Shown piece by piece: positions 1 to 64,000 of a DNA stretch of 64,000 nt. Numbering within the stretch: position 1 is the first letter of the stretch; each line of letters opens with the position of its first letter. The notes under the pieces are model-generated. The model had not been told where the DNA came from and did not search any database. It saw only the letters and a list, made by a program, of their open reading frames with translations. A program made the translations under genes and the position numbers. Source of the stretch: an uncultured Chloroflexia bacterium (GTDB lineage: Bacteria > Chloroflexota > Chloroflexia > Chloroflexales > Herpetosiphonaceae); assembly GCA_963767035.1 (NCBI GenBank), contig CAVYBW010000001.1, positions 2,374,547-2,438,546 of the forward strand. The letters are read 5' to 3'.

Positions 1-303
1 CACGATCTGTTTGGCGATGGATTGTTGCGTGTAGTGAATTTGCCTGGACATGCGCGGGGTCAAATTGGCATGTATATTGCAAATCCACGGCCAATTTTGC
101 TAGCGGCGGATGGCGCTTGGCACTCGCGGGCGATTCGCGAACAAGTCTTGCCGCATCCGATCACCTATGTTGTAATTGATGATGCCAAAGCGCTGGCGGC
201 GACCTTGGCTCGCTTGAGTGCATTTGCCCAAGCCTACCCTGAGGTGTTGATTGTGCCCTGCCATTGCCCAGAAATCTATGCCAGTGAGGTAGCCAAAGCG
301 TGA
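1..303 (+). CDS. C-terminal fragment of a hydrolase-like protein, truncated by window start
   Basis: ORF open from window edge to stop at 301-303; no confident family assignment (weak MBL-fold-like impression). Confidence 0.3.
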   Translation, partial: HDLFGDGLLRVVNLPGHARGQIGMYIANPRPILLAADGAWHSRAIREQVLPHPITYVVIDDAKALAATLARLSAFAQAYPEVLIVPCHCPEIYASEVAKA

Positions 304-1601
304 GCATCAGCGATATTTTAGCCACAGGCTCGTATTTTGGGCGGGCGCGTTGGCGTTGGCGGTGGCTCAATCAGCAGCGTTTGCAGGCTTTTCAAGCTGC
401 CAAGGCGCAGCAATTAATCCCATGGGTAGCCCAACATTCAGCCTTCTATCGTCAGCATTGGCAAGGCCATGATCTGCACGATTGGCGCAACTTGCCGCCA
501 GTTGATAAACGCTTGATGATGGCCAATTTTCGCGAATTCAATACGCTCGAAGTGCCAGCAGCGGCGGCCTTCGATTTAGCCCAACAAGCTGAGCAACAGC
601 GCGATTTTGTGCCCCGCTTAGGCGATCTGACCGTTGGGCTTTCGTCGGGAACATCGGGCCATCGGGGCTTGTTTTTGATTAGCGCTGCTGAGCAATTGTT
701 TTGGGCGGGCACGATTTTGGCCCGAACATTGCACCAGATCAAGCCAACCAAAATCGCCTTTTTTCTGCGTGCCAATAGCAATCTCTACCAACAACTGGGC
801 GGGCGGTTGATTCAATTTCGCTATTTTGATTTGACTCAAGCGCTTGAACCGCAAATTGACATGCTCAATCGCTATCAACCAACGATTATTGTCGCGCCAC
901 CTGGCTTGTTGCTACAATTGCTCGCGGCGGCCCAAACTGGCGCATTAACCCATCGGCCTGAGCGCATTATTAGCGTAGCCGATGCCTTGGCACCAGATGA
1001 ACAAGCGCAACTCAGCACATTTTTTGGCATTCCAATCGAACAAATCTATCAAGCAACCGAGGGCTTGCTTGCGATTTCGTGTGCTCACGGCAGTTTGCAC
1101 ATTCAAGAAGATTTGGTTGCAGTTGATTTTGAGGATTTGGGCCAAGGCCGGGTTACGCCGTATATCACTGATTTATGGCGGCGCACTCAGCCGATTATTC
1201 GCTATCGATTAAATGATGTGTTGCGTTTGAGTTCGCAGCCATGCAGCTGTGGCAGTAGCTTCACTGTGATTGAGCAAATTGAAGGGCGGCGCGATGATAT
1301 TTGTTATTTCACTGCTCATGGCCAGCGCCAAGCGATTTTCCCTGATAGTTTGCGCCGCGCCATCCTCTTGGCGCATCCAGCCATCCAAGAATATCAAATC
1401 ATGCAACCAGCTGATGATCAACTTCAGATCACATTGATGCTGGCAACGACGGCTGATTCTACGCTCATTCATAAGGCAGTTGAGCAACAAATTAAGCTGC
1501 ACTTGGCCGCATATGGCTGTACTGATTATCAACTGACAATTCGGTTTGCAGCGATCGGTTATGGCACGCTGAACAAACGCCGCCGCGTGATTCGTCAATG
1601 A
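300..1601 (+). CDS. adenylate-forming enzyme, coenzyme F390 synthetase / phenylacetate-CoA ligase (PaaK/CapK)-like
   Basis: 433 aa; SSGTSGHRG adenylation-type P-loop motif; GTG start overlapping upstream stop; stop overlaps next ATG (ATGA). Confidence 0.6.
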   Translation: MSISDILATGSYFGRARWRWRWLNQQRLQAFQAAKAQQLIPWVAQHSAFYRQHWQGHDLHDWRNLPPVDKRLMMANFREFNTLEVPAAAAFDLAQQAEQQRDFVPRLGDLTVGLSSGTSGHRGLFLISAAEQLFWAGTILARTLHQIKPTKIAFFLRANSNLYQQLGGRLIQFRYFDLTQALEPQIDMLNRYQPTIIVAPPGLLLQLLAAAQTGALTHRPERIISVADALAPDEQAQLSTFFGIPIEQIYQATEGLLAISCAHGSLHIQEDLVAVDFEDLGQGRVTPYITDLWRRTQPIIRYRLNDVLRLSSQPCSCGSSFTVIEQIEGRRDDICYFTAHGQRQAIFPDSLRRAILLAHPAIQEYQIMQPADDQLQITLMLATTADSTLIHKAVEQQIKLHLAAYGCTDYQLTIRFAAIGYGTLNKRRRVIRQ

Positions 1602-2851
1602 ACTATTGCATCTTGGCGCTTGGTTCGCGTGGTGATGTACAGCCATTTATCGCCTTAGCACTTGGGTTGCAGGCCCAAGGTCATCAGGTTGTAATTGCCG
1701 CCGCCCACGATTATCAAGCCTTGGTCGAGAGCTATGGCTGCCAATTCGCCCCATTAATTGGCTCGATTCAACACTTGCTTGACCCTGAGCAAATGGCGGC
1801 GGGCTTGGCAGCAGGTCGCGGCGCAATTATCAAACAATTTCTGCAACAAACGCCGCCAATTATTCGGCAACTGATGATCGATGCGCTGGCAGCCTGTAGC
1901 GCTGCCGATTGTTTGATTGTGGCAAGTTTGGGCATCTGGCCAGCCTTGCACCTTGCTGAACATTTGCAAATTCCCGTAGTTGTAGCCCATATGCACCCGT
2001 ATGGCGCAACTAGCCAAACCGCTCATCATTTTGCGCCGCAATTGACGTGGCCTGCCTATCGTCGCATGAGCTACCGCTTGGCCGAACAATTGCAATGGCA
2101 AGTGCTGCGTATGGCCTTCAATCAGGCGCGACAGCAGGTGTTGCAGCGCTCACGTTTGAGTGCCAGCCAGCTTTGGCTACGCAGCCGCAATTTTCAGCCG
2201 CCTAGTTTGTATGCCTATAGCGCATTGGTGGCCCCGCCGCCTGCAAACTGGCCCGACGATGGCGCGATCACTGGTTATTGGGTGCTTGAGCCAGCAGCAA
2301 ACTGGCAAGCTCCAGCGGCTGTCCACGATTTTCTGGCAGCAGGATCAGCGCCAATCACCATTAGTTTTGGCAGTATGCTGCATGGGCAACAGCGCGGTGC
2401 GGAATTAAGCCAGTTGCTAATTGCCGCCAGCCAAAAGGCCAAAGTACGCCTAATTATCAACCAAGGTTGGGGCGATTTGGCTCAGGGCCAGCTGCCAGCC
2501 AATTGTTTGGCGGTTAATGGCTTGGTTTATGCTTGGCTGTTTGAGCGCGTTGCGGCAGTGGTGCATCATGGCGGAGCAGGCGTAACCGCAACCGCATTAT
2601 GCGCAGGTAAGCCAGCCTTGGTGACGCCATTTTTAGGCGACCAATATTTTTGGGGCCAACGGGTGTATGCTTTAAAGACTGGGCCAGCGCCCATCCCAGC
2701 CAATCAATTGCAGGTTGGGCAACTAGCCAACCTATTCCGCAGCTTGATTGAACGCACTGATTATCAATTGGCAGCCCAACAGCTGGCCGCTAAATTAGCC
2801 TGTGAGCACGGCGTAACCAAAGCTGTAGCATGGTTAAACCAGCGTTTTTGA
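1598..2851 (+). CDS. GT1-family glycosyltransferase (UDP-glycosyltransferase / MGT-like)
   Basis: 417 aa; N-term LGSRGDVQPFIALA and C-term HHGGAGVTATAL...TPFLGDQYFWGQRV motifs typical of GT-B UDP-glycosyltransferases. Confidence 0.75.
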   Translation: MNYCILALGSRGDVQPFIALALGLQAQGHQVVIAAAHDYQALVESYGCQFAPLIGSIQHLLDPEQMAAGLAAGRGAIIKQFLQQTPPIIRQLMIDALAACSAADCLIVASLGIWPALHLAEHLQIPVVVAHMHPYGATSQTAHHFAPQLTWPAYRRMSYRLAEQLQWQVLRMAFNQARQQVLQRSRLSASQLWLRSRNFQPPSLYAYSALVAPPPANWPDDGAITGYWVLEPAANWQAPAAVHDFLAAGSAPITISFGSMLHGQQRGAELSQLLIAASQKAKVRLIINQGWGDLAQGQLPANCLAVNGLVYAWLFERVAAVVHHGGAGVTATALCAGKPALVTPFLGDQYFWGQRVYALKTGPAPIPANQLQVGQLANLFRSLIERTDYQLAAQQLAAKLACEHGVTKAVAWLNQRF

Positions 2852-2874
2852 AATTTTTAATCCGAGGTAGTATT

Positions 2875-3861
2875 ATGCAGTTTCCTCTACGCATCGCCGG
2901 GATCGGCGCTTACGTCCCAGCAACCATCGTTACCACCAGCGACTTAGCCGAGCGCTTTGGGGTTGATCCAAGCATCATTGAGCGTACCACCGGCATTCGT
3001 GAGCGGCGTTACGCCGTGGAAGAAACTGCCTTGACCATGGCGGTTCAAGCCTCGCAACAAGCGCTTGCTAATGCCAATTATGAGCTTGATAGTATCGATC
3101 TGATTGTGGTCGCTTCGGCAGGTATGCATCAGGTCATCCCATGCACCGCTGCCTTGTTGCAAAAGGCCTTGCAAGCACCAGCTGGCCGCAGCGCCTGCTT
3201 CGATTTAAACGCCACATGTTTGAGTTTTCTGTTTGGCTTGCAATTGTTGGCTCCCTTGATTAACAGTGGTGTCTATCAACGGGTGCTCTTGGTCAGCAGC
3301 GAACGCGCTTCGGTTTCGCTCGATCCCAACGAATGGCAATCGACGGCGCTGTTTGGCGATGCAGCCGCAGCCGTTATTTTGGAGCGCGGCGATGGCAGCA
3401 GTAGCCTAGAACATAGCCAATTTGCGACGTGGAGCAATGGCAGCGATTTGATCCAAATTCGCGGTGGTGGCTCAAACCAGCATCCCAATGCACCCACCAC
3501 CACGCCCGACATGAATTGGTTTACGATGCAAGGGCCGTTGGCCTTTCGGTTTGTATTTCGCGAGCTACAGCAATTTGTGAAGCAATTTTTGGTCGAGCTT
3601 GGCTGGCAAAATCACGAAGTCGATGCCTTGATTCCGCATCAAGCCAACCGCCATGCAATTGAGCAAGTACAGGCTCGGTTGGGATTTACGCCCGATCAAG
3701 TGATTAGCAATTTTGCCAAACGTGGCAATTGTGTTGCCGCCTCAATCCCCTTGGCCTTGGCCGAAGCTGTGGCCGAGGGCCGAATTCAACGCGGCAATCG
3801 GTTGGTGCTGCTTGGCTCTGGCGCTGGCATTACCTTGGGCGTGGTGGCCTTGATTTACTAG
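2875..3861 (+). CDS. 3-oxoacyl-ACP synthase III (FabH-like KAS III)
   Basis: about 328 aa from the MQFPLRIAGIGAYVP start; FabH-like N-terminus and overall length; RBS GAGGTAG upstream. Confidence 0.8.
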   Translation: MQFPLRIAGIGAYVPATIVTTSDLAERFGVDPSIIERTTGIRERRYAVEETALTMAVQASQQALANANYELDSIDLIVVASAGMHQVIPCTAALLQKALQAPAGRSACFDLNATCLSFLFGLQLLAPLINSGVYQRVLLVSSERASVSLDPNEWQSTALFGDAAAAVILERGDGSSSLEHSQFATWSNGSDLIQIRGGGSNQHPNAPTTTPDMNWFTMQGPLAFRFVFRELQQFVKQFLVELGWQNHEVDALIPHQANRHAIEQVQARLGFTPDQVISNFAKRGNCVAASIPLALAEAVAEGRIQRGNRLVLLGSGAGITLGVVALIY

Positions 3862-3870
3862 GAATCAATC

Positions 3871-4629
3871 ATGCTTGTGTTGATTACTGGGGCTGGCACG
3901 GGCCTTGGTCAGGCAATGGCACTGGCCTTGGCCAAACGGGGCGCAACGATCATTTTAGTTGGCCGTCGCCGCGAACAGCTGGTGTATAGCGCTGGCTTGG
4001 TTCTTCGTGCTGGTGGCCAAGCTTGGCCAATCGTTTGTGATTTAAGCGATCGCCAAGCGGTGCAAACCTTGGCTGCGCAAATCACCCAACGGTATGTTCA
4101 GCTTGATTTAGTAATTCATAATGCCGCAAATCTTGCAGGCGCAGCCTTTGCGCACCTACCTGAAGCCGAAATTTTGCCCACAATCAACACCAATCTGGTA
4201 CACCCAATTTGGCTAACCCGACTGCTCTTGCCCAAAGCAGTCTTGATTGTTGGCAGCAGCGTTAGCCGCGTGGCGATGCCTGGCGCAAGTTTGTATAGCC
4301 TGAGCAAAGCTGCGCTTGAGGCGTGGGGCTTAGCACTTGCCGCCGAAACAACAATCAAGGTTGTGCGCGCCTATCCGCCTGCCAGCAAAACCGCCATGAC
4401 CGCCGCCATGGCCCAGCAAACCAGCCAACGGTTTCCACTGGCGGAGCCAAGCAAAGTTGGCGAACAGATTATTCAGCGCTACTTGGCAGGCGAAACCGAA
4501 ATTATACTTAGTATCAATGATAGACTCCTTTTTTGGCTGCAACGCTACAGCCCAAAACTGCTACAAATGCTGCTTAAACGCTATCATCAACAGCTAATCA
4601 AGCTTTGGAGTGCCAAAATAGGCATTTGA
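3871..4629 (+). CDS. short-chain dehydrogenase/reductase (SDR)
   Basis: 252 aa; TGAGTGLG Rossmann motif at N-terminus. Confidence 0.8.
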   Translation: MLVLITGAGTGLGQAMALALAKRGATIILVGRRREQLVYSAGLVLRAGGQAWPIVCDLSDRQAVQTLAAQITQRYVQLDLVIHNAANLAGAAFAHLPEAEILPTINTNLVHPIWLTRLLLPKAVLIVGSSVSRVAMPGASLYSLSKAALEAWGLALAAETTIKVVRAYPPASKTAMTAAMAQQTSQRFPLAEPSKVGEQIIQRYLAGETEIILSINDRLLFWLQRYSPKLLQMLLKRYHQQLIKLWSAKIGI

Positions 4630-4705
4630 CAAACAACAAACAGCCAACTACAATTGCCGCCTTGTTGATACTTAATATCAATAATTATATAAGAAAGGTT
4701 TGGCA

Positions 4706-6250
4706 ATGCGGCGTTTTGGCACTCAGCTTTTCGGGCTGATTCTAATGATACAGCTGTTAATCGCGTGTGGATCAACCAGCGCAGACCCTCAAGCAGCGAT
4801 TTCGACTACCGAGCAACCAAGCAACTCAAATGGCGAATTGCGTATTGGCACGGGCATTAATTTGCCGACCAGTTTGGATGTAGCCCAAGGATCGACGGGC
4901 TACAATATGCTGACCTATGGCGCAGGCGAAACACTAATGCGCTTTACGCCCAGCAATCAGCTTGAGCCTTGGCTGGCTGAAAGCGTTAGCGCGCTCAATT
5001 CAACCACATGGCAAATCAAATTGCGCCAAGGTATTCGCTTTCACGATGGCAGTGAACTTAAGGCCAGCGATGTTGTAACCTCATTCAACAGCAGTTGGCA
5101 AAACCTAAGCGCTGCCAAAAACTTCATTCCTGCAGATAGCAAAACAAGCGTGATTGATGATTACACCCTCAACTTGAGCACTAGCCAAGCTGAAGGCAGC
5201 ATTCCCTATAGCCTCGCCAACTGGAATTTCGTCATTCATAAGCCTGCCGTCAATGGCATTTCGATTTTGACTGGCATGTATCAGCCGATCAGGCTTGAAA
5301 AAGATCAAGAGCTGGTGCTCGAACGCTTTGCCAATTATTGGGATGGTCAGGCGGGCTTACAAAAAATCAGTGTCAAGAAAATTCCCGATGCCAATGCCCG
5401 TGCCTTGGCCTTGCAAAGTGGCGATCTGGATATGTTGACCAATGTTGCCCCAGATATTGCGCGTGGGCTACCAGCTGAGATTGAGATTCAGAGCGTTGCT
5501 GGCACACGAATGCATTATGTTATGTTAGATACTGCTAATCCACCATTTGATGATCGTTTGGTGCGTCAAGCGCTAACCTTGGCGATCGATCGCCAAGCCC
5601 TGTTACAAGCGACGCTCGATGGCCAAGGCGCAGTGGCAACCAATCTCTATCCCTCAACGGTTGGAATTGAGCTGGTCGAAGCCCAAATTTTTGATCCGGC
5701 CCAAGCGGCCAGTTTGCTTGATCAAGCTGGTTGGGTTGTTGGTAGCGATGGCATGCGCAGCAAAAATGGCCAGCCGCTGGCGTTTACCTTGCACAGCTAC
5801 CCTGGCCGCCCCGAACTCAGCTTGATGGCAATCGCGATTCAAGCCCAATTAAAAACCCTTGGAATTAATGTCGAAGTCAACGAAGTGGCCGATATTGGCG
5901 AAGTGGTGGAAAAAGGCAACTTCCAAGCCAGCATGTACTCAATCGGCACATCAGGCGACCCACAATACACGGTTGGCACGACGCTCATTCAAGGTGCAGC
6001 CTACAACTACGCTGGCTACAGCAATCCGGCGATTGAAAGCGCTTTTGTTGAGTTGCGCGCCGAACAAGACCCCGCCAAACGCATGCAACTGGCCAAACGA
6101 ATCCAAACCGAGGTCAAAAATGATCCGGTTAATGTGTACCTTGCCAGCCCGCCGCTGATTACGGCTTATCGCAAGGGCAGCATCAGTGGCTACGTGCCCA
6201 ATCCCAACGATGTCTATTTGATCACCAAGGATTTGAAACTTAATCGATGA
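4706..6250 (+). CDS. ABC transporter substrate-binding lipoprotein, family 5 (Dpp/Opp/Nik-like)
   Basis: 514 aa; lipoprotein signal LLIACGS; family-5 SBP length and composition; RBS GAAAGG 7 nt upstream of ATG. Confidence 0.85.
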   Translation: MRRFGTQLFGLILMIQLLIACGSTSADPQAAISTTEQPSNSNGELRIGTGINLPTSLDVAQGSTGYNMLTYGAGETLMRFTPSNQLEPWLAESVSALNSTTWQIKLRQGIRFHDGSELKASDVVTSFNSSWQNLSAAKNFIPADSKTSVIDDYTLNLSTSQAEGSIPYSLANWNFVIHKPAVNGISILTGMYQPIRLEKDQELVLERFANYWDGQAGLQKISVKKIPDANARALALQSGDLDMLTNVAPDIARGLPAEIEIQSVAGTRMHYVMLDTANPPFDDRLVRQALTLAIDRQALLQATLDGQGAVATNLYPSTVGIELVEAQIFDPAQAASLLDQAGWVVGSDGMRSKNGQPLAFTLHSYPGRPELSLMAIAIQAQLKTLGINVEVNEVADIGEVVEKGNFQASMYSIGTSGDPQYTVGTTLIQGAAYNYAGYSNPAIESAFVELRAEQDPAKRMQLAKRIQTEVKNDPVNVYLASPPLITAYRKGSISGYVPNPNDVYLITKDLKLNR

Positions 6251-7197
6251 GCGATTTGCTACGCCAATCTGCTGGGCGCTTGGTGAGTGGGCTGATTGTG
6301 TTGTGGATGGTCAGCATGCTGGCCTTCCTAATTATTCACGCTGCCCCAGGCGATCCAGCTCGCATGCTGTTGAGCGCGAATGGGCTTGATGCGCCGCCAG
6401 CAGAAGCCGTCGCGGCCAAACGGCGTGAGCTAGGGCTTGATCAAGCATTGTTCAGCCAATATGCCACTTGGATGCGCCGAATTGGGCAGGGCGATTTTGG
6501 CATGAGCTATCGTTCGGGCAAGCCAGTTTGGCAAATGTATCGCGAACGCTTGCCAGCAACCTTGCTCATGGCAGGCTTGGCGCTAACGCTCTCGCTGAGT
6601 ATTGCAATTCCCTTGGGCCTAATCAGCGCCATCAAGCGCCATAGTATCTTGGATTATGCGGCCCAACTTTTGGCAGTAATCGGGGCGGCAATTCCAGGCT
6701 TTTGGATTGCGCTGGTGCTCATGTTGGTATTTGCAGCCAAATTGCGTTGGTTGCCAGCCTTGGGGAGTGCCACATTTAAAGGCATGCTGTTGCCAGCAAT
6801 CATCTTGGCCTTGCCGAATATTGCCCTAACCTCGCGCTTGGTTCGCGCCACCACGCTTGATGTGCTAAATCAGCAATATATTGTAACTGCGCGAGCCAAA
6901 GGCCGCTCAGAACATGGATTGTTATTTGTCCATGCCTTGCCGAATATTGCCACCAGTTTAATCACCCCGATTAGCCTAGAGCTAGCCTTTTTGCTAACTG
7001 GCACAGTGATTATCGAACATGTTTTTGCGTATCCGGGAGTTGGGCGGATGGCGGTCGAGGCAGCGTTAGTTGGCGATATGCCAGTTTTGGGCTTGGCAGT
7101 GTTGATCGCAGGAGGAATCTATGTTATCGCTAACTGGTGCGCTGACCTCGGCATGGCAGCGCTTGACCCACGGCTCCGCCAAAAAACATCAAATTGA
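6247..7197 (+). CDS. ABC transporter permease (DppB/OppB-like)
   Basis: 316 aa; multi-TM; start overlaps SBP stop (ATGA). Confidence 0.85.
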   Translation: MSDLLRQSAGRLVSGLIVLWMVSMLAFLIIHAAPGDPARMLLSANGLDAPPAEAVAAKRRELGLDQALFSQYATWMRRIGQGDFGMSYRSGKPVWQMYRERLPATLLMAGLALTLSLSIAIPLGLISAIKRHSILDYAAQLLAVIGAAIPGFWIALVLMLVFAAKLRWLPALGSATFKGMLLPAIILALPNIALTSRLVRATTLDVLNQQYIVTARAKGRSEHGLLFVHALPNIATSLITPISLELAFLLTGTVIIEHVFAYPGVGRMAVEAALVGDMPVLGLAVLIAGGIYVIANWCADLGMAALDPRLRQKTSN

Positions 7198-7244
7198 ACC
7201 TATTGAGCATTATGAGCAACGTACCAAGCCGCAATTGAGCCGGA

Positions 7245-8036
7245 TTGGTCGCATGGCTGCCGGGCATGTTAATCTTGATGTTTAGCGCAGTCTGGATTGG
7301 CCCATGGTTTTGGCAGGTTGATCCGTTAGCTCAGAATATTGCTCAACGTTTAGCGCCGCCATCATTCAGCAATCCATTCGGCACTGATCAATTTGGTCGC
7401 GATGTTTTAGCCCGGATTTTGATTGGCGGGCGGTGGTCGTTATTGGGTGCAAGCTTGGTGTGCCTTGGCACCAGTTGTTTGGGCCTGACGATTGGGGCAT
7501 GCTGCGCCTTGGGGCCGCGCTGGTTGGATTATCTTCTGAGCCGCATAACCGAAACCTTGCAAGCGATTCCAACAGTCTTGTTAGCACTGACCCTGAGCGC
7601 CATTCTCTCACGCTCGTTTGGCAATTTGCTTTTGGCGTTGGTGCTGACCAACTGGACGTGGTATGCCCGCATGTATCGGGCATTGATCAGCAAAGAATTG
7701 GCCATGCCCTATATCGAAGGAGCGCAGGTGATTGGGGTCAAACCGTTGGCGATTTTAGTGCGCCACGTTTTGCCCAACCTATTTGGCGCAATGGTTGTGG
7801 TTGCAACCACCAACTTTGGCAGCGTTATTTTGAATCTTTCGGCGTTGTCGTTTATTGGCTTTGGCCTCAACCCACCAACCCCTGAATGGGGCAATTTGAT
7901 TAATGAATCGCGAGCATTTTTTCAGCGTGAGCCACGCCTAATGCTTATTCCAGGTTTGTGCATCGCCACAACCGTACTTTGGATTAATATCTTGGGCAAT
8001 GCCTTGCGCGATCGGTTTGATCTGGATAGATCATAA
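7245..8036 (+). CDS. ABC transporter permease (DppC/OppC-like)
   Basis: 263 aa; multi-TM; follows DppB-like permease; no ATPase genes follow. Confidence 0.8.
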   Translation: MVAWLPGMLILMFSAVWIGPWFWQVDPLAQNIAQRLAPPSFSNPFGTDQFGRDVLARILIGGRWSLLGASLVCLGTSCLGLTIGACCALGPRWLDYLLSRITETLQAIPTVLLALTLSAILSRSFGNLLLALVLTNWTWYARMYRALISKELAMPYIEGAQVIGVKPLAILVRHVLPNLFGAMVVVATTNFGSVILNLSALSFIGFGLNPPTPEWGNLINESRAFFQREPRLMLIPGLCIATTVLWINILGNALRDRFDLDRS

Positions 8037-8084
8037 ATCGAGGGATCAGAGGTCAGCAGCTAGGGGCCAGCAAGAAAAAAATAA

Positions 8085-8119
8085 TCCCATCAATCTGTGG
8101 AATCTGTGGCTAAAAAAGG
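8085..8119 (+). repeat. 35-bp dispersed repeat with tandem AATCTGTGG x2 and an A-run (copy 1)
   Basis: catcaatctgtggaatctgtggctaaaaaaggatc matches the reverse complement of about 14392-14427 at 32/35 positions. Confidence 0.6.
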
Positions 8120-8238
8120 ATCTTCGTGGAATTCATGCAATTCGCGGCTAAATAGTGAACTTTCGCGCTCTTCGTGGTCAAAACAAACCCCCGCCACCAA
8201 GCAGGTAGCGAGGGTTATTCGGCCATAGTAAAACCTAA

Positions 8239-9297
8239 TTAATCAAGATAGGCTCGGAGGTGTTGGCCAACATTGGGTTGGCGCAAATGACGCATGGCTT
8301 CGGCTTCGATTTGGCGGGTGCGTTCGCGAGTAATCCCGAATTCGGCCCCGACTTCTTCGAGCGTCCGGCGTTTGCCATCGGCCAAGCCATAGCGCAACTG
8401 CAAGATTTGGCGTTCGCGGTCGGGCAATTGCGATAGCGCATCGGCCAGCTCATCGTGCAACATCATGCGGGTTGCTTGCTCAAGTGGCGCTTCATCGGTA
8501 TCGTCGGCCAAAAACTCGCCAACCCGGCCTTGGCCTTCTTTGCCGATTGGTTGCTCAAGCGAAACGGGCTGCACTGAAGCATTCAGCATGCGTTTGACTT
8601 TCCGCAAGCTCACACCCAAGGCATCGGCCAACTCATCGGGAGTAGCCTCACGTTGCAGTGCTTGTTCGAGCTGGTAGGCAACCCGGCGCATTTGAGCGAT
8701 TGATTCGCTCAAGTGAACTGGCAAGCGGATGGTTCGGCTTTGCTCAGCGATAGCCCGGGTAACTGCTTGGCGAATCCACCAAGTAGCATAGGTTGAAAAA
8801 CGATTGCCTTTGCGATAATCGAACTTTTCGACTGCTCGCATCAAGCCAATATTGCCTTCTTGGATCAGATCCATGAACCACATGTGATTGCCAATATATT
8901 TTTTGGCGACGCTCACCACCAAGCGCAAATTGGCTTGGGTAAGTTTACGCCGACCTTCATTACCAAAATCGACGCGGCGTTCGAGAGATTTACGCTCGTC
9001 CCAAGTTGCATATTGTTCGGTTTGCAGCTGGAGCTCCGCCTTGCGCCCAGTTTCAATTTGCTTTGCTAGCGTAATTTCTTCCTCGGCGGTAAGCAACTCA
9101 ACCTCGCCGATTTCACGCAAATACATCTGTACTGAATCTTCGACAGCCTCGGAATAGAGCGTTTTCTTGCGGCGTAGGTTTACTATGGCCAATTCTGCGT
9201 CTTCATCGACAAAACCCGGCTCAAGCTCCCAGCCCTCGGGGGCGTCTTCAAGATCCGGTTGGTTTTTTGCTACATTCATCGTTTCATACTTTGTCAT
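8239..9297 (-). CDS. rpoD: RNA polymerase sigma factor RpoD/SigA (group 1 sigma-70)
   Basis: regions 1.2-4.2 recognisable (IGNHMWFMDLIQEGNIGLMRAVEKFDY, RLPVHL, C-terminal HTH); start taken at MTKYETMNVAKN; followed by a 490-bp AT-rich leader. Confidence 0.9.
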   Translation of the reverse strand: MTKYETMNVAKNQPDLEDAPEGWELEPGFVDEDAELAIVNLRRKKTLYSEAVEDSVQMYLREIGEVELLTAEEEITLAKQIETGRKAELQLQTEQYATWDERKSLERRVDFGNEGRRKLTQANLRLVVSVAKKYIGNHMWFMDLIQEGNIGLMRAVEKFDYRKGNRFSTYATWWIRQAVTRAIAEQSRTIRLPVHLSESIAQMRRVAYQLEQALQREATPDELADALGVSLRKVKRMLNASVQPVSLEQPIGKEGQGRVGEFLADDTDEAPLEQATRMMLHDELADALSQLPDRERQILQLRYGLADGKRRTLEEVGAEFGITRERTRQIEAEAMRHLRQPNVGQHLRAYLD

Positions 9298-9788
9298 CGT
9301 CCACGCTCGCTGGGCTACGCCCACTATGGCTTTCGCTGCTGGCGGCGCACGAAAGCTATCTATTGAACCCACAGGATTCTCAATGCAATGTACTACGTTA
9401 CGGTTGGTAAGTTGGATGTTACTTGGTGGATTGTAGCGGGCTACTTACCGTTGGATTACGCTAAGCAAAAACCACGCCACGAACTGTAATTCTTACAGTT
9501 ACAGTATAACAAGTATAGTATAGCAAGAGATTCGTCAAGATCAATAAGCCAAAAGGGGTAGTTTATAGATGTTCAAAGTTTCTTCATAGGTTAGGAGTAA
9601 AGTGCTAGTGTAAATAGGACTATTGTATGCTTCGGTGAATGTATTTGATTGTTAGGTATTAAAAGAGCGTTGAAATAAGGTGAAATATTGATTAAAAACT
9701 ATTGCAAAGGGTATAGCTATCCGCTATAATGCGTTGCGGTCAAAACCGAGGTTCCTTGCCGCAACGCACCTCTGCGGTGAAAAAACCA

Positions 9789-9971
9789 TTAGCGATCTTT
9801 GTACATGGTGCGAATATAGCGGGTGCTAACTTTCATTCGCTTCATTTGACCATTAACTTCAACCATAGCCCATTGGATATTTGGTTTCCATGAGCGATTG
9901 GTACGGTTTTTAGCGTGGCTCACATTGTGGCCGAAGGAGCGCTTTTTCCCCGTCATTTGGCAGACTGCCAT
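9789..9971 (-). CDS. rpmB: 50S ribosomal protein L28
   Basis: 60 aa MAVCQMTGKKRSFGHNVSHAKNRTNRSWKPNIQ; RBS GGAGGT upstream; hairpin downstream. Confidence 0.85.
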   Translation of the reverse strand: MAVCQMTGKKRSFGHNVSHAKNRTNRSWKPNIQWAMVEVNGQMKRMKVSTRYIRTMYKDR

Positions 9972-10289
9972 GGGCGGACCTCCGTAGTTTAGACTTTAAA
10001 AAGAGCCACCCTTGGTGGCTGTACCCGCTGACTATACCATAGGACGCGCTCTGATGCAACTTTTTTAATTGATGCAGGGCATGCAGCCTGACGATCGCCA
10101 CGCATGGCGAATTTGTGCAGCAGTCATGGCATTTGCGCCATGGATAAGCGCCAATTATGGCATATGCTAGCTCTTGCATAATCGGGTATCATAAAGCAGT
10201 AGCGCGGTTGGTTCCGCGCTATTGTCATCAAAAACGGACGCTCGTGAGCGCCGACCATCGAACCATTTCTAGTTGCGAGGACTGTTCGA

Positions 10290-10769
10290 GTGAACAAGAA
10301 AACAAGTCTCGCGAATGTGCGCCAAAACGACGCTGGACGTATCGAAGTACATTCTCGCGCCATTGCTACTGTGGTAGCCGGGGCGGTAGTGCGTTGCTAC
10401 GGCGTTGTGGGCATGGCCCCGCGCAACTTACGCGATAGTGTCGCCCATGTCTTGCGACCGGAAGATCAATATAAAGGTATTGAAGTCCAAGTCAGTGCCG
10501 AGGCAATTAGCATCGATCTGTTTGTGATCATCGAGTATGGCACGCGGATTGCCACAGTTGCCCGTAATATTATGGAAAATGTTCAATATGCGGTTGTGCA
10601 TGCACTTGGCGAGGCCAATATCACGGTCAATGTGCATGTCCAAGGCTTGCGAATTGAACAAGCAGACAAAGAACCAACTAAAGATGCAACCGAAGGCCAG
10701 CCTAGCCGCTGGCGACGTTTTGGCGTAATGGGAGGTCTGCGTGGACAGCGCACCGAAGAATCAAATTGA
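10290..10769 (+). CDS. Asp23/Gls24 family envelope stress protein (YloU-like)
   Basis: 159 aa; Asp23-like core; immediately precedes the DAK2/YloV gene as in yloU-yloV pairs. Confidence 0.8.
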   Translation: MNKKTSLANVRQNDAGRIEVHSRAIATVVAGAVVRCYGVVGMAPRNLRDSVAHVLRPEDQYKGIEVQVSAEAISIDLFVIIEYGTRIATVARNIMENVQYAVVHALGEANITVNVHVQGLRIEQADKEPTKDATEGQPSRWRRFGVMGGLRGQRTEESN

Positions 10770-12379
10770 TGGCACGCGGCTGTTGGCGGTATTTCGCGCT
10801 GCTGCCGCATGGTTTAGCCAGAATGTGGCGACTGTCAACGCATTAAATGTGTTTCCTGTGCCCGATGGCGACACCGGAACCAACATGAACCTTACGCTGA
10901 CAGCGGCACTCAAAGATGTTCAGGATGATGCGTCAGTCGCCGTGGTGGCTGAACGAGTCTATCGCGGGGCTTTGATGGGCGCTCGCGGTAACTCTGGCGT
11001 CATTCTTTCGCAAATTCTGCGCGGCCTTTCACAGGGCATGGTCGGCCAGCAGGTGTGTACTCCCGAAATTTTGGTTGCCGCCCTCGAACAAGCTGCCACC
11101 ACTGCCTATAAAGCAGTGATCAAACCCGTTGAAGGCACAATGCTGACGGTTATTCGCGAAACGAGCGAAGCCGCTCGCGCAGGCTTTCAACCAGAGATGA
11201 ATTGGCCTGAGGTGCTTGATTTAATCGTTAAAGGGGCACGGGTTTCGGTCGATAATACGCCCAACCTCATGAAAATGTTACGCGATGCTGGAGTGGTCGA
11301 TGCTGGTGGCGAAGGCTTATATGTGCTGTTTGAAGGCGCACGAGCTTTTGCCCTAGGCGAACAACTTGAGCAACGTGTTGCTGCAACTGATCAGCTAGCC
11401 ATGGCGTTTGAAGATATTCATAGCGATGACGATTTTGGCTATTGCACCAATTTTATGATCCAAGGCGAAAACATCCCCTACGACGATGTGCGCAGCACAA
11501 TTGCGGAAATGGGTACATCGGTGGTAGCGGTTGGCGATGAGCGCTTGGTCAAAGTGCATTTGCACACCTTGCGGCCCGGCGACGCGCTCAATTATGCGGT
11601 GCAATGGGGCAGCCTTGGGGCAATTGAAATTACCAATATGGATAAGCAGCGCAGCGACCTGCATTCGGCCAAAGCCCAACAAACCAGCCAACCAGCGCGG
11701 GTCAAGCCCGATGAACCAGTTAGCGACGTTGGGGTGGTCGCGGTCGCGCCTGGTCAAGGTTTCCGCGAACTATTTGAATCGTTGAATGTTGGCGAGGTGG
11801 TGACTGGCGGCCAAACCATGAATCCTTCGATTCAAGATTTGGTCACGGCAATCGATAAATTGCCACAGCCAGCGGTAGTCGTGCTGCCCAATAATAGCAA
11901 TGTGATTTTGGCTGCCCAACAAGCACAACAATTAACCACAAAAGTTGTGCATGTAATCCCAACCAAAACTGTGCCGCAAGGCATGGCAGCAATGTTTGCC
12001 TTTAACTATGCAGTTGGGGCCGACGAAAATGTGCAAGCCATGAGCCGCGCGATTAAAGATATTACGACAGCAGAAATTACGACCGCCGTGCGCGATGCCA
12101 CGGTCAATGATGTAGAAGTGCGCGATGGCCAAACAATTGGCTTACTCAACGGCGCATTGGTTGAATCTGGCGATCAGCCCGACGATGTGATTGATCGCAT
12201 ATTAGCCCGGATGGATTTCAGATGATCATGAGATCGTTACCATCTATTATGGCGAACAATCTTCGGCGGAACAGGCTGAAGCACTAGCCCACAAAATCAA
12301 CGCAACCTACCCTGCGCTTGATGTTGAGGTGCAAAACGGCGGACAACCATTTTATGATTACATTCTCTCTGCGGAGTGA
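10741..12379 (+). CDS. DAK2-domain protein YloV / fatty acid kinase FakA-like, reading frame disrupted near 12220
   Basis: 494-aa ORF ends at 12225; the canonical YloV C-terminus (DDHEIVTIYYGEQSSAEQAEALAHKINATYPALDVEVQNGGQPFYDYILSAE) continues in another frame to about 12379; a single extra base fits. Confidence 0.75.
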
Positions 12380-12423
12380 TACACAGCCCCGTTTCTGACG
12401 GCGCGATGGAGATATGTTGGGTT

Positions 12424-13273
12424 ATGGCGCGAGTAAAGATTATTACCGATAGCACTGCTGATATTCCACCAGCACTAGCACAAGAACTGAATATTACCGT
12501 TATTCCGATCTATGTGCATTTTGGTGATCAGACGTTGCGAGCTGGAATTGACATTAGCAACGATCAGTTTTATCGGCGGATGGCCGAGGGTGGGCCGTAT
12601 CCTTATACGACCGCACCAGCACCAGGAGTGTTTGAACAGTATTATCGTCAATTTTCCCGTGAATATGACGGGGTATTTTCAATTCACTTGTCGAATCGTT
12701 TTGGTGGCGTGGTTAAAATCGGCGACGATTGCCCGCGATAAGTTGCCAGCGTCGCTCACGCGGGTTGAGGTAATTGATAGCACCTCAACCTCGTTGGGCT
12801 TGGGCATGGTGGCAATCGCCGCAGCTCGGGCTGCGCTCGACGGCGCATCAATTGATGAAGTGCATCGCACCGTGATGCAAACTATTCAATTGACCCATGT
12901 GGTGTTTTTTGTTGATTCGATTGATTATCTTGAACGCAGCGGGCGTTTATCCCAAGCCTCTGCCATGCTTGGCTCGATGCAACGAATCAAGCCCTTGCTG
13001 ATTCTTGATGATGGTGAAATTGTGCCCTACGATCGCACCCGCACCCGGGCCAAAGCGATTGAAGGCCTATTTACCTTTATCGAGGACTTTCCGAAGGTCG
13101 AGCAAGTGGCGATTATGCACAGCACCACACCCGATGATGTGGATAAATTGCTTGAAAAGATCGACCCGATCTATCCTCGTGATCAGGTCATGATTGTGGA
13201 ATATGGGCCAGCGCTTGGCGCCCATCTTGGGCCAAACGCGATGGGCGTGGTGGTCTACGAAGGTATCGAGTAG
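12424..13273 (+). CDS. DegV family fatty-acid-binding protein (FakB-like), reading frame disrupted near 12705
   Basis: N-terminal part (MARVKIITDSTADIP...) is in the 12376 frame and stops at 12741; the rest of the DegV fold continues in the 12512 frame; one base indel near ggtggcgtggttaaaatcgg. Confidence 0.7.
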
Positions 13274-13440
13274 CCCAGCGCCGCTGAGCAGCAGCAATCA
13301 ACCAGTGAATAAACCCAAAGCAACACCCCACGCAGCGCCATTTTCGGCTATTATACGGCAGCGTGGGGTAGCTATTCCCTTAACGAGCAGCGCTCTTGCC
13401 CAATTGGCCGAACGCCGCTCGTTACGATTTGGCTGGAATA

Positions 13441-14292
13441 ATGCCAGAAGGAGGCCAAGTGGCGATTATTGTAACCGACAGCACTGCTGATATTCCCGCT
13501 GGTTTGGCAGCAGAAAACGACATCCATGTGATTCCATTAACGGTTAATTTCGATGCAGAATCGTTCTCTGATGGGGTCGAAATTACCCATGATCAATTTT
13601 ATACCCGCTTAGTTGCCAGCAACAATTTGCCGACAACATCGCAGCCTTCAGTTGGTGCTTTTGAGCAATTGTATCGAGCGATAGGCAACGACGAACCAAT
13701 TATCTCGATCCATATTGCTGGCAAGCTCAGCGGTACCGTTCGCTCGGCGCAACAAGCTGTCGAATTATTGCCCGATTTTGATATTCGGGTGATCGATGTG
13801 CAAAGCACCACCATGTCGCAAGGCTGGGCAGCATTGTTGGCGGCTCGCGCTGCCCGCGAAGGCAAATCGGCTGATGAAATTGTGGCCTTGGTGCATAGCA
13901 TCGTTGAACGCACCCGCTTGCTGGCAGCCTTGGATACCTTGCGCTACCTCGAAAAAGGTGGCCGGATTGGCAAAACCCGCGCTTTGCTCGGCACGTTGCT
14001 GAATGTTAAGCCAATTATCGATGTGCGCGATGGCGAGGTTAAGCCGTTCGAGCAAGTGCGCAGCAAGAAAAAAGCAGTGGCACGCTTGATCGAAGAGGCC
14101 CGCAATATGGCGCCCTTTGAAGAATTAGCAGTGCTGTATTCGCGTAACGAGGAAGAAGCCCAAGCGTTTGCCCAAAGCCTCAACGAGATTTTCCCCGCCG
14201 AACGGATTGTGCTGGCCGAAATTGGCGCAGTCGTGGGAACGCACATCGGGCCTGGCGCACTAGGCTTCACCGGCGTGCGTAAAAATAAATAG
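13441..14292 (+). CDS. DegV family fatty-acid-binding protein (FakB-like), intact paralog
   Basis: about 284 aa; IIVTDSTADIP and DegV core; alternative GTG start with AGGAGG RBS possible at about 13459. Confidence 0.8.
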   Translation: MPEGGQVAIIVTDSTADIPAGLAAENDIHVIPLTVNFDAESFSDGVEITHDQFYTRLVASNNLPTTSQPSVGAFEQLYRAIGNDEPIISIHIAGKLSGTVRSAQQAVELLPDFDIRVIDVQSTTMSQGWAALLAARAAREGKSADEIVALVHSIVERTRLLAALDTLRYLEKGGRIGKTRALLGTLLNVKPIIDVRDGEVKPFEQVRSKKKAVARLIEEARNMAPFEELAVLYSRNEEEAQAFAQSLNEIFPAERIVLAEIGAVVGTHIGPGALGFTGVRKNK

Positions 14293-14391
14293 GCTCTAGG
14301 CTGATGGCTATCGGAGGATAGTTGGTGAAATACAAAGATCTTTGCTTACACTACATATTCCCGATAGCCTATTGCCTTCAGTCAATACTCT

Positions 14392-14427
14392 CATCCTTTT
14401 TTTGCCACAGATTCCACAGATTAATGT
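14392..14427 (-). repeat. 35-bp dispersed repeat (copy 2, inverted relative to copy 1)
   Basis: catccttttttttgccacagattccacagattaatg; its reverse complement matches 8085-8119. Confidence 0.6.
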
Positions 14428-14629
14428 TGCGATAGCCTAATGCCAATAGCCAATAGCCTTACTCCCTGATCCCTGATCACTAGCCCCTGAATCCACATCC
14501 TTCATCGCTCATGCTTAACGACAGCGACTTAAGTCATAGCTAGTCGTGCTATAATCGTTCTAAATAGCATAACAAGATTGCTCAATGGTGCGCGACACTC
14601 GCATCATTGTTATAGGAGCGCATAGCACC

Positions 14630-15709
14630 ATGGGCTTGTTTGGGAAACGGGCGGATGCGCCAACACAAGAGGCAGTCTTGGCTGCCCTTGCAACGGTGCA
14701 AGAGCCAGAACTTGGCGGCAACTTAGTTGCCCGCAAAATGATCAAAGAACTTAACATTGATGGCGGACGGGTAGTGGTACTTATCGATCTGACCACGCCA
14801 GCTTGTCCATTCAAGGAACAACTGGCCAACGATGTGCGTGCAGCCTTGGCCAACGTGCCGGGCGTAAGCGAAATCGAGGTCGATTTTACTGCAACCGTGC
14901 GTTCATACAATGGGATTCCAGATAAAGCGCGAGTGCCAGGCGTGAGCCATATTTTGGCGGTGGCTTCTGGTAAAGGTGGCGTAGGCAAATCCACAGTTGC
15001 AGTTAATCTTGCGGTCGCTTTGGCCCAAGAAGGCGCACGGGTCGGTTTGCTCGATGCCGATATTTATGGGCCAAGTGCGCCGTTGATGACTGGCGCACGC
15101 GGCAAACCAGGCATTACCGAAAATCAAAAAATTGCGCCACTCGAAGCCCACGGCATCAAAATCATTTCGGTAGGCTATTTTGTTGATGATAGCCAGCCCT
15201 TGGTGTGGCGTGGCCCGATGATTTCATCGATGTTGCGTCAATTTTTGTTCGAGGTTGATTGGGGTCAGCTTGATTATTTGGTCGTCGATTTGCCCCCAGG
15301 CACTGGCGATATTCAATTAACCTTGGCTCAATCGATTCCACTTTCAGGCTCGGTTGTGGTAACGACACCGCAAGATGTAGCCCTTGCTGATGCGATTAAA
15401 GGCGTTGAGATGTTCCGCAAGTTGAATGTACCCATCTTGGGTATTGTCGAGAACATGAGCTACTTTATTGCACCCGACACTGGCAAGCGCTACGATATCT
15501 TTGGCCATGGTGGCGCGCGCATTGCCAGCACCAAATTGGGTGTACCATTCTTAGGTGAAATACCGTTGGGTATGCCAATTCGCGAAGGCGGCGATACCGG
15601 CCAGCCAGCGGTTACCCAAACAGCCAAAGATGCCTATGCCGAATCGTTCCGCGATGTTGCCCGCACTTTAGCAGGTCGCATCAGTATTGAAACCATGGTG
15701 GCGGCCTAG
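14630..15709 (+). CDS. apbC: Mrp/ApbC/NBP35 family Fe-S cluster carrier ATPase with N-terminal MIP18/DUF59 domain
   Basis: ILAVASGKGGVGKST deviant Walker A; CxxC-like C-terminal region; RBS AGGAG upstream of MGLFGK start; extended -10 TGcTATAAT near 14560. Confidence 0.85.
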   Translation: MGLFGKRADAPTQEAVLAALATVQEPELGGNLVARKMIKELNIDGGRVVVLIDLTTPACPFKEQLANDVRAALANVPGVSEIEVDFTATVRSYNGIPDKARVPGVSHILAVASGKGGVGKSTVAVNLAVALAQEGARVGLLDADIYGPSAPLMTGARGKPGITENQKIAPLEAHGIKIISVGYFVDDSQPLVWRGPMISSMLRQFLFEVDWGQLDYLVVDLPPGTGDIQLTLAQSIPLSGSVVVTTPQDVALADAIKGVEMFRKLNVPILGIVENMSYFIAPDTGKRYDIFGHGGARIASTKLGVPFLGEIPLGMPIREGGDTGQPAVTQTAKDAYAESFRDVARTLAGRISIETMVAA

Positions 15710-15783
15710 CGCCTTGCCACTGGCAACGCTTCAATGACGCATGGCTCCTGCTATGCGTCATTGTTGTCTGAAAGAGCAAGCCG

Positions 15784-16818
15784 ATGATGCCGATTGAACT
15801 GTTGGAAAGTCCTCAAACCTTACAACCCCATGGCAATGCCCCTGCCCACGACGCTCATGGGCGGCGAATTAATTACCTGCGGATTTCATTAACCGACCGC
15901 TGTAATTTTCGTTGTTTCTACTGTATGCCTGAATGGGGCATGCACTTTGCCCCCAAACCAGAACTGCTCACCAATGCCGAGTTGATTCGTTTGGTACGAA
16001 TTATGGCCCAAACTGGCTTTGAGAAAATTCGCCTGACTGGCGGCGAGCCAACCTTGCGCCGCGATTTGGTCGGCTTGGTTGAGGCAATTGCCAATACGCC
16101 AGGCATTAGCGAAGTTTCAATGACCACCAATGCTTTATTGCTGGCCCCAATTGCCCAGCAACTAGCCGATGCCGGCCTCAAACGGGTCAATATCAGCATC
16201 GATTCACTCAACCCCGAGAGTTTCCACAAGATCACCCGTGGCGGCGATTTAGCCCGCGTTTGGGCTGGGATCGAAGCAGCTGAACAGGCTGGACTGACTC
16301 CACTAAAACTCAATTGTGTGATTGTGCGCGGCGTGAATGATCACGAGCTGCTTGATTTAGCCCGTTTAACAATCGATAAGCCTTGGCAAATGCGCTTTAT
16401 CGAGGTTATGCCATTGGTTGGCGTAGCTGAGGTTGCTGATAACGGCGTAGTACCAAGTAGCGAATTGATCAGCCAGATTGAGGCGCATTTGGGGCTTGAT
16501 TTTCTTGGTTGGTATGGAGCAGATCCTGCCCGCACCTATCAAATTCCAGGCGCACAGGGCAAAATCGGCTTTATTAGCTCGATTAGCGATCCATTTTGTG
16601 CCACCTGTAATCGAATGCGCCTGACTGCTGATGGCAAATTGCACCTGTGTTTGCTACGCGATAATGAGCTGGATCTGCGGGCAGCATTGCGTGACAATAG
16701 CAGCGATGAGCAGCTAGCAGCCTTAGTGCGCCATGCAGTATGGGTTAAACCTTGGGGGCATGGATTACCCGAAGGGGTTAAACCTACGGTTAGAGGAATG
16801 TCGGAGCTAGGTGGGTAA
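15784..16818 (+). CDS. moaA: GTP 3',8-cyclase MoaA (molybdenum cofactor biosynthesis, radical SAM)
   Basis: CNFRCFYCMP radical-SAM motif, C-terminal second cluster CATCNRMR. Confidence 0.85.
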   Translation: MMPIELLESPQTLQPHGNAPAHDAHGRRINYLRISLTDRCNFRCFYCMPEWGMHFAPKPELLTNAELIRLVRIMAQTGFEKIRLTGGEPTLRRDLVGLVEAIANTPGISEVSMTTNALLLAPIAQQLADAGLKRVNISIDSLNPESFHKITRGGDLARVWAGIEAAEQAGLTPLKLNCVIVRGVNDHELLDLARLTIDKPWQMRFIEVMPLVGVAEVADNGVVPSSELISQIEAHLGLDFLGWYGADPARTYQIPGAQGKIGFISSISDPFCATCNRMRLTADGKLHLCLLRDNELDLRAALRDNSSDEQLAALVRHAVWVKPWGHGLPEGVKPTVRGMSELGG

Positions 16819-17238
16819 ATAGGGTTAAGATTCGGCTAGTAAATAATTTTCAAGCTTGCTATAATGACCACATACAATAAACTTGGCCTAAACAAATTAT
16901 TGACTGGCTCATAGCAAGCTTGGAAAGCTTTCCGTAGTACATCAATGGCGAATTCAAAACGCTAATCGACTATGCTTTCGTTGTTTGGTCGAATGCTGAT
17001 TATGTGCTCAAATATGAACAACGTATGCTTAGATTTGGCGTGAGTTGATCACGGATGAATGGTAGCGTATGTTATGATTTCAGATTAATTTCTGCAATCA
17101 TATTTTTTATCCTACGCAGCAAAATTTAATTAGCTGCTTAATCATAAAAACTAAGTGTACATTTAATCCCTAACATTTTTACAGCCGCTAAGAGTCAAGC
17201 CACGTTCCGGCCTTCCATTCAGACAAAAGGCACTCGCT

Positions 17239-18522
17239 ATGGCGCGCAACATCATGCTCAAGCATAGTATCCAGCTCTACGGTACTTTTATAGATCAGTA
17301 TCTGCCTGCAAGTAGTTATAAAGATTTTTCTCGTTGGGGTATTGATGAGCAAAATATCTATCGCTCTGAATATCTTCAGATGAGCAGTTTAACTCAAATG
17401 TGCACGATGTTTAGCTATTTGTATCATTCAGCAACACATGATCACCTAAAATGGGAGCAATTATGTCAGTCGTTTGGTAAAATACTGGTTTATCAAATTT
17501 ATGAGGTTATTTCAGATAATATTTCAATGGGCTTGGGTTTAGCAATTAATGATGATTATCATAAAAAAAGCCAATTGGTGCGCTATTTTAATACAGCAAT
17601 GATTGAATCGCTCAATAGTAGCATAATTGTGCTTGATAATCAGCAGATCAAGGCTTTATCGCATGATCTCTCGCTGGTAGAGCAGCATATATCACTCACT
17701 CGCAATCAAGATCTTTACGAAAAATATCTTAATTATACCAATCCACAATCAACAAATCAGCCACTACCAGAACTTTGGATTGCTTTATATGCGAATATTG
17801 CCAGTTGCCTAGATTTTATAAATCAGATTCAGCACCCATATGCCAAACAATTAATTAAACAAGGCGTGATTAAGCGTTATGCCGCAATCAATCGCTTACT
17901 CAATGCAGAATATAGCAGCATTGCCGAACTGATTAGCCTACAAATTGATACAATGTTGGTGATGCCAACCTTAGAATATTGTATCAATCTTTGGAGCGAA
18001 GTTTATCTAGATGATCAAAATCTGCGCAATGAGCTTGCTGAAAATCCCCGTTTGCGCCAATATATTGCAACTGCAACGCTGTTGGTTCGTTTGCTCAACG
18101 ATGTTGGGTCGATCTTACTCCAATTAAACAATCAGCAAATTGCCCAACATTTTAGCCAATTATTGCTTGAGTCGCCACCATACGAACACGAAGCTTGGTA
18201 TAATTGGTTCAATCGCGTAGCCGATCACCCGATGTTTTTCCGTTTACACAAAGATGTAGCGTTTCAAGAAGTTAATATTTTGCTCTATGCAATTAATCCT
18301 ACACTGGAAGTAAGCAGCGTCATCGATCAAATGATTCATAATACTCAACATGTAGCGCAACTTTATCAAGCTACGATGGCTCATTTTGAACAGCAGTTTT
18401 TTATCCTCAATCAAACTCCATATTATCGCACACCATTAGAAATTGTTCAGCGCATCGTTACATTTCATCAAGCGCTTTATGCCAACGACTATACCCGACC
18501 AGAAGGTGAATACGCGGTTTAG
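17239..18522 (+). CDS. hypothetical protein encoded in an AT-rich island; predicted all-alpha
   Basis: 427 aa; strongly AT-biased codons (many AAA/TTA/ATT) unlike neighbours; preceded by a 420-bp AT-rich intergenic region; weak NDxxSxxxQ and NDDYH motifs do not satisfy terpene-synthase signatures. Confidence 0.5.
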   Translation: MARNIMLKHSIQLYGTFIDQYLPASSYKDFSRWGIDEQNIYRSEYLQMSSLTQMCTMFSYLYHSATHDHLKWEQLCQSFGKILVYQIYEVISDNISMGLGLAINDDYHKKSQLVRYFNTAMIESLNSSIIVLDNQQIKALSHDLSLVEQHISLTRNQDLYEKYLNYTNPQSTNQPLPELWIALYANIASCLDFINQIQHPYAKQLIKQGVIKRYAAINRLLNAEYSSIAELISLQIDTMLVMPTLEYCINLWSEVYLDDQNLRNELAENPRLRQYIATATLLVRLLNDVGSILLQLNNQQIAQHFSQLLLESPPYEHEAWYNWFNRVADHPMFFRLHKDVAFQEVNILLYAINPTLEVSSVIDQMIHNTQHVAQLYQATMAHFEQQFFILNQTPYYRTPLEIVQRIVTFHQALYANDYTRPEGEYAV

Positions 18523-18539
18523 CACGCAGAGGACAATCT

Positions 18540-18998
18540 ATGCCAACAGCATTGCGCATTAGCGCCAACGAATTGGTTGCGAGCGATCAAGCAACCACCT
18601 TTGCCTATGTTTGTCATTTTGAAAATAACCGCGAGTGGTGGCTGCCAGTCACACATACCCAGCACATCAGCGGCGAGGGCGTTGGCGCAATCTACGAAGA
18701 GCACGCCAAAGTTGCGGGTATTCCAATGAAGATGCAGTTAACCGTGTATCACTACGATCCGCCAAAGCAGATCAAATTCACTATTAGCTCGGCATTAATG
18801 CAATCGGATATGGATTATCAATTTTTGGTCGCGCCAACAGGCACGCGAATTATTATTAGCACGGCAATTAATTTCAAGTGGTTTTTACGTCCCTTCGCCC
18901 CACTTATGCGTTCAGCATTAATTAAAGAGGCTAGCCAACATTTGCGCGTGCTCAAGGGCGTTTTGGCCCAAAAAGCGGCCCAATCAAGCAGCAAATAG
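18540..18998 (+). CDS. SRPBCC family protein (polyketide cyclase/dehydrase-like, START fold)
   Basis: 152 aa; typical length and pattern; 17 bp downstream of the AT-rich ORF. Confidence 0.6.
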   Translation: MPTALRISANELVASDQATTFAYVCHFENNREWWLPVTHTQHISGEGVGAIYEEHAKVAGIPMKMQLTVYHYDPPKQIKFTISSALMQSDMDYQFLVAPTGTRIIISTAINFKWFLRPFAPLMRSALIKEASQHLRVLKGVLAQKAAQSSSK

Positions 18999-19109
18999 GG
19001 CTATTTTTTGTGCAGGCCAGATTAACTTTATGGTATCCTATACAAAACTTAGACGCTGAAGTCAACCTTGTTGCTCGGCGTTTTTTGTTGTTGAAAGGAT
19101 AGTGGCGCA

Positions 19110-19550
19110 ATGGCGCGGACTGATCAATCGAATGAATCGGAAATTCTAGCCGGCAGTAGTCGGGTTTTACGCTTTGCTTATTGCGTCTTGGCACTTTCTG
19201 CCGGCGCACGAGCGTTGTTCCAAGTCGCCACCAAATTCAATCAAGCCCCATTGGCCTATAGTTTAACCACAATCGCGGCCTTGATTTATGGAATCGCTTT
19301 CTTGGGATTTGGGCGACGATCGCCGCAAGCGTGGCGGGTGACCTTTGGCGTATGTACGATTGAACTGCTAGGCGTCATCACGGTCGGCATTTTGACCTTG
19401 ATCGAACGCGATTGGTTTCCGAAAGATACTGTTTGGAGCGATTTTGGGATTGGCTATGGCTTTACGCCATTATTATTGCCAATCGCTGGGCTGTGGTTAT
19501 TGCTACGCCAAGAAACCCGCCAAGCCTATGGGGTCGCCAATAAACCCTGA
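19110..19550 (+). CDS. hypothetical membrane protein (4 TM)
   Basis: 146 aa; hydrophobic segments; no recognised family. Confidence 0.4.
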   Translation: MARTDQSNESEILAGSSRVLRFAYCVLALSAGARALFQVATKFNQAPLAYSLTTIAALIYGIAFLGFGRRSPQAWRVTFGVCTIELLGVITVGILTLIERDWFPKDTVWSDFGIGYGFTPLLLPIAGLWLLLRQETRQAYGVANKP

Positions 19551-20335
19551 ACAGCATCAACAACTGCTGGCCACTCACGACTCGACGGATCGATTAATTC
19601 AAAGTGATGAGCGTTTGGCAGCGGCACCAAACGCACCTCATCACCAGCAGCCAGCGCTTGGGCAACATAGCTTTGGCTGATGCTAAAGGGCACAGGCCCA
19701 TCATCGGTGCCATGCAACACTATTTGCGGCACATGCAAGGGCAATAAGGCCGCAGGCGAAGCATCATGATAGCGTTCTGGGTAAGCATCCGGCGCGCCAC
19801 CCAACAAATCTTGGACAGCTTGCTGGCTCAAACGGCGTTGATCAGCCAAGGCCAAATCAGCCACACCAGCCAAACTCACAACGCCAGTTAATGGTAACGG
19901 CTGAGCTTGCCAAAGCGGGCTAGTTGGGGCAAGTTTAGGCCGCGCAGCCAACCATAAGGCCAAATGCCCACCAGCAGAGTGACCCAAACTCAGCACCCGT
20001 TGCGGATCAATTGGATACTGCTGCGCCAAGGTTGGCACAAAATCGGCAGCTTGCGCGACATCCAAAAAGGTATTTGGCCAGCCACCACCATTGCCAACTC
20101 GGCGATATTCGATGTTCCAAGTTGCATAACCCAACACGGTCAAGGCTGCACATACATGCCCAATATGTTCGAGATCGTAGCGTGCTCGCCAAAATCCCCC
20201 ATGGACAACGATGACCACTGGGAATGGCCCACTACCTTGTGGTAGGCGTAAATCAGCAAATTGAAGTGGATCTGCTCCATACCAAATCCGCTGATCAGCA
20301 GGCGGCGCAGCCTGAGCCAAAATCGAATCACTCAT
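19526..20335 (-). CDS. alpha/beta hydrolase (esterase/lipase fold)
   Basis: 269 aa; HGGFW oxyanion motif, GHSAGG nucleophile elbow, C-terminal HHF. Confidence 0.75.
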   Translation of the reverse strand: MSDSILAQAAPPADQRIWYGADPLQFADLRLPQGSGPFPVVIVVHGGFWRARYDLEHIGHVCAALTVLGYATWNIEYRRVGNGGGWPNTFLDVAQAADFVPTLAQQYPIDPQRVLSLGHSAGGHLALWLAARPKLAPTSPLWQAQPLPLTGVVSLAGVADLALADQRRLSQQAVQDLLGGAPDAYPERYHDASPAALLPLHVPQIVLHGTDDGPVPFSISQSYVAQALAAGDEVRLVPLPNAHHFELIDPSSREWPAVVDAVQGLLATP

Positions 20336-20491
20336 CTGCTATTCCTAAATTATTAAAAAATACATAGTTGTTAATGAGTTTAAAGGCGAATAGGACTGTT
20401 GGCCTATAGTCAATTGAGGCTTAGCATAGCACGATCTACCCATTATTTCCATTTTAACTGCCAAGTTTGCAGTCACGGAGGAGTGTCTGGT

Positions 20492-22231
20492 ATGTTCATT
20501 CGAAGGATGATGTTTGTTCTGTTCGTTATTTTTAGCTTGAGCACTGTTTCAGCAAAGCCGCTCGAAACCGCCACGCCTGAGCCACTGGCCGCCGCTAGCC
20601 CAGCCGCAGTCAATGCCTACACTATGCGGGCGGGCTTTCCCGCTACCAAGCCTAATGGTTCATATTTTTCGTCGCCAACCGTCGTAGATTTGTTCAAAGA
20701 TGGTTCGCCCGAAATTCTCTCCGCTGATGCAACTGGCTGTATTTGGGGCCACAATATTTATGGCCAAGTGTTGCCAGGATTCCCTTGGATGACTGGTGGC
20801 GCGTGTGCCAACACCCCTCGGATCAATGGCTCGTTGGTGGTCGCCGATATTAATCAAGATGGCTTGCTCGAAATTGTGGTTGGCACGCGGGGCAAAGGCA
20901 CTGCTGTGGGCCAACGGGGCAAAGTGATTGTCTATCAACGCAATGGGGCTATCTTGAGCGGCTGGCCCAAAGAAATGGACTGGGCCTATATCACCAATGG
21001 CAACTTCCCCGAAGTGGTGCACGTAGCAGTTGCCAATATTATTGGCGACAGCAAGCTTGAAGTGGTTGCAACTACCACCAACGAAGCTGGCAGCAACACC
21101 AATTATGCACCAAATGTTTATGCATGGTATTCCGATGGCACGTTGCTTCAAAATTACCCGAAAAGTGCCGAAAAAGGTTCGGGCATTTGGGGGCACCCAG
21201 CCTTGGCCGACATGGATAACAATGGTTTTTCGGAAATTTTGGTTGGCCGCGATGAAATTTATTTCTATCGCTATAACAGTGATGGCAATCAATATGCTGG
21301 CTGGCCAATTCGCACCTACACCAATATTAACCAAACTACGTGGAATGTTCACGATTATCTTGAGTTTACTCGCTCTGGCCCAGCGGTTGCCGACTTAGAT
21401 GGCGATGGTAGTTACGAGGTGATTGCGGCTGGCAAAGTACGCACCCCCGATGGTTTACCGGATAACAACTATGATCCCCAAATTGCCAGCGCTGTGATCG
21501 TCACCGAGCCAAATGGCACACGACGGGCTGGCTGGACTGATGCCAAACGGGCAGGCGCACCCTTGGATGTCAACTTCACGCCCAATAATCCCATTGTCGT
21601 CGCCGATTTGGATAATGATGGCATCAAAGAATTTATCGTAACCTTCGACGATGGCACAATTCGCGCCTATCGCGAAAATGGCACTCAAATGTGGTCGTTC
21701 TTCTATGCCGAAGAACCAGTTGCAGGTGCACCAACCCGTAAAGTCTTTGGCAGCGAGGTTACAATCGCCGATGTCACTGGCGATCGCAAGATTGATATTG
21801 TGTTTGGCACCTATTCATTCGATCGAGTCTATGCTGGGATTGTAGGCTTGTATGCGCTCGATGCTCGTACTGGTACGCTCCACGGCGGCTTTCCATTAGC
21901 CTTGCCCAACGAAGGAGCCGCCAATGATAATAGCGCTGGCTCGCAAAAAGGCATTCAAGCAGCGCCAACGATCTCCGATATTGATGGCAATTGTTATGTC
22001 GAGATTTTGGCCCATAGTCGAGCTGGTAACATCTATGTCTGGGAAACCCCAGGCCGCAATTTGACTGAATTGATGCCTTGGCCAATGAGCCGCCAAGACT
22101 TACAGCGAACGGCATGGGTCAAGAATCCGCCACCAACCCCGCCACGGCAACAAGTCTTTGCACCCGAGCAAATTCAAGGCGCTGATTTTAACGTCTATCT
22201 TCCGCTCACCCGTATGGGTTGTGATTTCTAA
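20492..22231 (+). CDS. secreted FG-GAP / beta-propeller repeat protein
   Basis: signal peptide MFIRRMMFVLFVIFSLSTVSA; repeated ADxxxDGxxExxVG units (ADINQDGLLEIVVG, ADMDNNGFSEILVG, ADLDGDGSYEVIAAG, ADLDNDGIKEFIVT); RBS GGAGG. Confidence 0.7.
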   Translation: MFIRRMMFVLFVIFSLSTVSAKPLETATPEPLAAASPAAVNAYTMRAGFPATKPNGSYFSSPTVVDLFKDGSPEILSADATGCIWGHNIYGQVLPGFPWMTGGACANTPRINGSLVVADINQDGLLEIVVGTRGKGTAVGQRGKVIVYQRNGAILSGWPKEMDWAYITNGNFPEVVHVAVANIIGDSKLEVVATTTNEAGSNTNYAPNVYAWYSDGTLLQNYPKSAEKGSGIWGHPALADMDNNGFSEILVGRDEIYFYRYNSDGNQYAGWPIRTYTNINQTTWNVHDYLEFTRSGPAVADLDGDGSYEVIAAGKVRTPDGLPDNNYDPQIASAVIVTEPNGTRRAGWTDAKRAGAPLDVNFTPNNPIVVADLDNDGIKEFIVTFDDGTIRAYRENGTQMWSFFYAEEPVAGAPTRKVFGSEVTIADVTGDRKIDIVFGTYSFDRVYAGIVGLYALDARTGTLHGGFPLALPNEGAANDNSAGSQKGIQAAPTISDIDGNCYVEILAHSRAGNIYVWETPGRNLTELMPWPMSRQDLQRTAWVKNPPPTPPRQQVFAPEQIQGADFNVYLPLTRMGCDF

Positions 22232-22276
22232 ATTGGTTGATGCAGGGATGGTTCGAGCCATCCCTGCATTGTTACA

Positions 22277-22984
22277 TTATTGCAATGGGATGCTTGGGTC
22301 GATCTTGTAGCTCTGCACAATCCGCAGCAGATCAGGTTGCAAGGACTCGAATTGCTCAAGTGGCACCAAAATCTGAATCACGCTCAGATAATTGCCATCG
22401 CGCCGCAGATAGCCATCGCCACTCATCGCCAACAGGCTTTGCTCATCAACAAAACTATACGAAACATAGGTATTGCCATCAGCTTGTTTGACTGGTTGAT
22501 CGAGATTAAACTCCGAAGCCTGGCCCACAACTTGGCTAATAAAATCGTTCAAAAACTCTTGCTCATCGGTAATCAAATTTTCGCTATCATCAATCACCAA
22601 CAATTGAATAAACGCTTGTTCGAAGGGTTCGACCCAAAACAGCAAATTATTGCCAGCATCAACGCTATCGCGCATTTGCCAATCGCTGGGTACATCAATT
22701 GAAAACGCTTTGGTTGGGTTCGTGTAGGTCTTAAGTTCTTTAATCTCGATGAAAGCTGTGCTATCGCCTGGTAGATTAGCCAAATCGTCAACGGTGGGGG
22801 TTACTTGAGGGCGCGGGATAAACGTCGCTGGAATGGTGGGCGTGACCGATGGTTGAATCAACGTTGGTTCAGCGGTAGCGGTGGCAGCCTGGGCAACCTG
22901 CTCCGTCGGCGGAATTGTTGTTGCCGTCGCCCCACCACACGCTACTAAACTACAGATCAACAGAAAATAGCCAATAAACCGCAT
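22277..22984 (-). CDS. hypothetical lipoprotein
   Basis: MRFIGYFLLICSLVACGG lipobox; Thr/Pro-rich linker; RBS GAAGGAG. Confidence 0.55.
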   Translation of the reverse strand: MRFIGYFLLICSLVACGGATATTIPPTEQVAQAATATAEPTLIQPSVTPTIPATFIPRPQVTPTVDDLANLPGDSTAFIEIKELKTYTNPTKAFSIDVPSDWQMRDSVDAGNNLLFWVEPFEQAFIQLLVIDDSENLITDEQEFLNDFISQVVGQASEFNLDQPVKQADGNTYVSYSFVDEQSLLAMSGDGYLRRDGNYLSVIQILVPLEQFESLQPDLLRIVQSYKIDPSIPLQ

Positions 22985-23052
22985 AGATGCTCCTTCCGAC
23001 CACATGAGTCGGCTCAATGACGGTCTAAAGTGTACCCGATTTTAGCCTCTAC

Positions 23053-23886
23053 TTATTCACCACGTTGCCAAAGTGCCCATTCGAGCAGTTCCTCGTGATA
23101 ATCAGCTACACAGGCAATCCCAGCCTGAATCCCATCATCAAGGTGCAATAAATCGGCCATACTCATGCGATTCACATCGGGGCTAAATAGTAAATCGGGC
23201 GGCGTTTCACGCAAGCGATGCAAGGTAATTTGATGCACCATAATCCCAATTGCCCGTTCAGCAAAGGCCAATTGGGTCAGCGGAACCCAGCGCCGCCACG
23301 AAAAAAGGCTATTTTGCGCCGCAGCATTAACCTCAAATTGATCAAATTCGCCAATCAAATTGACGGCAATCACCCGTTCAGCGCCAAGTTCACGCGTGAT
23401 ATCAATTGGCAAATTATTGCGAATACCACCATCGGCCAAAATATATTTATCGATCTGGCGTGGTGGAAACACGCCAGGCACAGCGGCACTGGCCAAGGCT
23501 GCTTCAACCAACGAGCCACGTTGCAGCACAACCTCGTGGCCGGTCACCAAATCGACCGCCACCGCTGCATAGGGAATTGGCAAATCTTCAATCAGTTGAT
23601 CGCCCAATAACTCGCCAAGCACGCCAGCCAATTTTTCCGAGCCAATCAAGCCCCAACTGGCTGGGTCAAGGCTAAGTATTCGGCGCAACGGAGTCGATCG
23701 AAAGGCTTGTTCAATCGTCTTGGCATTGTAGCCCGCCGCCACAACCGCGCCAATAATCGCGCCAATACTGGTTCCGGCCACCATATTTGGTTGAATTCCA
23801 ACCCGTTCTAGTTCATGCAGCACGCCGATATGTGCGCTGCCCTTGCCGCCCCCGCCGCCAAGACACAAGCCGATTGTCCGTTGCAT
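23053..23886 (-). CDS. patatin-like phospholipase
   Basis: GGGGGKG oxyanion motif, GTSIG nucleophile motif, DGG catalytic Asp motif. Confidence 0.8.
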   Translation of the reverse strand: MQRTIGLCLGGGGGKGSAHIGVLHELERVGIQPNMVAGTSIGAIIGAVVAAGYNAKTIEQAFRSTPLRRILSLDPASWGLIGSEKLAGVLGELLGDQLIEDLPIPYAAVAVDLVTGHEVVLQRGSLVEAALASAAVPGVFPPRQIDKYILADGGIRNNLPIDITRELGAERVIAVNLIGEFDQFEVNAAAQNSLFSWRRWVPLTQLAFAERAIGIMVHQITLHRLRETPPDLLFSPDVNRMSMADLLHLDDGIQAGIACVADYHEELLEWALWQRGE

Positions 23887-24019
23887 AACCCAACTCCTTG
23901 GTTAAATGACGCGCCGCGTTAGAGTATGCCATGATGGATATAGCATTCTCTCATCCAGCCCGCTCTCCGCACAAGGGTCGGGTTTAACAATGGCATGGTT
24001 TGGATGGGCAATGGTTAAG

Positions 24020-24140
24020 ATTCCCTCACCCCCCAGCCCCCTCTCCCACTGACCGCGGGCGAGGGGGAGCCGTCTTGGATTGCCCATGCATCCACCCCAA
24101 AACCACGCCGTTAAAGCCCCTCGCCCGCGCCATGGGAGAG
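24020..24140. repeat. MITE-like nested palindromic repeat, copy A (ccctcacccc...gggcgagggggag...aaagcccctcgcccgc)
   Basis: shares core sequence with 26864-27180 and 59078-59222; flank ttaacaatggcatggtttggatgggca resembles 26995-27020. Confidence 0.7.
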
Positions 24141-24284
24141 GTGATCATGAACAACAAGGTTAGAAGCTCGCCAATAAACCATTCCAAATAGTGCCGAGCC
24201 AAACATCTATTGCCAACCAAAAACCCACACCTGAAATTACTCAGATGCGGGCTTTGAACGAGATCGATAAGCTTTGATAGGCTT

Positions 24285-25703
24285 CTAGGCAGTTACATTT
24301 TTGCCAATCGCCGCCAGCATATCTTCAATTCGGGTAAATTTAACCCGTGGGCGACCAGTTGCCGCACCGTTGGCAACCTCAATCTCATCGAGTCGTTGCC
24401 AATCGGCAAAGCTCACGAAGTTGGGTTGGCGTTCTTGCACCAATTTCTCAATGCTATCACGCTCGGCATGGCTTGGATTGAGCACCTGCCCAGCAGCTAC
24501 ATCTTCGAGCATACACTGCACAGTTTCAACTGCATCAGGTTTATTGGTGCCAATCACGCCACTTGGCCCACGTTTGATCCAGCCAGCGGTATACTCGCCG
24601 GTTTTGGGCTGTTGGCTGGTTGGGTCGATCAGCCGGCCTTTTTCATTGAGGAAGGTTCCCCAGCGCTCGTTGAATGGTACATCGACCAATGGCGCGCCGC
24701 GATAACCCACCGACCGAAACACCAAGCCGACTGGTAAATCTTCGGTTTCGCCCGTAGCCCGTGAGGCAATACTGCCTGAATCGCTGGCGTAAAGCTCGTT
24801 TTTGGCCAAACGCAAGCCGACCACGCGCCCATCGCTATCGCCGAGAACTTCAGTTGGGCCAACTAAGAAGCGGAAAATCAGCCGACGTTTTTTGCCTGTG
24901 GGCTGACGTTCGGCATAGCCTTGCAGCAATTCGACCTTCTTTTGGGTCGCTTTATCGCCACTTGCTTCTAAGGCCAGACGGCTCACATCATCGAGCGCAA
25001 CTTCGCTTGGCAGCGCCAGTACGTCGGCTTCTTCAAGCTCGCCCAATTCCTTAACTTCGGGAGTGGTAAAAGCAGCTTGAGCTGGCCCACGTCGCCCCAG
25101 CAAATAGACTTCTTTGATTTTGCTTTTACTCAAGGCTTCAAGCGCGTGATCGGCAATATCGGTGCGGGCCAATTCTTCGTGCGACAAACACAAAATCCGC
25201 GCCACATCGATCGCCACATTGCCAACCCCAACCACTGCCACCCGTTCTTGCGAGAGGTCGAATTGCAAATGGCGATAATCGGGATGGCCGTTGTACCACG
25301 CCACAAAGGCCGTCGCCGGAAAACTATTGGTCAGATCCTCGCCAGGAATCCCCATATGGCGATCGCTTTGCGCGCCAGTGGCATAGACAATTTGATGATA
25401 GTGCTCGACTAAATCAGCGTGGCTCACATCTTTGCCATATTCAACATAGCCAAAAAAGCGAAAACGCGGATTTTTAGCAACCAAATTAAAGGCTTTGGTA
25501 ACCGTTTTGATCTTTTGGTGATCGGGGGCTACGCCGCCACGCACCAAGCCAAACGGCGTTGGCAAGCGGTCGAACATATCAACTTCGATAACCAAGTCGC
25601 TTTGTTTAAGCAGGTGATCCGCCGCATAAAATGCCGATGGCCCAGAACCAATGATCGCAACCCGAAGTGGCTGCGCTTCAGTTCCCACAGTTGTCATGAT
25701 CAC
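24285..25703 (-). CDS. fprA: FprA-type NADPH:ferredoxin/adrenodoxin oxidoreductase
   Basis: 472 aa; IIGSGPSAFYAA FAD motif, GLVRGGVAPDH signature, second Rossmann VVGVGNVAIDVARIL. Confidence 0.8.
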   Translation of the reverse strand: MIMTTVGTEAQPLRVAIIGSGPSAFYAADHLLKQSDLVIEVDMFDRLPTPFGLVRGGVAPDHQKIKTVTKAFNLVAKNPRFRFFGYVEYGKDVSHADLVEHYHQIVYATGAQSDRHMGIPGEDLTNSFPATAFVAWYNGHPDYRHLQFDLSQERVAVVGVGNVAIDVARILCLSHEELARTDIADHALEALSKSKIKEVYLLGRRGPAQAAFTTPEVKELGELEEADVLALPSEVALDDVSRLALEASGDKATQKKVELLQGYAERQPTGKKRRLIFRFLVGPTEVLGDSDGRVVGLRLAKNELYASDSGSIASRATGETEDLPVGLVFRSVGYRGAPLVDVPFNERWGTFLNEKGRLIDPTSQQPKTGEYTAGWIKRGPSGVIGTNKPDAVETVQCMLEDVAAGQVLNPSHAERDSIEKLVQERQPNFVSFADWQRLDEIEVANGAATGRPRVKFTRIEDMLAAIGKNVTA

Positions 25704-25718
25704 AATCCTTTTGAGCGT

Positions 25719-26147
25719 CTAGCCCTCTTCGATAATCTGTGTTTCGAGGGTATCAAGCTTGCCTTCATATTCCCCAAGTTGCGCCTTGACAACATCGCCA
25801 ATCGACACAATGCCAAGTAAAATGTCGCCATCGAGAATTGGCAAATGGCGGAAGCGGCGGCTGGTCATGGTCTGGAGCACAGCTTTAAGATCATCACTGG
25901 GGCGACCGGTTATCACATTGGCCGTCATCACATGCTGCACTTCGCGCTCAAAAATTGCTGGGTCTTGGGCGGCTGCCCGAATAATATCCCGCTCGGAGAT
26001 AATTCCTGCAATCCGATCATCTTCAATCACGACTAAAGCACCAATGTTGTGTTCGGATAAAATCGCAACGGCTTGGCTCAGCAGTGTTTGGGGATTAATC
26101 GTATGAATAATTGGACTTTTGGTTGCAAGCACATGCTTGATCTTCAT
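25719..26147 (-). CDS. CBS domain pair protein
   Basis: 142 aa; two CBS motifs. Confidence 0.75.
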   Translation of the reverse strand: MKIKHVLATKSPIIHTINPQTLLSQAVAILSEHNIGALVVIEDDRIAGIISERDIIRAAAQDPAIFEREVQHVMTANVITGRPSDDLKAVLQTMTSRRFRHLPILDGDILLGIVSIGDVVKAQLGEYEGKLDTLETQIIEEG

Positions 26148-26313
26148 AGCGTACCTCCAATCTAGCAGCGAATGGGGACGATGTAGGGCAACGATGCCAT
26201 GCTGATAGTATCATACTTATGTCGCTTACGATATGCAAGATCAATGCCCAACGTGCTTAATCAATAATTAATTTTGGTCACAATCGCTGCCTTGAAATTA
26301 CTTACGAGGTTTT

Positions 26314-26847
26314 ATGCTTGATCCCCAAGTTTTCGCGACCAAACGCTTGGTTGCCAGCGCCATTAGCCTTGAACACGCCGATCTGATCGCGACAATGCAC
26401 CAAAATCCGACCATGATGGCAACCCTTGGGGGCCTGCAAGATCGCCAACGCACGCTGCAAGGTTTGAACACGCAAATAGCTGATTGGCAGCAGGCTGGCT
26501 ATGGCTTATGTGTCTTTCACGATCGAGCGAGCGGGGCGTTTGTTGGGCGCGGTGGCTTGCGTTTATTACAGCTTGACGAGCAGCCAGAGACCGAAATTGG
26601 CTATGCTTTGCTGCCAGAATGGTGGGGCCAAGGCTTGGCGACTGAAATTGCCAGCCAAGCCCGGGAGGTTGGGTTCAGTCAATTGGGGTTAGATTCGCTG
26701 GTTTTATTTACCATGACTACCAATTATGCCTCACAGCGGGTAGCACAAAAATTAGGCATGCGCTACGAACGCAATTTTGAGCGGGCCAATCTGCCGCATG
26801 TGCTTTTTCGCCAAACCAAACACGCATGGGCTGCGAATGGGGTATGA
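26314..26847 (+). CDS. GNAT family N-acetyltransferase (RimJ/RimL-like)
   Basis: 177 aa; LPEWWGQGLATE acetyl-CoA-binding motif region. Confidence 0.75.
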   Translation: MLDPQVFATKRLVASAISLEHADLIATMHQNPTMMATLGGLQDRQRTLQGLNTQIADWQQAGYGLCVFHDRASGAFVGRGGLRLLQLDEQPETEIGYALLPEWWGQGLATEIASQAREVGFSQLGLDSLVLFTMTTNYASQRVAQKLGMRYERNFERANLPHVLFRQTKHAWAANGV

Positions 26848-26863
26848 CATGCGTGGTTATGTT

Positions 26864-27180
26864 CCCTCACCCCAACCCCCGCTCTCACTTAATGCGGGCG
26901 AGGGGGAGTCGCCGTGGATTGACCATGCATCCTGTGAAAACCACGATATTAAAGCCCCTTGCCTCGCTCGGCGGAAGCGGGGGATAGCTTACAAGGGTAG
27001 GTTTTTAACCATGGCATGGGTGGATGGGCATGCATCCATGATCCCCTCACCCCCCAACCCCCTCTCCCACTGAACGCGGGCGAGGGGGAGCCGCCGTGGA
27101 TTGACCATGCATCCTGTGAAAACCACGATATTAAAGCCCCTCGCCCGCGCTACGGGCGAGGGGTTGGGGTGAGGGCATCG
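26864..27180. repeat. MITE-like nested palindromic repeat, tandem double copy B with an inverted terminal copy
   Basis: two units with about 180-bp period, then gcgctacgggcgaggggttggggtgaggg, the reverse complement of the unit 5' end. Confidence 0.75.
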
Positions 27181-27224
27181 CCCATCATGCTAAATCAACG
27201 CTTGAGCAACGTTTGGGTCAGCAA

Positions 27225-27590
27225 CTAGGCTTCGTCGCGGGAAACCCACCATGCCAACCAAATCAGTAATGGTTGGAACGGCAAGCGTAGCCACAACAAG
27301 ATTGGGCGTTGTTTGCCAAACAGCGGTGCATTTTGCTTGAGCATCTGAATATTGGCTGGAAAAACCGCCAAATACAAGGCAATCAAGCCCAAACCAGCCT
27401 TACTCCGCACTTTAGGCAACAACAAGCCTAAGCCGCCTAAAATCTCAAACAAGCCACTGAGATAAACTAAGCTGCGCGGGCGAGGCAACGAAGCTGGTAC
27501 AATCTTGATAAATGGCTTGGGATTGGTAAAGTGTAGAACACCAACCATCATCATAAAACTTGCAAGCAACCCACGAACGAGACGTTTCAT
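27225..27590 (-). CDS. DoxX family membrane protein
   Basis: 121 aa; DoxX-like TM pattern with LFEILGGLGLLLP. Confidence 0.7.
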   Translation of the reverse strand: MKRLVRGLLASFMMMVGVLHFTNPKPFIKIVPASLPRPRSLVYLSGLFEILGGLGLLLPKVRSKAGLGLIALYLAVFPANIQMLKQNAPLFGKQRPILLWLRLPFQPLLIWLAWWVSRDEA

Positions 27591-27594
27591 TGCA

Positions 27595-28581
27595 TTACCC
27601 CATTGGATGGCGAATCGCCGACGAATATTGGCCAGTTAGATAATGCTCTAATTGGCGTTCAATATCGCCCAACAAAGCGCTCGCACCATAGCGAAAGAGA
27701 TGTGGATGCAGCCATTGATCGCCGAGTTCTTCCTTGATCAAGGCCAGCCAATCCAATGATTGCTTAGCAGTTCGGATGCCACCAGCGGGCTTGAAGCCAA
27801 CTTTATAGCCAGTTTGCTCATAGTAATCGCGGATGGCGCGAACCATCACCAACGAAACTGGCAAGGTAGCATTAACCGGCTCTTTGCCAGTCGAGGTTTT
27901 GATAAAATCAGCGCCAGCCAACATACAAACCACACTAGCTTGGGCAATATTGCGCAAGGTTCCTAGCTCACCAGTAGCCAAAATTGTTTTCATATGGGCT
28001 TCGCCGCAGGCTTCACGAAACGCCCGCACTTCATCGTACAAGCCTTGCCAATCGCCGTTGAGCACCATATGGCGTGAAATCACAATATCGATTTCGCGTG
28101 CTCCAGCGGCAACCGATGCTTCGATCTCACGCAGGCGTAATTCCAGCGGGGCTAAGCCGGCGGGAAAGGCAGTCGAGACTGCGGCAACTGGAATAGCCGT
28201 ACCTTTGAGCGCTTGCACTGCGGTTGCAACAAAGGTATGGTAGACACAGACTGCGCCAACCGTCAGGTTGAGGCTACGAATCCCAAGTGCCTCAACCAAA
28301 TCGCCACGAATTGGTTGGCGGGCTTTTAAACATAAACGCTGGACAGTGCCAACGGTATCATCACCAGAAAGGGTGGTTAAATCCATGCAGCTAATTGCTT
28401 TTAGAAGCCAAGCTGCCTGCCAATCCTTTTTAACCGTGCGCCGATTTGGCAGGGTGCTCACGCGGCGCTCAACTGCCGAGCGATTCACGCGAATACTATT
28501 GACCCAGCCAAGGTCGAGCGGGCTAATGGGGTTACGTTGTTCGTGCGTCATTGCCGTGACACGCTCCACTTCGGTTTGCAT
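27595..28581 (-). CDS. deoC: deoxyribose-phosphate aldolase (DeoC, long form)
   Basis: 328 aa; MDLTTLSGDDT and catalytic-lysine FIKTSTGKEP motifs. Confidence 0.7.
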   Translation of the reverse strand: MQTEVERVTAMTHEQRNPISPLDLGWVNSIRVNRSAVERRVSTLPNRRTVKKDWQAAWLLKAISCMDLTTLSGDDTVGTVQRLCLKARQPIRGDLVEALGIRSLNLTVGAVCVYHTFVATAVQALKGTAIPVAAVSTAFPAGLAPLELRLREIEASVAAGAREIDIVISRHMVLNGDWQGLYDEVRAFREACGEAHMKTILATGELGTLRNIAQASVVCMLAGADFIKTSTGKEPVNATLPVSLVMVRAIRDYYEQTGYKVGFKPAGGIRTAKQSLDWLALIKEELGDQWLHPHLFRYGASALLGDIERQLEHYLTGQYSSAIRHPMG

Positions 28582-28722
28582 AGTTCATCCTTGGGGTCGA
28601 GCCACAACCGCCCAACCCATACTGGTTGTTATCAAAGCGTCATCCACAACGCGGATCATTTCGCTGATAATACCACAAGCGCTTGTGTGTAGTGCAATCG
28701 ATCACGAAAGGAGTTGATTGAG

Positions 28723-29439
28723 ATGACAACAATTCGCCACTCGGTTGAAGCAACGGTTAGTCGCATGGTGTTGCGCACGCTGCGCGAACGGGCGCAAGTC
28801 GCTGGTTTGCCGCATGCGCGCAGCGATGCACCACGCGCTTTGGCCGCCTTGCTTGATCAAACGATCTCCGAAGAATTGGCGCTTGATGCAGTACAACGCC
28901 AAGCGCGCCAAGCAATTGATGCTGGAATTGGCTGCTTGGTCGTGCCGCTTGCGCAAGCCGAAACCTGGGTTGATGCCACTGCTGGCAGTGGGCTGCGCAT
29001 CGGCGTGAATGTCGATACCCGCGACCAAGCCGAGCATGCGCTGCGGCTGGGAGTCACCGAAATTGAAGTGCTTGTGCCACAGTCGATTATTGTTAGCCCT
29101 GAGCAATTTGCTGCTTGGCTAACGGCAAATGTGCCATGCTCGTATGATCCCAAGCCGTTGATTAAACTCAATGTGACTGCTTGCGATCAGCCCCAAATTT
29201 TGCTGCGAGCGTGTGCTCAAGCCACCAGCCACGATTTGGATCTAGTGACCGTGCCAGCCGCAATTGTGGCCGATGTGCGGCGCACAATCAATGCAGCCAT
29301 GGGCATCAAAGTTGAGCTAGTTAATGATCTTGCGCAGGCGCGAGGACTCTTGAGCAATGGTTGTACGCGCTTGGGGACGAAGGTTGGCTGGGAATTATTG
29401 ACGGCAGCTCAAATTAAACCAGATGAGCCGTCATTGTGA
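28723..29439 (+). CDS. divergent DeoC-like TIM-barrel protein, possible pseudo-enzyme
   Basis: C-terminal NGCTRLGTKVGWELL resembles DeoC GATRIGTSSG; AGIGCLVVPL resembles DeoC AGAGCVCVNP; the Schiff-base lysine context VKTSTG is absent; divergently transcribed from deoC; RBS AAGGAG. Confidence 0.45.
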   Translation: MTTIRHSVEATVSRMVLRTLRERAQVAGLPHARSDAPRALAALLDQTISEELALDAVQRQARQAIDAGIGCLVVPLAQAETWVDATAGSGLRIGVNVDTRDQAEHALRLGVTEIEVLVPQSIIVSPEQFAAWLTANVPCSYDPKPLIKLNVTACDQPQILLRACAQATSHDLDLVTVPAAIVADVRRTINAAMGIKVELVNDLAQARGLLSNGCTRLGTKVGWELLTAAQIKPDEPSL

Positions 29440-29448
29440 CGGCTCATC
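29422..29448. terminator. perfect 12-bp-stem hairpin between convergent genes, with the + gene stop codon in the loop
   Basis: gatgagccgtca-ttg-tgacggctcatc; A-run on the + side, T-run precedes it on the - side. Confidence 0.4.
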
Positions 29449-29468
29449 TAGCACAAAAACGCCTTACC

Positions 29469-31232
29469 TTATTGAATTGTGGGTAAGAAAAGCGGATTTC
29501 CTACAACAATCACGCCTGTAACCTGATTATCGTTTGAGTTATCACTAGCGGCTACCCCACTTAAATCCAGCTCAAATGATCGTTGGTCGCCTAATGCCGC
29601 ATTTGGCAGACTAACATACACCACAAAGCTGTGCTCGGTACAATTTGCGGCAGTTTGCTCAAGATTCCAGGTATATCTATCGGTTTGAATCGTTGGCGTA
29701 ATTCCACTGGTATCGCTAAGATACTCCACACCATCGGTCAAGGTTAGCGTCACATCGACGGGTTGGTTGATAATTGTGCCATCATTGCCAAGCGTAACTG
29801 GAATCGCCGCAACCTGATTACCAGCAGTGGCAACAACCGGAATACTGTGCAGCCACGTATTGCCACTTTCACGATAGCGCCAAGGTTCGCGGCCAAGCTC
29901 AGCAGTGTGAGCCGCAAAGAATACGCCTTGGGTAGTGGCAAGGAACAAGCCCGGATGGGCATTGGTAGTATTTGAACCAATTGGGCCGACCATGCTTGGA
30001 TTAGTGCCAGCACAGGTTAATTTCCATGGCTGAATAACACCTTGAACGGTAGTGGCACTAAAATATAATTGGTTACCAACTGCTGCCAAGTTATTTGGGT
30101 TGCTACTAGTTGAGCCAGGAAGAATATCGTGCACTAAAGTTGTGCCGGTAATTGTGCCATCGCTGCGCCAAAGTTCGCGGCCATAAGTGGCATGTTCGGC
30201 AGTAAAATAGAGATAGTTTCCAATGACTGGGCCAAAAATCACATTATCAATTCCGTTGGGATTCACATCAATTGGATAGGTTCCCGCAACTGTCCCATCA
30301 GTCCGCCATAAACGATCACCACTGTAATAGGTCATTAATCCAATCCCATTGACGCTGGTGAGTTGCATTGGGACTTCGCCCGCATCAATTCGATTGTCGA
30401 AAGGGATAGTGCCAGTTGGCGTACCATCACTGACGACAACCCCATCCCAAAATGAATTAAAAATCAGTTTGCCACCTGCGACAACTGGCCCCTGAACCTG
30501 AGCATATTTACGGGTGTCAAGCAGAGTAATTTTATAGGTTCCCTCAGCAGTCCCATCAGTCCGCCATAAATCTGAAACAGACCCATATATCCCAATATCA
30601 GTGGTCGATGTAACAAAATAGATCGCCCCATTAAATTCAACTAAACGATCAATGCTCGAAACAAGATTCAGTGAACCATGTACAGTAACTTTTTTGACTA
30701 AAACTGGGGCTAAGGCCTGATCAAGCTTCCAAATTTCAAGCTGCCCTTCGTAGGCAAAAAAGAAATACAAGCTATTTTGAACAACTTGCATGAGGCTAAT
30801 TTTTACAAAACCTGAAGAATAGCTACTTGGATCGAGGCTTACCACCTTGGTGATACTATTAAGTGAGCCATCAGTTTTCCAAATCGAATAGCCATCAGCC
30901 TGGGTATAGGCGGCAATATAAACATACTCGCCATAGCCAACGAGGTATTGTGGCGTAATCGCGTTTTGCTCAGCAGTCGTGAGCATAAATGTCCCATCGG
31001 TTGATCCATCACTGCGCCACAATCCAATCCCGTTGGAGCCATCGTTTGCCACAAAGTAACTTAAGCCATTATAGGCTAGATGAATCGAGTCATTGATAAG
31101 TGCTGGCGCTGTGCCAAAAGCAATATCTTTGATGTTTACGACTGAAGTCTCTGCCCTTACTACGGGCAACCAACTAGTGCCAATCAAGAGTAAGCCAGCA
31201 AGAGCGATGATCTTAAGCCAACTGCGATGCAT
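29469..31232 (-). CDS. secreted ELWxxDGT-repeat protein with C-terminal Ig-like (DUF11-like) domain
   Basis: signal peptide MHRSWLKIIALAGLLLIGTSWLPVVRA; at least 8 repeats of (L/I)W(R/K)(S/T)DG(T/S)xxGT; RBS GAGGAGGA. Confidence 0.7.
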   Translation of the reverse strand: MHRSWLKIIALAGLLLIGTSWLPVVRAETSVVNIKDIAFGTAPALINDSIHLAYNGLSYFVANDGSNGIGLWRSDGSTDGTFMLTTAEQNAITPQYLVGYGEYVYIAAYTQADGYSIWKTDGSLNSITKVVSLDPSSYSSGFVKISLMQVVQNSLYFFFAYEGQLEIWKLDQALAPVLVKKVTVHGSLNLVSSIDRLVEFNGAIYFVTSTTDIGIYGSVSDLWRTDGTAEGTYKITLLDTRKYAQVQGPVVAGGKLIFNSFWDGVVVSDGTPTGTIPFDNRIDAGEVPMQLTSVNGIGLMTYYSGDRLWRTDGTVAGTYPIDVNPNGIDNVIFGPVIGNYLYFTAEHATYGRELWRSDGTITGTTLVHDILPGSTSSNPNNLAAVGNQLYFSATTVQGVIQPWKLTCAGTNPSMVGPIGSNTTNAHPGLFLATTQGVFFAAHTAELGREPWRYRESGNTWLHSIPVVATAGNQVAAIPVTLGNDGTIINQPVDVTLTLTDGVEYLSDTSGITPTIQTDRYTWNLEQTAANCTEHSFVVYVSLPNAALGDQRSFELDLSGVAASDNSNDNQVTGVIVVGNPLFLPTIQ

Positions 31233-31351
31233 AGAAGTCCTCCTCACAATAAACATAAAACCAGCCTTCCACAAGTCAACTATAGCACCATACAAGCCGA
31301 TTATTGTAGTGGTACTTTGGTTGGATATTCAGCAACGTGCGCATATCTCGT

Positions 31352-31380
31352 TTGACAGTAGCCCTTGCTGGTGCTATACT
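31352..31380 (+). promoter_or_regulatory. sigma-70 consensus promoter of the rpsL-rpsG-fusA operon
   Basis: TTGACA, 17-nt spacer, TATACT; about 210 nt upstream of the rpsL ATG. Confidence 0.65.
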
Positions 31381-31388
31381 GGGCGGTC

Positions 31389-31416
31389 GATGCCCCTAGT
31401 GGGCATGCTTTTTTTG
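31389..31416 (+). terminator. terminator-like hairpin plus T7 run in the rpsL leader (candidate attenuator)
   Basis: gatgcccctagtgggcatgc followed by ttttttt, directly downstream of the promoter -10. Confidence 0.4.
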
Positions 31417-31593
31417 CTGCAATTTTTCGCAGGTAACGATCAGCCAACTGGGTGATGGTTAACCAATAGATTATGACTGTTCGCGGCATTGGGGCGGCAA
31501 TGCCATAGCTAGCTAGGCTAGAACACGCTCACGGTATAGTAGACGTGAGAACCGTCCAAAACCCGGTATTTCCAAGATTTTTGGAGGAATTGA

Positions 31594-32034
31594 ATGCCAA
31601 CGATCAACCAGTTGATCCGCAAGCCACGGAAACCTGTGGTCAAAAAGACCAAGGCACCTGCGCTGCGTTTCATCTACAACTCGCTGAAGGGCAAGCTTAC
31701 CCGCGGCAGCGGCGCACCCCAAAAGCGTGGTGTTTGTACGCAAGTTAAGACCATGACCCCAAAGAAACCAAACTCGGCCTTGCGTAAAGTCGCTCGGGTG
31801 CGGTTGTCGAATCAAATGGAAGTAACCGCCTATATTCCAGGCGAAGGTCACAACCTGCAAGAACACTCAGTGGTCTTGATTCGCGGTGGTCGGGTAAAAG
31901 ACTTGCCAGGCGTGCGCTACCACATTGTGCGCGGTACCTTGGACTCACAAGGTGTCAACAACCGCAAGCAAGGTCGCTCGAAGTACGGCACCAAGAAGAA
32001 CGCCCAAGTTGCAACGGGCAAGAAGAAAAAATAA
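31594..32034 (+). CDS. rpsL: 30S ribosomal protein S12
   Basis: 146 aa; canonical S12 sequence with a Lys-rich C-terminal extension (ATGKKKK); RBS GGAGG. Confidence 0.95.
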
Positions 32035-32050
32035 GGTAGGGTAAAATACA

Positions 32051-32523
32051 ATGCCACGACGACGAAAAATTACCAAGCGGCTTGTGCCTGGTGATCCAAT
32101 TCACAACAGCGTCCACGTGCAAATGTTGATCAACAAGGTCATGATGCACGGCAAAAAAAGTGTCGCTGAAAACATCGTGTATCGCGCTTTAGAGGTTGCT
32201 TCACAACGCCTAACCCGCGAAGCGGTTGATGTGTTCGAACAAGTGTTGCGCAACTCGAGCCTACCATCGAAGTTCGCCCAAAGCGCGTCGGTGGTTCGAC
32301 CTATCAAGTGCCAGTGGAAGTTAAGAGCGACCGCCGGATTGCCTTGGCAATTCGTTGGTTGTTGACTGCCGCCCGCGCTCGCAGCGGCAAACCAATGCAC
32401 GAACGCTTGGCGCTCGAATTGGTCGATGCATTCAACAACACCGGTGCAACCGTCAAACGCCGTGAAGAAGTTCACCGTATGGCTGAAGCTAACCGTGCCT
32501 TCTCACACTACGCTCGCTTCTAA
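32051..32523 (+). CDS. rpsG: 30S ribosomal protein S7, reading frame disrupted near 32255
   Basis: N-terminal 68 aa match S7 in the 32051 frame; the rest ([34 protein letters not shown]...[16 protein letters not shown]) is in the 32308 frame; one missing base near aactcgagcc restores [15 protein letters not shown]. Confidence 0.9.
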
Positions 32524-32690
32524 AGTTTATGGCCACCCCTCACGACCAGCGTCGTGAAACAATTGGGTAGGTGACCAGAGCGGCTAGACGCGAGTTTAGC
32601 CGCTTTTTGCCTGCATACTTATGGTACAATACAACGTCACCGCCGTGCAGGCTGTCACCAGCTAATACTAACCATGTAACGGAGTAAGGA

Positions 32691-34796
32691 ATGCCTCGCT
32701 CGACACCACTCGACAGAGTACGCAATATTGGGATTATTGCCCACATTGACGCAGGGAAAACTACTACTACCGAACGGATTTTGTTCTATACCGGTCGTAA
32801 CTATAAGATCGGTGAAGTCCACGAAGGCGCTGCCACCATGGACTGGATGGAACAAGAACGCGAACGGGGTATCACCATTACCGCTGCGGCTACCACCGCT
32901 CACTGGGAATATGCTGAGCAACGCTATCAAATCAATATTATTGATACCCCTGGCCACGTGGACTTTACCGCTGAAGTAGAGCGCTCATTGCGCGTGCTCG
33001 ACGGTGGCGTAGTGGTGTTCGACGCAGTGGCCGGTGTGGAGCCACAATCAGAAACGGTGTGGCGCCAAGCTGATAAATATAGCGTGCCTCGGATTTGTTT
33101 TGTCAACAAAATGGACCGCATGGGCGCGAACTTTGATCGTACCGTTCAGATGATTGTTGATCGCCTTGGCGCTAAGCCTGTGCCGATCCAATTGCCAATC
33201 GGTGCCGAAGATCGCTTCCAAGGGATCATCGACTTGTTGGACAACAAAGCCATCTTCTATATGGACGATGTTGGTAAAATCCAAGAAGAACGCGAAATTC
33301 CTGCTGAATTGGCCGAAAAAGCTAAAGCAGCCCGTGAATATATGCTCGAAGCAATTGCCGAAACCGACGATGAGTTGATGATGCTCTATCTCGAAGGCGA
33401 AGAATTGCAAGTGCCAGAATTGCGCCGCGCGCTGCGCAATGCCACAATTGGCAACAAATTGGTGCCAGTCTTGTGTGGTTCAGCCTTGAAGAACAAAGGC
33501 GTACAACGCATGCTCGACGCTGTGGTGTTGCTCTTGCCTTCACCACTGGATATTCCAGTGACCAAGGCTGTGCGCCCAGGCGTTGATGCAGAAGCTGAAG
33601 ACGTTGAGTTCATCGAGCGCCCAGCCGACGAAAATCTGCCCTTCACTGGCTTGGTTTTCAAAATTATGGCTGACCCATTCGTGGGTAAGTTGGCCTACTT
33701 CCGGGTTTACTCAGGCAAGCTCGAAACTGGCTCATATGTTTTGAACACCACCAAGAACAAGCGCGAACGGGTTGGTCGCTTGCTGCAAATGCACGCTAAC
33801 CACCGCGAAGAAATCAAGGAAGTCTATGCCGGCGATATCGCTGCGGTGGTGGGTCCAAAAGATACCTTCACTGGCGATACCATCTGTGCCCCAGAAGATC
33901 CAGTGGTTTTGGAAAGCATCAAGTTCCCAGAACCAGTGATCTCGGTGGCAATCGAGCCAAAAACCAAGGCCGACCAAGACAAGATGTCGATTGCGCTCTC
34001 ACGCTTGGCCGAAGAAGACCCAACCTTCCGCTTGAACACCGATGTCGAAACTGGCCAAACAATCATCCGCGGGATGGGCGAATTGCACTTGGAAGTTATC
34101 GTCGACCGCATGATGCGCGAATTCAAGGTTGAAGCCAATGTTGGTAAGCCCCAAGTGGCCTACCGCGAAAGCATCACCAAGAGCGTCGATATCGATAGCA
34201 AGTTCGTGCGCCAATCGGGCGGTAAAGGTCAATACGGTCACGTCAAGGTCAAGTTCGAGCCATCAGGCGAGGGCGAAGGCTATATCTTCGTCAATGGTAT
34301 CGTTGGTGGGGTTGTGCCTCGCGAATACGTACCAGCAGTCGAAGCAGGTATCCGCGAAGCCATGGAAACTGGCGTTATCGCTGGCTACCCTGTGGTCGAC
34401 GTCAAAGCAACCTTGTTCGACGGCTCATACCACGATGTTGACTCATCGGAAATGGCCTTCAAGATCGCTGCTTCAATGGCCTTGAAGGACGGCGTTCGCC
34501 GTGGCGGCCCACAAATCTTGGAACCAATCATGAAAATCGAAGTGATTGTGCCCGAAGATTACATGGGTAGCGTGATTGGCGACGTCAACAGTCGCCGTGG
34601 TCGGATCGAAGGTATGGAAGCTCGCGGTAACGCTCAAGTCGTGCGTGGCTTCGTGCCATTGGCCAACATGTTTGGTTATGTCAACGATTTGCGCTCACAA
34701 ACCCAAGGCCGAGCTACCTACTCGATGGAATTCCATCACTACGAGCCAATTCCTCGCAACTTGCAAGAAGAATTGGTCGAAAAATCACGCAGCTAA
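32691..34796 (+). CDS. fusA: elongation factor G
   Basis: 701 aa; [19 protein letters not shown]-domain and full EF-G domain set; RBS GGAG. Confidence 0.97.
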
Positions 34797-34813
34797 AACC
34801 TGCTACAAAGCGC

Positions 34814-34866
34814 AAAAATGGGCCGATTGGGTATACCCAATCGGCCCATTTTCTTTAACTTTTTTG
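34814..34866 (+). terminator. rho-independent terminator after fusA
   Basis: perfect 17-bp inverted repeat aaatgggccgattgggta/tacccaatcggcccattt followed by a T-rich run. Confidence 0.8.
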
Positions 34867-34975
34867 TGCGTATAATAAGCACATTGATCCAATTTCTGCT
34901 TCCAGCAATCCGGAGCCAACTGCATGATCCGAATTACCCAACGCCAAGCGACACTTGCGCTCTTAGTGCTGTTAA

Positions 34976-35893
34976 ATGATCATGACTGCCGCAATTGATG
35001 TGGTGATCGGTCTGCGCAATGGCTGGCAAGAGCCGCTGTTGATGGGCAGCATTTTGTTGGTGCTGGTTGGAATAAGTTTTGCCTATTGGCGTGGCATCGA
35101 GTGGAGTCGCTGGTTAATGGTCGGCTTTGTGACCCTGATCTGCGCCGGCTTTGTCGATCAAAATCAACCGGTTAGTTTGCTCACGTTGATCCCACCAGTC
35201 ATGGCCTTGATCATGGGTTCGTCAACCGCCGTGATTCTGAGTGCCCTTGTTGGCTATGGTGGCATCTTGGTACGCGCCAATTTTACTGGTGCCTATGCCG
35301 CAGCCGATAACCTAGTCGCCTACGCTCTGCTGATTGTCGCCATCGTGCTGATTCGGACAATTAATCAAACCAACCTCCTCACCTTAAGCGAAACGATCAA
35401 TAAATCCGATGGCGAGCAACGGCGGATCAAAGCGCAATCAACATTAATGCGCAACCAAGCCGATGCCTTGCTCAAACAAAATCAAGAGCAACAACGCTTA
35501 TTAACCTTGGTCGAAACCTTGGAAACTCCAGCAGTCACGATTGCCGCCAATGTTTTGCTGGCTCCCTTGGTTGGCGCACTCGATAGCAAACGCATCGAAC
35601 AAATTCAAAAACGCTTGCTAGCAACAATTCATCGCCAACGCACGCGGCTCTTGATTCTCGATATGGCTGGAGTTCGCGAGCTTGCCAATGATGCCGCTGA
35701 GCAGGTGCTCTTTATGATTCAGGCCATTCGGCTGCTTGGCTGCGAGGTTACTGTCACCAGCGCTTCGGCTGAAATTGCTATGCAATTTGGCGACCTTGGG
35801 GTCGATCGCGAGTTGTTTCAAACTGCCCAAACCCCGCAAATTGCCCTTGAACAGAGCATATATAGCCTCAGCAAGCCTGCATTTGACAAGTAA
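34976..35893 (+). CDS. membrane-anchored STAS-domain protein (RsbR/stressosome-sensor-like)
   Basis: 305 aa; N-terminal 4-5 TM segments, coiled linker, C-terminal STAS core (LAPLVGALDSKRIEQIQKRLL...LILDMAGVRELANDAAE...LLGCEVTVTSASAEIAMQFGDLGVD). Confidence 0.6.
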   Translation: MIMTAAIDVVIGLRNGWQEPLLMGSILLVLVGISFAYWRGIEWSRWLMVGFVTLICAGFVDQNQPVSLLTLIPPVMALIMGSSTAVILSALVGYGGILVRANFTGAYAAADNLVAYALLIVAIVLIRTINQTNLLTLSETINKSDGEQRRIKAQSTLMRNQADALLKQNQEQQRLLTLVETLETPAVTIAANVLLAPLVGALDSKRIEQIQKRLLATIHRQRTRLLILDMAGVRELANDAAEQVLFMIQAIRLLGCEVTVTSASAEIAMQFGDLGVDRELFQTAQTPQIALEQSIYSLSKPAFDK

Positions 35894-35923
35894 CTAAGTG
35901 TGTGCTATTATACATAGGTCAAC

Positions 35924-35998
<75 letters not shown>

Positions 35999-36043
35999 AA
36001 CTAAAGATTTGAGCGGCTTGCTAAACAAGCCGCTCATTCTGTG

Positions 36044-36119
<76 letters not shown>

Positions 36120-36278
36120 TTTTTTATTTTAGGCCCCAATTCTCCTCAATTTACTCCTAACCATCTCAGCTATCTCTCAGGTTCTCACAAGTACACTCTC
36201 ACATCGCTGGTAGCCAAAATCAGCTTTCTTTCGACTACACTCTTTCGTATAGTAGTGTCGATGTAGAAAGGAACCGCG

Positions 36279-37949
36279 ATGAAATGGTTATGGCGATTAG
36301 GCTTGATTATAAGCCTTGGCATATTCAGTAATCCCGTATCCGCCCAACCGAGCCAAGCAACAATCAGCCGCGATATTGTGAGCGATCATACGATTACCCA
36401 GCTCAAACTTGATGGCAATTGGCTGGCGTGGCGCACCTATCGCACCGATTTCGTCAACTATACCAGTGAATTAATGGTCACCAATCTCTCCACCGGCACA
36501 AGCTTGAGCCTCGGTAGTGTTCAAAATCAAACCTACGATTTCTTTATCAGCAATGGTCGGGTCATCTGGCGCGATCAGCAACACGTGTATAGCTACGATC
36601 TTGCGACTCAAACCAATACAACCCTGCAAACGCCACAAAATCCTGATACCATGCGCTGGATTGTTAAGGGTGATTGGTTGATTTGGCTCAGCGTTGAAGG
36701 CTCTCCACCAGAGATTACCAACAAACTTTGGAAATGGCATGTGGCTGGCAATCAAGCGCCGATCTTGCTTGGTAGCGAGGTAGCCACGATTTACGGCACC
36801 GATTCGCTCCAAACCGATGGCGAAATCGTTAGTTGGGCTTATGCGACCAGTAGTTCGGGCAGATATGGTGTCTGCTCCGAGATTCATTATCTCGCATTCG
36901 ATGGCTCCCAAGCACCGCAGAAACTCGCCCAACCCACCTGCAATTTGGGTATTCGCCAAAATCTACTGCTTGATAAAACTTTTTATTATTGCCAAAATAA
37001 GCATTTATATGCTCGTAGCCTTGATAATACTGAAACTTTGATTCATGAAAATAATTGTCGTTTTGAAAGCATGCCAGCTCCATCAGCAAGCCAAAACTTC
37101 TTAGTGGCCTTCAATTATACCGATACCACCAACCCAGAAATTGATTTGGTCGGCGTTGATATTCGCCAAAAAAGCATGTTTACGATTGATCATTTTGCCC
37201 ATAGCGATACCAATCGTCCATCGATTCATATAAGTAATTCGGTTGTAGCCTGGAGCGATCATCGCGGCGCCAAACCTGTGATTCATGTGCGACCGATTGC
37301 TGAGGTCGTGCCAACCGCCCCACGGCAATCCACCGATCCATTGCTGGCGAATCGCACCTATTATCCAGAAAGTCAGCACTCGCTTGGTGGTTTGTTCGAG
37401 CAATATTGGCAAAAAAATGGTGGTTTGGCAGTCTTTGGCTATCCCCAAAGCGAAGAATTTAGCCAAGTCAATGCTGATACCGCTAAAACATACACCGTGC
37501 AATTTCTCGAACGCCAGCGCTACGAACATCACCCAGAGTTAGCCGGCACGCCATATGAGGTATCGTTGGGGCGATTAGGAGCTGAACGCTTGGCCACACT
37601 CAAGCGCAATTGGCAAAACGAAGGCGATACATCAACTGGCGCTGAGCAATTGCCTGGTAATTGTCAAGCCTTCGCCACCACTGATCGCAAAGTTTGCGGC
37701 GCGTTTCTGAGCTATTGGCAAAGCCATGGGTCGGATTTAGGCGAGCCTGGCACAAGCTACGCCGAATCATTAGCCTTATTTGGCTTGCCGCTGACCGCAC
37801 CACATCTAGAAACCAATCCTGATGGCGATCAAGTGTTGACGCAATGGTTTGAGCGCGCCCGCTTTGAGTGGCATCCCAATAATCCCGCAGCGTTTCAAGT
37901 GCAACTTGGGCGCTTGGCCGCCGAGCAAATCCCTAGCCTAGGTTGGTAA
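36279..37949 (+). CDS. secreted protein with beta-propeller-like N-region and two C-terminal ~95-aa LGFP-like repeats
   Basis: signal peptide; two tandem modules with FG(Y/L)PxS/T...QxFERxRxEWHP...(V)xLGRL(G/A)AE pattern. Confidence 0.5.
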   Translation: MKWLWRLGLIISLGIFSNPVSAQPSQATISRDIVSDHTITQLKLDGNWLAWRTYRTDFVNYTSELMVTNLSTGTSLSLGSVQNQTYDFFISNGRVIWRDQQHVYSYDLATQTNTTLQTPQNPDTMRWIVKGDWLIWLSVEGSPPEITNKLWKWHVAGNQAPILLGSEVATIYGTDSLQTDGEIVSWAYATSSSGRYGVCSEIHYLAFDGSQAPQKLAQPTCNLGIRQNLLLDKTFYYCQNKHLYARSLDNTETLIHENNCRFESMPAPSASQNFLVAFNYTDTTNPEIDLVGVDIRQKSMFTIDHFAHSDTNRPSIHISNSVVAWSDHRGAKPVIHVRPIAEVVPTAPRQSTDPLLANRTYYPESQHSLGGLFEQYWQKNGGLAVFGYPQSEEFSQVNADTAKTYTVQFLERQRYEHHPELAGTPYEVSLGRLGAERLATLKRNWQNEGDTSTGAEQLPGNCQAFATTDRKVCGAFLSYWQSHGSDLGEPGTSYAESLALFGLPLTAPHLETNPDGDQVLTQWFERARFEWHPNNPAAFQVQLGRLAAEQIPSLGW

Positions 37950-38002
37950 TAATCGTTGATAAAGCGTCGCCCTTGGATAATTCAAGGGCAACGCTTTTTT
38001 TA

Positions 38003-38260
38003 TTAGTTTGGGACAACTCCAGCACAATTGGGATCGCCACAGCCGCATTGGCTGACAACTGGTTGTTTGCGCCGCAAGAACAACAGCGGAATCGCACAGG
38101 GAATCAGACATGCCACAATCATCACGATTGGCGTTGCTCCTGCCAACCATACGCCCAACGTGCTCCGCTCGAAAAAGATAATGCTCCCAATCAATGCAGC
38201 GATGATCAACAAGCCAACCTTGCTGCGTAGCCAACCAAAACAATCGTGTAAAAGTTTCAT
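38003..38260 (-). CDS. small Cys-rich membrane protein (2 TM, CxxxC in TM2, C-terminal CGCGDPNC), putative metal binding/transport
   Basis: 85 aa from MKLLHDC; RBS GGAG 7 nt upstream; divergent from the MerR/SoxR-like regulator. Confidence 0.5.
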   Translation of the reverse strand: MKLLHDCFGWLRSKVGLLIIAALIGSIIFFERSTLGVWLAGATPIVMIVACLIPCAIPLLFLRRKQPVVSQCGCGDPNCAGVVPN

Positions 38261-38336
38261 CAAAAACTCCTTTATAGCTTGATAGTTGTACGCTATCATG
38301 TAAAGTGCACTTTAAGTCAAGCAGGAGTTTTCGCTA

Positions 38337-38756
38337 ATGCAAGGATTATCAATTGGTGAGGTGGCAGCGCAAACGGGTTTACAGCCATCAGCAATTCGCT
38401 ATTATGAGCAGATGGGTTTGATTCCCAAACCGCAACGCTTCAATACGCGCCGCCGGTATGAGCCAGCAGTCTTGCAATGGATTGGCGTGATTAATTTGGC
38501 CCGCAAAGCTGGCTTCTCAATCGCCGAAGTTCAAACATTAATTCATGGCTTTTCGGAAGATACGCCACCATCAGCGCGTTGGCAGAGCATGGCTAGCAGC
38601 AAACTCGCTCAAGTAGCTCAGCAAATGCAGGCACTACAACAGATGCAAGCGTTGCTTAATCATGGCTTGGAATGCCAATGCTTGCGGCTCGAAGATTGTC
38701 GGGTTAGCAATGAGCAGGGTTGTAGCGAGGGGTGCAATGGAGCAAATCAAGCTTGA
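38337..38756 (+). CDS. MerR family transcriptional regulator, SoxR-like with C-terminal Cys cluster
   Basis: N-terminal HTH resembles SoxR; C-terminal ECQCLRLEDC (CxCx5C) then GCSEGC. Confidence 0.65.
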   Translation: MQGLSIGEVAAQTGLQPSAIRYYEQMGLIPKPQRFNTRRRYEPAVLQWIGVINLARKAGFSIAEVQTLIHGFSEDTPPSARWQSMASSKLAQVAQQMQALQQMQALLNHGLECQCLRLEDCRVSNEQGCSEGCNGANQA

Positions 38757-38773
38757 TCTGCTCCATTTGGTCG

Positions 38774-39535
38774 TTATTGAGCCAGTGGTTTGAGTTTGGT
38801 ACTAGGCTGAAGTGGGCGAGTGAAGAAGCGTAATAAGCCGCCAAACGCCAAGCCAACAATCAGCCAATACAAGCTGAGACCCGCCAACGACCAAGCCCGA
38901 AACTCGTTGACCAACTCCATTGGCAAGCGAATTGGATCAGTCGATGCAGGGAAGACAAATTGGATAATGGCACCGCTGAGCACCAGCAACACGCTACTGC
39001 ATGCCCATTCTGACCAACGCCAGCGGGCTGCTAACCAACGCCCAAGCGTCAAAGCAACCCCAACGCCAACGGCTGAGGCCAGTTGAATGCCAAGGTAGAG
39101 TTGCTGGCGCAGATTGACTGTAGCTGGTTCGCCAACGCCTGGTGGATTGGCTGGATACTTCAAGAATGGCATCAAGGCACAGGCCCAAAATACCAACAAA
39201 CCAAAAATCAAGGCTGTGCGGCGCAAACCAAGCTGGCCAAAAAAGCCTTGGCCAAGGTGAAATACCACCGACAATAACAAAGCCCAACTGAGGCCATACA
39301 ATCCATAGCCAACAAATAAGCCAATTTTTTGGCCGTTGCGGCTAACAATTGGCTCGTCGCTACCAACATGCGGAGCTTCGTTGAGTGTATGATTCACCGC
39401 TTCATAGCCAATTGCTTGCTCAATTAACGGCTCGGTGAAGAATAGATGAAAGGTTGCGACAACCGTACCTGCCAGCAAAACTGCCAGCAACAGCGACTTG
39501 AGCACAACCCCAAAGGAAATTCGTGGCATCAGCAT
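38774..39535 (-). CDS. cbtA: putative cobalt transporter subunit CbtA-like membrane protein
   Basis: 253 aa, 5-6 TM, His/Glu-containing loops; directly downstream of a CbtB-like peptide gene. Confidence 0.5.
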   Translation of the reverse strand: MLMPRISFGVVLKSLLLAVLLAGTVVATFHLFFTEPLIEQAIGYEAVNHTLNEAPHVGSDEPIVSRNGQKIGLFVGYGLYGLSWALLLSVVFHLGQGFFGQLGLRRTALIFGLLVFWACALMPFLKYPANPPGVGEPATVNLRQQLYLGIQLASAVGVGVALTLGRWLAARWRWSEWACSSVLLVLSGAIIQFVFPASTDPIRLPMELVNEFRAWSLAGLSLYWLIVGLAFGGLLRFFTRPLQPSTKLKPLAQ

Positions 39536-39540
39536 CTCGC

Positions 39541-39777
39541 TTAGTGGCAGGGCATGCCGTTAACATGGCGGCTATCATGAACCGATTCGTGAATTAGATT
39601 TTGGCTGTAGGCAACTTGGCCTTGAATCAAACTGAGCAGTTGGCCTTGATCCAACGCCATCAAGAAAAACAATACTAAACCCAAGGTTAACGAAACCAAA
39701 TAGGCTCGCCATTGAGGTTTGGCAACCTGTGAAACGTCAGTTAACATGAATCCTCCTACACAAACACCAAGCAGCAC
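39541..39777 (-). CDS. cbtB: putative CbtB-like small membrane protein with His-rich C-terminus
   Basis: 78 aa; single TM; C-terminal HESVHDSRHVNGMPCH. Confidence 0.5.
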   Translation of the reverse strand: MLLGVCVGGFMLTDVSQVAKPQWRAYLVSLTLGLVLFFLMALDQGQLLSLIQGQVAYSQNLIHESVHDSRHVNGMPCH

Positions 39778-39857
39778 GCGGCCAACGCCGGTGCATCAAT
39801 CCCAGTTTAGCGCCAATTAATCGGGCTGAATGGCGCAAGTATAGAAGTCTGTCCAAC

Positions 39858-41936
39858 TCATGTCAAATGTTTGTAACGCAATAATCGCGCAGAATTGGCC
39901 ATAATGCCTAAATCGGGCAATGATTGCGCTGCTGCCGCCAAGACTGGGGGCAAGATCCCAAGCGCTGCCAAACTAAGGCCAATCAGATTATAGGCCACGG
40001 TAAAGCCAAGATTAGCTTTGACGATGCGCATGGTACGCAAAGCTAAGGCCAGCACTTGCGGAACCAAACCCCAATCATCGCGCAGCAAAACCACATGAGC
40101 AGCATCGAGCGCAACCGCCGTGCCTGCAAAGCCCATGGCAATGCCCACATGCGCTTGAGCCAAGGCTGGTGCGTCGTTGACTCCATCGCCAATCATCACC
40201 ACATGCTGGCCTTGGGCCTGATAACGCCGCACAATTGCTAATTTATCGGCAGGCAATAATTCGGCTTGATACTCAATGCCTAATTGTATGGCAATAGTCG
40301 CCGCAACCGCCTGATTATCACCAGTCAACATTTCAAGTTTGTTAATCCCCAATTGGCGTAATTGGGCAATCGCTGGCGCAACATCAGCCCGCAAGCGATC
40401 GGCACAGGCAATCAAACCGAGTACCGTTTGGCCACGCATGACCCAAATAACCGTTTGGCCTTGTTGTTCTAAAGTTTGGGCTTGGTGTTGCAAGGGGTGC
40501 TTACCAATCAGCCGTTGATGCCCAACAACCACCGTTTGGCCATCAATCAACGCTTGAACTCCCGATCCGGCCATAGCCTTGAATTCGCTGATTGGGAGCA
40601 GCCTACGCTTTTGCGCCTTGGCGGCTTGGACAATTGCTTGGGCCAATGGATGCTCCGAATCTTGCTCAGCCGCCGCCCAACCTAGCACTTCATCCTCAGT
40701 TGCAGCTCCGTAAGCCACAATTTGGCTCACCGTCGGTTGGCCATGGGTCAAGGTGCCAGTTTTATCAATCAGCACAACGCTCGTTTTGGCCAGCGCTTCA
40801 AGATATTTACCACCTTTGATTAACATGCCATGTTTGGCCGCTGCGCCGATTGTCGCGAGCATGGCAACAGGCGTGGCCAAGGCAAATGAGCATGAACATG
40901 CAACCAACAATACCGCCGCCGTTGCCAAAGGATCGCGCTGAATCAAGAAGGTTAAGCCAGCAATCAGCGCCACAACAGGCAGATAATAGGCTGAAAAGGC
41001 ATCGCCAATCCGTTGAATTTCGGCTTTTTGGGCTTCAGCTTCTTCGACCAATTTAATCACCTGACCAAACGTGGTATCGTGCCCAATCGCCGTCACCTGA
41101 ATGCGTAAACTGCCGGCGGTTGCCAAGGTTGCGGCAAAAACGTGGCTGCCTACGCTTGCCTCAATCGGCATTGATTCGCCAGTAATTGTGGCTTGATTCA
41201 GGCTGGCACTGCCACGTAGCACAATTCCATCAACCGGAATCAAATCTCCAGGCCGCACGACGACGAGATCACCAACTTGCACGGCATCGATCGGGAGCTG
41301 AAATTCAGCGCCATCACGCTCAACTCGCGCCAAGGTTGGGGCTAAGGCTGTTAGTTCTTTAACCGCACGGCGGGCTTGAGTCGAGGTAAATTGCTCAACA
41401 TACTCGCCAATCCGCATAAAGAGTACGACGAGCAGCGCGGTTGGCCATTGACCAATCGCCAGCGCGGCAAGCACCCCAATGCTCATCAAACTATGCGAAA
41501 GCACAGTTTTACGCCATGCCGCTTGTAGCACTCGCCAAAAAATCCGATAACCAGCGGCGAGCACCAAGCCAAAGCCAATTGGCCAAGGAACCCAATCGAT
41601 CAGCAGATCAAGCCAACCAAACTGCTCACCAAGCAAGCTTAGCAGCAATACTACTAACACAATGCCACCAAAGAGCACCAATAGTGGTGCACCAGCAGGC
41701 TGAACCTGATTTGTAGACGTGGTTTGGGGCACACGATAGCCCGCTTGTTCAATTGTTTTTACCAAGGCTTTTGGCTCAAGCACATGATCATCAAAGGTAA
41801 TCAAGGCTTTTTCAGCCGAAAACAATACCTGCGCCTGGACTACCCCAGTTAATTCACCCAAGCGAGCTTGAATTTGTTGGGCACAACTCGAACAATCCAT
41901 ACCTTGAATTGGCAGGGTTATGGTTTGCTGGCTCAT
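39858..41936 (-). CDS. heavy-metal translocating P1B-type ATPase with N-terminal HMA domain
   Basis: 692 aa; GMDCSSC metal-binding site, DKTGTLT, SEHPL, GDGVNDAPAL; unusual TM6 motif CSC in place of CPC. Confidence 0.9.
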   Translation of the reverse strand: MSQQTITLPIQGMDCSSCAQQIQARLGELTGVVQAQVLFSAEKALITFDDHVLEPKALVKTIEQAGYRVPQTTSTNQVQPAGAPLLVLFGGIVLVVLLLSLLGEQFGWLDLLIDWVPWPIGFGLVLAAGYRIFWRVLQAAWRKTVLSHSLMSIGVLAALAIGQWPTALLVVLFMRIGEYVEQFTSTQARRAVKELTALAPTLARVERDGAEFQLPIDAVQVGDLVVVRPGDLIPVDGIVLRGSASLNQATITGESMPIEASVGSHVFAATLATAGSLRIQVTAIGHDTTFGQVIKLVEEAEAQKAEIQRIGDAFSAYYLPVVALIAGLTFLIQRDPLATAAVLLVACSCSFALATPVAMLATIGAAAKHGMLIKGGKYLEALAKTSVVLIDKTGTLTHGQPTVSQIVAYGAATEDEVLGWAAAEQDSEHPLAQAIVQAAKAQKRRLLPISEFKAMAGSGVQALIDGQTVVVGHQRLIGKHPLQHQAQTLEQQGQTVIWVMRGQTVLGLIACADRLRADVAPAIAQLRQLGINKLEMLTGDNQAVAATIAIQLGIEYQAELLPADKLAIVRRYQAQGQHVVMIGDGVNDAPALAQAHVGIAMGFAGTAVALDAAHVVLLRDDWGLVPQVLALALRTMRIVKANLGFTVAYNLIGLSLAALGILPPVLAAAAQSLPDLGIMANSARLLRYKHLT

Positions 41937-42277
41937 TCGGCTGCTCCAGGATAGCGGGTGCAGGCATACACACCGTAGGCAACATCGGCCAGCAAACTTG
42001 CAGCAAGCGTAATCAACTCACCAACCCGGGGATCGCTTAATCGATAGCAGACAAAGCGGCCTTGCTGTTAGCGCAGTACCAAGCCACAATCGTGCAAACA
42101 GCTAAGATGATTGGAAACATTCGATTGGCTCAATTGGGTCGCGGCAACGATTGCCGAAACCGTCAATGGCTGATGGCAAATTGCCTCTAGCACCCGCAAA
42201 CGGGAAGCATCAGCCAAGCCGCGAAAAAGCTTGGCCTTCAAGTCTACCAAGTCGGTTTGAATAATTGGATTCATCAT
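41933..42277 (-). pseudogene. ArsR/SmtB family metalloregulator interrupted by an in-frame TAA at 42068-42070 (nonsense mutation or read error)
   Basis: ORF MMNPIIQ...HDCGLVLR stops at TAA; the same frame continues QQGRFVCYRLSDPRVGELITLAASLLADVAYGVYACTRYPGAAE to a TGA overlapping the ATPase ATG (ATGA coupling); full length 114 codons. Confidence 0.7.
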
Positions 42278-42281
42278 AACC

Positions 42282-42337
42282 TCAATATATCATTACATAC
42301 TGATACGATGATATATTGAGCTGGGGAAGGTTGTCAA
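42282..42337 (-). promoter_or_regulatory. arsR promoter with overlapping 12-bp inverted-repeat operator
   Basis: minus strand TTGACA-16-TATATC; inverted repeat tcaatatatcat...atgatatattga (14-bp spacer) overlaps the -10, typical of ArsR/SmtB autoregulation. Confidence 0.55.
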
Positions 42338-42364
42338 GCACAGCTTGGCAGATCGATTAATCAA

Positions 42365-42400
42365 AAAAAGCGCTGCTCGATTGATGATCAAGCAGCGCTG
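42365..42400 (-). terminator. rho-independent terminator after dsbA
   Basis: on the minus strand agcgctgcttgat...atcgagcagcgct stem followed by ttttttt. Confidence 0.6.
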
Positions 42401-42407
42401 CCAAGGC

Positions 42408-43097
42408 TTACTTTGCGTCGTCGATGGCGCTTTGCAGAGCGCTTTGGCTAAGGCTCGAAACGTCTTTGCCATTGACGAAGAAACTGGGTGTGCCACGAAC
42501 ATTGAGTGCTTGTGCATCAGCATTATCACGCTCGATTTTTTGCATAATTGCTGGATCGCTGAGATCCTTGGCAAATTTATCGCCATCGAGGCCCAGCTCT
42601 TGCGCATATTGCACCATCAAAGCGGTTTGCGGTGTTTGTTTTTCGCCCCATTCACCTTGTTTGTTGAATAAAAGCTCTTGCATCTCCCAATATTTGCCTT
42701 GGTTGCCAGCGGCTTCAGTAGCGGCCATCGCCAAGACCGAATTGTTGTGCAAGGGGAAATAGCGTACTACTAAGCGCACGTTATCGCCATTTTGCGCCAA
42801 TAAATCCTTGACAACCGGGAAGAAGGCGCGACATGATTCACATTCGGGGTCAAGAAATTCAACGATCGTCACGGGTGCGTCGGTCTTGCCCAAAACTGGG
42901 CTATCGGCATAAACCAAGCGCGAAACATCAACCGTTGGGGCTGGCTCAGTTCCAGCGCGGGTCAGCAGCACCACGGCCACAATCAGCAGCACTGGCACAC
43001 TCAACCAAAGTAACATTTTGACTTCACGCGGCAACCCACCTTGGGGCTTGCGGGTACGGCTTTGGCGTTTTTTGGTGGTAGCAACAGATTTATTCAT
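42408..43097 (-). CDS. DsbA family thiol:disulfide oxidoreductase, membrane-anchored
   Basis: about 229 aa from MNKSVATT; N-terminal TM; CESC active site; RBS AAGGAG. Confidence 0.8.
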   Translation of the reverse strand: MNKSVATTKKRQSRTRKPQGGLPREVKMLLWLSVPVLLIVAVVLLTRAGTEPAPTVDVSRLVYADSPVLGKTDAPVTIVEFLDPECESCRAFFPVVKDLLAQNGDNVRLVVRYFPLHNNSVLAMAATEAAGNQGKYWEMQELLFNKQGEWGEKQTPQTALMVQYAQELGLDGDKFAKDLSDPAIMQKIERDNADAQALNVRGTPSFFVNGKDVSSLSQSALQSAIDDAK

Positions 43098-43584
43098 GAT
43101 CAAACTCCTTAGCTGGTTTAGCAAATAACAAAGCAACGATGATAACGCTGAAGGCGACCCATGCGAGTAGCGGAATCGTAATAAAGCCATACCAGTTGAT
43201 CCAACGGGCAAGGCACGAAACCCCGGCGCTGCACGGCGCAAGCTCAGCCGAAATCACGCCATAGGTCAGTAAGCAGTGATAGCTCGCAACGAGCCAGCCG
43301 CCAATGCTCAACGGCAGCGCATACCAGCGCATCGCCGGATCACGCCGAATAATCCCCACAGTGAGAATTGCCACCAGTGGATACATCAGAATCCGTTGAT
43401 ACCAACACAAATTACAGGGCGGGAAACCGCGAACTTCGCTAAAGTAGAGGCTGCCAAGCGTTGCGACAACCGCTTGAAGCCACGCTAAATAACCAAGATT
43501 TTGGCGGACACGCTGTCCAAATGAAATAATTTGGCGGTCATCAGGGCTATCGAGCGCCGATGATTCAATCGTTGAGGGTTGCAT
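43090..43584 (-). CDS. disulfide bond formation protein B (DsbB/BdbC family)
   Basis: about 164 aa from MQPSTIESS; CNLCWYQR and second Cys pair CSAGVSC; 4 TM; overlaps the dsbA start by 8 nt. Confidence 0.75.
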   Translation of the reverse strand: MQPSTIESSALDSPDDRQIISFGQRVRQNLGYLAWLQAVVATLGSLYFSEVRGFPPCNLCWYQRILMYPLVAILTVGIIRRDPAMRWYALPLSIGGWLVASYHCLLTYGVISAELAPCSAGVSCLARWINWYGFITIPLLAWVAFSVIIVALLFAKPAKEFDHE

Positions 43585-43683
43585 AACATCCTTCTTTGGG
43601 TACTGTTTGTCGATCACGACCAGATCAGCCACGATCATAAATAATGATCAGGCAGATTGGCAATTAACAAGTGGAATGAAGGA

Positions 43684-44007
43684 TTAAATGCTTTTAGGAG
43701 GGGGAACTATTAAGCCATAACTTGGCGAGCGGTAGTGCAACTGATCAGGCATCCAATGCAGTTGATCAGCCACGAGGATTAATTCAAACTGGTCGGCAGC
43801 CACGACAAATGGAGCAACATGGCTGACACAGGCATCACTTGGTGATTTTGCCGGAGTTGAGATTGGCTGTTCGGCATGATGCTCATCGGTAAACCCTTGG
43901 CTTACTTGGGTTGCGCAAGGATACTGATAGCTCATGAGGATTCGTGGTTGGCATGGCGCAAGCACTAACGGAATCAGCAGCAACACAATCGTGCTGAGCC
44001 ACGTCAT
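43684..44007 (-). CDS. small secreted protein with YPC motif and C-terminal VPPPKSI
   Basis: about 107 aa from MTWLSTIVLLLIPLVLAPC; paralog of the divergent 44163-44510 gene. Confidence 0.5.
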   Translation of the reverse strand: MTWLSTIVLLLIPLVLAPCQPRILMSYQYPCATQVSQGFTDEHHAEQPISTPAKSPSDACVSHVAPFVVAADQFELILVADQLHWMPDQLHYRSPSYGLIVPPPKSI

Positions 44008-44162
44008 AGTGCGTAAAATGTGGAATTCACGAGCCATACAAGCAACCTAATATCCTTAATTCGTTAACTATACTATACCAAAATCAGCCCAAAAGACCAA
44101 ATTTGGCGTTTGCCAATCAGTTTGCTATAGTACAGATTGTGGTTAAATGGGCGGAAACAAAC

Positions 44163-44510
44163 ATGGCATTCGAACAATCATTTTTGAGCTATTGTTGGCT
44201 AAGCAGCCTAATTGTGCTGATTCTTTTGCCAATTGGCCAAGCCAATCAACCCCAGCACGCGCTGCGCTGGTGGTTTTACCCATGTATGCCACAATTGAAC
44301 GATGCGCCGCAATCAAGCCCCGAAGCGCCACTCTCGCTGCCATTTAACCCAAACCTTGAGCATGGCTATGCCCAATTGAGCTGGCTTGTGCCAAATGCCT
44401 TCCTTGCGCTAAGTCCGCTCAAGCAACGTTGGCGTTATTGGGCAATGCCGCTGTTGAACTACGCCATGTGGTTTCAGCCGCAATACGTGCCACCCCCAAA
44501 AACTCTTTAA
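44163..44510 (+). CDS. small secreted protein with YPC motif and C-terminal VPPPKTL (paralog)
   Basis: about 115 aa from MAFEQSFLSYCWLSSLIVLILLPIGQA; shares signal-YPC-...-VPPPK(S/T)(I/L) architecture. Confidence 0.5.
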   Translation: MAFEQSFLSYCWLSSLIVLILLPIGQANQPQHALRWWFYPCMPQLNDAPQSSPEAPLSLPFNPNLEHGYAQLSWLVPNAFLALSPLKQRWRYWAMPLLNYAMWFQPQYVPPPKTL

Positions 44511-44581
44511 CTATTTCAATCGTCCAATGCTTGGTTAATGCCCACTGCTGTGGGGTATTTTGTATTTTTTGAGGTTTTGTA

Positions 44582-44959
44582 ATGCTGTTACGATATGGAC
44601 AATTGATCCTGCTTAGTTTAATGATGGTTAGCTTACTGGGTTGTAGCCGCACACCCAGCGATGATCCACGCTTGACGATCAGCCTTGAGCAAACACCGAG
44701 CGCAATGGGTGGGCAAACAATCGTTTTGACGATTAACGATGGCACAACGCCGCTCGACAACGCCAATGTACAGCTTGAAGCAACCATGACCCACGCTGGC
44801 ATGCCTTCGCAAATTGTGCCAATGCAGGCACTCGGCGCTGGCAAATATCAGGCGAGCATTGATTTTTCGATGCTTGGCGAATGGGTGTTGATTGTGAATG
44901 TGACTGAAGCGAATGGCGCGACGATGCAACGAACCTTGCCAGCCTTCACGATTCAATAA
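44582..44959 (+). CDS. YtkA/FixH-like lipoprotein (Ig-like fold, Met-rich motif)
   Basis: 125 aa; lipobox LLGCS; TMTHAGMPSQIVPMQALGAGKYQASIDFSMLGEWVLIVNV matches the YtkA-like pattern. Confidence 0.55.
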   Translation: MLLRYGQLILLSLMMVSLLGCSRTPSDDPRLTISLEQTPSAMGGQTIVLTINDGTTPLDNANVQLEATMTHAGMPSQIVPMQALGAGKYQASIDFSMLGEWVLIVNVTEANGATMQRTLPAFTIQ

Positions 44960-44976
44960 GCCAAGGGAGTTGAATT

Positions 44977-46389
44977 ATGCAACAGCTGCAAGCAATCGAT
45001 TTGCTGAAACTGCCGGGCTTGCGTTGGCTTGGGCGTTGGCGTTATGCCCGTTTTGCGCTGCAAATGCCACTCTTTGCCTTGGCAATGCTGATGGTGTGGG
45101 ATGGATTGACGGGCGCGCAATTAGCTCCTAAAAATCGTGCAACCGTGATTGTGTGGGTGCATTATCGCGGCTTTTTGATGTTGGCCTTGTTGGTGGTTGG
45201 CAACCTGTTTTGCATGGCCTGCCCCTTTATGTTGCCGCGCAATCTGGCGCGCCGCATCATCAAGCCGCGATTCAAATGGCCAACATGGCTGCGCAACAAA
45301 TGGCTCGCAGCGGCCTTGTTGGTGCTGTTTTTCTTTGCCTACGAGCGCTTTGATTTGTGGGCCTCGCCGTGGTGGACGGCAATGCTGATTGTCAGCTATT
45401 TCGCGGCAGCCTTGTTGATCGATAGCAGCTTTCAGGGTGCGCCATTTTGTAAATATGTCTGTCCGTTGGGCCAATTCAATATGTTGAGTTCAACCCTTTC
45501 GCCAATCGAGGTAGCAGTGCGCCAGCCCCAACGCTGTCAAACCTGCCAAACCAAAGATTGTATCGTGGGGCGTGATGATCAACCTGGCTGTGAGTTGTGG
45601 CTGTTTCAACCCAAAAAGGTCGGCAATCTCGATTGCACGCTGTGTTTGGATTGTATTCATGCCTGTCCTCACGATAACATTGGCTTGTTGGCGCGCGTGC
45701 CAGGCCAAGAATTGATTAGCCTACAACCACGCTCAGGCATTGGTAAAATCGAAGAGCGTAGCGATTTCAGTTTGCTAATCTTGGTGTTTACTTGGGGCGC
45801 GTTGCTCAACGCCTTTGGCATGATCAGCCCAGTGTATAGCTTTTACAATTGGCTGACCAGTCAATTTGCGATTACCAGCGAAACCTTTTTGCTGAGCGTG
45901 GTTTTTATTTTGGCCTTGGTAATCGAGCCAGTTGTCTTGTTGGGCGGGGCAGCATGGCTTTTTCGCCGAATTACTGGCCATAAAGAACGCTTGATCGCAA
46001 TCATCAATCGTTTTATGAAGGGCTTTTTGCCAATTGGCGTTGCTATGTGGACAGCGCACTATGCTTTTCACTTTATCATTGGCTTTTGGACAATTTTGCC
46101 TGTGCTGCGCTCGTTATTGGCCGAAGCAGGCATCACGTTTAGCTGGATGCCGGTAACCGGATTAAGCCCACTTGTACCGCAAGCAATGATTTATCCCTTT
46201 CAAATGGGCATGATTTTGCTCGGCAGTGTGCTTTCAGCAGTGATCACTTGGCAAACGACCACCACAATTAGCAAACACCGCCAACGCTGGGCTTGGCTGC
46301 CATGGGCGCTGGTCATCGTGGCGATGGCTGGCAGCGCGATGTGGCTTTTGAGCCAGCCCATGGATATGCGTGGCATTCTAGAAGGATAA
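44977..46389 (+). CDS. FixG/CcoG/NapH-like membrane ferredoxin-type protein (putative cupric reductase)
   Basis: 470 aa; TM CMACPF motif; CQTCQTKDC and CTLCLDCIHACP 4Fe-4S motifs; about 6 TM. Confidence 0.65.
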   Translation: MQQLQAIDLLKLPGLRWLGRWRYARFALQMPLFALAMLMVWDGLTGAQLAPKNRATVIVWVHYRGFLMLALLVVGNLFCMACPFMLPRNLARRIIKPRFKWPTWLRNKWLAAALLVLFFFAYERFDLWASPWWTAMLIVSYFAAALLIDSSFQGAPFCKYVCPLGQFNMLSSTLSPIEVAVRQPQRCQTCQTKDCIVGRDDQPGCELWLFQPKKVGNLDCTLCLDCIHACPHDNIGLLARVPGQELISLQPRSGIGKIEERSDFSLLILVFTWGALLNAFGMISPVYSFYNWLTSQFAITSETFLLSVVFILALVIEPVVLLGGAAWLFRRITGHKERLIAIINRFMKGFLPIGVAMWTAHYAFHFIIGFWTILPVLRSLLAEAGITFSWMPVTGLSPLVPQAMIYPFQMGMILLGSVLSAVITWQTTTTISKHRQRWAWLPWALVIVAMAGSAMWLLSQPMDMRGILEG

Positions 46390-46393
46390 TTGC

Positions 46394-46954
46394 ATGCAAA
46401 CACTGCAACGCTGGATCATTCGCTTACGTGGAATGTTTATAGCCAGCCTAATACTTGTGAGCCTTGTGCCAGTGCAGCCAGCAACGGCACACTTTGGCGA
46501 ACCCTATACCGTGCTGTATGATCAAAAAGTTGGCGATTTTACGCTCTCGATGAAGGCCGACCCCGACGTTGGCACTGGCACGTTTTTCAGCGATCTGGAG
46601 CTGCCGAGCAGTATGGCCGATGGCGAAGTTACGATCGCAATTCAAGCCGTGGCTGATGCGAATACTACCAAACCCAGCACCTCAAGTGCGAGTAGTCAAA
46701 GCAGCAACCACAAAGCCAGCATCGAACAACCAATTGAGTTTGACCAAGAGGGGTATTGGACGCTTGATGTCACGGTTACTGCTGGAGATCGCACTGGTCA
46801 ACATCAATTTAAAGTGCTGGTTACACCACCATTCCCGCCATGGATCACGACGCTGATCTGTTTAGCGCCATTTTTGGTGGTAGCAGCAATTTGGACCCTG
46901 ACCATGCGCCGCAATGCCCTGCTCAAGCAACAAGCAGAGAATAACGAGCATTAG
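46394..46954 (+). CDS. hypothetical secreted protein with C-terminal TM anchor
   Basis: 186 aa; signal peptide; Ser-rich linker; 5-nt gap to the upstream gene. Confidence 0.4.
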   Translation: MQTLQRWIIRLRGMFIASLILVSLVPVQPATAHFGEPYTVLYDQKVGDFTLSMKADPDVGTGTFFSDLELPSSMADGEVTIAIQAVADANTTKPSTSSASSQSSNHKASIEQPIEFDQEGYWTLDVTVTAGDRTGQHQFKVLVTPPFPPWITTLICLAPFLVVAAIWTLTMRRNALLKQQAENNEH

Positions 46955-47214
46955 GGGTCAGGGGTCAGGAGCTAGGGTTCAGAAAATATATGTTAACCAC
47001 GAAGGACACGAAGCGCACGGAAGATGCGATTTAACGCTTTTACGTTGTGTCCTGTGTCCTTCGTGGTTCATCATTGTACCTTTGGCCTTCTGATTTTCAT
47101 CCCTGCATCCTTTGACTTTCGCTTTCTGCCTTTTGATTTTTGCCTTTTGCCTTCTGACCTCATCCTTCACACTTATTAATACTCTGCTAGTTTTTTTCTG
47201 GCCTAAATTGTGCG

Positions 47215-48288
47215 ATGATAGAGATGTGCAATCTGGCACAGCGGAATCGGGCATGCAGCATATGCACTGGAGAATCTGGCTTGATTCGACCTGTTCGATT
47301 AGTCGATAGTTTAGAGTTACGACGAGCGCCGTACACCTATATGTTGTTGGGCAGCGAGCAGGTGCTGGCGGGCAGTCATCGCCCTTTGAGCTTTGCGCTT
47401 CGCTGTTTGATGCCGCTGGCCCAAGATCGCCATACATTGGTGTATCACGAACGTGGGCTACGTGGCTATGTCCAAGGTTGGTATCGGTTAAATAGTGCTG
47501 ATGCAGATTTGGTGTATCTGGCATCGCAACCCTTTCGGCGCGGCATGCGCCAGCCAACCGATCCTGATGTTTGGTATCGTTTGCTCGAAGCGTTTGTGGT
47601 GCGTATGGGTTCGCGCAATATTGAGCGCGTCTTTGCGCCCTTGGCTTCGAATTCACCTTATTTAGAAGTTTTTCGCCAACTTGGCTTTCAGAGCTATGCT
47701 ACGCGGCAGGTTTGGCGGACATTAACCCCCGATGTTGCCGAAGGTAGCTCAATCATTGTTTTACGCCCACAACAGCGTCGCGACCCGCATGCAATCCAAC
47801 GATTGTATGAGGCAATCACCCCTGCGACTGTAGTACGATATGAAGGACGAAGTTCGCGATCATGGCAACTGCCGGTCGTGGCACGTCATGGAGTTCGTCA
47901 GCGCTCATGGGTGCTTGGGCGCGATGGTCGAGATGATATTTTACGGGCAGCGTTGCATGTGTGGCTTGGCCCCCATGCCGCAGTAATGAGCCTTCTGATC
48001 GATCCTGCTGAGCAACGCTTAGCCTCGTCAGTTATTCGATTTGGAATGAGTCAATTGGCCACTGCCCATCAAGGTGTTGTGTATCTCCTGCTGCCAGAAT
48101 ATCATGGCGAGTTGCATCACAACTTAGAGGAGATCGGCTTTGAACATATTGGTGATCAACGCCTAACGGTCAAGGAACTCACAGTGCCTTTACGCAACCC
48201 GTTGTTGCGGCCTGTGATGGAAGGAACGAGAGAAAGCGTCGTCAAGCCGTCGCTGTCATCATCGGTTCAATCCGAACCGTCTATCTAA
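47215..48288 (+). CDS. hypothetical protein, possibly tandem GNAT-like fold
   Basis: 357 aa (start uncertain); two segments resembling GNAT motif A (SPYLEVFRQLGF, HNLEEIGFEHIG). Confidence 0.35.
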   Translation: MIEMCNLAQRNRACSICTGESGLIRPVRLVDSLELRRAPYTYMLLGSEQVLAGSHRPLSFALRCLMPLAQDRHTLVYHERGLRGYVQGWYRLNSADADLVYLASQPFRRGMRQPTDPDVWYRLLEAFVVRMGSRNIERVFAPLASNSPYLEVFRQLGFQSYATRQVWRTLTPDVAEGSSIIVLRPQQRRDPHAIQRLYEAITPATVVRYEGRSSRSWQLPVVARHGVRQRSWVLGRDGRDDILRAALHVWLGPHAAVMSLLIDPAEQRLASSVIRFGMSQLATAHQGVVYLLLPEYHGELHHNLEEIGFEHIGDQRLTVKELTVPLRNPLLRPVMEGTRESVVKPSLSSSVQSEPSI

Positions 48289-48327
48289 CACACTCTGGCG
48301 TGTGTTTGAGAAGGATGCAACTATCAA

Positions 48328-50035
48328 ATGTTAGATCGTCGCGAAATTACTCATAATATCGATCTGTTGCTGTCAACCTTGCCGCCACGTTTGGCCGAGC
48401 CGTTGGCAACCCATGCACAGAAAGATCAAGTTATAGAAATTGTCATGGATTTGGGGCGATTGCCTGAAGCCCGTTTTCGCCACGACCAATCAAGTTTCCT
48501 CAGCGAAACTGAAGTCGGTCGCGAAGACCTCGATTATGTGACCGAGCGAATTGGCCAATTTGGTGAGGATAATCGCGCTGGGATTCAGCGCACCCTGCAC
48601 CGTATTTCAGCCATCCGCAATCGCTCTGGCGTGGTGATTGGCCTGACCTGTCGGGTTGGCCGCGCCGTGTATGGCACGATCGAAATCGTGCGCGATTTGG
48701 TCGAAGCTGGCAAATCAATCTTAATTCTTGGCAAGCCGGGAACTGGTAAAACCACCATGCTGCGGGAAGTCGCGCGGGTTTTGGCCGACGATTTTCTCAA
48801 ACGGGTGGTGATCGTTGATACATCGAATGAAATTGCTGGCGATGGCGATATTCCCCACCCTGGGATTGGCCGCGCCCGCCGCATGCAAGTGGCTCGGCCC
48901 GCCGAGCAACACAATGTGATGATCGAAGCGGTCGAAAATCATATGCCGCAAGTGATTGTGATCGATGAAATTGGGACGGAATTGGAAGCCCAAGCCGCTC
49001 GCACCATCGCCGAACGTGGGGTGCAATTGGTCGGCACGGCTCACGGTAACACGCTTGAAAACCTGATGCTCAACCCAACCCTGTCCGATCTAATTGGCGG
49101 GATTCAGGCAGTAACTTTGGGCGATGAAGAAGCCCGGCGGCGTGGCACTCAAAAAACTGTGCTCGAACGCAAAGCACCGCCAACCTTTGATGTGTTGGTC
49201 GAAATTCAAAGCTGGGACGATGTAACGGTCTACCAAGAAGTCGCATCAGCTGTCGATTCGATTTTGCAGGGCAATGAACCAAGCGCTGAACAACGCACCA
49301 AAGACGAGCAAGGCCATGTTGAGGTTCACGATGGTCGTCCAGAACGCGCTGATAGCGAAGCTAGCACAATGCTCACGCGGCGTGGCGGCTATCGCACCCG
49401 CGACCGTGACCGTGAGCGTGGTGACCATGGCGAACGCGATTGGCGGCGCAAAAGCGAACGGCGCGAAGCCCAACGCGAAGAGCGTGAACGCTATGCGATG
49501 AGCATGACTGGCAGCCCTAGCGCCAGCCCAAAAGACGAAGAACCAAGCGTGTTGGTTAAAGAAACCTGGCAAAAATGCTCCCGCGAGGATCTTTGCCTTT
49601 GGCGTGAGCCGTAATCGCTTGGAAAAAGCCTTGGATCGCTTGGGGATTACCGCGAGTTTGGTGCGCGAGATGGACCAAGCCACGATGGTGATTACTCTGA
49701 AAAATTACTATCGCCAGCACCCAACTCGCCTGCGTGATGCCGAAGAACGTGGCATTCCAGTGTATGTGCTGCGCTCGAACACCCAAACCCAAATGGAAGA
49801 ATGCCTCGGCTCGGCCTTCGAAATCAGCATCACGCCCAGTGACCCGTTGAGCGAGGCCATGGAAGAGGTCGAAGAAGCAATTAGCCAAGTCATGGATGGA
49901 TCAACCGAAAGTATCGAACTGAGTCCACAAAGCTCGTATGTACGAAGGTTGCAACATCAGATTGTTGAGCGGTACAATCTACAATCAGAAAGTACTGGCA
50001 AAGAACCACGTCGTCGGATTCGGATCTTTCGCTAA
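48328..50035 (+). CDS. Ycf45/SpoIIIAA-like AAA ATPase fused to R3H domain; reading frame disrupted near 49556
   Basis: 428-aa ORF with [13 protein letters not shown] Walker A and charged RD/RE-rich linker; the R3H ORF in the other frame is open 32 codons upstream of any start; dropping one A from gttaaagaaacc joins them (..[25 protein letters not shown]..). Confidence 0.6.
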
Positions 50036-50077
50036 ATCGACAATGTGGCCTCAACGCTGTTGGACTGTAGGGGAACC

Positions 50078-50788
50078 ATGAGCTTGTTCATTACCTTTGA
50101 AGGCCCGGAAGGTAGCGGGAAAAGCACCCAAGCCCGCTACCTGAAGGATTATCTACAACAGGCTGGCTATCCAGTCATATTAACTCGTGAGCCAGGCGGA
50201 ACGCCGATTAGTGATGCTGTGCGGCGGCTTGTGCTCGATGGTCAATGGACGGCGATGGAGCCGACAACCGAGACGCTGTTGTTTGCTGCCGCTCGTGCTC
50301 AGTTAGTTGGCGAGGTCATCTTGCCCTATCTCAAGCTCGGCGGCATTGTTTTGTGCGATCGCTATGCCGATTCGACTTTTGCCCACCAAGGCTATGGTTT
50401 AGGCCGTAATTTAACCGAGCTGCGCGAAATCACCCGTTTTGCGACTGGTGGATTACAACCTGATTTGACATTTTTCCTTGATGTGCCGGTTGAGCAAGGT
50501 TTGCAGCGCAAGCGCAAGCAGCGCGATGATTTTCGTGAATCAAGCCAGTTGGCGTTGCCGTTGCCGCATTTGCCTCAGCCAAGCCCCAGTCAAAACGAAC
50601 ATTGGAATCGGCTCGATGCCCGTGAGCTTGCCTACCACGAACGGGTGCGCAGCGGATACCTTGAGATGATCGCCGCCGATCCACATCGCTGGCGGGTGTT
50701 TGATGCCGGCATTGAACGCGAAACCCTCACCGAGCAACTCCTTTCAGCCATTCAACCGTATCTCAGCACAATTCAAACGCTGAGCTAA
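50078..50788 (+). CDS. tmk: thymidylate kinase
   Basis: FITFEGPEGSGKST P-loop, DRY motif; about 236 aa with an extended C-terminus. Confidence 0.85.
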   Translation: MSLFITFEGPEGSGKSTQARYLKDYLQQAGYPVILTREPGGTPISDAVRRLVLDGQWTAMEPTTETLLFAAARAQLVGEVILPYLKLGGIVLCDRYADSTFAHQGYGLGRNLTELREITRFATGGLQPDLTFFLDVPVEQGLQRKRKQRDDFRESSQLALPLPHLPQPSPSQNEHWNRLDARELAYHERVRSGYLEMIAADPHRWRVFDAGIERETLTEQLLSAIQPYLSTIQTLS

Positions 50789-50949
50789 AGCCTGCCGTAT
50801 AAGCTGCATCTCAGTCGAGTATCAGGCTGAGATGCGCTTGGGCTGTGGCCTGATATGGTACAATACCCCAATCGTGGCAACGTGCCAGTATTCAAAACCC
50901 ATGCAGTCGCCTCAAAAAACTGGGGTATTCTTCAGGAAAGCATAGGATC

Positions 50950-51444
50950 ATGACAGAAATTATTGCAGAACTTAAAAGCATCTTGCCGATTGTCGGCATG
51001 ATTGTTGGGGGCTATTTGGTGCTCTTATGGATCGCCTCGCTGGTATGGACGTACCGCGATATTAGTAGCCGCTCCAACGATATTTTGGTGCAAGTGCTTT
51101 CAACCTCAATGGCCTTCTTTTTGCCATTTGCAGGGTTGTTGTTATATATGTTGGTGCGCCCGCGCGAAACTCTCACCCAAAAATACGAGCGCGAATTGGA
51201 AGAAACCTTTATGCGCCGCGATATTGAGGATGAGCATGTTTGCCCCAATTGCCAACGCAGTATTCAGGCCGATTTTGTGTTGTGCCCCCACTGCCAGACC
51301 CATTTGCGCCGCAACTGTGGCAACTGCGAACGGGTGATCGATTTGACATGGCAGGTTTGCCCATACTGTGCGGCTCCAGCTAACACCCGTATTAGCAGCC
51401 AACCATTACGTCAACCAGAATATGAACAACAATACGCCCGCTAA
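50950..51444 (+). CDS. membrane protein with C-terminal double zinc-ribbon
   Basis: 164 aa; TM segments then CPNC..CPHC and CGNC..CPYC. Confidence 0.5.
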   Translation: MTEIIAELKSILPIVGMIVGGYLVLLWIASLVWTYRDISSRSNDILVQVLSTSMAFFLPFAGLLLYMLVRPRETLTQKYERELEETFMRRDIEDEHVCPNCQRSIQADFVLCPHCQTHLRRNCGNCERVIDLTWQVCPYCAAPANTRISSQPLRQPEYEQQYAR

Positions 51445-51718
51445 CCCGCAAATTTGCCCAATTTGTGGCAACCCTGTTCAGCCAATGCCCCGCTATCCGC
51501 GCTATGTTTGCGCCGATTGCCGGGCATTGACGGTTGATCAGCATGGCCGCCACGTAGCGTTTTTCAACACTGGCTTGCTGGGTACAGGCTGCGCTGGCAG
51601 CTATCGCGATGATCAATCAGCCTATCAATCCAACCAGTGTTGGATCAACGGGCAGCGGTGTAGCGCCGAGGAAGCGCGTTTTGGTGGGATTGTGATTGAG
51701 GTCGTCGACGATGAATGA
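51422..51718 (+). CDS. small zinc-ribbon protein
   Basis: about 98 aa from MNNNTPANPQICPICGN...CADC; overlaps the upstream gene end and the DUF309 start (possible coupling); start uncertain. Confidence 0.4.
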   Translation: MNNNTPANPQICPICGNPVQPMPRYPRYVCADCRALTVDQHGRHVAFFNTGLLGTGCAGSYRDDQSAYQSNQCWINGQRCSAEEARFGGIVIEVVDDE

Positions 51719-52064
51719 GCAGCAACATTGGCAAGGTTTTATCACCGCTTTCAATGAAGAACGCTTTGTCGATGGGGTACTACAATTGGAAGAATTGTGG
51801 TTTCCCACCCGCAACGATCTCTATCGTGGCCTGATTCGGCTGTCGGTAGCGCTCAACCAACTGCGTTTGGGGATTGTTGATAGCCCGCGCCAGCTACTTG
51901 CCAGCGCCCATGAAATGCTGGCTCCATTTGAAACCAACCAACACAACCTCGATATTCAGCGCATTCGCGAGTATATTCAAGTTTGTGCCAGTTTAATTCC
52001 CGCCGATCTGCACACTGGCCAAGGTCGCATCGATTGGGAGCAAGTTCCCCGCATTCAGCTCTAA
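51711..52064 (+). CDS. DUF309 domain protein
   Basis: about 117 aa; FNEERFxDGxLQLEELW pattern typical of DUF309. Confidence 0.55.
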   Translation: MNEQQHWQGFITAFNEERFVDGVLQLEELWFPTRNDLYRGLIRLSVALNQLRLGIVDSPRQLLASAHEMLAPFETNQHNLDIQRIREYIQVCASLIPADLHTGQGRIDWEQVPRIQL

Positions 52065-52177
52065 GAATTTCCAAGTTTGGCGCACCGATACTTAATCATT
52101 CAATTGACTGGTGTCTTGGTATTTCTCCAGCATATATCCTGACGCATAATAGGATTATAGTGGGAAGGAGTTGCCAC

Positions 52178-52579
52178 ATGACTCAGATTATCGATAAACT
52201 GGCTTGGATTCAGATTGTTGAGAAGCGAATTCTTAGTACCCGTTCCAAGGGTAAAACGATTTATTATCTTCCTGGCGGCAAGCGTGAAGTTGGCGAAACC
52301 GATCGCGCATGCTTAGTACGTGAGATCAAAGAAGAACTTGATGTTGAGCTGATTCCAGAAACACTCCACTATCTCGGTCAATTTGAAGCGCAAGCCCATG
52401 GCCAGCATGAAGGGATCATGGTAAAAATGACTTGTTATACTGGTGATTATCGAGGAACATTAAGCGCATCAGCCGAAATAGAGGAGCTAATTTGGTTAAC
52501 CCATGACGATAAAGCCAAGATTTCTCCCGTAGACCAAATTATTTTTGATTGGCTCAAACAACAAGCTTTGCTTGCCTAA
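52178..52579 (+). CDS. NUDIX hydrolase
   Basis: 133 aa; Nudix box GGKREVGETDRACLVREIKEELDVE; RBS GGAAGGAG. Confidence 0.8.
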   Translation: MTQIIDKLAWIQIVEKRILSTRSKGKTIYYLPGGKREVGETDRACLVREIKEELDVELIPETLHYLGQFEAQAHGQHEGIMVKMTCYTGDYRGTLSASAEIEELIWLTHDDKAKISPVDQIIFDWLKQQALLA

Positions 52580-52599
52580 TCTACATTGGCTCATATTAA

Positions 52600-52628
52600 T
52601 TGACATAGAACATGTGTTCGTGTATACT
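52600..52628 (+). promoter_or_regulatory. consensus sigma-70 promoter with embedded LexA-type (Cheo/GAAC-N4-GTTC) operator
   Basis: TTGACA-17-TATACT; spacer contains aGAACATGTGTTCg (consensus CGAACRNRYGTTCG). Confidence 0.65.
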
Positions 52629-52774
52629 CAAAACACGAATTCTCCAAGTTGCTGCTTGTAATCCACGGTGCGCACCCATGCTTGTGGGCTTGAATCAAGC
52701 CCCAATCTAGGCTTTTACCAGCCGCGATGCTTGGAGCATTGCAACGATTGAGTACAACACGAAGGGTAACCGAG

Positions 52775-53002
52775 ATGCAGATTGAGCCAATTCACTTAAC
52801 CCACAAACGCCATAATTATTTGCCGATGGCCTTTTTATGGCGTGGAATCAGCCATCAGGTCGCGAAGATTGAGCGAGTTTGGAGCAAAGAGGCACGTTGG
52901 GCGCGACCACCACGCCACTATTTTCGGGTGCGCTGCACCAACAATCAGGTTTACAACATTTTTCAGGATGTGCGCTTAAATGCGTGGTGCGTTGAACGCT
53001 AG
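52775..53002 (+). CDS. hypothetical small basic protein (75 aa; W/R/H-rich)
   Basis: first ORF downstream of the LexA-box promoter; an alternative start at 52727 gives 91 aa; weak DUF4160-like PxxxxWxGI...PPRHYF resemblance. Confidence 0.45.
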   Translation: MQIEPIHLTHKRHNYLPMAFLWRGISHQVAKIERVWSKEARWARPPRHYFRVRCTNNQVYNIFQDVRLNAWCVER

Positions 53003-53014
53003 AGGAGGCCGATC

Positions 53015-53242
53015 GTGTATTTAGCTTGGTTTGATGACCATCCGCGGAAAGAACTCCGTTTCAAAATTGCCGAAGCAATCTTCGCCTATGAAGATCGGTT
53101 TGGTGAACGACCAAATGTCGTGCTCGTCAACGCGACTCAGATCTTCAACGAAGATGTTGAGGGCGTGCGCGTGGTTTCACGCTCCTATGTTCGCAAAGAT
53201 AATTTTTGGGTTGGCATCGAAGGTATCGTTGCTAGCTCGTAG
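53015..53242 (+). CDS. hypothetical small acidic protein (75 aa)
   Basis: GTG start 6 nt after a perfect AGGAGG RBS that overlaps the stop of the upstream ORF, same frame, 12-nt gap. Confidence 0.5.
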   Translation: MYLAWFDDHPRKELRFKIAEAIFAYEDRFGERPNVVLVNATQIFNEDVEGVRVVSRSYVRKDNFWVGIEGIVASS

Positions 53243-53389
53243 TTGGTCGGCAGCAGATTGCCCAATTCCCCGTCTGTAAGATTTGTGTTAATTCTCCTCT
53301 AGCTTGCCTGTTTAAAAAATCGACTTGTGGCACAATATATTGGGATACGCACATATGCGTAATTCGATATATTGTGTCACGAGGATTTT

Positions 53390-54496
53390 ATGTCATTATT
53401 CGAGCCATACACGCTGCCCGTTAGCGGAGTTACCCTACCCAATCGCCTCGTTCTCGCCCCAATGACCACCTACTCAGGTACACCTGAAGGCCAAATTAGC
53501 CCTGGCGAAGTTGCCTTATTACAACGGCGTGCTGCTGGCGGTTTCGGCACGGTTATGACCGCTGCATGCTATGTTGATCGGGCTGGCCAGGCTTTTATCA
53601 ACCAATGGGGCTGCGATAATGACGACAAAATCGATTCATTACGCAAAGCAGCGAGCGCCATCAAAGCTGAAGGCTCGATCGCAATTTTGCAAATTCACGA
53701 TGGTGGGCGCATGGCCGACCCCAAAGTATTGATCGATCCTGCGCCACGTTCAGCCTCAGCGGTTGCCGCCGAACGCCAAGGCTACCTTGAGCCACGCGCC
53801 ATGACTGCCGCCGAAGTTGAAAAAAGCATTGCCGATTTTGCGGCTGCGGCCAAACGCGCTGCTGTGGCTGGCTTTGATGGCGTGGAAATCCACGGCGCAA
53901 ATACCTATTTGATTCAACAATTCTTCTCACCACACTCCAACCGCCGCGATGACGAGTGGGGCGGAGATTTGGAACGCCGCTTGCGCTACCCAATTACCTT
54001 GGCCAAAGCCGTGCGTGCAGCTGTCGGCGATAACTTCATTGTGGGCTATCGCTTCTCGCCTGAGGAGATCGAAAATCCAGGCATCACTTTTGAAGATACC
54101 TTGGTTTTGGTTGATCGTTTGGCTGATTGCCGCTTGGATTATTTGCATATTTCGTTGGGCAATTATGCTGCTGGCTCAATGCGCGATCCGCAATCGACCC
54201 AACGCCTTAGCCCATTGGTGATTGAAAAATTAGCTGGGCGCGTGCCGTTGATGGCCGTTGGCGGGATCGAAACCGTTGAACAAGCCGAATTGCCATTAAG
54301 CGATGGCGCTGAATTAGTGGCACTTGGTCGGGTTGCTTTGTGGGAGCCAGAATGGCCCAATAAAGTCAAAGCAGGCCGCACCGATCTGCGTCAAGCCTTG
54401 CCTGCCAAAGATGGCGACATTATTTGTACTTTGCCTCGGCCATTGTATGAAGGCATTGTGCAACGCGCTGGTTGGGTCAAAATCGCCGCCGAGTAA
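53390..54496 (+). CDS. NADH:flavin oxidoreductase, Old Yellow Enzyme family
   Basis: about 368 aa; OYE TIM-barrel pattern (LAPMTTYS, HGANTYLIQQFFSP); 10-bp inverted repeat cacaatatat/atatattgtg upstream. Confidence 0.8.
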   Translation: MSLFEPYTLPVSGVTLPNRLVLAPMTTYSGTPEGQISPGEVALLQRRAAGGFGTVMTAACYVDRAGQAFINQWGCDNDDKIDSLRKAASAIKAEGSIAILQIHDGGRMADPKVLIDPAPRSASAVAAERQGYLEPRAMTAAEVEKSIADFAAAAKRAAVAGFDGVEIHGANTYLIQQFFSPHSNRRDDEWGGDLERRLRYPITLAKAVRAAVGDNFIVGYRFSPEEIENPGITFEDTLVLVDRLADCRLDYLHISLGNYAAGSMRDPQSTQRLSPLVIEKLAGRVPLMAVGGIETVEQAELPLSDGAELVALGRVALWEPEWPNKVKAGRTDLRQALPAKDGDIICTLPRPLYEGIVQRAGWVKIAAE

Positions 54497-54618
54497 CAAG
54501 TTTATAAGGCTATCAGCTTTTGGCTATTGATATCGATAATTTTCCAACAGTCAAAAGCTGATAGCCTTCACGTTCTTCGTGGTTAAAACACCTGATCGCT
54601 AACAACGAGCCCTGAAGC

Positions 54619-56050
54619 CTAATCATCATTATCCTTGCCATTGCCGGGGTTAGGATTTTTGGGCTTTTTGGCTTCTTTGACCCCAATCACCAAGCTAATC
54701 TGGCTATTTTCGGCAATTGGGCTGCCTGCTGTTGGCTCTTGGCTCACAATCCGATCTTTGGCTTGATCGTTGGGTGTTTCGATAAAGATTAATTTCCAGC
54801 CCCAACTGGCGGGCTTGTTGCTCGGCCTCGCCGCGTTTTAGGCCCACAAAATTGGGCATGCTTGGCAAGGGCTGGCTGGCGGCGGTTGGTTCGGGAGCTT
54901 GGGTAGATTCAACCACAGTCGTTGGGGTTGCCTCGGCCACCGGCGCCAGCGTGGCCGTCGGTTGAACCACTGCCGGATTTGCCCCGGTATCGCTTGGTTG
55001 CTCGCTGGTTCCGCTCAGTTTGGCAAAGGCTATGCCAACTACAACGACAAAGGCAAGCGCGGCCAAGGTTAGGACAATTTGTTTCTTGGCCGCTGGTTTT
55101 GGGGTGGCTACCAGCGCTTTGGTTGGAGTTGGCTGAGGTTGAGCCTGCACCAAAACAGCGGTTTTTGGTGGCACGCGCACGGCGGTTGTTTCCATATTAT
55201 GAATCGAAACGGTTGAGCGTTGGCGCACTGGCATGGCAATGGTGGCCGAATTTGCGCCCTGTTGAATGCTTTCGATCTCGCCAGCAAAGGCTTGGGCCGA
55301 AGCAAAACGCTTGCTTGGCTCACGCTCAGTTGCCCGTTTGATCAACTGTTCAATCGCGGTGGCGGTGCCTGGTAAGGCTTGGCGCAAGGCTGGCACACCT
55401 TCATTCAAATGACGCTGCACAATCGCCCAAGCCGAATCGCCATCAAGCGGCACGCGGCCAGTTAATAGCTCATACAACATAATTCCCAAGGCATAAATAT
55501 CGCTGGCTTCGGTGGTTGCGCCACCTTCAGCCCGTTCTGGCGCAATATACTGCGGCGTGCCATACACTTGGTCAGGGTTGGTCGTGCCAATCGCTTGGAC
55601 AATCCCAAAATCCAGCAAAATCGCATGGCCATCGGGATTGATCTTAATATTTTGCGGTTTTACATCGCAATGCACATAGCCTTGTTGATGAATTGCCGCT
55701 AAGGCCAGCGCAATCTCGCGAGTCCAGGTGAGTGCTTGGGGAGCGGCAACTGGCAATATTTGATCAAGGCTCTGACCATCGATCAACTCTTGGACAAAAA
55801 ACGGCCCAGTGCTTGGGTCGTGGCCAACATCGAAAATGCGGGCAATATGGGCGTGGCTCAATTGGGCAGCGGTTTGCGCTTCGGCACTAAATTGTTGGCT
55901 CAAGCCAAGGTTATTGGCAAACTCAGGCCGCAAGACCTTCAAAGCCACATCGCGCTTGAGCAGCAAATCATGGGCACGATAGACTGTCGCCATGCCACCT
56001 TGACCAAGGGTTGCCAAAATCTGGTAGCGATTTGCCAAAGTTTGATTCAT
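54619..56050 (-). CDS. Hanks-type Ser/Thr protein kinase with TM segment and C-terminal PASTA domain; reading frame disrupted near 54785
   Basis: LGQGGMATVYRA, HCDVKPQN, DFG, APE motifs; the PASTA domain starts in the ORF frame and continues (ETPNDQAKDRIVSQEPTAGSPIAENSQISLVIGVKEAKKPKNPNPGNGKDNDD) in another frame to about 54619; one T removed from ctttat restores it. Confidence 0.8.
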
Positions 56051-56099
56051 TGCAGCATCCTTTTGTTTGCGCCAATCTCGCCGCATGATAGCAGAATTA

Positions 56100-56135
56100 A
56101 AAAATTAAAGAGGCGTAAGTTTACGCCTCTCAGTC
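56100..56135 (-). terminator. rho-independent terminator for the small ORF
   Basis: perfect 10-bp stem agaggcgtaa/ttacgcctct; followed on the minus strand by ttaatttttt. Confidence 0.6.
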
Positions 56136-56151
56136 CGACCATCGTTAATGT

Positions 56152-56274
56152 TTAGACGGTTTCTGGTTCGCCCAAAATCTTGTTGGTCAGATACAAGGCT
56201 ACCCGAGTAGCCAATGTGCCCAAAGCCAAGCTCAACAAACCATAAATAACCCGCCGCTTCAAATCATCATCCAT
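56152..56274 (-). CDS. 41-aa small hydrophobic protein (sORF)
   Basis: MDDDLKRRVIYGLLSLALGTLATRVALYLTNKILGEPETV; AGGAGG RBS 9 nt upstream; own terminator; missing from the >=60-aa ORF track. Confidence 0.5.
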   Translation of the reverse strand: MDDDLKRRVIYGLLSLALGTLATRVALYLTNKILGEPETV

Positions 56275-56326
56275 TAGTATATTCCTCCTAAATCAAAAAT
56301 CGGTGCTAGCTGCTAGTATAGCATTT

Positions 56327-57034
56327 TTAGTCGCGGCGACCGCCAAAGACCCGAAATGCAAAGTAGGCAAAGGTCAAAATTGAGCTTGCTGCAGCGGCCA
56401 CATAGGTCCAAGCAGCGGCATTTAAGACCTTAGAAACCGCTGCTTGATCTTGCGGGCTAACCAAGCCATTGGCGAACAACATTTTTTTAGCTCGGCTTGA
56501 AGCGTTAAATTCGACTGGCAAGGTCACCAAGGTAAACAGTACAGCGCCAGCGAACAGCACTAAGCCGATCAAGGCCATGGTAAAGCCGAAGCCGCCATTG
56601 CGTGAAGCAGCGCCAAACATCAAGCCACCCATAACCAACCAGGTACCAAGATTACTGCCAATGTTGGCGATGCCAACAATCGAGCTACGCAAACGCAACA
56701 TGGTATAGCCATCGCGATCTTGCAAGGCATGGCCCAACTCGTGAGCTACAACCGCCATTGCCGCAACCGACGGCGTAACCGACGATTGCGAAAGATTGAT
56801 CGATTTATCGGCTGGATTATAGAAATCGGTTAATTGGCCAGCAACTTGATTGACTCGCACATAGTTCAGGCCTTCGGCGTTCATCAAACGTTGCGCCACA
56901 TCAAAGCCATTCATACGGTGCATATTAGCAACATTGGCATATTTGCTAAATGTCGATTTGACATACCACTGTGCCCAAAAAGCAAACAGCATGCCAGGAA
57001 TGGCAAAAACGAAATACAGAGGGTCGAAGATCAT
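56327..57034 (-). CDS. membrane-associated neutral zinc metallopeptidase (YpfJ-like)
   Basis: 235 aa; HELGHALQ HExxH motif; TM segments. Confidence 0.75.
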   Translation of the reverse strand: MIFDPLYFVFAIPGMLFAFWAQWYVKSTFSKYANVANMHRMNGFDVAQRLMNAEGLNYVRVNQVAGQLTDFYNPADKSINLSQSSVTPSVAAMAVVAHELGHALQDRDGYTMLRLRSSIVGIANIGSNLGTWLVMGGLMFGAASRNGGFGFTMALIGLVLFAGAVLFTLVTLPVEFNASSRAKKMLFANGLVSPQDQAAVSKVLNAAAWTYVAAAASSILTFAYFAFRVFGGRRD

Positions 57035-57174
57035 TGGTATCCTCCAGCGGGATGCTTGTCAATCTTCCTGTCCGCATGGACAGAAAATTCTAACCTTAAG
57101 TATAGCAAGCTCTGGGCCTAGGCGTGTTAGCATGACATTAATAATCTGCACACCCAAGTATAGAAGGAGCTTAC

Positions 57175-59061
57175 ATGAATGGTGGAGGCTGGCGAGGGTT
57201 TGTTCGCGCCAATGAAGACGAACAACCCACCATCAGCCGCATGTTGTTGCAGCGTGTATGGGGTTATGCCAGACCCTATCGCCGCGGCATCATTGTGGTC
57301 TTAATTACAATTTTTATCGGAACCTTGTTGGATCGGATTACGCCGTTGTTGGTGCGCCATTTAATCGATGTGGCGATTCCGCAGCGCAATCTTGGGCGGT
57401 TGAATCTAGTAGCAGTGGGCTTGGTTGCCATTCCACTGGTTGGTGGGTTGCTCGATATTTGGCAACGCCGCCATTCAGCGCTGGTTGGCGAAGGCATTAT
57501 TTTTGATCTGCGCCGCAGTTTGTATAGCCATATGCAGCGTATGAGCCTGCGCTTTTTCACCAGCACCAAATCGGGCGAATTGGTTTCGCGCCTAAATAAC
57601 GATGTGGTTGGCTCGCAACGCGCGGTTACCGGCACATTGATTACGCTGATCACCAATATCATCACTGTCAGCATTACGCTCTTTATTATGTTGACGATCG
57701 AATGGCGCTTAACCTTATTGGCCTTGCTGGTATTGCCATTATTTATGCTGCCAGCGCGGCGCGTTGGCAAGATTGTACGAACCCTCACGCGCTCGCAGAT
57801 GCAGGCCAACGGCGAAATGAACGCCTTGATGGGCGAAACTCTGAACGTAAGCGGGGCGTTACTGGTCAAGATTTTTGGTCGTCGCCATGATGAAGTTGCC
57901 AAGTTTAGCCACCATGCTGGCGAAGTGCGCGATCTCGGCATTCGCACATCGCTGGTCATGCGCTCATTTTTTGTGATGGTTGGCTTGGTGAGCGCGGTTG
58001 GCGTAACCTCAGTTTATTGGTTTGGTGGCTACCTCGCGATTACCTCCGATAGCTTTAGCACCGGCGATATTATTGCTTTGGCGTTGTATTTGCCGGGCTT
58101 GTATGGCGCAATTTCAACCTTGGTCAATACCCGGGTTGAATTGGCATCGTCGCTAGTTTCGTTCGAGCGGGTGTTCGAAATTCTCGATTTACCCCAAGAA
58201 ATTCTCGACCCAGCCGAGCCTAAGCTACTTGATTCGATTCGTGGCGAAGTTCAATTTGAGCATGTCTGGTTTCGTTATCAAGCTGATGATGATACAATTC
58301 TTAGCCCACGCAATGGCCAAGAAACCACCATCATTAGCCCAATTACCAGCCGCGAATGGGCCTTGGAAGACATTGATTTTACGGCCAAGCCTGGCCAATT
58401 AGTCGCTTTAGTTGGGCCATCAGGTGCTGGCAAAACCAGCCTAACCTATCTGTTGCCACGCTTGTATGACGCTAGCCGAGGCCGCGTGCTGATCGATGGC
58501 GTTGATGTGCGTGAATTGGATTTGGATAGCCTTGGCCAAGCAATTGGCATGGTTACCCAAGAAACGTTCTTATTCCACGAGAGTTTGCGGGCCAATTTAC
58601 GCTATGCCAAAGCCGATGCGACTGATGCCGAATTAGAGGCCGCCTGTCGCGCTGCCAATATTCACGAGCTGATCAGCAGCCTGCCGAATGGCTACGATAC
58701 GGTGGTTGGCGAACGGGGGTATCGCTTCTCTGGTGGCGAAAAACAACGGATCGCAATTGCGCGGGTTATTCTCAAAAACCCGCGCATTTTGGTGCTCGAT
58801 GAGGCCACCTCTGCGCTCGATTCACGCTCAGAGGCATTAATTCAAGCTGCCTTGCAACCATTGCTCAAAGATCGCACCAGCATTGTCATTGCCCACCGGC
58901 TTTCGACCATTCTCGCGGCTGATCTGATTTTGGTCGTCGATCAAGGCCAAGTGCTCGAACGCGGCACTCACAGCGAGTTATTAGCCCAAGCAGGGCTGTA
59001 TGCGCAGCTGTATCATACCCAATTCAAAGAGCGCGAGGAGCATTTAGAGCAGCGAGCATAG
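57175..59061 (+). CDS. ABC transporter, fused permease/ATP-binding exporter (MsbA-like)
   Basis: 628 aa; 6 TM then GPSGAGKTS Walker A, LSGGEKQRIAIAR signature, ILVLDEATSALD Walker B. Confidence 0.9.
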   Translation: MNGGGWRGFVRANEDEQPTISRMLLQRVWGYARPYRRGIIVVLITIFIGTLLDRITPLLVRHLIDVAIPQRNLGRLNLVAVGLVAIPLVGGLLDIWQRRHSALVGEGIIFDLRRSLYSHMQRMSLRFFTSTKSGELVSRLNNDVVGSQRAVTGTLITLITNIITVSITLFIMLTIEWRLTLLALLVLPLFMLPARRVGKIVRTLTRSQMQANGEMNALMGETLNVSGALLVKIFGRRHDEVAKFSHHAGEVRDLGIRTSLVMRSFFVMVGLVSAVGVTSVYWFGGYLAITSDSFSTGDIIALALYLPGLYGAISTLVNTRVELASSLVSFERVFEILDLPQEILDPAEPKLLDSIRGEVQFEHVWFRYQADDDTILSPRNGQETTIISPITSREWALEDIDFTAKPGQLVALVGPSGAGKTSLTYLLPRLYDASRGRVLIDGVDVRELDLDSLGQAIGMVTQETFLFHESLRANLRYAKADATDAELEAACRAANIHELISSLPNGYDTVVGERGYRFSGGEKQRIAIARVILKNPRILVLDEATSALDSRSEALIQAALQPLLKDRTSIVIAHRLSTILAADLILVVDQGQVLERGTHSELLAQAGLYAQLYHTQFKEREEHLEQRA

Positions 59062-59077
59062 GGATCGGGGATTGGTT

Positions 59078-59222
59078 GCATTCCCTCACCCCCCAACCCC
59101 CTCTCCCACAGTGCGGGCGAGGGGGAGCCTCAAAAACGCGGGTTTCTCCGTGCAATCGCGCTGAAACCACGAGGTTAAGCCCCTCGCCCGCTGCGTGGGA
59201 GCGGGGTTGGGGTGAGGGGATA
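59078..59222. repeat. MITE-like nested palindromic repeat, copy C, with ~25-bp terminal inverted repeats
   Basis: 5' ccctcaccccccaaccccctctcccac ... 3' gtgggagcggggttggggtgaggg; internal gggcgagggggag and cccctcgcccgc complementary segments. Confidence 0.75.
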
Positions 59223-59334
59223 ATCAACATTCGTTAATGCTATGTGCCAGTACCCATAGCCCTTTTGTGGATCAAAAACCTGCCAACATCCATTACACTA
59301 TAGCCATTGTTTTGAGCAAGGAGGCTTGAACTGT

Positions 59335-60371
59335 ATGATGAAGGCAGGATTTTTTCGTCAACACGGTGGGCTAGAAGTCCTTGAATATGGCGATTTGGCT
59401 GAGCCTGTGGCTGGGCCAGATGAAGTTTTGGTGCGGATACGTGCTGCCGCATTAAACCACCTTGATCTGTTTGTGCGCGAGGGCTTACCAGCCTCAACTT
59501 TAAGTTTGCCGCATATTGGCGGCTGCGATATCGCAGGCGAAATTGCCGCAATTGGCGAAGCTGTAACTGGCTGGAGCGAAGGCCAGCGCGTGATCGTCAA
59601 CCCGAATATGTGGTGTGGCAACTGCGAATATTGCATTGCAGGCGAAGAAACCTTGTGCGATCGCTATGGCGTACTTGGCGAGCACCAAACTGGTGGCTTT
59701 GCCCAATATATCGCAGTGCCAGCCCGTAATCTCTACGCGATTCCTGCTGATTATTCGTTCGAGCAAGCAGCAGCGGTGCCATTAGTCTGGATGACGGCGT
59801 GGCGAGCGTTGATTGGTCAAGCTCAATTGCGCGCAGGCCAAAGCGTCTTGATATTGGGCGCTGGTGGCGGCGTGGCTAGTGCAGCAATTCAAATTGCCCG
59901 CTATGCTGGCGCAACAGTTTATGCAGCTTCACGCTCGCCCGAAAAACTGGCCCGCGCCAAAGAGCTTGGTGCCGATTACGTGGTACGATCAGATGGCGAT
60001 TGGGGCCGCGAAATCTGGAAACAGACCAACAAGCGCGGCGTTGATGTGGTGTTGGAGAATGTGGGTGCGGCGACGTGGGAAAGCTCGTTGCGCAGTGTGG
60101 CCAAGGGCGGCACCATCGTAACCTATGGCGCAACCACAGGCCCGATTGTCAACATCGATATTCGCAAACTCTTTTGGCGCCAATTTAACCTGATTGGCTC
60201 GACCATGGCCAACAATCGTGCAATTTCAACACGATTATGCGCTTGGTGTTCTGGGACCGTCGTTTTGAGCCACTGATTGATAAGGTGTTTCCGTTGAGCG
60301 AAATCCAAGCGGCCCAAGCGTATCTTGAATCCGCCGAGCAATTTGGTAAAGTCGTAATCACAATTCCCTAA
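59335..60371 (+). CDS. zinc-type alcohol dehydrogenase / quinone oxidoreductase (MDR family); reading frame disrupted near 60222
   Basis: the ORF ends prematurely at 60276; the canonical MDR C-terminus (NFNTIMRLVFWDRRFEPLIDKVFPLSEIQAAQAYLESAEQFGKVVITIP) lies in another frame to about 60371; single-base indel near gcaatttcaac. Confidence 0.75.
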
Positions 60372-60425
60372 GTACAGCTTTGCCTCAGCCAATCGCCGAG
60401 GGTCAAGGCTTGGAGCAATTAATTC

Positions 60426-61386
60426 ATGCCAATCACAATCGAACATATTCGCGTTTTAGAAGGCCCAAATATCTATTATCCCCAAGCTGGGGTAGCCGCA
60501 AGTTTGCATGTTAGCCACGATTTGCGCGACGAACTGGGGCGGCAAATCAAAACCTGCGCCGCAAGCCGTTGGCTTAATCATTGGCTACCTACGCATGCGC
60601 ATTGAGCCGATCGACGAGCAAACATGGCAATTGAATCTTAGTTTTACCTGCAATCATCCTCAGCTTGGCGCAGCTAGTTTGCAGCATGCAGTTGACGATA
60701 TCTTGGCTGCTGAGCGTCAGGATGAGGATTGGAGTCACGATGATGCGCTGTTTGATCTCCGTCGCCAGCGCATGCGTATCGACCCAGTATTGCCGTTGTT
60801 GCAATTGCGGGCTGAAGCCCAAGGTCGAGTGCTGCCAGTCTTGCCGGTCGGCGATGGCATATTGCAAATTGGCACGGGTAGCGGTGGCTGGCGCTTTGAT
60901 CCAGCGCAACTAAGCCTTGGCTTTACGATTTCCCCGCCATGGGAGCAAATTCGCAGCGTGCCGTTGATCGCGATTGGTGGGCTTGGGGCCGAATTAGCGG
61001 CTGAGCACATAGCCCAAGGATTAACTGCCGCCGGTTGGCAAAAGGTGGTGCATATTCCAAAGGGCGATTTTACTAGCGTGCGCCAAGCGTTGGTTCAAAC
61101 CGAGGCTGAATTGTTTGTGCTCGCTGTTGATCACGTCGATGCAGTTGAGCGGGGCTTAGCCTTTAATCGCTGTAACCTTGGGATTGTGTTGAGTATTAGC
61201 TCGCTGCCAGAGGAGCAAGCCTTGGCCGCTGGGTTGCCAGCCCTGACCGCTGACGAACTTGGCAACACGATTTTGCTGGCCGATGATCAACGAACTGCTG
61301 GTTTAGCCCGTCGTACTGCTGCCCCGGTGGTGCAATTACAGCGAACCAACGAACCAGGCCCATTCAACAGCCACTCTTGGCTTTAG
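60426..61386 (+). CDS. hypothetical protein; probable N-terminal 59-codon segment in a different frame (disruption near 60549)
   Basis: an ATG with upstream GGAG opens MPITIEHIRVLEGPNIYYPQAGVAASLHVSHDLRDELGRQIK.. and stops after 59 codons; the 292-aa ORF in the neighbouring frame is open upstream of its first ATG and has no RBS; removing one A from caaaacc joins them. Confidence 0.4.
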
Positions 61387-61533
61387 TAGTCACTCAATTG
61401 CAGCAATTGCTCGATACTGGTGCGCTTGATGACGCGGTATAGTTCGCTCACCCATGCCACCAATTGGATGCGATAATGGCAAGTACGGCTATTGGTTGGC
61501 TTGGCAATTCACCCACTTACTAGGAGGTAGAGC

Positions 61534-61893
61534 ATGCCCCAGATTACTGTTGGTTCACAGGCACCGTTCGAGGTAGCAAGTGGCACGCGGTTGGTTAATG
61601 CCCTAGAAGATCACGGAATTGATATTTTGCATCGTTGTGGTGGCAACGCCCGCTGTACAACCTGTCGGGTAGAATTTCAGGCTGGCGAACCGCAAACAAT
61701 CACCAAAGCTGAAGCCTTTAAATTGGCTGAGGCGAAGTTGACTGGTGTGCGTTTGGCTTGCCAAATTGTGTGTGAACACGATATGCAACTCCAACCTTTA
61801 ATGAGCTTGAGCGAATCGGGCTTACCCGACCCTGGCCCACGCCCAGCCAATACCGTCACGCCTGACCCAGAATGGATCGAACGCTCGCTTTAA
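61534..61893 (+). CDS. 2Fe-2S ferredoxin
   Basis: 119 aa; CGGNARCTTCRV...LACQ cluster-binding pattern; AGGAGG RBS. Confidence 0.8.
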   Translation: MPQITVGSQAPFEVASGTRLVNALEDHGIDILHRCGGNARCTTCRVEFQAGEPQTITKAEAFKLAEAKLTGVRLACQIVCEHDMQLQPLMSLSESGLPDPGPRPANTVTPDPEWIERSL

Positions 61894-61952
61894 CTGCTTC
61901 GGCAGGTGCACCAAGGATCTCCACGCTGAGATGCTTGGTTGAATAGGAACTC

Positions 61953-62842
61953 ATGAACTTCACGTCGCTGCGCGAATTTGGCTCAACTGGTTTACAGGTT
62001 TCAGCGCTTGGCTTTGGCGCTGGACACATTGGCGGCAACGAATTAACCGAATCAGAAGTTGCCAAACTGCTCAATGGATTGCTTGATCTAGGGATCAATT
62101 TAATCGATACTGCCCGAGGGTATGGCCTTTCCGAGCAGCGCATCGGGCAGCATCTACAGCACCGTCGCCATGAGTTTGTGCTTTCAACCAAAATTGGCTA
62201 TGGCATTGAGGGCTACGATGATTGGACGACCCAATTATTACCGCCGGAATTGATGCAGCACTGCAACGGATGCAGACCGATTATCTGGATATTGTGCATT
62301 TTCACTCCTGCCCACTCGAAACCCTGCGCGCAGGCGAGGTTAGCGAAGCCTTGGATCGCGCAGTTCAAGCTGGCAAAGTACGAGTCGCTGCTTATTCTGG
62401 CGATAACACACCATTGGCATGGGCAGTGCAATCGGGCCATTTTGGCGCAGTTGAATGCTCAGTGAACCTTGCCGATCAACGGGTGTTGAGCCAAATTTTG
62501 CCGCAGGCCCAGCAACGCCAAATCGGCGTGATTGCCAAACGCCCAGTTGCCAACGTCGCATGGCGCTTTGCCCAGCGGCCAATTGGCGATTATGCAGAAG
62601 TCTATTGGGAACGACTTCAAGCCATGCAGCTTGATCTCAATCCCGATCAGCTTTTAGCATTTGCCCTCCGCTTCACTGCCTACACCCCGGGCGTGCATAG
62701 CTGTATTGTTGGCTCGCGCAGCCTTGACCATATGCAACATAACCTTGAACTCGTCCAACAAGGCCCACTTCAGCCCCAACTCTACCAGTATCTAACGAGC
62801 CAATTTCAGGCCCATGATCAAGGCTGGGTTGGGCAAATTTAA
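61953..62842 (+). CDS. aldo/keto reductase; reading frame disrupted near 62224
   Basis: the N-terminal 91 aa are AKR-like in the 61953 frame; the rest (DDPIITAGIDAALQRMQTDYLDIVHFHSCP...) is in the 62222 frame; restoring one G in gattgg(g)acgac joins them. Confidence 0.75.
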
Positions 62843-63068
62843 GTAAGCAGCAAGCACAATGGCGTGTGATGCTTGCGCTACGAACGGGCGATTTGGGACT
62901 TTTCGACTATAGGCAATTGTTAGCAAGCCTGACACAATAGCATTGAGTGTAGACGTGTGAGTTCCGCCGTTCACAACTGGGGATTTGCCCTGATGTTGCT
63001 TGAAGTTGCAACTTTGGCCTGTTTCGGGTACAACAACAACAAGTCAATCAACCATCAAGGACAACATC

Positions 63069-63684
63069 ATGGGCAAATTAATCACCATTGTAGGCAACGC
63101 TGGCATTGGCAAAACCACCCTCACCAAGTTGCTATGCACCGATCAGCGTTTTTTTGCGGCCTTAGAGAGCCACACCGAGCGACCATTTCAACAGCTATTT
63201 GCCCAAAATCTCCAGCGCTACGCCCTCGCCAACCAATTTGATTACCTGTTATTACGCGCCGAGCAAGAGCGGGCTATTCGCGCTCGGCATGGCATTGGGG
63301 TGCAAGATGGCGGCCTTGATGAAGATTTTTGGGTCTTTACCCAGCATTTTCAGCACCAAGGCTACTTTAACTGCCGCCGAATTTGCGCTCTGTGAACGCT
63401 TGTATGTTGAGCTTCGCGCAGGGCTAGGCCAGCCCGATCTGATCATCAAACTCGAAGCTCCGTTGGAGCTGATTGTTCAACGCTATCAACAACGCAACCG
63501 CCCGCTAGAAATTGCTCAGCGCGACGATTTGGCCAAACTTGGCAACTTGCTTGATCGCTGGACGGCGACGATTGACACTCCTTTGCTGACCCTTGATTGG
63601 AGCAGCGACCAATTGCCCACACAACAACAACAACAGCAATTGATTGAAACTATTCTTGCCCAACACAGTATAGAAAGCACGTAA
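63069..63684 (+). CDS. deoxynucleoside kinase family protein; reading frame disrupted near 63367
   Basis: P-loop ITIVGNAGIGKTTL; the ORF stops at 63395 while the dNK C-terminal half continues in the 63199 frame; removing one T from ggctactttaactgcc gives ...QGYLTAAEFAL.. Confidence 0.75.
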
Positions 63685-63721
63685 AAACTACCTAGAGTTA
63701 GATGTAGATTTTGGAGGGTAT

Positions 63722-64000
63722 ATGCGCCTACGTGTTGGTGTGATCATCACGCTTTTATTGCTGATCACCGTTGGTAAAGTCATTCAAAGCCCCATGTATG
63801 TGGCCCAAGCTCAGCCTCAAACGCCTGAGCAAACAACTGTTCCTCAAGGTTTTGCCCGCATCCAAGAGCAAGAATTTAACGATTTGTCAACGAATGCCAA
63901 TCAGCTGATTGGCACTAGTCTGGTTGTGCGTGGCTCGATTATGCAAAACGACGTTGATTACTTTAAAATCGATTTGACTGCTGGCCAACGCGTGGTCTTA
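63722..64000 (+). CDS. secreted protein with PPC-like (pre-peptidase C-terminal type) domain, 5' partial (runs off the window)
   Basis: GGAGGG RBS; signal peptide MRLRVGVIITLLLLITVG; DVDYFKIDLTAGQRV motif. Confidence 0.5.
   Translation, partial: MRLRVGVIITLLLLITVGKVIQSPMYVAQAQPQTPEQTTVPQGFARIQEQEFNDLSTNANQLIGTSLVVRGSIMQNDVDYFKIDLTAGQRVVL

Follow-up and report, generated by a model that had tools for sequence, protein, structure and literature searches.

The window, by which we mean the whole 64,000-nt stretch of Herpetosiphon DNA that was analysed, carries four units of one GC-rich, intergenic, hairpin-forming repeat, all on the plus strand and distributed over the three loci (A, B, and C) given in a preliminary description. 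Two units (B2 and C) are complete, and two (A and B1) lack the 3' end. The units and the sequences adjoining them are as follows.

23971..24022, plus strand: left linker of copy A ('type I' shell), ACAAGGGTCGGGTTT...GGATGGGCAATGG, akin to the B1-B2 linker; ACAAGGGTAGGTTTT matches with 2 mismatches at 23971-23985
24023..24141, plus strand: copy A, 3'-truncated; 5' arm at 24023-24069, spacer carrying AAACCACG..TTAAAG, 3' arm remnant at 24114-24141 (CCCCTCGCCC-loop-GGGAGAGG) without the terminal TT-GGGGTGAGGG
26864..26984, plus strand: copy B1; 5' arm (26864-26908) and spacer intact, 3' arm degenerate (CCCCTTGCC...GCGGGGG) and without GGGGTGAGGG
26985..27043, plus strand: B1-B2 linker ('type I' shell), TTACAAGGGTAGGTTTTTAACC...GGATGGGCATGCATCCATGATC, with an exact ACAAGGGTAGGTTTT at 26991-27005
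27044..27175, plus strand: copy B2, complete core of 132 nt; 5' arm at 27044-27090, spacer at 27091-27133, 3' arm at 27134-27175 (CCCCTCGCCCG-CGCTA-CGGGCGAGGGG-TT-GGGGTGAGGG)
59062..59082, plus strand: left 'type II' shell remnant of copy C, GGATCGGGGATTGGTTGCATT, abutted by the stop codon of the ABC gene and lacking the outer left inverted repeat (compared with ...CATTGGATTGGCAACCGTGTC joined to CCCTCACC of L036 and L130)
59083..59218, plus strand: copy C, complete core of 136 nt; 5' arm at 59083-59127, spacer at 59128-59176 (part of it inverted relative to the family consensus), 3' arm at 59177-59218
59219..59258, plus strand: right 'type II' shell of copy C; outer inverted repeat ATGTGCCAGTACCCA at 59242-59256, followed by TA at 59257-59258

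The repeat in the window is not a chance occurrence. Six sites match CCCTCACCCCNNNNCCCC with up to 2 mismatches (0.28 expected), four match GCGGGCGAGGGGGAG with up to 2 mismatches (0.10 expected), and three match AAACCACGNNNTTAAAGCCCCT with up to 3 mismatches (0.05 expected), while CTATGGGTACTGGCACAT is found with 3 mismatches on the minus strand at 59242-59259 (0.02 expected). Copies B1 and B2, previously described as a tandem double unit with a period of about 180 bp, do begin at a distance of 180 nt from each other and share 94% identity over 94 nt; however, they amount to just ~1.7 units, and no array was reported there by Tandem Repeats Finder. Copy C is complete and has a length of 136 nt (59083-59218) instead of the earlier figure of about 145 bp. 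The motif of the B1-B2 linker also adjoins cores of other Herpetosiphon genomes, in both orientations.

Locus B lies between convergent genes (GNAT-DoxX). Copies A and C lie between tandem genes and are therefore also upstream of the next gene, so that the claim that all copies occupy 3' intergenic spaces holds for their intergenic position and for locus B, and is incomplete for the other two. Each of the three loci is downstream of at least one gene (3/3), copy C beginning 22 nt past a stop codon. Six ORFs of at least 60 aa overlap the repeats, and none of them was found in the protein collection; thus the spurious ORF calls that had been anticipated are not documented in this genome.

Arm sequence and its occurrence in bacteria

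A complete unit is an inverted doublet, in which two arms surround a spacer of about 45-50 nt. Each arm consists of CCCCTC[G/T]CCC, a loop, GGG[A/C]GAGGGG, TT, and GGGGTGAGGG, in this order, and parts of the spacer (GAGC..., AACCAC, and TTAAAG) are conserved within the genus. Catalogues of the repeats known as BoxC, PIT, or TMECO go back to the 1990s for E. coli and, from 2015 onwards, cover hundreds of genomes; earlier work on BoxC/PIT was reportedly carried out by Bergler/Bachellier in the 1990s and by Hoyne & Maher in 2000-2002. To our knowledge, there is no established answer as to their function, the enzyme that mobilises them, or the cause of their sequence constancy across phyla.

Judged by their sequence, the arms of the Herpetosiphon repeat are this BoxC/PIT/'TMECO' intrastrand-triplex motif of E. 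coli and other bacteria (Holder et al. 2015, PMC4666352). As in TMECO, an arm has three blocks, whose 9-mers are almost those of TMECO (CCCTC[G/T]CCC, GGG[A/C]GAGGG, and GGGTGAGGG), and the G.A 'mm' mismatch type, which is the commonest in E. coli, also occurs. The three-block order (C-rich 9-mer, loop, GGGNGAGGG, short loop, second GGGNGAGGG) was found in both arms of B2 and C and in the 5' arms of A and B1, and a relaxed regular expression for TMECO matched the 3' arms of B2 and C. The strict published pattern (CCCTCNCCC-N3-6-GGGNGAGGG-N3-GGGNGAGGG) had no match on either strand of the window. Strict TMECO has loops of N3-6 and N3 and 9-nt stems, whereas the Herpetosiphon arms have G/C runs of 10-12 nt, a first loop of 5-9 nt, and a second loop of 2-4 nt.

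The resemblance extends to the layout of the doublet. The lldD-trmL spacer of E. coli K-12 contains an inverted BoxC pair of 128 nt with a 57-nt spacer, located 11 nt past a stop codon and laid out as copies B2 and C are. Like BoxC/PIT, the Herpetosiphon repeat is intergenic (4/4 units), multi-copy, and present as both singlets and inverted pairs, and its loci vary among close relatives (four orthologous spacers were polymorphic, with element-bearing spacers alone scored). However, the Herpetosiphon doublet differs in having a genus-specific, partly conserved spacer and in being set within further outer inverted repeats and linkers. Its host belongs to the Chloroflexota, a group absent from the main text of PMC4666352.

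The arm pattern was found in at least 116 genome stretches, which belong to more than 10 phyla. Among the 134 matches listed, 119 also have the C-block, which the search pattern left free, and 29 of the 125 listed have an inverted partner no more than 220 nt away. The arms are near-identical in more than 10 phyla, and only the spacer is lineage-specific. The spacer type of Herpetosiphon had no match in a metagenome scan; a second scan returned doublets of another lineage, with a conserved spacer of their own, and no further Herpetosiphon copies. BLAST searches gave just arm matches of ~45 nt for plasmids (replicons of Pseudanabaena, Azospirillum, and Cupriavidus) and no match for phages, and a literature search on Herpetosiphon repeats found nothing specific.

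Sampled Herpetosiphon DNA (247.5 kb) yielded 43 arms, with 6 in the window, and contig ends fall inside the repeat. These dozens of arms in about 250 kb bear out the proposal of a dispersed non-coding family with copies beyond the three loci. A local duplication alone was rejected because copies occur on many contigs and in several Herpetosiphon genomes.

It should be noted that two Klebsiella pneumoniae sequences, KP-PGQ-3 and KP-PGQ-5 (GGGAGAGGGCCGGGGTGAGGG and GGGGAGAGGGGAAGGGTGAGGG; PMC11170735), equal the G1+G2 blocks of a BoxC/PIT-type motif. They were described as isolated G4, and their hairpin partner, doublet, and repeat nature were not considered (PMC11170735). The preliminary description of the window did not recognise the arms as a known pan-bacterial motif.

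Variation at orthologous sites and at the ends of the element

Between congeneric genomes, orthologous sites differ by gain or loss of the element, by its inversion, by tandem duplication, and by truncation. The window was compared with six other Herpetosiphon genomes (seven in all), and in orthologous spacers the element was present or missing, in reverse orientation, reduced to a half, or doubled in tandem, which is the polymorphism among sister genomes that had been suggested. In the GNAT-DoxX spacer, the window has 1.7 forward units, H. giganteus and H. llansteffanensis have one forward unit each, and H. aurantiacus-like contigs have one reversed unit, while NSE202 and H. geysericola have no unit and a canonical bidirectional terminator instead. 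The DoxX proteins of H. giganteus and NSE202 are identical. At this site the element replaces ~80 nt including the terminator and is not a clean insertion. In the ABC-ADH spacer, the full element is present in the window and NSE202, its 5' half in H. llansteffanensis, and its 3' half in H. aurantiacus, and the spacer is empty in H. giganteus and H. geysericola; H. aurantiacus alone has an additional copy 5' of the ABC gene. Copy A coincides with a synteny break, and the earlier idea of a recombination hot-spot is in line with the position of the element at places of rearrangement.

From species to species, copies occupying one and the same site have different loops and spacers, so that ancestral presence is not distinguishable from repeated insertion or gene conversion. 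At the ABC-ADH site, where the copies show these differences, an ancestral insertion with clean loss was considered and may apply.

At least two kinds of surroundings were seen for the cores, the type I and type II shells. Type II copies have outer inverted repeats of 13-15 nt (TGTACTGGTTCAT / ATGAACCAGTACA) and a total length of 176-197 bp, and all complete ones (6/6) have TA on both sides. In the window, copies A and B lie outside a type II shell, and copy C keeps the right outer repeat only. NSE202 reads CTA[TA]{element}[TA]GCC and its sister H. giganteus reads CTA[TA]GCC, the two differing by exactly the element plus TA; in this one pair, the boundary between filled and empty site lies at the outer TGTACTGGTTCAT repeats, ~30 nt outside the inner CCCTCACCCC ends. 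IS630 duplicates TA at CTAG, and type II copies resemble MITEs derived from IS630 / Tc1-mariner with TA duplication in their outer inverted repeats and TA flanks. The flanks, which lie in TA-rich 'CATAG' repeats, could nevertheless form part of the inverted repeat instead of arising by duplication.

No recurrent mobility gene was found in the 8-kb stretches around the 116 cross-phylum copies listed. An all-against-all BLAST of 3,239 ORFs from the 116 listed stretches showed as recurrent neighbours only ABC ATPases, two-component proteins, dehydrogenases, and comparable proteins. The 25 commonest Pfam families among 53 ORFs near nine Herpetosiphon copies were housekeeping families with no mobility gene, and no RAYT / Y1 gene was found in the sampled ~0.25 Mb of Herpetosiphon DNA. 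An autonomous parent IS with matching outer ends (TGTGTACTGGTTCAT) was not found there; the only IS seen (L126 3073-4115), a neighbour of the llansteffanensis locus, was rejected as a parent since its ends are unrelated. Holder et al. found no transposase for the E. coli element either (PMC4666352).

Origin of the repeat and alternative explanations

The Herpetosiphon family, with its units of ~130-136 bp, is probably a REPIN/MITE-like non-autonomous repeat of a known class that is functionally unexplained. Such DNA would fold into a long hairpin or cruciform, spread in intergenic DNA, and then decay. An enzyme acting in trans would copy it, and two candidates may be named: a TA-duplicating DDE transposase for the sub-type inside outer TGTACTGGTTCAT repeats, and a Y1/RAYT-like single-strand transposase acting on hairpins. 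Copies may be lost or halved by hairpin-promoted deletion. The repeat would serve no dedicated cellular function and would bring, as by-products, a highly stable hairpin close to the 3' ends of genes and instability of the genome around it.

Enterobacterial BIMEs, which are bound by IHF, gyrase, and Pol I, have a similar mosaic build of palindromic units and a few linker motifs, in tandem and in alternating orientation, although their unit sequences differ from those of Herpetosiphon. REPINs, which are REP doublets mobilised by RAYT transposases (Bertels & Rainey 2011; PMC3116915, PMC3337134), share with the Herpetosiphon units the inverted imperfect palindromes and the doublet that forms one hairpin. 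Also REPIN-like are spacers that differ between copies and singlets that look like decayed doublets (PMC3337134), as well as tandem clusters, nested longer palindromes, and the absence of TSD at the palindrome ends. However, REP sequences are normally specific to a genome or clade, whereas the Herpetosiphon arms are near-identical across phyla, and one block of each arm, the third (GGGGTGAGGG), lies outside the palindrome. Ordinary genome-specific REP/REPIN evolution does not explain the cross-phylum near-identity of the arms.

The nested complementarity noted in the preliminary description is real, since each complete copy forms one long hairpin. B2 and C fold with -41 and -49 kcal/mol as DNA (z -6.3 and -8.0) and with -78 and -93 kcal/mol as RNA (z -7.2 and -9.4), while the fold of B1 is weak (z -1.95). 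Among 15 copies, no significant compensatory change was detected under a local-hairpin or a long-hairpin model; both models are ~90% paired, and they are therefore inseparable. The repeat is conserved in its sequence and not via compensatory changes.

A hairpin of this stability in RNA, downstream of a gene at all three loci, might act as a functional RNA 3' end, that is, as a (bidirectional) terminator or as an mRNA-protecting 3' hairpin as for some REPs. We regard this as unlikely. In the GNAT-DoxX spacer, the element takes the place of the bidirectional intrinsic terminator of NSE202 and H. geysericola. On the minus strand at B2, the 3'-arm hairpin followed by CTTTAATATC received a weak terminator-like score, and family members conserve the CTTTAA / GTGGTTTT stretch. 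However, the plus strand lacks a canonical terminator, with no U-tract behind the hairpin, and there was no terminator call at copy C, so that the earlier terminator proposal is not supported on that strand. In addition, the gene upstream of copy A has its own conserved intrinsic terminator before the copy is reached, E. coli PIT showed neither promoter nor terminator activity (PMC4666352), many copies are halved or truncated, and close relatives have empty sites.

Selection for non-B DNA as such, with an intrastrand purine-motif triplex or a G-quadruplex pausing replication or promoting recombination and so creating useful variation, appears improbable. The predicted motifs GGGCGAGGGGTTGGGGTGAGGG (27154-27175) and GGGAGCGGGGTTGGGGTGAGGG (59197-59218) fit the quadruplex rule G3+N1-7 x4, and the matching Klebsiella sequences are listed as G4-forming (PMC11170735). 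When single-stranded, the E. coli motif adopts a stable triplex in vitro, and local variability is higher where it occurs (PMC4666352); the Herpetosiphon loci are strikingly variable, one of them lying at a synteny break. Against this, E. coli duplex DNA and in vivo DMS footprinting gave no triplex signal (PMC4666352), and ordinary hairpin pairing in the doublet would compete strongly. Instability is equally predicted by a long palindrome or a mobile repeat, and selection for 'evolvability' is hypothetical.

A classical cut-and-paste MITE, as first drawn with CCCTCACCCC...GGGGTGAGGG as TIRs that make TSDs, would account for the ~25-nt inverted ends of C and B2, a length below 200 bp with no coding capacity, and the presence/absence polymorphism, but is quite improbable. 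No window copy has direct repeats or a TSD at its CCCTCACCCC/GGGGTGAGGG ends, and these supposed transposon ends are the outer blocks of two inverted BoxC/PIT/TMECO copies; such ends occur in more than 10 phyla within the three-block motif, which also exists as singlets. The cleanest pair of filled and empty sites has its boundary ~30 nt further out, and the cores occur in at least two outer contexts. For the inner ends, a classical MITE is already contradicted.

A structured non-coding RNA gene or cis-regulatory RNA is extremely improbable despite the very stable predicted fold and the unpaired conserved AACCAC and TTAAAG of the spacer, as neither model gave significant covariation, Rfam at gathering score matched two tRNAs only in the window and left the repeat unmatched (relaxed scans gave chance-level hairpin matches only, E >=0.015), the element can point either way between the same neighbouring genes, and truncated copies are numerous.

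With a REPIN/MITE-like repeat as the probable explanation, the window adds a Chloroflexota lineage with an abundant doublet form of BoxC/PIT/TMECO. In practical terms, the repeats break short-read assemblies and can lengthen or alter the called ends of adjoining genes. Because close relatives differ at the same sites in presence, orientation, copy number, and truncation, the genus is a convenient natural experiment for mechanisms of copying and loss. We also put forward, as a rather unlikely reading, that the doublet in Herpetosiphon moves as the core of larger inverted-repeat elements flanked by TA, or serves as the substrate hairpin of an enzyme of the Y1/RAYT type. If this were true, the filled, empty, inverted, and half sites of Herpetosiphon could reveal how a BoxC-type motif is copied, and the near-invariance of BoxC-type sequence across phyla could be explained too.

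Units and anatomy of the repeat

A single repeat family with four units on the plus strand (copies A, B1, B2 and C) was recovered by sequence reading and a repeat finder at the three intergenic loci named in the preliminary description.

Repeat units and neighbouring genes in the window
23053-23886, minus strand: patatin-like gene, flanking copy A on the side away from the oxidoreductase
24023-24141, plus strand: copy A, incomplete, ending after the first G-block of the 3' arm
24285-25703, minus strand: FAD oxidoreductase gene, flanking copy A
26314-26847, plus strand: GNAT gene, flanking B (B1 and B2), convergent with DoxX
26864-26984, plus strand: copy B1, 3' arm degenerate
27044-27175, plus strand: copy B2, complete, 132 nt
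27225-27590, minus strand: DoxX gene, flanking B, convergent with GNAT
57175-59061, plus strand: ABC exporter gene, flanking copy C
59083-59218, plus strand: copy C, complete, 136 nt
Probable start ATG 59335: zinc alcohol dehydrogenase gene, flanking copy C on its other side

A complete unit begins with CCCTCACCCC(CC)AACCCCCTCTCCCAC, a loop and GCGGGCGAGGGGGAG, continues with a spacer of 45-50 nt terminating in AAACCACG-NNN-TTAAAG, and closes with CCCCTCGCCCGC, a loop and GGG[A/C]G[A/C]GGGG-TT-GGGGTGAGGG. The two arms are mutual reverse complements, and either arm alone is an imperfect palindrome. Diagnostic sub-patterns of the repeat occurred far above chance (6 observed vs 0.28 expected, 4 vs 0.10, and 3 vs 0.05). 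The tandem double unit proposed at B held in its period, with 180 nt between the starts of B1 and B2, but comprised only ~1.7 units; the repeat finder aligned B1 and B2 at 94% identity across 94 nt, and Tandem Repeats Finder called no array there. Because of the gene layout, the placement of all copies in 3' intergenic spaces was only partly right: B lies between the convergent GNAT and DoxX genes, and A and C, between tandem genes, are also upstream of the next gene. By their flanking proteins, the loci assign the window to Herpetosiphon; its contig measures 3.69 Mb.

Gene ends beside copy C also deserve mention. The mechanical open reading frame of the alcohol dehydrogenase starts from TTG 59326 (59326-59340 region), and GGAGG at 59320-59324 precedes ATG 59335, which on sequence is the likelier start. 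In sister genomes this gene was called at 344 aa, with its start further upstream within the repeat-rich spacer. The C-terminal codons of the ABC exporter (window 59035-59061; ~4360-4400 in the sister stretches L130 and L131) vary by species because the frame runs on into intergenic repeats, the protein ending in ...REEHLEQRA (stop) in the window and in ...REELVRDEG (stop), encoded by GGGATGAGGGATGA, in the sister genome NSE202.

The nested palindrome was borne out by folding, which predicted a single long hairpin for each of the complete units B2 and C. Predicted energies were -41 and -49 kcal/mol as DNA (z -6.3 and -8.0) and -78 and -93 kcal/mol as RNA (z -7.2 and -9.4), with weaker predicted folding in the truncated units. 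Across 15 copies, pair counts were 89% under a local-hairpin model and 93% under a long-hairpin model, and no compensatory change was significant under either, implying that the repeat is conserved as sequence and not merely as structure. Rfam gave no match for the repeat at gathering thresholds, and relaxed scans returned hairpin matches at chance level only. Regarding the suggested terminator role, the plus strand has no U-tract site and the sole site is a weak one on the minus strand at B2. The intrinsic terminator of the oxidoreductase (window ~24224-24262, AAAAACCCACACC-loop-GCGGGCTTT on the plus strand, read from the minus-strand gene) lies between that gene and copy A and is kept in all Herpetosiphon genomes compared. 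Judged by sequence, the G1+G2 blocks of an arm satisfy the canonical G-quadruplex rule, and their Klebsiella equivalents are tabulated as G4-forming.

Other repeats were seen in the window. An inverted pair of 34 nt (AATCTGTGGAATCTGTGGCTAAAAA) lies at 8088-8121 (plus) and 14393-14426 (minus), 6.3 kb apart. Further short intergenic families include GCC(T)AATAGCC, CTTCGTG(N)CCTTCGTGG, CAGAAGGCAAAAGGC and a 24-nt hairpin, with further sites at 14435-14451, 46997-47013, 47142-47156 and 54506-54568; orthologous spacers of sister Herpetosiphon carry long runs of the same families (GGATGAAGGATGA, CATAGAACATAG). Two neighbouring tRNA-Met (CAT) genes (35923-35997 and 36043-36118) are separated by 46 nt. 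A 43-nt direct repeat (30270-30312 and 30528-30570, 88% identity, 258 nt apart) falls in the region of a long open reading frame (29469-31295, minus) and probably reflects an internal protein repeat.

Identity and distribution of the arms

The arms belong to a known class. The motif of Holder et al. 2015, 5'-CCCTCNCCC-N3-6-GGGNGAGGG-N3-GGGNGAGGG-3', bears the older names BoxC and PIT and is also called TMECO; E. coli K-12 has 23 copies, of which five are inverted pairs, 3,610 copies are counted across 262 proteobacterial genomes, and cyanobacteria are rich in related GC-rich motifs (PMC4666352). As single-stranded DNA in vitro it forms a stable intrastrand triplex, which is absent from duplex DNA and in vivo; the motif shows neither promoter nor terminator activity, its copies do not lie near mobility genes, and its loci vary more among strains (PMC4666352). 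The Herpetosiphon arms share the same three blocks, with nearly identical 9-mers and the G.A mismatch, the most frequent type in E. coli, but differ in the lengths of their G/C runs and loops. Because of these length differences the strict published regular expression had no match in the window; a relaxed one matched B2 and C in their 3' arms. The ~25-bp terminal inverted repeats of the preliminary description are the outermost blocks of two copies of this motif set in inverted orientation.

The architecture and size of B2 and C match those of a BoxC pair in the K-12 lldD-trmL spacer, which carries no RefSeq annotation. This pair spans 128 nt, begins 11 nt past the lldD stop codon, and consists of a first arm CCCTCACCC-TAA-CCCTCTCCC-TCA-GGGAGAGGG, 57 nt, and a second arm CCCTCGCCCC-TCC-GGGGAGAGGG-CCG-GGGTGAGGGG.

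We scanned the 5'-arm pattern in one genome per species, and at least 116 stretches matched. The matches listed came from Chloroflexota (several Herpetosiphon species), Cyanobacteria, Armatimonadota, Planctomycetota, Acidobacteriota, Gemmatimonadota, Proteobacteria and others. Among the matches listed, the C-block, which the pattern left unconstrained, was present in 119 of 134, and an inverted partner lay within 220 nt in 29 of 125, which makes the arm pan-bacterial and its doublets frequent. The spacers of 15 Herpetosiphon cores share GAGC, AACCAC and TTAAAG and differ in the middle, and metagenomic doublets of another, AT-rich lineage (L150-L162) are ~115 nt long with their own conserved spacer AATCCGGGCGYTCGGAA. 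The spacer is particular to each lineage. The AT-rich doublets are frequently found at the ends of contigs.

A few large plasmids or chromids carried arm-length matches alone, and no match to the repeat was found in the phage genomes searched. In the viral collection IMG/VR, 16 contigs (L134-L149), which may be true phages or host fragments, carried the generic 5'-arm pattern, some of them at two or three places. Within 247.5 kb of sampled Herpetosiphon DNA, a sample that over-represents repeat-bearing places, we counted 43 arms, six of them from the 64-kb window, which suggests hundreds of copies per 6-Mb genome and not three. Independent assemblies break off within the repeat, as expected for a multi-copy element.

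Turnover at orthologous sites

Sister genomes were placed on a crude tree of ABC-gene identity, ((aurantiacus, gulosus), (window, ((NSE202, giganteus), llansteffanensis, geysericola))). In the presence/absence comparison called for by the preliminary description, the element proved polymorphic at the GNAT-DoxX and ABC-alcohol dehydrogenase spacers. The GNAT-DoxX spacer holds 1.7 forward units in the window (26848-27224), a single forward unit with a short spacer in H. giganteus, a single forward unit whose 5' arm has decayed in H. llansteffanensis, and a single reverse unit in H. aurantiacus-like contigs. In NSE202 and H. geysericola the element is absent, and the spacer (L123 6367-6428, L125 6367-6428) is just 62 nt of canonical, textbook bidirectional terminator (AAAAAGCATGAATCCCTGC...GCAGGGATTCGTTTTT). 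The window and three further genomes lack this terminator and have the repeat in its place; the element here replaces ~80 nt and is not a clean insertion. The DoxX proteins of H. giganteus and NSE202 are identical, yet element presence differs. It should be noted that the GNAT gene of H. llansteffanensis (CP188824; L126 6442-7029) was called at 195 aa vs 176 because its frame continues into the decayed 5' arm, an example of a gene call altered by the repeat.

In the ABC-alcohol dehydrogenase spacer the element is complete in two genomes, the window's and NSE202, is present as its 5' half in H. llansteffanensis and as its 3' half in H. aurantiacus, and is absent from H. giganteus and H. geysericola. 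An additional element in the Zn-peptidase-ABC spacer was found solely in H. aurantiacus. Copy A lies at a synteny break (window 23887-24284), the patatin-like gene adjoining the FAD oxidoreductase in the window; an ABC2_membrane or peptidase gene replaces it in L118, L122, L123, L125 and L126, and no BoxC-like element was found at this site in the five sister genomes retaining the neighbourhood. Copies at one site vary in loops and spacer from species to species, and one part of the copy C spacer is inverted relative to the consensus. The family has therefore been gained or lost, inverted, duplicated and truncated within species-divergence time. Either an ancestral element that turned over fast or hot spots hit repeatedly by insertion or conversion could explain these sites.

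Boundaries, mobility and classification

No direct repeats flank the CCCTCACCCC / GGGGTGAGGG ends, so the terminal repeats first described lack target-site duplications. Cores were found in two kinds of outer sequence. In type I, which includes A, B1 and B2, a linker TTACAAGGGTAGGTTTT... connects tandem cores and can itself have an additional CCCTCACCCC / GGGGTGAGGG pair on its flanks. In type II, the core lies within outer inverted repeats (NN)TGTACTGGTTCAT ... ATGAACCAGTACA(CA), 176-197 bp overall, with outer ends TGTGTACTGGTTCAT and TA on either side in all six complete copies. Of the two outer repeats of copy C, the left one has been lost and the right one remains (59242-59256, followed by TA). 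At one site NSE202 is filled, CTA[TA]{element}[TA]GCC, and its sister H. giganteus is empty, CTA[TA]GCC. Elements of the IS630 / Tc1-mariner type duplicate TA on transposition, and a TA-duplicating transposase would yield exactly this pattern; the evidence is suggestive only because the flanks are TA-rich 'CATAG' repeats.

No mobility genes recurred near the 116 cross-phylum copies listed, nor did the commonest families around nine Herpetosiphon copies, whose neighbours are housekeeping genes, include any. The single IS seen near a Herpetosiphon copy was rejected as the source, its ends being unrelated to the repeat. Separately, an IS605-type TnpB element is inserted in H. gulosus (L165 150-1400) at a place where H. 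aurantiacus lacks it. Its ends are GC-rich hairpins, CTCCATCCC..GGGTGGGG at one end and CCTCGCCC-CTTGT-GGGCGGGG, then TAGGTTGAC, at the other; they bear a faint likeness to a BoxC arm joined to the GGGTAGGTTTT linker, a lead towards a Y1 transposase and not a result.

The repeat in the window is thus a real finding whose interpretation is to be relabelled: the unit is BoxC/PIT/TMECO in its doublet form, with a Herpetosiphon-specific spacer. Being non-autonomous, hairpin-forming, multi-copy and dynamic, the doublet behaves like a REPIN or MITE and is a candidate member of either; the near-invariance of its arms across phyla matches neither family well. BoxC-type repeats are known and still unexplained, and what is new is a Herpetosiphon doublet of that kind. 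These doublets are of moderate interest, chiefly as a favourable system for tracing the spread of such repeats.

Follow-up and report, generated by a model that had tools for sequence, protein, structure and literature searches.

Two small genes that face away from each other, one in front of a disulfide-forming gene pair and the other in front of a copper-related cassette, raise the question of what such short proteins do at the head of these operons. We approached this question in a 64,000-nucleotide stretch of contig CAVYBW010000001.1 (the window), which derives from an uncultured Chloroflexia bacterium of the Herpetosiphonaceae. Gene A (43684-44037, minus strand) heads the A-dsbB-dsbA operon, and gene B (44163-44510, plus strand) heads the B-ytkA-fesM-p186 operon. 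A preliminary description had reported two ORFs of about 107 and 115 aa, roughly 155 bp apart. Both ORFs are present and the 115 aa of B, counted from its ATG, stands, but A encodes 117 aa from its first ATG, 107 aa being the length from Met11; similarly, the start codons lie 125 bp apart, or 155 bp if A begins at Met11. An alternative TTG start at 44103 would lengthen B to 135 aa, and orthologs carry a stop codon within that extension.

The two proteins share one layout. Each opens with a hydrophobic N-terminal segment (Kyte-Doolittle maxima of 2.5 in A and 2.3 in B, residues 11-27) that AlphaFold2 also modelled as a helix, which bears out the signal or transmembrane segment first proposed for both; in A this helix covers approximately residues 12-27, and in B it follows an acidic N-tail, a positive N-tail being absent. 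The YPC tripeptide, already recognised as common to the pair, occupies residues 39-41 in both and is invariant. The middle of A is rich in Cys and His, with C29, H53, H54, C70 and H73 invariant, and B contains the conserved stretch SPLKQRWRYW..YAMWF as well as H67. Behind the targeting signal and a spacer of about 80 aa, A ends in VPPPKSI-stop (in context L-I-V-P-P-P-K) and B in VPPPKTL-stop (Q-Y-V-P-P-P-K), with two residues between VPPPK and the stop codon. VPPPK is invariant in both paralogs across at least five lineages, and to this extent the tail originally written as VPPPK(S/T)(I/L) holds; its last two positions are looser, the residue after the lysine being S, A, F, N or T in orthologs and the final one I, L or V. 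The shared tail also exceeds chance, as the preliminary description had assumed: of the 556 segments in the window that run from stop to stop over 50 aa or more, A and B alone carry PPP within their last 10 residues, the long ORFs of the window contain two PPP per 16,174 residues, and the orthologs keep VPPPK. At the nucleotide level, the VPPPK codons of A, the proposed ribosome pause site (GTT CCC CCT CCT AAA, 43693-43707, minus strand), differ between lineages at synonymous sites. Those of B (GTG CCA CCC CCA AAA, 44487-44501, plus strand) are unchanged at every synonymous site in seven loci, and the last 10 codons of B have a pS of 0.09 against approximately 0.45 elsewhere.

Global alignment of A with B gave z = 10 against shuffles, falling to 5.5 without the hydrophobic segment and to 2.4 without both segment and tail, and the two families matched collinearly over their full length in a profile-profile comparison (hhalign, E = 8.5e-5). 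Judged by sequence, A and B are collinear, divergent paralogs, as had been suggested. Conservation, the lack of which had been named as a ground for dismissing the ORFs, extends genus-wide in Herpetosiphon, with dN/dS of 0.11-0.19 for A and 0.22-0.28 for B; by this substitution pattern, both are real coding genes under purifying selection. Constraint is tight (pN/pS 0.09-0.26) in the N-terminus with YPC and in residues 83-105, and relaxed in the middle (pN/pS 0.26 in A, 0.53 in B). Purifying selection acts on the entire sequence, the middle of A (0.26) included, as would also be expected of a functional protein that is stable, and in that respect it speaks against a leader function. Structure prediction, put forward earlier as a check, returned no globular domain for either protein: the AlphaFold2 models, built from a six-sequence alignment, contain helices only at residues 2-29 and 74-95 in A (mean pLDDT 50) and at 2-27 and 83-103 in B (mean pLDDT 53).

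The family had not been recognised at first sight, and database searches led to the same result. Pfam and NCBIfam scans yielded no curated family that covers A or B, and a Pfam-A hmmscan at E<=1 was empty; the only family match, lpg1681_fam, reached E = 0.12 and 12.8 bits vs a cut-off of 95 and was treated as noise. Word-indexed homolog searches returned Herpetosiphon orthologs only, and a profile HMM of both paralog families, run against 1.84 billion representatives, found two Herpetosiphon clusters and nothing else. Relatives of A and B that can be recognised by sequence are confined to Herpetosiphon. In addition, no Rfam match was obtained at E<=1 for the region 43300-44800.

The position of the pair between dsbB-dsbA and YtkA/FixG-like genes was confirmed, the FixG-like gene being NapH/FixG-like and carrying the NCBI name FesM. 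A seven-gene unit (dsbA-dsbB-A / B-ytkA-fesM-p186) is identical in every Herpetosiphon locus and its flanks vary; in all of these loci the co-directional gaps are 99 nt from A to dsbB and 71 nt from B to ytkA. On the minus strand, dsbB (43090-43584) encodes a BdbC-type disulfide oxidoreductase of 164 aa (Pfam DsbB; NCBIfam PRK03113, 2e-40) with a dN/dS of approximately 0.10, its true start being Met19 of the longest ORF, which gives 164 aa in all orthologous loci. The end of dsbB is overlapped by 8 nt by dsbA (42408-43097, minus strand), which encodes a dsbA-like thioredoxin-fold protein of 229 aa (Pfam Thioredoxin_4 and DSBA; orthologs 228-229 aa). On the plus strand follow a ytkA-like lipoprotein of 125 aa with a MTHAGM motif (44582-44959; Pfam YtkA, 1e-9), FesM, a NapH/MauN/CcoG-like polytopic ferredoxin-type membrane protein of 470 aa (44977-46389; NCBIfam NapH/MauN, 4e-8), and P186, the conserved third gene of the cassette (46394-46954), which has a signal peptide (mature N-terminus predicted as HFGEPY), a C-terminal transmembrane segment and no matching Pfam family. 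Homologs of FesM (4889 matches) are named FesM, ferredoxin or polyferredoxin, p186 lies downstream of fesM in nearly all of the 80 loci listed, from many phyla, and among relatives FesM is accompanied by SCO1, PCuAC, CopCD and DsbB/DsbA; a literature search on FesM gave nothing useful. This neighbourhood, an envelope thiol-redox and copper module, supports the redox or metal setting originally proposed.

Between the two genes, the divergent promoter region (44038-44162) is nearly invariant among lineages. A promoter was predicted for B (TTGGCG at 44103-08, 17-nt spacer, TATAGT at 44126-31, plus strand), and a putative one for A (TTGGTC at 44095-44100, 17-nt spacer, TATAGT at 44072-77, minus strand) was read directly from the sequence. 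The region also holds two overlapping perfect palindromes, CCAAATTTGG (44097-44106) and TTGGCgtttGCCAA (44103-44116); the former was read by eye, and the repeat finder was silent on both, their arms being shorter than 8 nt.

RNA folding connected the end of A with the start of dsbB. RNAalifold predicted a long-range helix on the minus strand. In its 5' arm (43678-43690), CAU from the two final sense codons of A, the A of the UAA stop codon and a UCCUUC immediately 3' of that stop make up an anti-Shine-Dalgarno element; its 3' arm (43582-43594) comprises the dsbB Shine-Dalgarno sequence GAAGGAU and the ATG start. The pairing probability was 0.63-1.0 in six of the seven loci, the segment at the end of A ranked 1 of approximately 410 for pairing with the dsbB start in three lineages (-12 to -16 kcal/mol), and shuffling gave p values of 0.002-0.007. 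Both arms are invariant in all lineages, and the 90-nt loop between them varies and carries indels; because neither arm ever varies, covariation lends the helix no support. The geometry is less favourable to a pause at PPP: a ribosome with the second or third proline in its P site would have UCCUUC at or just past its leading edge, and one halted at the stop codon would shield UCCUUC better.

The RNA downstream of B is arranged differently. A conserved hairpin, CCCAC-UGCU-GUGGG, and the U-run behind it, which extends up to the ytkA Shine-Dalgarno sequence GAGG (44571-44574), form a terminator-like site (44541-44574, plus strand) in which hairpin and U-run are kept in all lineages. In the RNAalifold prediction, the codons for PPPK in B are paired with both this U-run and GAGG. 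Specific masking of the ytkA Shine-Dalgarno sequence by the end of B found no support in a sliding-window duplex test and in shuffling, with a rank of 175 of 374 and p 0.56, which is chance level; partition-function folds and alternative sequence contexts did not support it either, and single-sequence folds disagreed. Pairing of the PPP codons with the 3' side of the hairpin (44541-44554), as an antiterminator, was discarded, since only about 5 bp form and one lineage (L083) has lost them.

Four features together argue for a translational pausing or arrest motif in a cis-acting leader: A and B stand first in their operons, they carry a polyproline run, no fold is predicted for either, and the 3' end of A is predicted to pair with the dsbB ribosome-binding site. 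We give about an even chance to the reading that A and B are paralogous membrane-targeted leader proteins, which would act in cis, via translational pausing, on the operons they head; within it, we infer the ribosome stalling, the sensing input and the direction of regulation. Under this leader-protein reading, A or B would be translated first on its own transcript, and its hydrophobic N-terminus would engage the membrane insertion or export machinery. The invariant V-P-P-P-K would then slow or arrest peptide-bond formation two codons before the stop, as a polyproline stall. A ribosome paused there would keep the 3' end of the A ORF single-stranded, where otherwise CAU..A-UCCUUC would pair with the dsbB Shine-Dalgarno sequence and start codon about 95 nt downstream, and pausing on A would thereby unmask dsbB-dsbA translation. 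The length of the pause would presumably be set by events on the exported nascent chain, candidate sensors being the YPC cysteine and, in A, also the invariant Cys/His residues; candidate inputs are copper binding or thiol oxidation, in line with what has been demonstrated for CutF and suggested for RAPP/RGPP uORFs. A point against such a pause is that EF-P normally relieves stalling at PPP; EF-P availability may itself contribute to pause length. B would govern ytkA-fesM-p186 in the same general way, although masking of the ytkA start by the end of B is not supported.

Similar arrangements occur elsewhere. Three other Chloroflexota-like contigs, L091, L175 and L176, have a copper operon with a similar small membrane ORF in front of it that carries a PPP[KR] tail, and in two of the three this ORF is predicted to pair with the downstream start region. 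The L091 uORF (EPPPPRITPV-stop) lies upstream of ytkA, and its last codons pair with the ytkA Shine-Dalgarno sequence (rank 3 of 664, p 0.01); the L175 uORF (VPPPRCCTTA-stop) is also upstream of ytkA, with a p of 0.015 for pairing with the downstream start region; and the L176 uORF (TPPPRFI-stop) is upstream of SCO1. For the L091 and L176 uORFs, neither DUF2946 nor another Pfam family was found at E<=10. Hhalign gave only a local match between the L091 uORF and the B family (E 0.005, probability 7%); from its collinear motifs and position, this uORF is likely, but not proven, to be a distant homolog of B. The polyproline run is the only element common to all five uORF types. Herpetosiphon excepted, no membrane ORF with a PPP, RAPP or RGPP tail stood beside the FesM cassette among the 80 genome and 80 metagenome loci listed; the roughly 160 FesM loci from outside Chloroflexota all lack one. 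Acidobacteriota at about 50% identity dominate this listing, which under-samples Chloroflexota.

The same observations can be read in other ways. A and B could be stable single-pass membrane proteins that act in trans, serving DsbB/DsbA and YtkA/FesM/P186 as accessory subunits, thiol/metal relay partners or chaperones, with the YPC cysteine as an active or ligand residue, the tail as an interaction or PDZ/tail-specific-protease element, and the pairing of the A end with the Shine-Dalgarno sequence as ordinary translational coupling that fixes stoichiometry. The low dN/dS (0.11-0.28) along the whole length, the invariant Cys/His in the middle of A, strict co-inheritance with both operons, a last residue that is kept hydrophobic and the lack of specific Shine-Dalgarno masking by B would all be expected of such proteins. 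Their predicted fold, however, is limited to a transmembrane helix and one low-confidence helix, and what varies least is a polyproline run, located precisely at the position of known arrest motifs. Moreover, the unrelated-looking L175 and L176 ORFs share only the membrane segment and PPP[KR] tail in the same upstream position, and the YtkA-FesM-P186 cassette occurs without such a protein in at least eight phyla among the loci listed. On balance, we regard a trans-acting role as possible but rather unlikely.

If the tail acted on translation, it need not involve sensing. The PPPK tail might be a constitutive EF-P-dependent throttle, which would impose a fixed low rate or coupling ratio or make expression depend on proline supply or on the activity of EF-P. 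A precedent exists in leader ORFs with proline codons, such as mgtP. The polyproline run is the sole element that the five uORF types share, and EF-P relieved LPPP stalling in E. coli (PMC10987492). Such a throttle would need neither the membrane segment, which is conserved, nor the invariant YPC, Cys and His residues, nor the 80-aa spacer; it leaves all of these unexplained, and we consider it improbable. Least credible, and in our judgement very improbable, is the function suggested in the preliminary description, in which A and B would be cargo for secretion and VPPPK(S/T)(I/L) would mark them for sorting, processing or recognition by a sortase-like enzyme or a protease dedicated to this task. 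Conservation at the extreme C-terminus of two paralogs is what such a tag would show, but known signals of the LPXTG, PEP-CTERM and GlyGly-CTERM type have a hydrophobic helix and a basic tail after the motif, where A and B have two residues. The companion enzyme gene that had been expected did not appear: in all strains, the conserved unit, its immediate surroundings and the DNA within about 6 kb of it are free of genes for a sortase, exosortase, rhombosortase or dedicated protease, nor is there a cognate enzyme among the neighbouring genes, to which this comparison was confined. In addition, two members per genome region, with none elsewhere in the 1.84 billion representatives, would be atypical of a sorting system with many substrates.

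Returning to leader proteins that pause in cis, one specific form would make A a 'Dsb monitor' of envelope thiol oxidation or copper, with the dwell at VPPPK setting DsbB/DsbA output, and B its counterpart for YtkA-FesM-P186; we hold this version to be speculative and on the whole unlikely. If it were true, force- or ligand-gated nascent-chain regulation would extend from protein localisation to oxidative protein folding, by a polyproline-lysine stall motif and a new sequence family, duplicated as a divergent two-sensor switch. If the broader leader-protein reading is correct, nascent-chain sensors of the CutF/SecM type would also exist in Chloroflexota, in an unrelated family and directly gating DsbB/DsbA, and the paired divergent layout would be a compact model for one stall motif tuned by different exported domains. 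It would also give a handle on the YtkA-FesM-P186 cassette, which occurs in many phyla and is linked to SCO1, PCuAC and CopCD, and would mean that motif-restricted screens (RAPP/RGPP, DUF2946) miss such regulators.

Among known systems, the RAPP/RGPP uORFs offer a precedent for the genomic setting, being over-represented in front of genes for DsbA-family proteins, thioredoxin, YcnI and PCuAC (Fujiwara et al., 2025, PMC12992588). Like A and B, the RAPP/RGPP peptides and CruR of Bordetella pertussis (PMC12992588, PMC9426467) are small and either secreted or membrane-spanning; they carry a stall motif at the C-terminus, are encoded upstream of oxidative-folding or copper genes and have conserved Cys/His proposed as sensors. 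Their motif, R-[AG]-P-P, stalls by distinct chemistry at the peptidyl-transferase centre and is absent from A and B, near whose C-termini no R/Q/H-[AG]-P-P, RAGP or RAPG motif was found; CruR works by Rho-dependent termination (Roy et al., 2022, PMC9426467).

CutF of the Rhodobacter capsulatus cutFOG operon combines a Sec signal and a Cys motif with a C-terminus that is rich in proline and has positive charge close by, and a stem-loop shields the downstream Shine-Dalgarno sequence; its proline motif alone gave no detectable arrested product (PMC9973294), which counts against stalling in A and B. It resembles A and B in being shorter than 150 aa and first in a copper-related operon, with an export signal, a Cys in the exported part and a proline-rich motif plus positive charge in the last 15 residues; the stem-loop hides the next Shine-Dalgarno sequence, and CutF acts only in cis. 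Both A and B were retained by the rule-based CutF-like filters of Ozturk et al., and CutF-like proteins are scarce in Chloroflexota (Ozturk et al., 2023, PMC9973294). The differences are nonetheless clear: A and B have no DUF2946 (PF11162) match at E<=1, CutF has CxxxC where A and B lack it and share one YPC cysteine and the VPPPK tail, and A and B form a divergent paralog pair in the phylum Chloroflexota with dsbB-dsbA as one target.

The layout of A and B also recalls SecM-secA, MifM-yidC2 and VemP-secDF2, in which an N-terminal targeting signal and a long spacer precede an arrest site a few codons before the stop and the stalled ribosome opens a helix masking the downstream Shine-Dalgarno sequence; the targets there are protein-localisation factors, the arrest sequences are unrelated, and release by translocation force has been demonstrated. 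Measured against the arrest-peptide criteria of Fujiwara et al. (2024), A and B are small uORFs with an N-terminal segment, a conserved C-terminus and a spacer of more than 30 aa, and depart from them in that the downstream genes are dsbB/dsbA and ytkA/fesM/p186 rather than Sec/YidC. A precedent for the tail is the LPPP arrest peptide uA_LPPP, which has 115 aa and L110-PPP and stalls when Pro112, the second proline of the run, occupies the P site, strongly so in B. subtilis (PMC10987492). This Planctomycetota peptide shares with A and B a length of about 115 aa, an N-terminal signal and a hydrophobic residue followed by PPP at about 110-113, two residues before the stop (V109-PPP112 in B). Encoded upstream of secA, it serves as a monitor of secretion, has LPPP as its consensus in place of VPPPK, and is unrelated to A and B in sequence; its stalling has been demonstrated, whereas we infer that of A and B. 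These comparisons suggest that A and B are probably a switch of a known kind in a new form, with a sequence family and a stall motif of its own.

Two head-to-head ORFs with common motifs, as the preliminary description had reported, are present in the window: A (43684..44037, minus strand) encodes 117 aa from its first ATG, and B (44163..44510, plus strand) encodes 115 aa. The 117-aa form of A is supported by the alignment of the A and B N-termini from Met1 (MA-x-E...). A 135-aa form of B starting at TTG was rejected, being not conserved and having a stop just 5′ of the ATG in orthologs. In both proteins, residues ∼11-27 form a hydrophobic segment, residues 39-41 read YPC, and the C-terminal end is rich in proline (VPPPKSI in A, VPPPKTL in B). 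Comparisons with four or five lineages gave dN/dS of 0.11-0.19 for A and 0.22-0.28 for B, and on account of these low ratios we regard A and B as coding genes; the neighbouring genes displayed dN/dS of 0.03-0.12 with dS of 0.5-0.6. Constraint was uneven along both proteins, tight in the N-terminal helix with YPC and in residues 83-105 and relaxed in the middle (pN/pS 0.26 in A, 0.53 in B). No globular fold is predicted for either: in AlphaFold2 models built from six sequences (mean pLDDT 50-53), the helices were limited to the N-terminal one and a second of low confidence. In addition, synonymous divergence was unusually low in the first 27 codons of A (43957-44037, minus strand; pS 0.14 vs ∼0.45 elsewhere), a pattern suggestive of an overlapping constraint on the nucleotide sequence itself, close to the divergent promoter or the mRNA 5′ end.

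A and B are paralogs. They align collinearly at 27-29% identity, with a shuffle z-score of 10 for the complete sequences, which fell to 5.5 when the hydrophobic segment was removed and to 2.4 when the tail was removed as well; profile-profile comparison matched them over the full length (E = 8.5e-5, probability 60%), and phmmer cross-hits were at ∼3e-4. The source organism is a Herpetosiphon, and orthologs with 76-89% identity were identified in H. llansteffanensis, strain NSE202 and several metagenomic contigs. Scans of A and B against Pfam and NCBIfam returned no family, and a profile of both families searched against 1.84 billion representative proteins retrieved two Herpetosiphon clusters and no others, so that the family, as judged from sequence searches, is narrow.

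The dsbA-dsbB-A <> B-ytkA-fesM-p186 unit was identical at every Herpetosiphon locus, with A and B each first in its own operon. The A stop lies 99 nt ahead of the real dsbB start. This start corresponds to Met19 in the longest ORF, follows the Shine-Dalgarno (SD) sequence GAAGGA and gives 164 aa in all orthologs; the B stop lies 71 nt ahead of ytkA. Two overlapping perfect palindromes, CCAAATTTGG and TTGGCgtttGCCAA, at 44097-44116, sit between and over both -35 boxes of the divergent A/B promoters in a region almost invariant across lineages, and are a candidate shared operator for some regulator. Beyond dsbA the flank is strain-dependent, carrying CbtAB, ArsR with a P1B-ATPase, or an MFS transporter with rhodanese. 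Comparison of 38337-42277 with loci L001, L002, L083 and L089 showed a variable metal-gene slot holding CbtA/CbtB, ArsR plus HMA P1B-ATPase, both, or MFS transporter plus rhodanese genes, while MerR and the seven-gene unit stay constant; this window has both CbtA/CbtB (cbtB at ∼39547-39753) and ArsR/HMA P1B-ATPase. The ArsR/SmtB-type regulator 5′ of the P1B-ATPase (41938-42277, minus strand) has an in-frame stop at codon 70, which is Gln in the H. llansteffanensis ortholog, and its frame stays conserved past this stop to the normal end; it is a nonsense mutation or a pseudogene.

The 470-aa protein downstream of YtkA belongs to a large family (4889 hits) named FesM by NCBI, which resembles NapH/MauN and CcoG. 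We compared the YtkA-FesM-P186 cassette at 44582-46954 with loci L004-L082 and L096-L174; among the matches listed, order and strand were kept in 80 of 80 sampled genome loci across many phyla, including Acidobacteriota, Gemmatimonadota, Bacteroidota/Rhodothermales, Planctomycetota, Verrucomicrobiota, Abditibacteriota and Chloroflexota. P186, the product of the third gene, matched no Pfam family; its mature form is predicted to begin with His (AHFGEPY), and a transmembrane segment lies at its C-terminus. In Acidobacteriota, a His-rich membrane protein of ∼218 aa precedes the cassette. In the closest non-Herpetosiphon relatives the cassette occurs with SCO1, PCuAC (LpqE-like), CopCD, thioredoxin-like proteins, DUF3105 and DUF305, and at L092 DsbB-DsbA is also beside it. 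These partners bear out the earlier view of the neighbourhood as an envelope copper and thiol-redox module, and such operon company ties the uncharacterised FesM family to copper trafficking. The long FesM operons of Chloroflexota-like relatives (L092 81-7372; L175 464-6490; L176 1156-6058; L178 1764-8220) hold SCO1/SenC, PCuAC, CopC-CopD, thioredoxin-like proteins, DsbB-DsbA, DUF3105 and DUF305.

PPP within the last ten residues was found in 2 of the 556 stop-to-stop segments of the whole 64-kb window, namely A and B, and PPP occurred just twice among the 16,174 residues of its long ORFs. The tail had been described as VPPPK(S/T)(I/L); VPPPK and the hydrophobic final residue proved constant, and the residue after Lys is variable (S, A, F, N or T in orthologs). 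This tail recurs at related operons. Three Chloroflexota-like contigs, with FesM 55-59% identical, contain, at the same upstream position, small membrane ORFs whose tails are of this type: L091 (476-919, ending EPPPPRITPV-stop, upstream of ytkA, with SWL, VPCAPQ and RSWRWEW motifs collinear with B), L175 (3-359, ending VPPPRCCTTA-stop, upstream of ytkA) and L176 (1699-2052, ending TPPPRFI-stop, upstream of SCO1). Among the matches listed, mostly from Acidobacteriota, ∼160 loci of other phyla contained no PPP-tailed membrane ORF beside FesM. Therefore, the tail goes with the position of first ORF of a copper/Dsb operon and not with a protein fold. Another ORF, at L178 (338-883, upstream of copCD), has a 181-aa product that is rich in His and Met, contains a hydrophobic segment and carries a proline-rich tail (RPPLRPP...); it may likewise be a leader-type copper sensor, with a tail of another kind.

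The 3′ end of A contains an anti-SD element complementary to the dsbB SD. RNAalifold paired CAU..A-UCCUUC, which runs from the final sense codons of A across its stop to the sixth base beyond, with GAAGGAU..AUG, the dsbB SD and start codon. The helix arms are invariant, the ∼90-nt intervening loop is variable with indels, and the probability that the SD pairs with this element was 0.63-1.0 at six of the seven loci. The sliding-window duplex test ranked this window best of ∼410 in three lineages (-12 to -16 kcal/mol vs a mean of -7 ± 2), an energy reached by 0.2-0.7% of shuffles; covariation in the helix was nil, since its arms never vary. At B, RNAalifold paired the PPPK codons with a U-run and GAGG, single-sequence folds of B/ytkA changed with sequence context, and sliding-window and shuffle duplex tests were at chance level. 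No synonymous site varies in the VPPPK codons of B (pS 0.09 vs ∼0.45), and the ytkA SD directly follows a conserved terminator-like hairpin (44541-44554) and its U-run. Elsewhere, the last codons of the L091 ORF (GAUAACUCCU) pair with the ytkA SD (AAGGAGUUUAUC) over ∼250 nt (rank 3 of 664, p = 0.01) and the stop region of the L175 ORF pairs with the ytkA start codon (p = 0.015); pairing of the L176 upstream ORF with its downstream start region was not significant.

Peptide-bond formation is slow on polyproline, and EF-P relieves this. We give an even chance to A and B being leader proteins, in which a ribosome pausing at VPPPK would hold the ORF 3′ end unpaired and expose the downstream start site, while the fate of the already-exported nascent chain would set the length of the pause. 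The YPC cysteine, and in A also C29, H53, H54, C70 and H73, are candidate sensing residues, for which copper binding or thiol oxidation may be the signal; at B, the route might be translation or transcription attenuation. The geometry carries a caveat: when the P site holds a proline codon, UCCUUC of A lies at or just outside the ribosome leading edge, and a pause at the stop codon would fully cover it. The main rival sees A and B as stable accessory membrane proteins and the A/dsbB pairing as plain translational coupling; we consider this rather unlikely but worth keeping in view, and it is not exclusive of the leader-protein reading, as both can hold. A constitutive EF-P-dependent throttle, acting through the same tail, fits less well and is improbable, and the sorting tag that the preliminary description had seen in the tail also fits less well and is very improbable. 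Were A to monitor oxidative folding or copper co-translationally, the interest in both genes would be greater.

By analogy, A and B would function like CutF, CruR, uA_LPPP and the RAPP/RGPP upstream ORFs. Screening criteria for arrest-type monitoring substrates have been set out (PMC10987492), and in those terms A and B are small unannotated upstream ORFs with an N-terminal membrane-targeting segment, a spacer of ∼80 aa and an invariant motif two codons from the stop; unlike the monitoring substrates at sec or yidC, they lie upstream of neither. The same study validated an LPPP class whose tested member (115 aa, L110-PPP) stalls with Pro112 in the P site, and B (115 aa, V109-PPP112) has approximately the same geometry, although the LPPP stall is demonstrated and that of B would be its putative counterpart. 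CutF of Rhodobacter combines a Sec signal and a Cys motif with a proline-rich C-terminus near positive charge; a stem-loop covers the cutO SD, and CutF acts in cis with periplasmic copper as its signal (PMC9973294). A and B fall outside this group by sequence, lacking CxxxC and giving no match to the DUF2946 profile. RAPP/RGPP upstream ORFs are enriched 5′ of DsbA-family, thioredoxin, YcnI and PCuAC genes (PMC12992588), but their R[AG]PP is absent from A and B. The concept is already published, DsbA-family targets included; new are the A/B sequence family, VPPPK as the motif in Chloroflexota, the divergent pairing of paralogs, and dsbB-dsbA and ytkA-fesM-p186 as specific targets.

What the first reader, a model, noticed from the sequence alone, without database searches (positions are those of the whole stretch)
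52590..53245. LexA-operator promoter driving two translationally coupled 75-aa proteins of unknown function (candidate SOS cassette)
A near-consensus sigma-70 promoter (TTGACA-17-TATACT) carries aGAACATGTGTTCg exactly in its spacer. This is the GAAC-N4-GTTC Cheo-type LexA box reported for Gram-positive and Chloroflexi LexA, and it sits where a repressor would occlude RNA polymerase. Downstream are two same-frame ORFs 12 nt apart. The second starts with GTG 6 nt after a perfect AGGAGG that overlaps the first ORF's stop codon. ORF1 is strongly basic and Trp/Arg/His-rich (it also contains PPRHYF and PMAFLWRGI, faintly DUF4160-like). ORF2 is acidic. A coupled basic/acidic pair under SOS control fits a DNA-damage-induced toxin-antitoxin or division-inhibitor module, but neither protein matches a family I can name with confidence.
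Basis: partly seen in the sequence, partly recalled or inferred. Interest (0 to 1): 0.72.

Follow-up and report, generated by a model that had tools for sequence, protein, structure and literature searches.

The report
Conserved DNA-damage-controlled two-gene cassette in Chloroflexota
A strong promoter carrying a LexA-type repressor site drives two small, highly conserved proteins of unknown function in Herpetosiphon; across the phylum Chloroflexota the same proteins sit behind the same site, often in one operon with lexA or an FtsK-like DNA pump, so this looks like a lineage-wide DNA-damage-response module, not a toxin-antitoxin pair.

Summary
TTGACA-17-TATACT (52600-52628) has GAACATGTGTTC (52608-52619) in its spacer. 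It drives two 75-aa ORFs (52775-53002 and 53015-53242), 12 nt apart, in the same frame, with AGGAGG 6 nt before the GTG start.

The window is a Herpetosiphon species. Both ORFs are real genes under strong purifying selection. ORF1 belongs to Pfam DUF6504. It is basic (pI 10.6) and modelled confidently as all-beta. ORF2 founds an unnamed ~70-aa family of 842 clusters at 50% identity.

The geometry TTGAC-N3-GAAC-N4-GTTC-N3-TAnnnT is kept in 16 distinct cassette promoters while the flanks diverge. A metagenome scan for that geometry returned mostly recA, lexA, LysM division-inhibitor-like, Y-polymerase and uvr genes, including lexA of two Chloroflexota lineages. I therefore read the site as a LexA operator.

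ORF2 relatives lie behind such boxes in every locus I could read. They occur alone (Thermobaculum, next to mraZ), after DUF6504, after lexA plus an FtsK-like ATPase, or in a four-gene operon (FtsK-like ATPase, membrane protein, DUF6504, ORF2).

The toxin-antitoxin reading and the DUF4160 resemblance are not supported. The function remains inferred; the most likely role is as SOS-induced partners of an FtsK-type DNA translocase.

The parts
52600..52605 (+). -35 hexamer TTGACA
   Evidence: 11 of 12 promoter match. TTGAC is invariant in all cassette promoters aligned or extracted.
52607..52620 (+). LexA-type operator AGAACATGTGTTCG (core GAAC-N4-GTTC at 52608-52619), inside the promoter spacer
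   Evidence: It is conserved at the same spacer position in 16 distinct cassette promoters, 12 perfect and 4 with one mismatch. The same architecture precedes recA and lexA in metagenomes.
52623..52628 (+). -10 hexamer TATACT
   Evidence: TA.A.T is conserved in orthologous promoters.
52629..52774 (+). 146-nt leader specific to the genus Herpetosiphon. It holds a hairpin GGGCTTGAATCAAGCCC (52686-52702) and the ORF1 Shine-Dalgarno AAGGG (52762-52766).
   Evidence: Most other Herpetosiphonaceae have leaders of about 20-40 nt. The leader is 87-89% identical within the genus and is not repeated elsewhere in the DNA held. Two stem pairs change G-C to A-U together in H. aurantiacus. Its function is unknown.
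52775..53002 (+). ORF1, 75 aa, basic all-beta protein, Pfam DUF6504
   Evidence: Pfam E 5e-8, above the gathering score. There are 34 homologues of 73-116 aa. The AF2 model has pLDDT 88 and six strands. Within the genus, 135 codon differences are synonymous and 30 non-synonymous.
53003..53008 (+). Shine-Dalgarno AGGAGG for ORF2, directly after the ORF1 stop codon
   Evidence: It is conserved in five Herpetosiphon species.
53015..53242 (+). ORF2, 75 aa, GTG start, mildly acidic alpha/beta protein; member of an unnamed family of about 70 aa
   Evidence: No Pfam, NCBIfam, PHROG or PADLOC hit. The family has 842 representative clusters at E<=1e-3. Within the genus, 231 codon differences are synonymous and 24 non-synonymous. 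Relatives lie behind LexA-type boxes in every locus with DNA.

Best explanation
This is a LexA-repressed (SOS) bicistronic operon of a Herpetosiphon species.

Regulation. In undamaged cells a LexA dimer would sit on AGAACATGTGTTCG, which fills the spacer between a near-consensus -35 and -10, and would exclude RNA polymerase. After DNA damage, RecA-stimulated LexA self-cleavage would free a strong promoter. This mechanism is inferred from motif, position, conservation and the behaviour of the same architecture elsewhere. It has not been shown in this organism.

Products. The transcript encodes a basic beta-rich DUF6504 protein and, 12 nt later behind a perfect AGGAGG, a ~70-aa alpha/beta protein of an unnamed family.

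The wider module. The pair is the Chloroflexia form of a phylum-wide SOS module whose constant element is the ORF2 family. In other Chloroflexota the same proteins are co-transcribed with lexA, with a soluble FtsK/SpoIIIE-type ATPase in which no gamma-domain hit was found, and with a small membrane protein.

Function. I infer, at about 0.3, that the two proteins act together as damage-induced accessory or DNA-binding partners of an FtsK-type DNA translocase, so that they act on DNA at or near the division septum. This is more likely than a toxin and antitoxin. Regulation by LexA I put at about 0.85.
For: Anatomy of promoter, operator and coupled ORFs.

Both genes are real and constrained. Changes within the genus are almost all at third codon positions. 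Identity is 37-69% to the more distant homologues.

Footprint. Only the -35, the box and the -10 are invariant upstream of diverged orthologues whose neighbouring genes differ. There are 16 distinct promoter variants with identical geometry.

Architecture test. Of the 110 first downstream genes, 21 are RecA, 17-18 LexA, 9 LysM, 4 Y-family polymerase, plus UvrA, UvrB and Ogt. Two of the LexA proteins are from Ca. Promineifilaceae and Caldilineales, both Chloroflexota.

Literature. GAAC-N4-GTTC is the LexA motif of Firmicutes and Actinobacteria, with variations of it in Chloroflexi (PMC4951493).

Linkage.
- DUF6504 is followed by ORF2 in all but three of the DUF6504 loci fetched.
- In Anaerolineae the order is box(es), FtsK-like ATPase, membrane protein, DUF6504, ORF2.
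- In L096 and L161 (L161 carries the Ca. Promineifilaceae lexA) an SOS promoter is followed by lexA, an FtsK-like ATPase and ORF2.
- L165 has an SOS promoter, a degenerate FtsK-like gene and ORF2. L060, Thermobaculum (L171) and L174 have ORF2 alone behind a box.
- All four look-ups that were not chosen by promoter or by DUF6504, and for which DNA was available, show the box.

About 10 of 150 family representatives carry long polycationic low-complexity tails. That fits nucleic-acid association, as does the +8 charge of ORF1.

Precedent: E. coli ftsK is transcribed from the SOS promoter dinH (PMC4080785).
Against: No lexA, recA or other SOS promoter of Herpetosiphon itself could be read, so the operator consensus in this organism is inferred from relatives.

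The motif occurs once in 64 kb where 0.72 are expected by chance.

Two Herpetosiphon species carry GCAC in place of GAAC in one half-site.

No FtsK-like ATPase or membrane partner lies within the 64-kb window or within about 5 kb of any Chloroflexia cassette. The functional link therefore rests on gene neighbourhood in other classes.

One ORF2 relative lies in an SSB/primase module that looks like a phage or plasmid. One distant DUF6504 lies in an integrase/HerA-like element.
Confidence: 0.6

Rival explanations
1. SOS-controlled type II toxin-antitoxin pair. One small protein poisons growth after damage and the other neutralises it.
For: There are two small, tightly coupled genes with opposite net charge. 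From my own knowledge, E. coli has LexA-controlled TA loci (dinJ-yafQ, yafNO, tisB, symE).
Against: No hit to any toxin, antitoxin or defence family in Pfam, NCBIfam, PHROGs or PADLOC. No DNA-binding antitoxin fold was recognised by family or fold searches. Only one copy per locus was seen, in lineages of several Chloroflexota classes, under strong purifying selection. It is absent from 72,556 plasmid records, and close relatives were not found in viral contigs. Elsewhere it is embedded in operons with lexA, an FtsK-like ATPase and a membrane protein. ORF2 relatives occur alone behind SOS boxes.
Confidence: 0.08
2. SOS cell-division inhibitor, a functional analogue of SulA, YneA or ChiZ. One or both proteins block septation while DNA is repaired.
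For: From my own knowledge, most SOS regulons studied include a small division inhibitor, and none is known for Chloroflexota. In Thermobaculum the ORF2 gene is divergent from mraZ at the head of the division/cell-wall cluster. Elsewhere there is linkage to an FtsK-like ATPase and a membrane protein. LysM-type inhibitor-like genes sit behind the same promoter architecture in other bacteria.
Against: Neither protein shows a long hydrophobic stretch on reading, or a LysM domain. There is no similarity to SulA. A single mraZ neighbourhood is weak evidence. This rival overlaps with the best explanation, since FtsK acts at the septum.
Confidence: 0.15
3. Small modulators of RecA or LexA activity, analogous to DinI, RecX or PsiB.
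For: ORF2 is a small, mildly acidic, SOS-controlled protein. In L096 and L161 its relatives share an operon with lexA.
Against: There is no sequence or fold similarity to DinI, RecX or PsiB. The consistent neighbour is an FtsK-type ATPase and not recA.
Confidence: 0.07
4. Domesticated remnant of a mobile-element DNA-transfer or replication module that happens to be LexA-controlled.
For: A distant DUF6504 lies next to an integrase, an excisionase-like HTH and a HerA-like ATPase. One ORF2 relative sits in an SSB/RepB-primase/DUF1064 module. The FtsK-like ATPase also gives weak matches to TraB and TraD.
Against: The best match of the ATPase is the FtsK motor (1e-46 against 1e-8 for TraB). The cassette loci have ordinary chromosomal neighbours and no integrase. 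There are no plasmid or viral hits for the Herpetosiphon proteins.
Confidence: 0.07
5. The palindrome is a chance match or the site of a regulator other than LexA.
For: A single GAAC-N4-GTTC in 64 kb is what chance predicts. LexA of Herpetosiphon was not examined.
Against: The box is conserved at a fixed position in 16 diverged promoters. About half of the promoters with this architecture in metagenomes drive recA, lexA or other canonical SOS genes.
Confidence: 0.03

Closest known systems
Cheo-box (GAAC-N4-GTTC) LexA operators of Firmicutes and Actinobacteria, also reported in varied form for Chloroflexi (PMC4951493)
   Same: It has the same dyad, with consensus-like flanks (AGAACATGTGTTCG), placed inside a sigma-70-type promoter where a bound repressor would block RNA polymerase. 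The same architecture precedes lexA and recA in metagenomic loci, including Chloroflexota lexA.
   Different: The regulated genes are two uncharacterised families that are not part of any described SOS regulon I know of or could find in the paper library.
E. coli ftsK under the SOS promoter dinH (PMC4080785)
   Same: Both are DNA-damage control of an FtsK-type DNA translocase. In Anaerolineae and Promineifilaceae relatives, an FtsK/SpoIIIE-family ATPase is the first or second gene of the LexA-box operon that ends with the ORF2 family.
   Different: The Chloroflexota ATPase is a short soluble protein of 365-436 aa. It has alpha and motor domains, and no gamma-domain hit appeared in the Pfam scans. 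A separate small membrane protein is encoded next to it. In Herpetosiphon the ATPase is not at this locus at all.
yneA-yneB-ynzC (B. subtilis), chiZ (M. tuberculosis) and sulA (E. coli): small SOS-induced division inhibitors
   Same: All are small genes directly behind a LexA box. LysM-type examples turned up behind the same promoter architecture in my scan.
   Different: ORF1 and ORF2 have no membrane segment and no LysM domain, and show no similarity to SulA.
LexA-controlled toxin-antitoxin loci of E. coli (dinJ-yafQ, yafNO)
   Same: Two small co-transcribed genes under LexA.
   Different: No TA domains, no sign of mobility for this cassette, and membership of larger conserved operons. See the membership test.
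lexA-imuA-imuB-dnaE2 'SOS mutagenesis cassette'
   Same: Both are multi-gene cassettes that travel with LexA control and sometimes with lexA itself in one operon (L096, L161).
   Different: No Y-family polymerase or DnaE2 is present in any cassette locus, and the ATPase is FtsK-like, not ImuA-like.
Pfam DUF6504 (PF20114)
   Same: ORF1 scores above the family's gathering threshold.
   Different: The family has no described function and no paper in the library mentions it. The link to SOS control and to the ORF2 family is not recorded in any source I searched.

Membership tests
LexA (SOS) regulon | Match to the clade's LexA motif (GAAC-N4-GTTC dyad) | tested here: met
   Perfect core at 52608-52619.
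LexA (SOS) regulon | The site lies in the promoter or operator region of the regulated gene | tested here: met
   It occupies spacer positions 3-14 of TTGACA-17-TATACT.
LexA (SOS) regulon | The site is conserved upstream of orthologues (phylogenetic footprint) | tested here: met
   16 distinct cassette promoters keep the box and its geometry. Boxes also precede the extended operons and the solitary ORF2 genes.
LexA (SOS) regulon | The same motif lies at lexA, recA or uvr promoters of the same organism | not testable with these tools
   No Herpetosiphon SOS gene could be fetched. There is no other box in the 64-kb window. In other Chloroflexota, lexA carries it.
LexA (SOS) regulon | LexA binding and induction by DNA damage | not testable with these tools
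   Needs EMSA or ChIP, and RNA measurements after mitomycin C or UV.
Pfam DUF6504 (PF20114) | HMM score above the curated gathering threshold | tested here: met
   33.5 bits against a cut-off of 24.2, E 5.4e-8, residues 18-81 of the 91-aa ORF.
   Not among the Pfam hits at E<=1.
Type II toxin-antitoxin system | A recognisable toxin or antitoxin domain | tested here: not met
   No hit in Pfam, NCBIfam or PADLOC.
Type II toxin-antitoxin system | Patchy, mobile, often multi-copy distribution (plasmids, phages, islands) | tested here: not met
   One copy in the window and in each locus, in lineages of several Chloroflexota classes. No plasmid or viral matches.
Type II toxin-antitoxin system | Toxicity of one partner, neutralised by the other | not testable with these tools
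   Needs expression experiments.
YneA/ChiZ-type SOS division inhibitors | Single membrane span plus a LysM or extracytoplasmic domain | tested here: not met
   No LysM hit. The sequences have no long hydrophobic stretch (GRAVY -0.67 and -0.20).
imuA-imuB-dnaE2 mutagenesis cassette | A Y-family polymerase-like ImuB and DnaE2 in the operon | tested here: not met
   The neighbours are a NUDIX and an Old Yellow Enzyme gene. No IMS or DnaE2 family appears among the genes called or scanned in the cassette loci.

The most novel reading that the evidence does not exclude
The ~70-aa ORF2 family could be the core of an undescribed, Chloroflexota-wide SOS module. It would be a damage-induced 'split FtsK': a soluble motor without a detected gamma domain, a separate membrane anchor, and the small DUF6504 and ORF2 proteins as DNA-binding or regulatory subunits. 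Its job would be to move or clear DNA at septa of these filamentous, multicellular bacteria after damage, conceivably even between neighbouring cells of a filament. Herpetosiphon would keep only the two small subunits at this locus.
Probability: 0.2. Interest if true: 0.8.

Novelty: new member of a known kind. Interest (0 to 1): 0.55.

Why it matters
As far as I know and could find, SOS regulons have not been mapped experimentally in Chloroflexota beyond LexA binding in Dehalococcoides, and no damage-induced division or segregation factor is known for these filamentous bacteria.

This cassette supplies a concrete, strongly conserved pair of candidates. ORF2 in particular defines a family of hundreds of sequence clusters that has no name, and in every locus I could read it lies behind a LexA-type box. 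Its repeated co-transcription with lexA and with an FtsK-type motor makes a specific hypothesis testable: that damage control extends to DNA translocation at the septum. Cultured organisms are available for the test (Herpetosiphon aurantiacus and Thermobaculum terrenum Tter_1618).

It also gives DUF6504 its first regulatory and genomic context. If the proteins turn out to be ordinary small repair accessories, the finding is still a useful addition to a poorly known regulon, but not a surprise.

Tried and rejected
Family searches. ORF2 gave nothing in Pfam, NCBIfam, PHROGs or PADLOC. ORF1 gave only DUF6504.

Solved structures. Profile searches against PDB sequences with both families gave only noise, E >= 0.05.

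Fold searches.
- The afdb50 library was not available.

Mobile-element checks. tblastn of both proteins against 72,556 plasmid records found nothing. Pattern scans of IMG/VR built from the close-relative alignments found no relatives.

Fusions. I looked for DUF6504-ORF2 fusion proteins among 150 ORF2 representatives and found none. The extensions are low-complexity tails.

Other tries.
- An ORF2 alignment of 64 diverse members was too divergent for the genome-contig scan, so I scanned with the DUF6504 alignment.
- I fetched 150 kb of H. aurantiacus plasmid pHAU01 hoping for SOS genes with boxes. There was one intragenic chance match and nothing useful. Its FtsK/SpoIIIE gene Haur_5007 is only about 25% identical to the SOS-linked ATPases.
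- No LexA-like ORF lies in the cassette loci fetched up to that point, L001-L047.
- Rfam found no known RNA in the leader.
- Literature searches for DUF6504, PF20114 and Herpetosiphon with LexA found nothing relevant.
- I rejected the 91-aa reading of ORF1 (start at 52727), because homologues outside the genus lack the extension.
Full report
**1. What is in the sequence**

TTGACA lies at 52600-52605 and TATACT at 52623-52628, with a 17-nt spacer. This is 11 of 12 consensus positions and the best promoter-like site in 52000-54000. The spacer contains AGAACATGTGTTCG (52607-52620), with core GAAC-N4-GTTC at 52608-52619.

That core occurs once in the 64-kb window, and 0.72 occurrences are expected by chance. 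Occurrence alone therefore proves nothing. A one-mismatch scan found no other convincing intergenic site in the window.

Downstream lie two ORFs in the same frame:
- ORF1 is listed from 52727 (91 aa). Homologues are 73-80 aa and a Shine-Dalgarno AAGGG precedes ATG 52775, so the gene is 52775-53002, 75 aa.
- ORF2 is 53015-53242, 75 aa, with a GTG start.
- AGGAGG (53003-53008) directly follows the ORF1 stop codon and does not overlap it. It lies 6 nt before the GTG.

ORF1 is strongly basic (pI 10.6, net +8). ORF2 is mildly acidic (pI 5.3, net -2.4).

**2. Source and reality of the genes**

The DUF6504 alignment found the locus in five Herpetosiphon genomes at 96-97% protein identity, including H. 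aurantiacus DSM 785 (CP000875, about 577 kb). The window is therefore from a Herpetosiphon species.

Within the genus, nucleotide differences fall almost entirely on third codon positions:
- ORF1: 5, 21 and 148 differences at codon positions 1, 2 and 3. Of the codon differences, 135 are synonymous and 30 non-synonymous.
- ORF2: 32, 0 and 244 differences. Of the codon differences, 231 are synonymous and 24 non-synonymous.

Both are therefore translated genes under strong purifying selection. The GTG start and the TAGAGGAGG junction are conserved.

**3. What the proteins are**

ORF2 has no hit in Pfam, NCBIfam, PHROGs, PADLOC or PDB sequences. A profile search of 1.84 billion cluster representatives nevertheless found 842 clusters at E <= 1e-3 and 125 at E <= 1e-10. 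This is a well-defined domain of about 70 aa, with consensus MYLxWFDD..KK....KI.EA..AY..RFG..PNVVLVN.........NFWVG.E. About ten of the 150 best representatives carry long, strongly cationic Pro/Ala/Lys/Arg tails with net charge of about +9 to +32. Named members come from Roseiflexaceae and from Thermobaculum terrenum (Tter_1618). The ORF2 model is weak (pLDDT 69) and its fold matches are not meaningful.

**4. Is the palindrome a LexA operator?**

Three independent lines say yes.

(a) Footprint. Upstream of orthologues that share only 47-69% protein identity and have different neighbouring genes, the only conserved DNA is TTGAC, the box and the -10. Across all Chloroflexia-type loci there are 16 distinct promoter variants. 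Twelve have a perfect box and four have one mismatch, always as TTGAC-N3-GAAC-N4-GTTC-N3-TAnnnT.

(b) Specificity of the architecture. I then classified the first downstream gene in 110 of them:
- 21 RecA
- 17-18 LexA
- 9 LysM proteins of the YneA/ChiZ kind
- 4 Y-family polymerases
- UvrA, UvrB, 3 Ogt-type proteins and others

About half are canonical SOS genes. Two of the LexA proteins are annotated as Ca. Promineifilaceae and Caldilineales, both Chloroflexota. So lexA of this phylum sits behind the same operator-in-promoter design.

(c) Literature. GAAC-N4-GTTC is the LexA motif of Firmicutes and Actinobacteria, with variations reported for Chloroflexi (PMC4951493).

What is missing is a look at Herpetosiphon's own lexA and recA promoters. 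I could not fetch them. The 150 kb of plasmid pHAU01 that I could read held nothing useful.

**5. Context in other lineages**

The order DUF6504 then ORF2 holds in all but three of the DUF6504 loci fetched.

In Anaerolineae the pair is the distal half of a four-gene operon. The order is a soluble FtsK/SpoIIIE-family ATPase of 365-390 aa (FtsK_alpha plus motor domain, E 1e-30 to 1e-36), a membrane protein of about 130 aa, DUF6504, then ORF2. One or two GAAC-N4-GTTC boxes lie in or just after the promoter of the first gene.

Among the SOS-promoter loci from the metagenome scan, four contain ORF2 relatives:
- L096 and L161 have an SOS promoter, lexA, an FtsK-like ATPase and ORF2.
- L165 has an SOS promoter, a degenerate FtsK-like gene and ORF2.
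- L060 has ORF2 alone behind the promoter.
- L130, which has no ORF2 relative, has an SOS promoter, a Cys-rich protein, the FtsK-like ATPase and the membrane protein.

I also looked up family representatives that were not chosen by promoter or by DUF6504:
- Thermobaculum has a solitary ORF2 gene divergent from mraZ, with TATAAT-A-GAACTTAGGTTC just upstream.
- A Roseiflexaceae contig has the same promoter and operator, an uncalled DUF6504 ORF, then ORF2.
- L174 has an ORF2 relative with a long basic tail behind a one-mismatch box, followed by a DinB_2 gene.
- L175 again has the four-gene operon behind a one-mismatch box, followed by priA.
- One further member, for which no DNA was available, lies in an SSB/primase module that looks like a phage or plasmid.

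The ATPase's best curated match is the FtsK motor (1e-46), ahead of EccC and TraB. Neither the ATPase nor the membrane protein is found in the window or near any Chloroflexia cassette.

**6. Interpretation**

Regulation. The most economical reading is a LexA-repressed promoter in which the operator fills the spacer, so that bound LexA occludes RNA polymerase and RecA-triggered LexA cleavage releases a near-consensus promoter. This is inferred, with probability about 0.85.

Function. The constant element across the phylum is the ORF2 family. Its variable partners are lexA, an FtsK-type motor, a membrane protein and DUF6504. Three things point the same way: tight coupling of ORF1 and ORF2, the basic charge of ORF1 and of the tails on some ORF2 relatives, and the repeated FtsK-like neighbour. 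Together they suggest two small subunits that act with, or on, an FtsK-type DNA translocase after damage, with probability about 0.3. SOS control of ftsK has a precedent in E. coli, the dinH promoter (PMC4080785).

Rivals.
- A toxin-antitoxin pair is disfavoured. There are no TA domains and no plasmid or viral copies, the genes are conserved across Chloroflexota lineages as single copies per locus, they belong to larger operons, and ORF2 genes occur alone.
- A YneA/ChiZ-type inhibitor is excluded by the lack of a membrane span or LysM domain. A cytoplasmic division role remains possible and overlaps with the FtsK idea.
- A DinI-like RecA modulator or a domesticated mobile-element module are minor alternatives.

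**7. Novelty and verdict**

The regulatory design is textbook SOS. The regulated genes are not described in any source I searched. No paper in the library mentions DUF6504, and ORF2 has no family name. I classify this as a new member of a known kind, an SOS regulon operon. It may point to a new lineage-specific SOS module built around an FtsK-like motor. Interest is moderate (0.55). The finding is solid and conserved and opens a clear experimental path, but the function is still inferred from gene neighbourhood.

Noticed in passing
window 52629-52774: The cassette has a 146-nt leader found only in the genus Herpetosiphon; most other Herpetosiphonaceae have leaders of about 20-40 nt. It contains a hairpin GGGCTTGAATCAAGCCC (52686-52702) whose stem changes GG/CC to AA/TT together in H. 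aurantiacus. There is no Rfam match, and it is not repeated elsewhere in the DNA held. L016 has an unrelated long leader.
   Followed up: partly
window 53324-53383: There is a large inverted repeat with 28-nt arms, 79% complementary, 4 nt apart. It lies between ORF2 and the Old Yellow Enzyme-type NADH:flavin oxidoreductase gene (53372-54496) and overlaps a weak promoter-like site. It could be an operator for that gene. No terminator-like site follows ORF2.
   Followed up: no
window 51983-52579: A NUDIX hydrolase gene sits directly upstream of the cassette promoter here but is absent at that position in H. aurantiacus-like loci (L008, L019). In other Herpetosiphonaceae a NUDIX gene lies about 1.2-1.4 kb downstream on the opposite strand (L001, L005, L007).
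   Followed up: no
L030, L031, L036, L038, L040-L043, L046, L175 (Anaerolineae-type loci): These hold a four-gene operon behind one or two LexA-type boxes: a soluble FtsK/SpoIIIE-family ATPase with no gamma-domain hit, a membrane protein of about 130 aa with a conserved C-terminal F(T/S)IVGGE, DUF6504, then the ORF2 family. It looks like a damage-induced 'split FtsK'.
   Followed up: partly
L096 4958-7422 and L161 1165-3400 (minus strand): An SOS promoter is followed by lexA, an FtsK-like ATPase and an ORF2-family gene in one operon. L161 carries the Ca. Promineifilaceae lexA. L052 and L148 also have an FtsK-like gene next to lexA.
   Followed up: partly
L171 5837-6228 (Thermobaculum terrenum CP001825): The ORF2-family gene Tter_1618 is monocistronic and divergent from mraZ at the head of the division/cell-wall cluster. 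A perfect GAACTTAGGTTC lies right after its -10.
   Followed up: partly
L020 and L021, about 4833-4844 (Herpetosiphon sp. NSE202, H. llansteffanensis): The operator has a natural half-site change (GCAC in place of GAAC) in an otherwise identical promoter. This is a ready-made test of operator strength.
   Followed up: no
L012 and L025 leader, about 4965-4985: A second palindrome, AGTACATATGTACG (GTAC in place of GAAC half-sites), lies between the -10 and the DUF6504 start codon in Herpetosiphonaceae bacterium KatS3mg057.
   Followed up: no
L066, L068, L079, L117, L127, L164 and L056, L071, L090 etc. (metagenome SOS-promoter loci): Behind the same promoter and operator architecture there is a cluster of six ~134-aa GerE/LuxR-type HTH proteins and ten small proteins of 80-146 aa (at least nine with a LysM hit). 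There are also several clusters with no Pfam match (for example L067/L153/L169, L093/L104 and L131/L140). These are further uncharacterised candidate SOS genes.
   Followed up: no
L018 1-9246: A distant DUF6504-like gene (4013-4246) follows a 69-aa membrane protein inside an element that carries a tyrosine integrase, an excisionase-like HTH, a HerA-like ATPase and a Prok-E2_D protein. It has no ORF2 partner and no LexA box.
   Followed up: partly
window 35923-36115: Two tRNA genes lie 49 nt apart. They are the only Rfam matches in the window.
   Followed up: no
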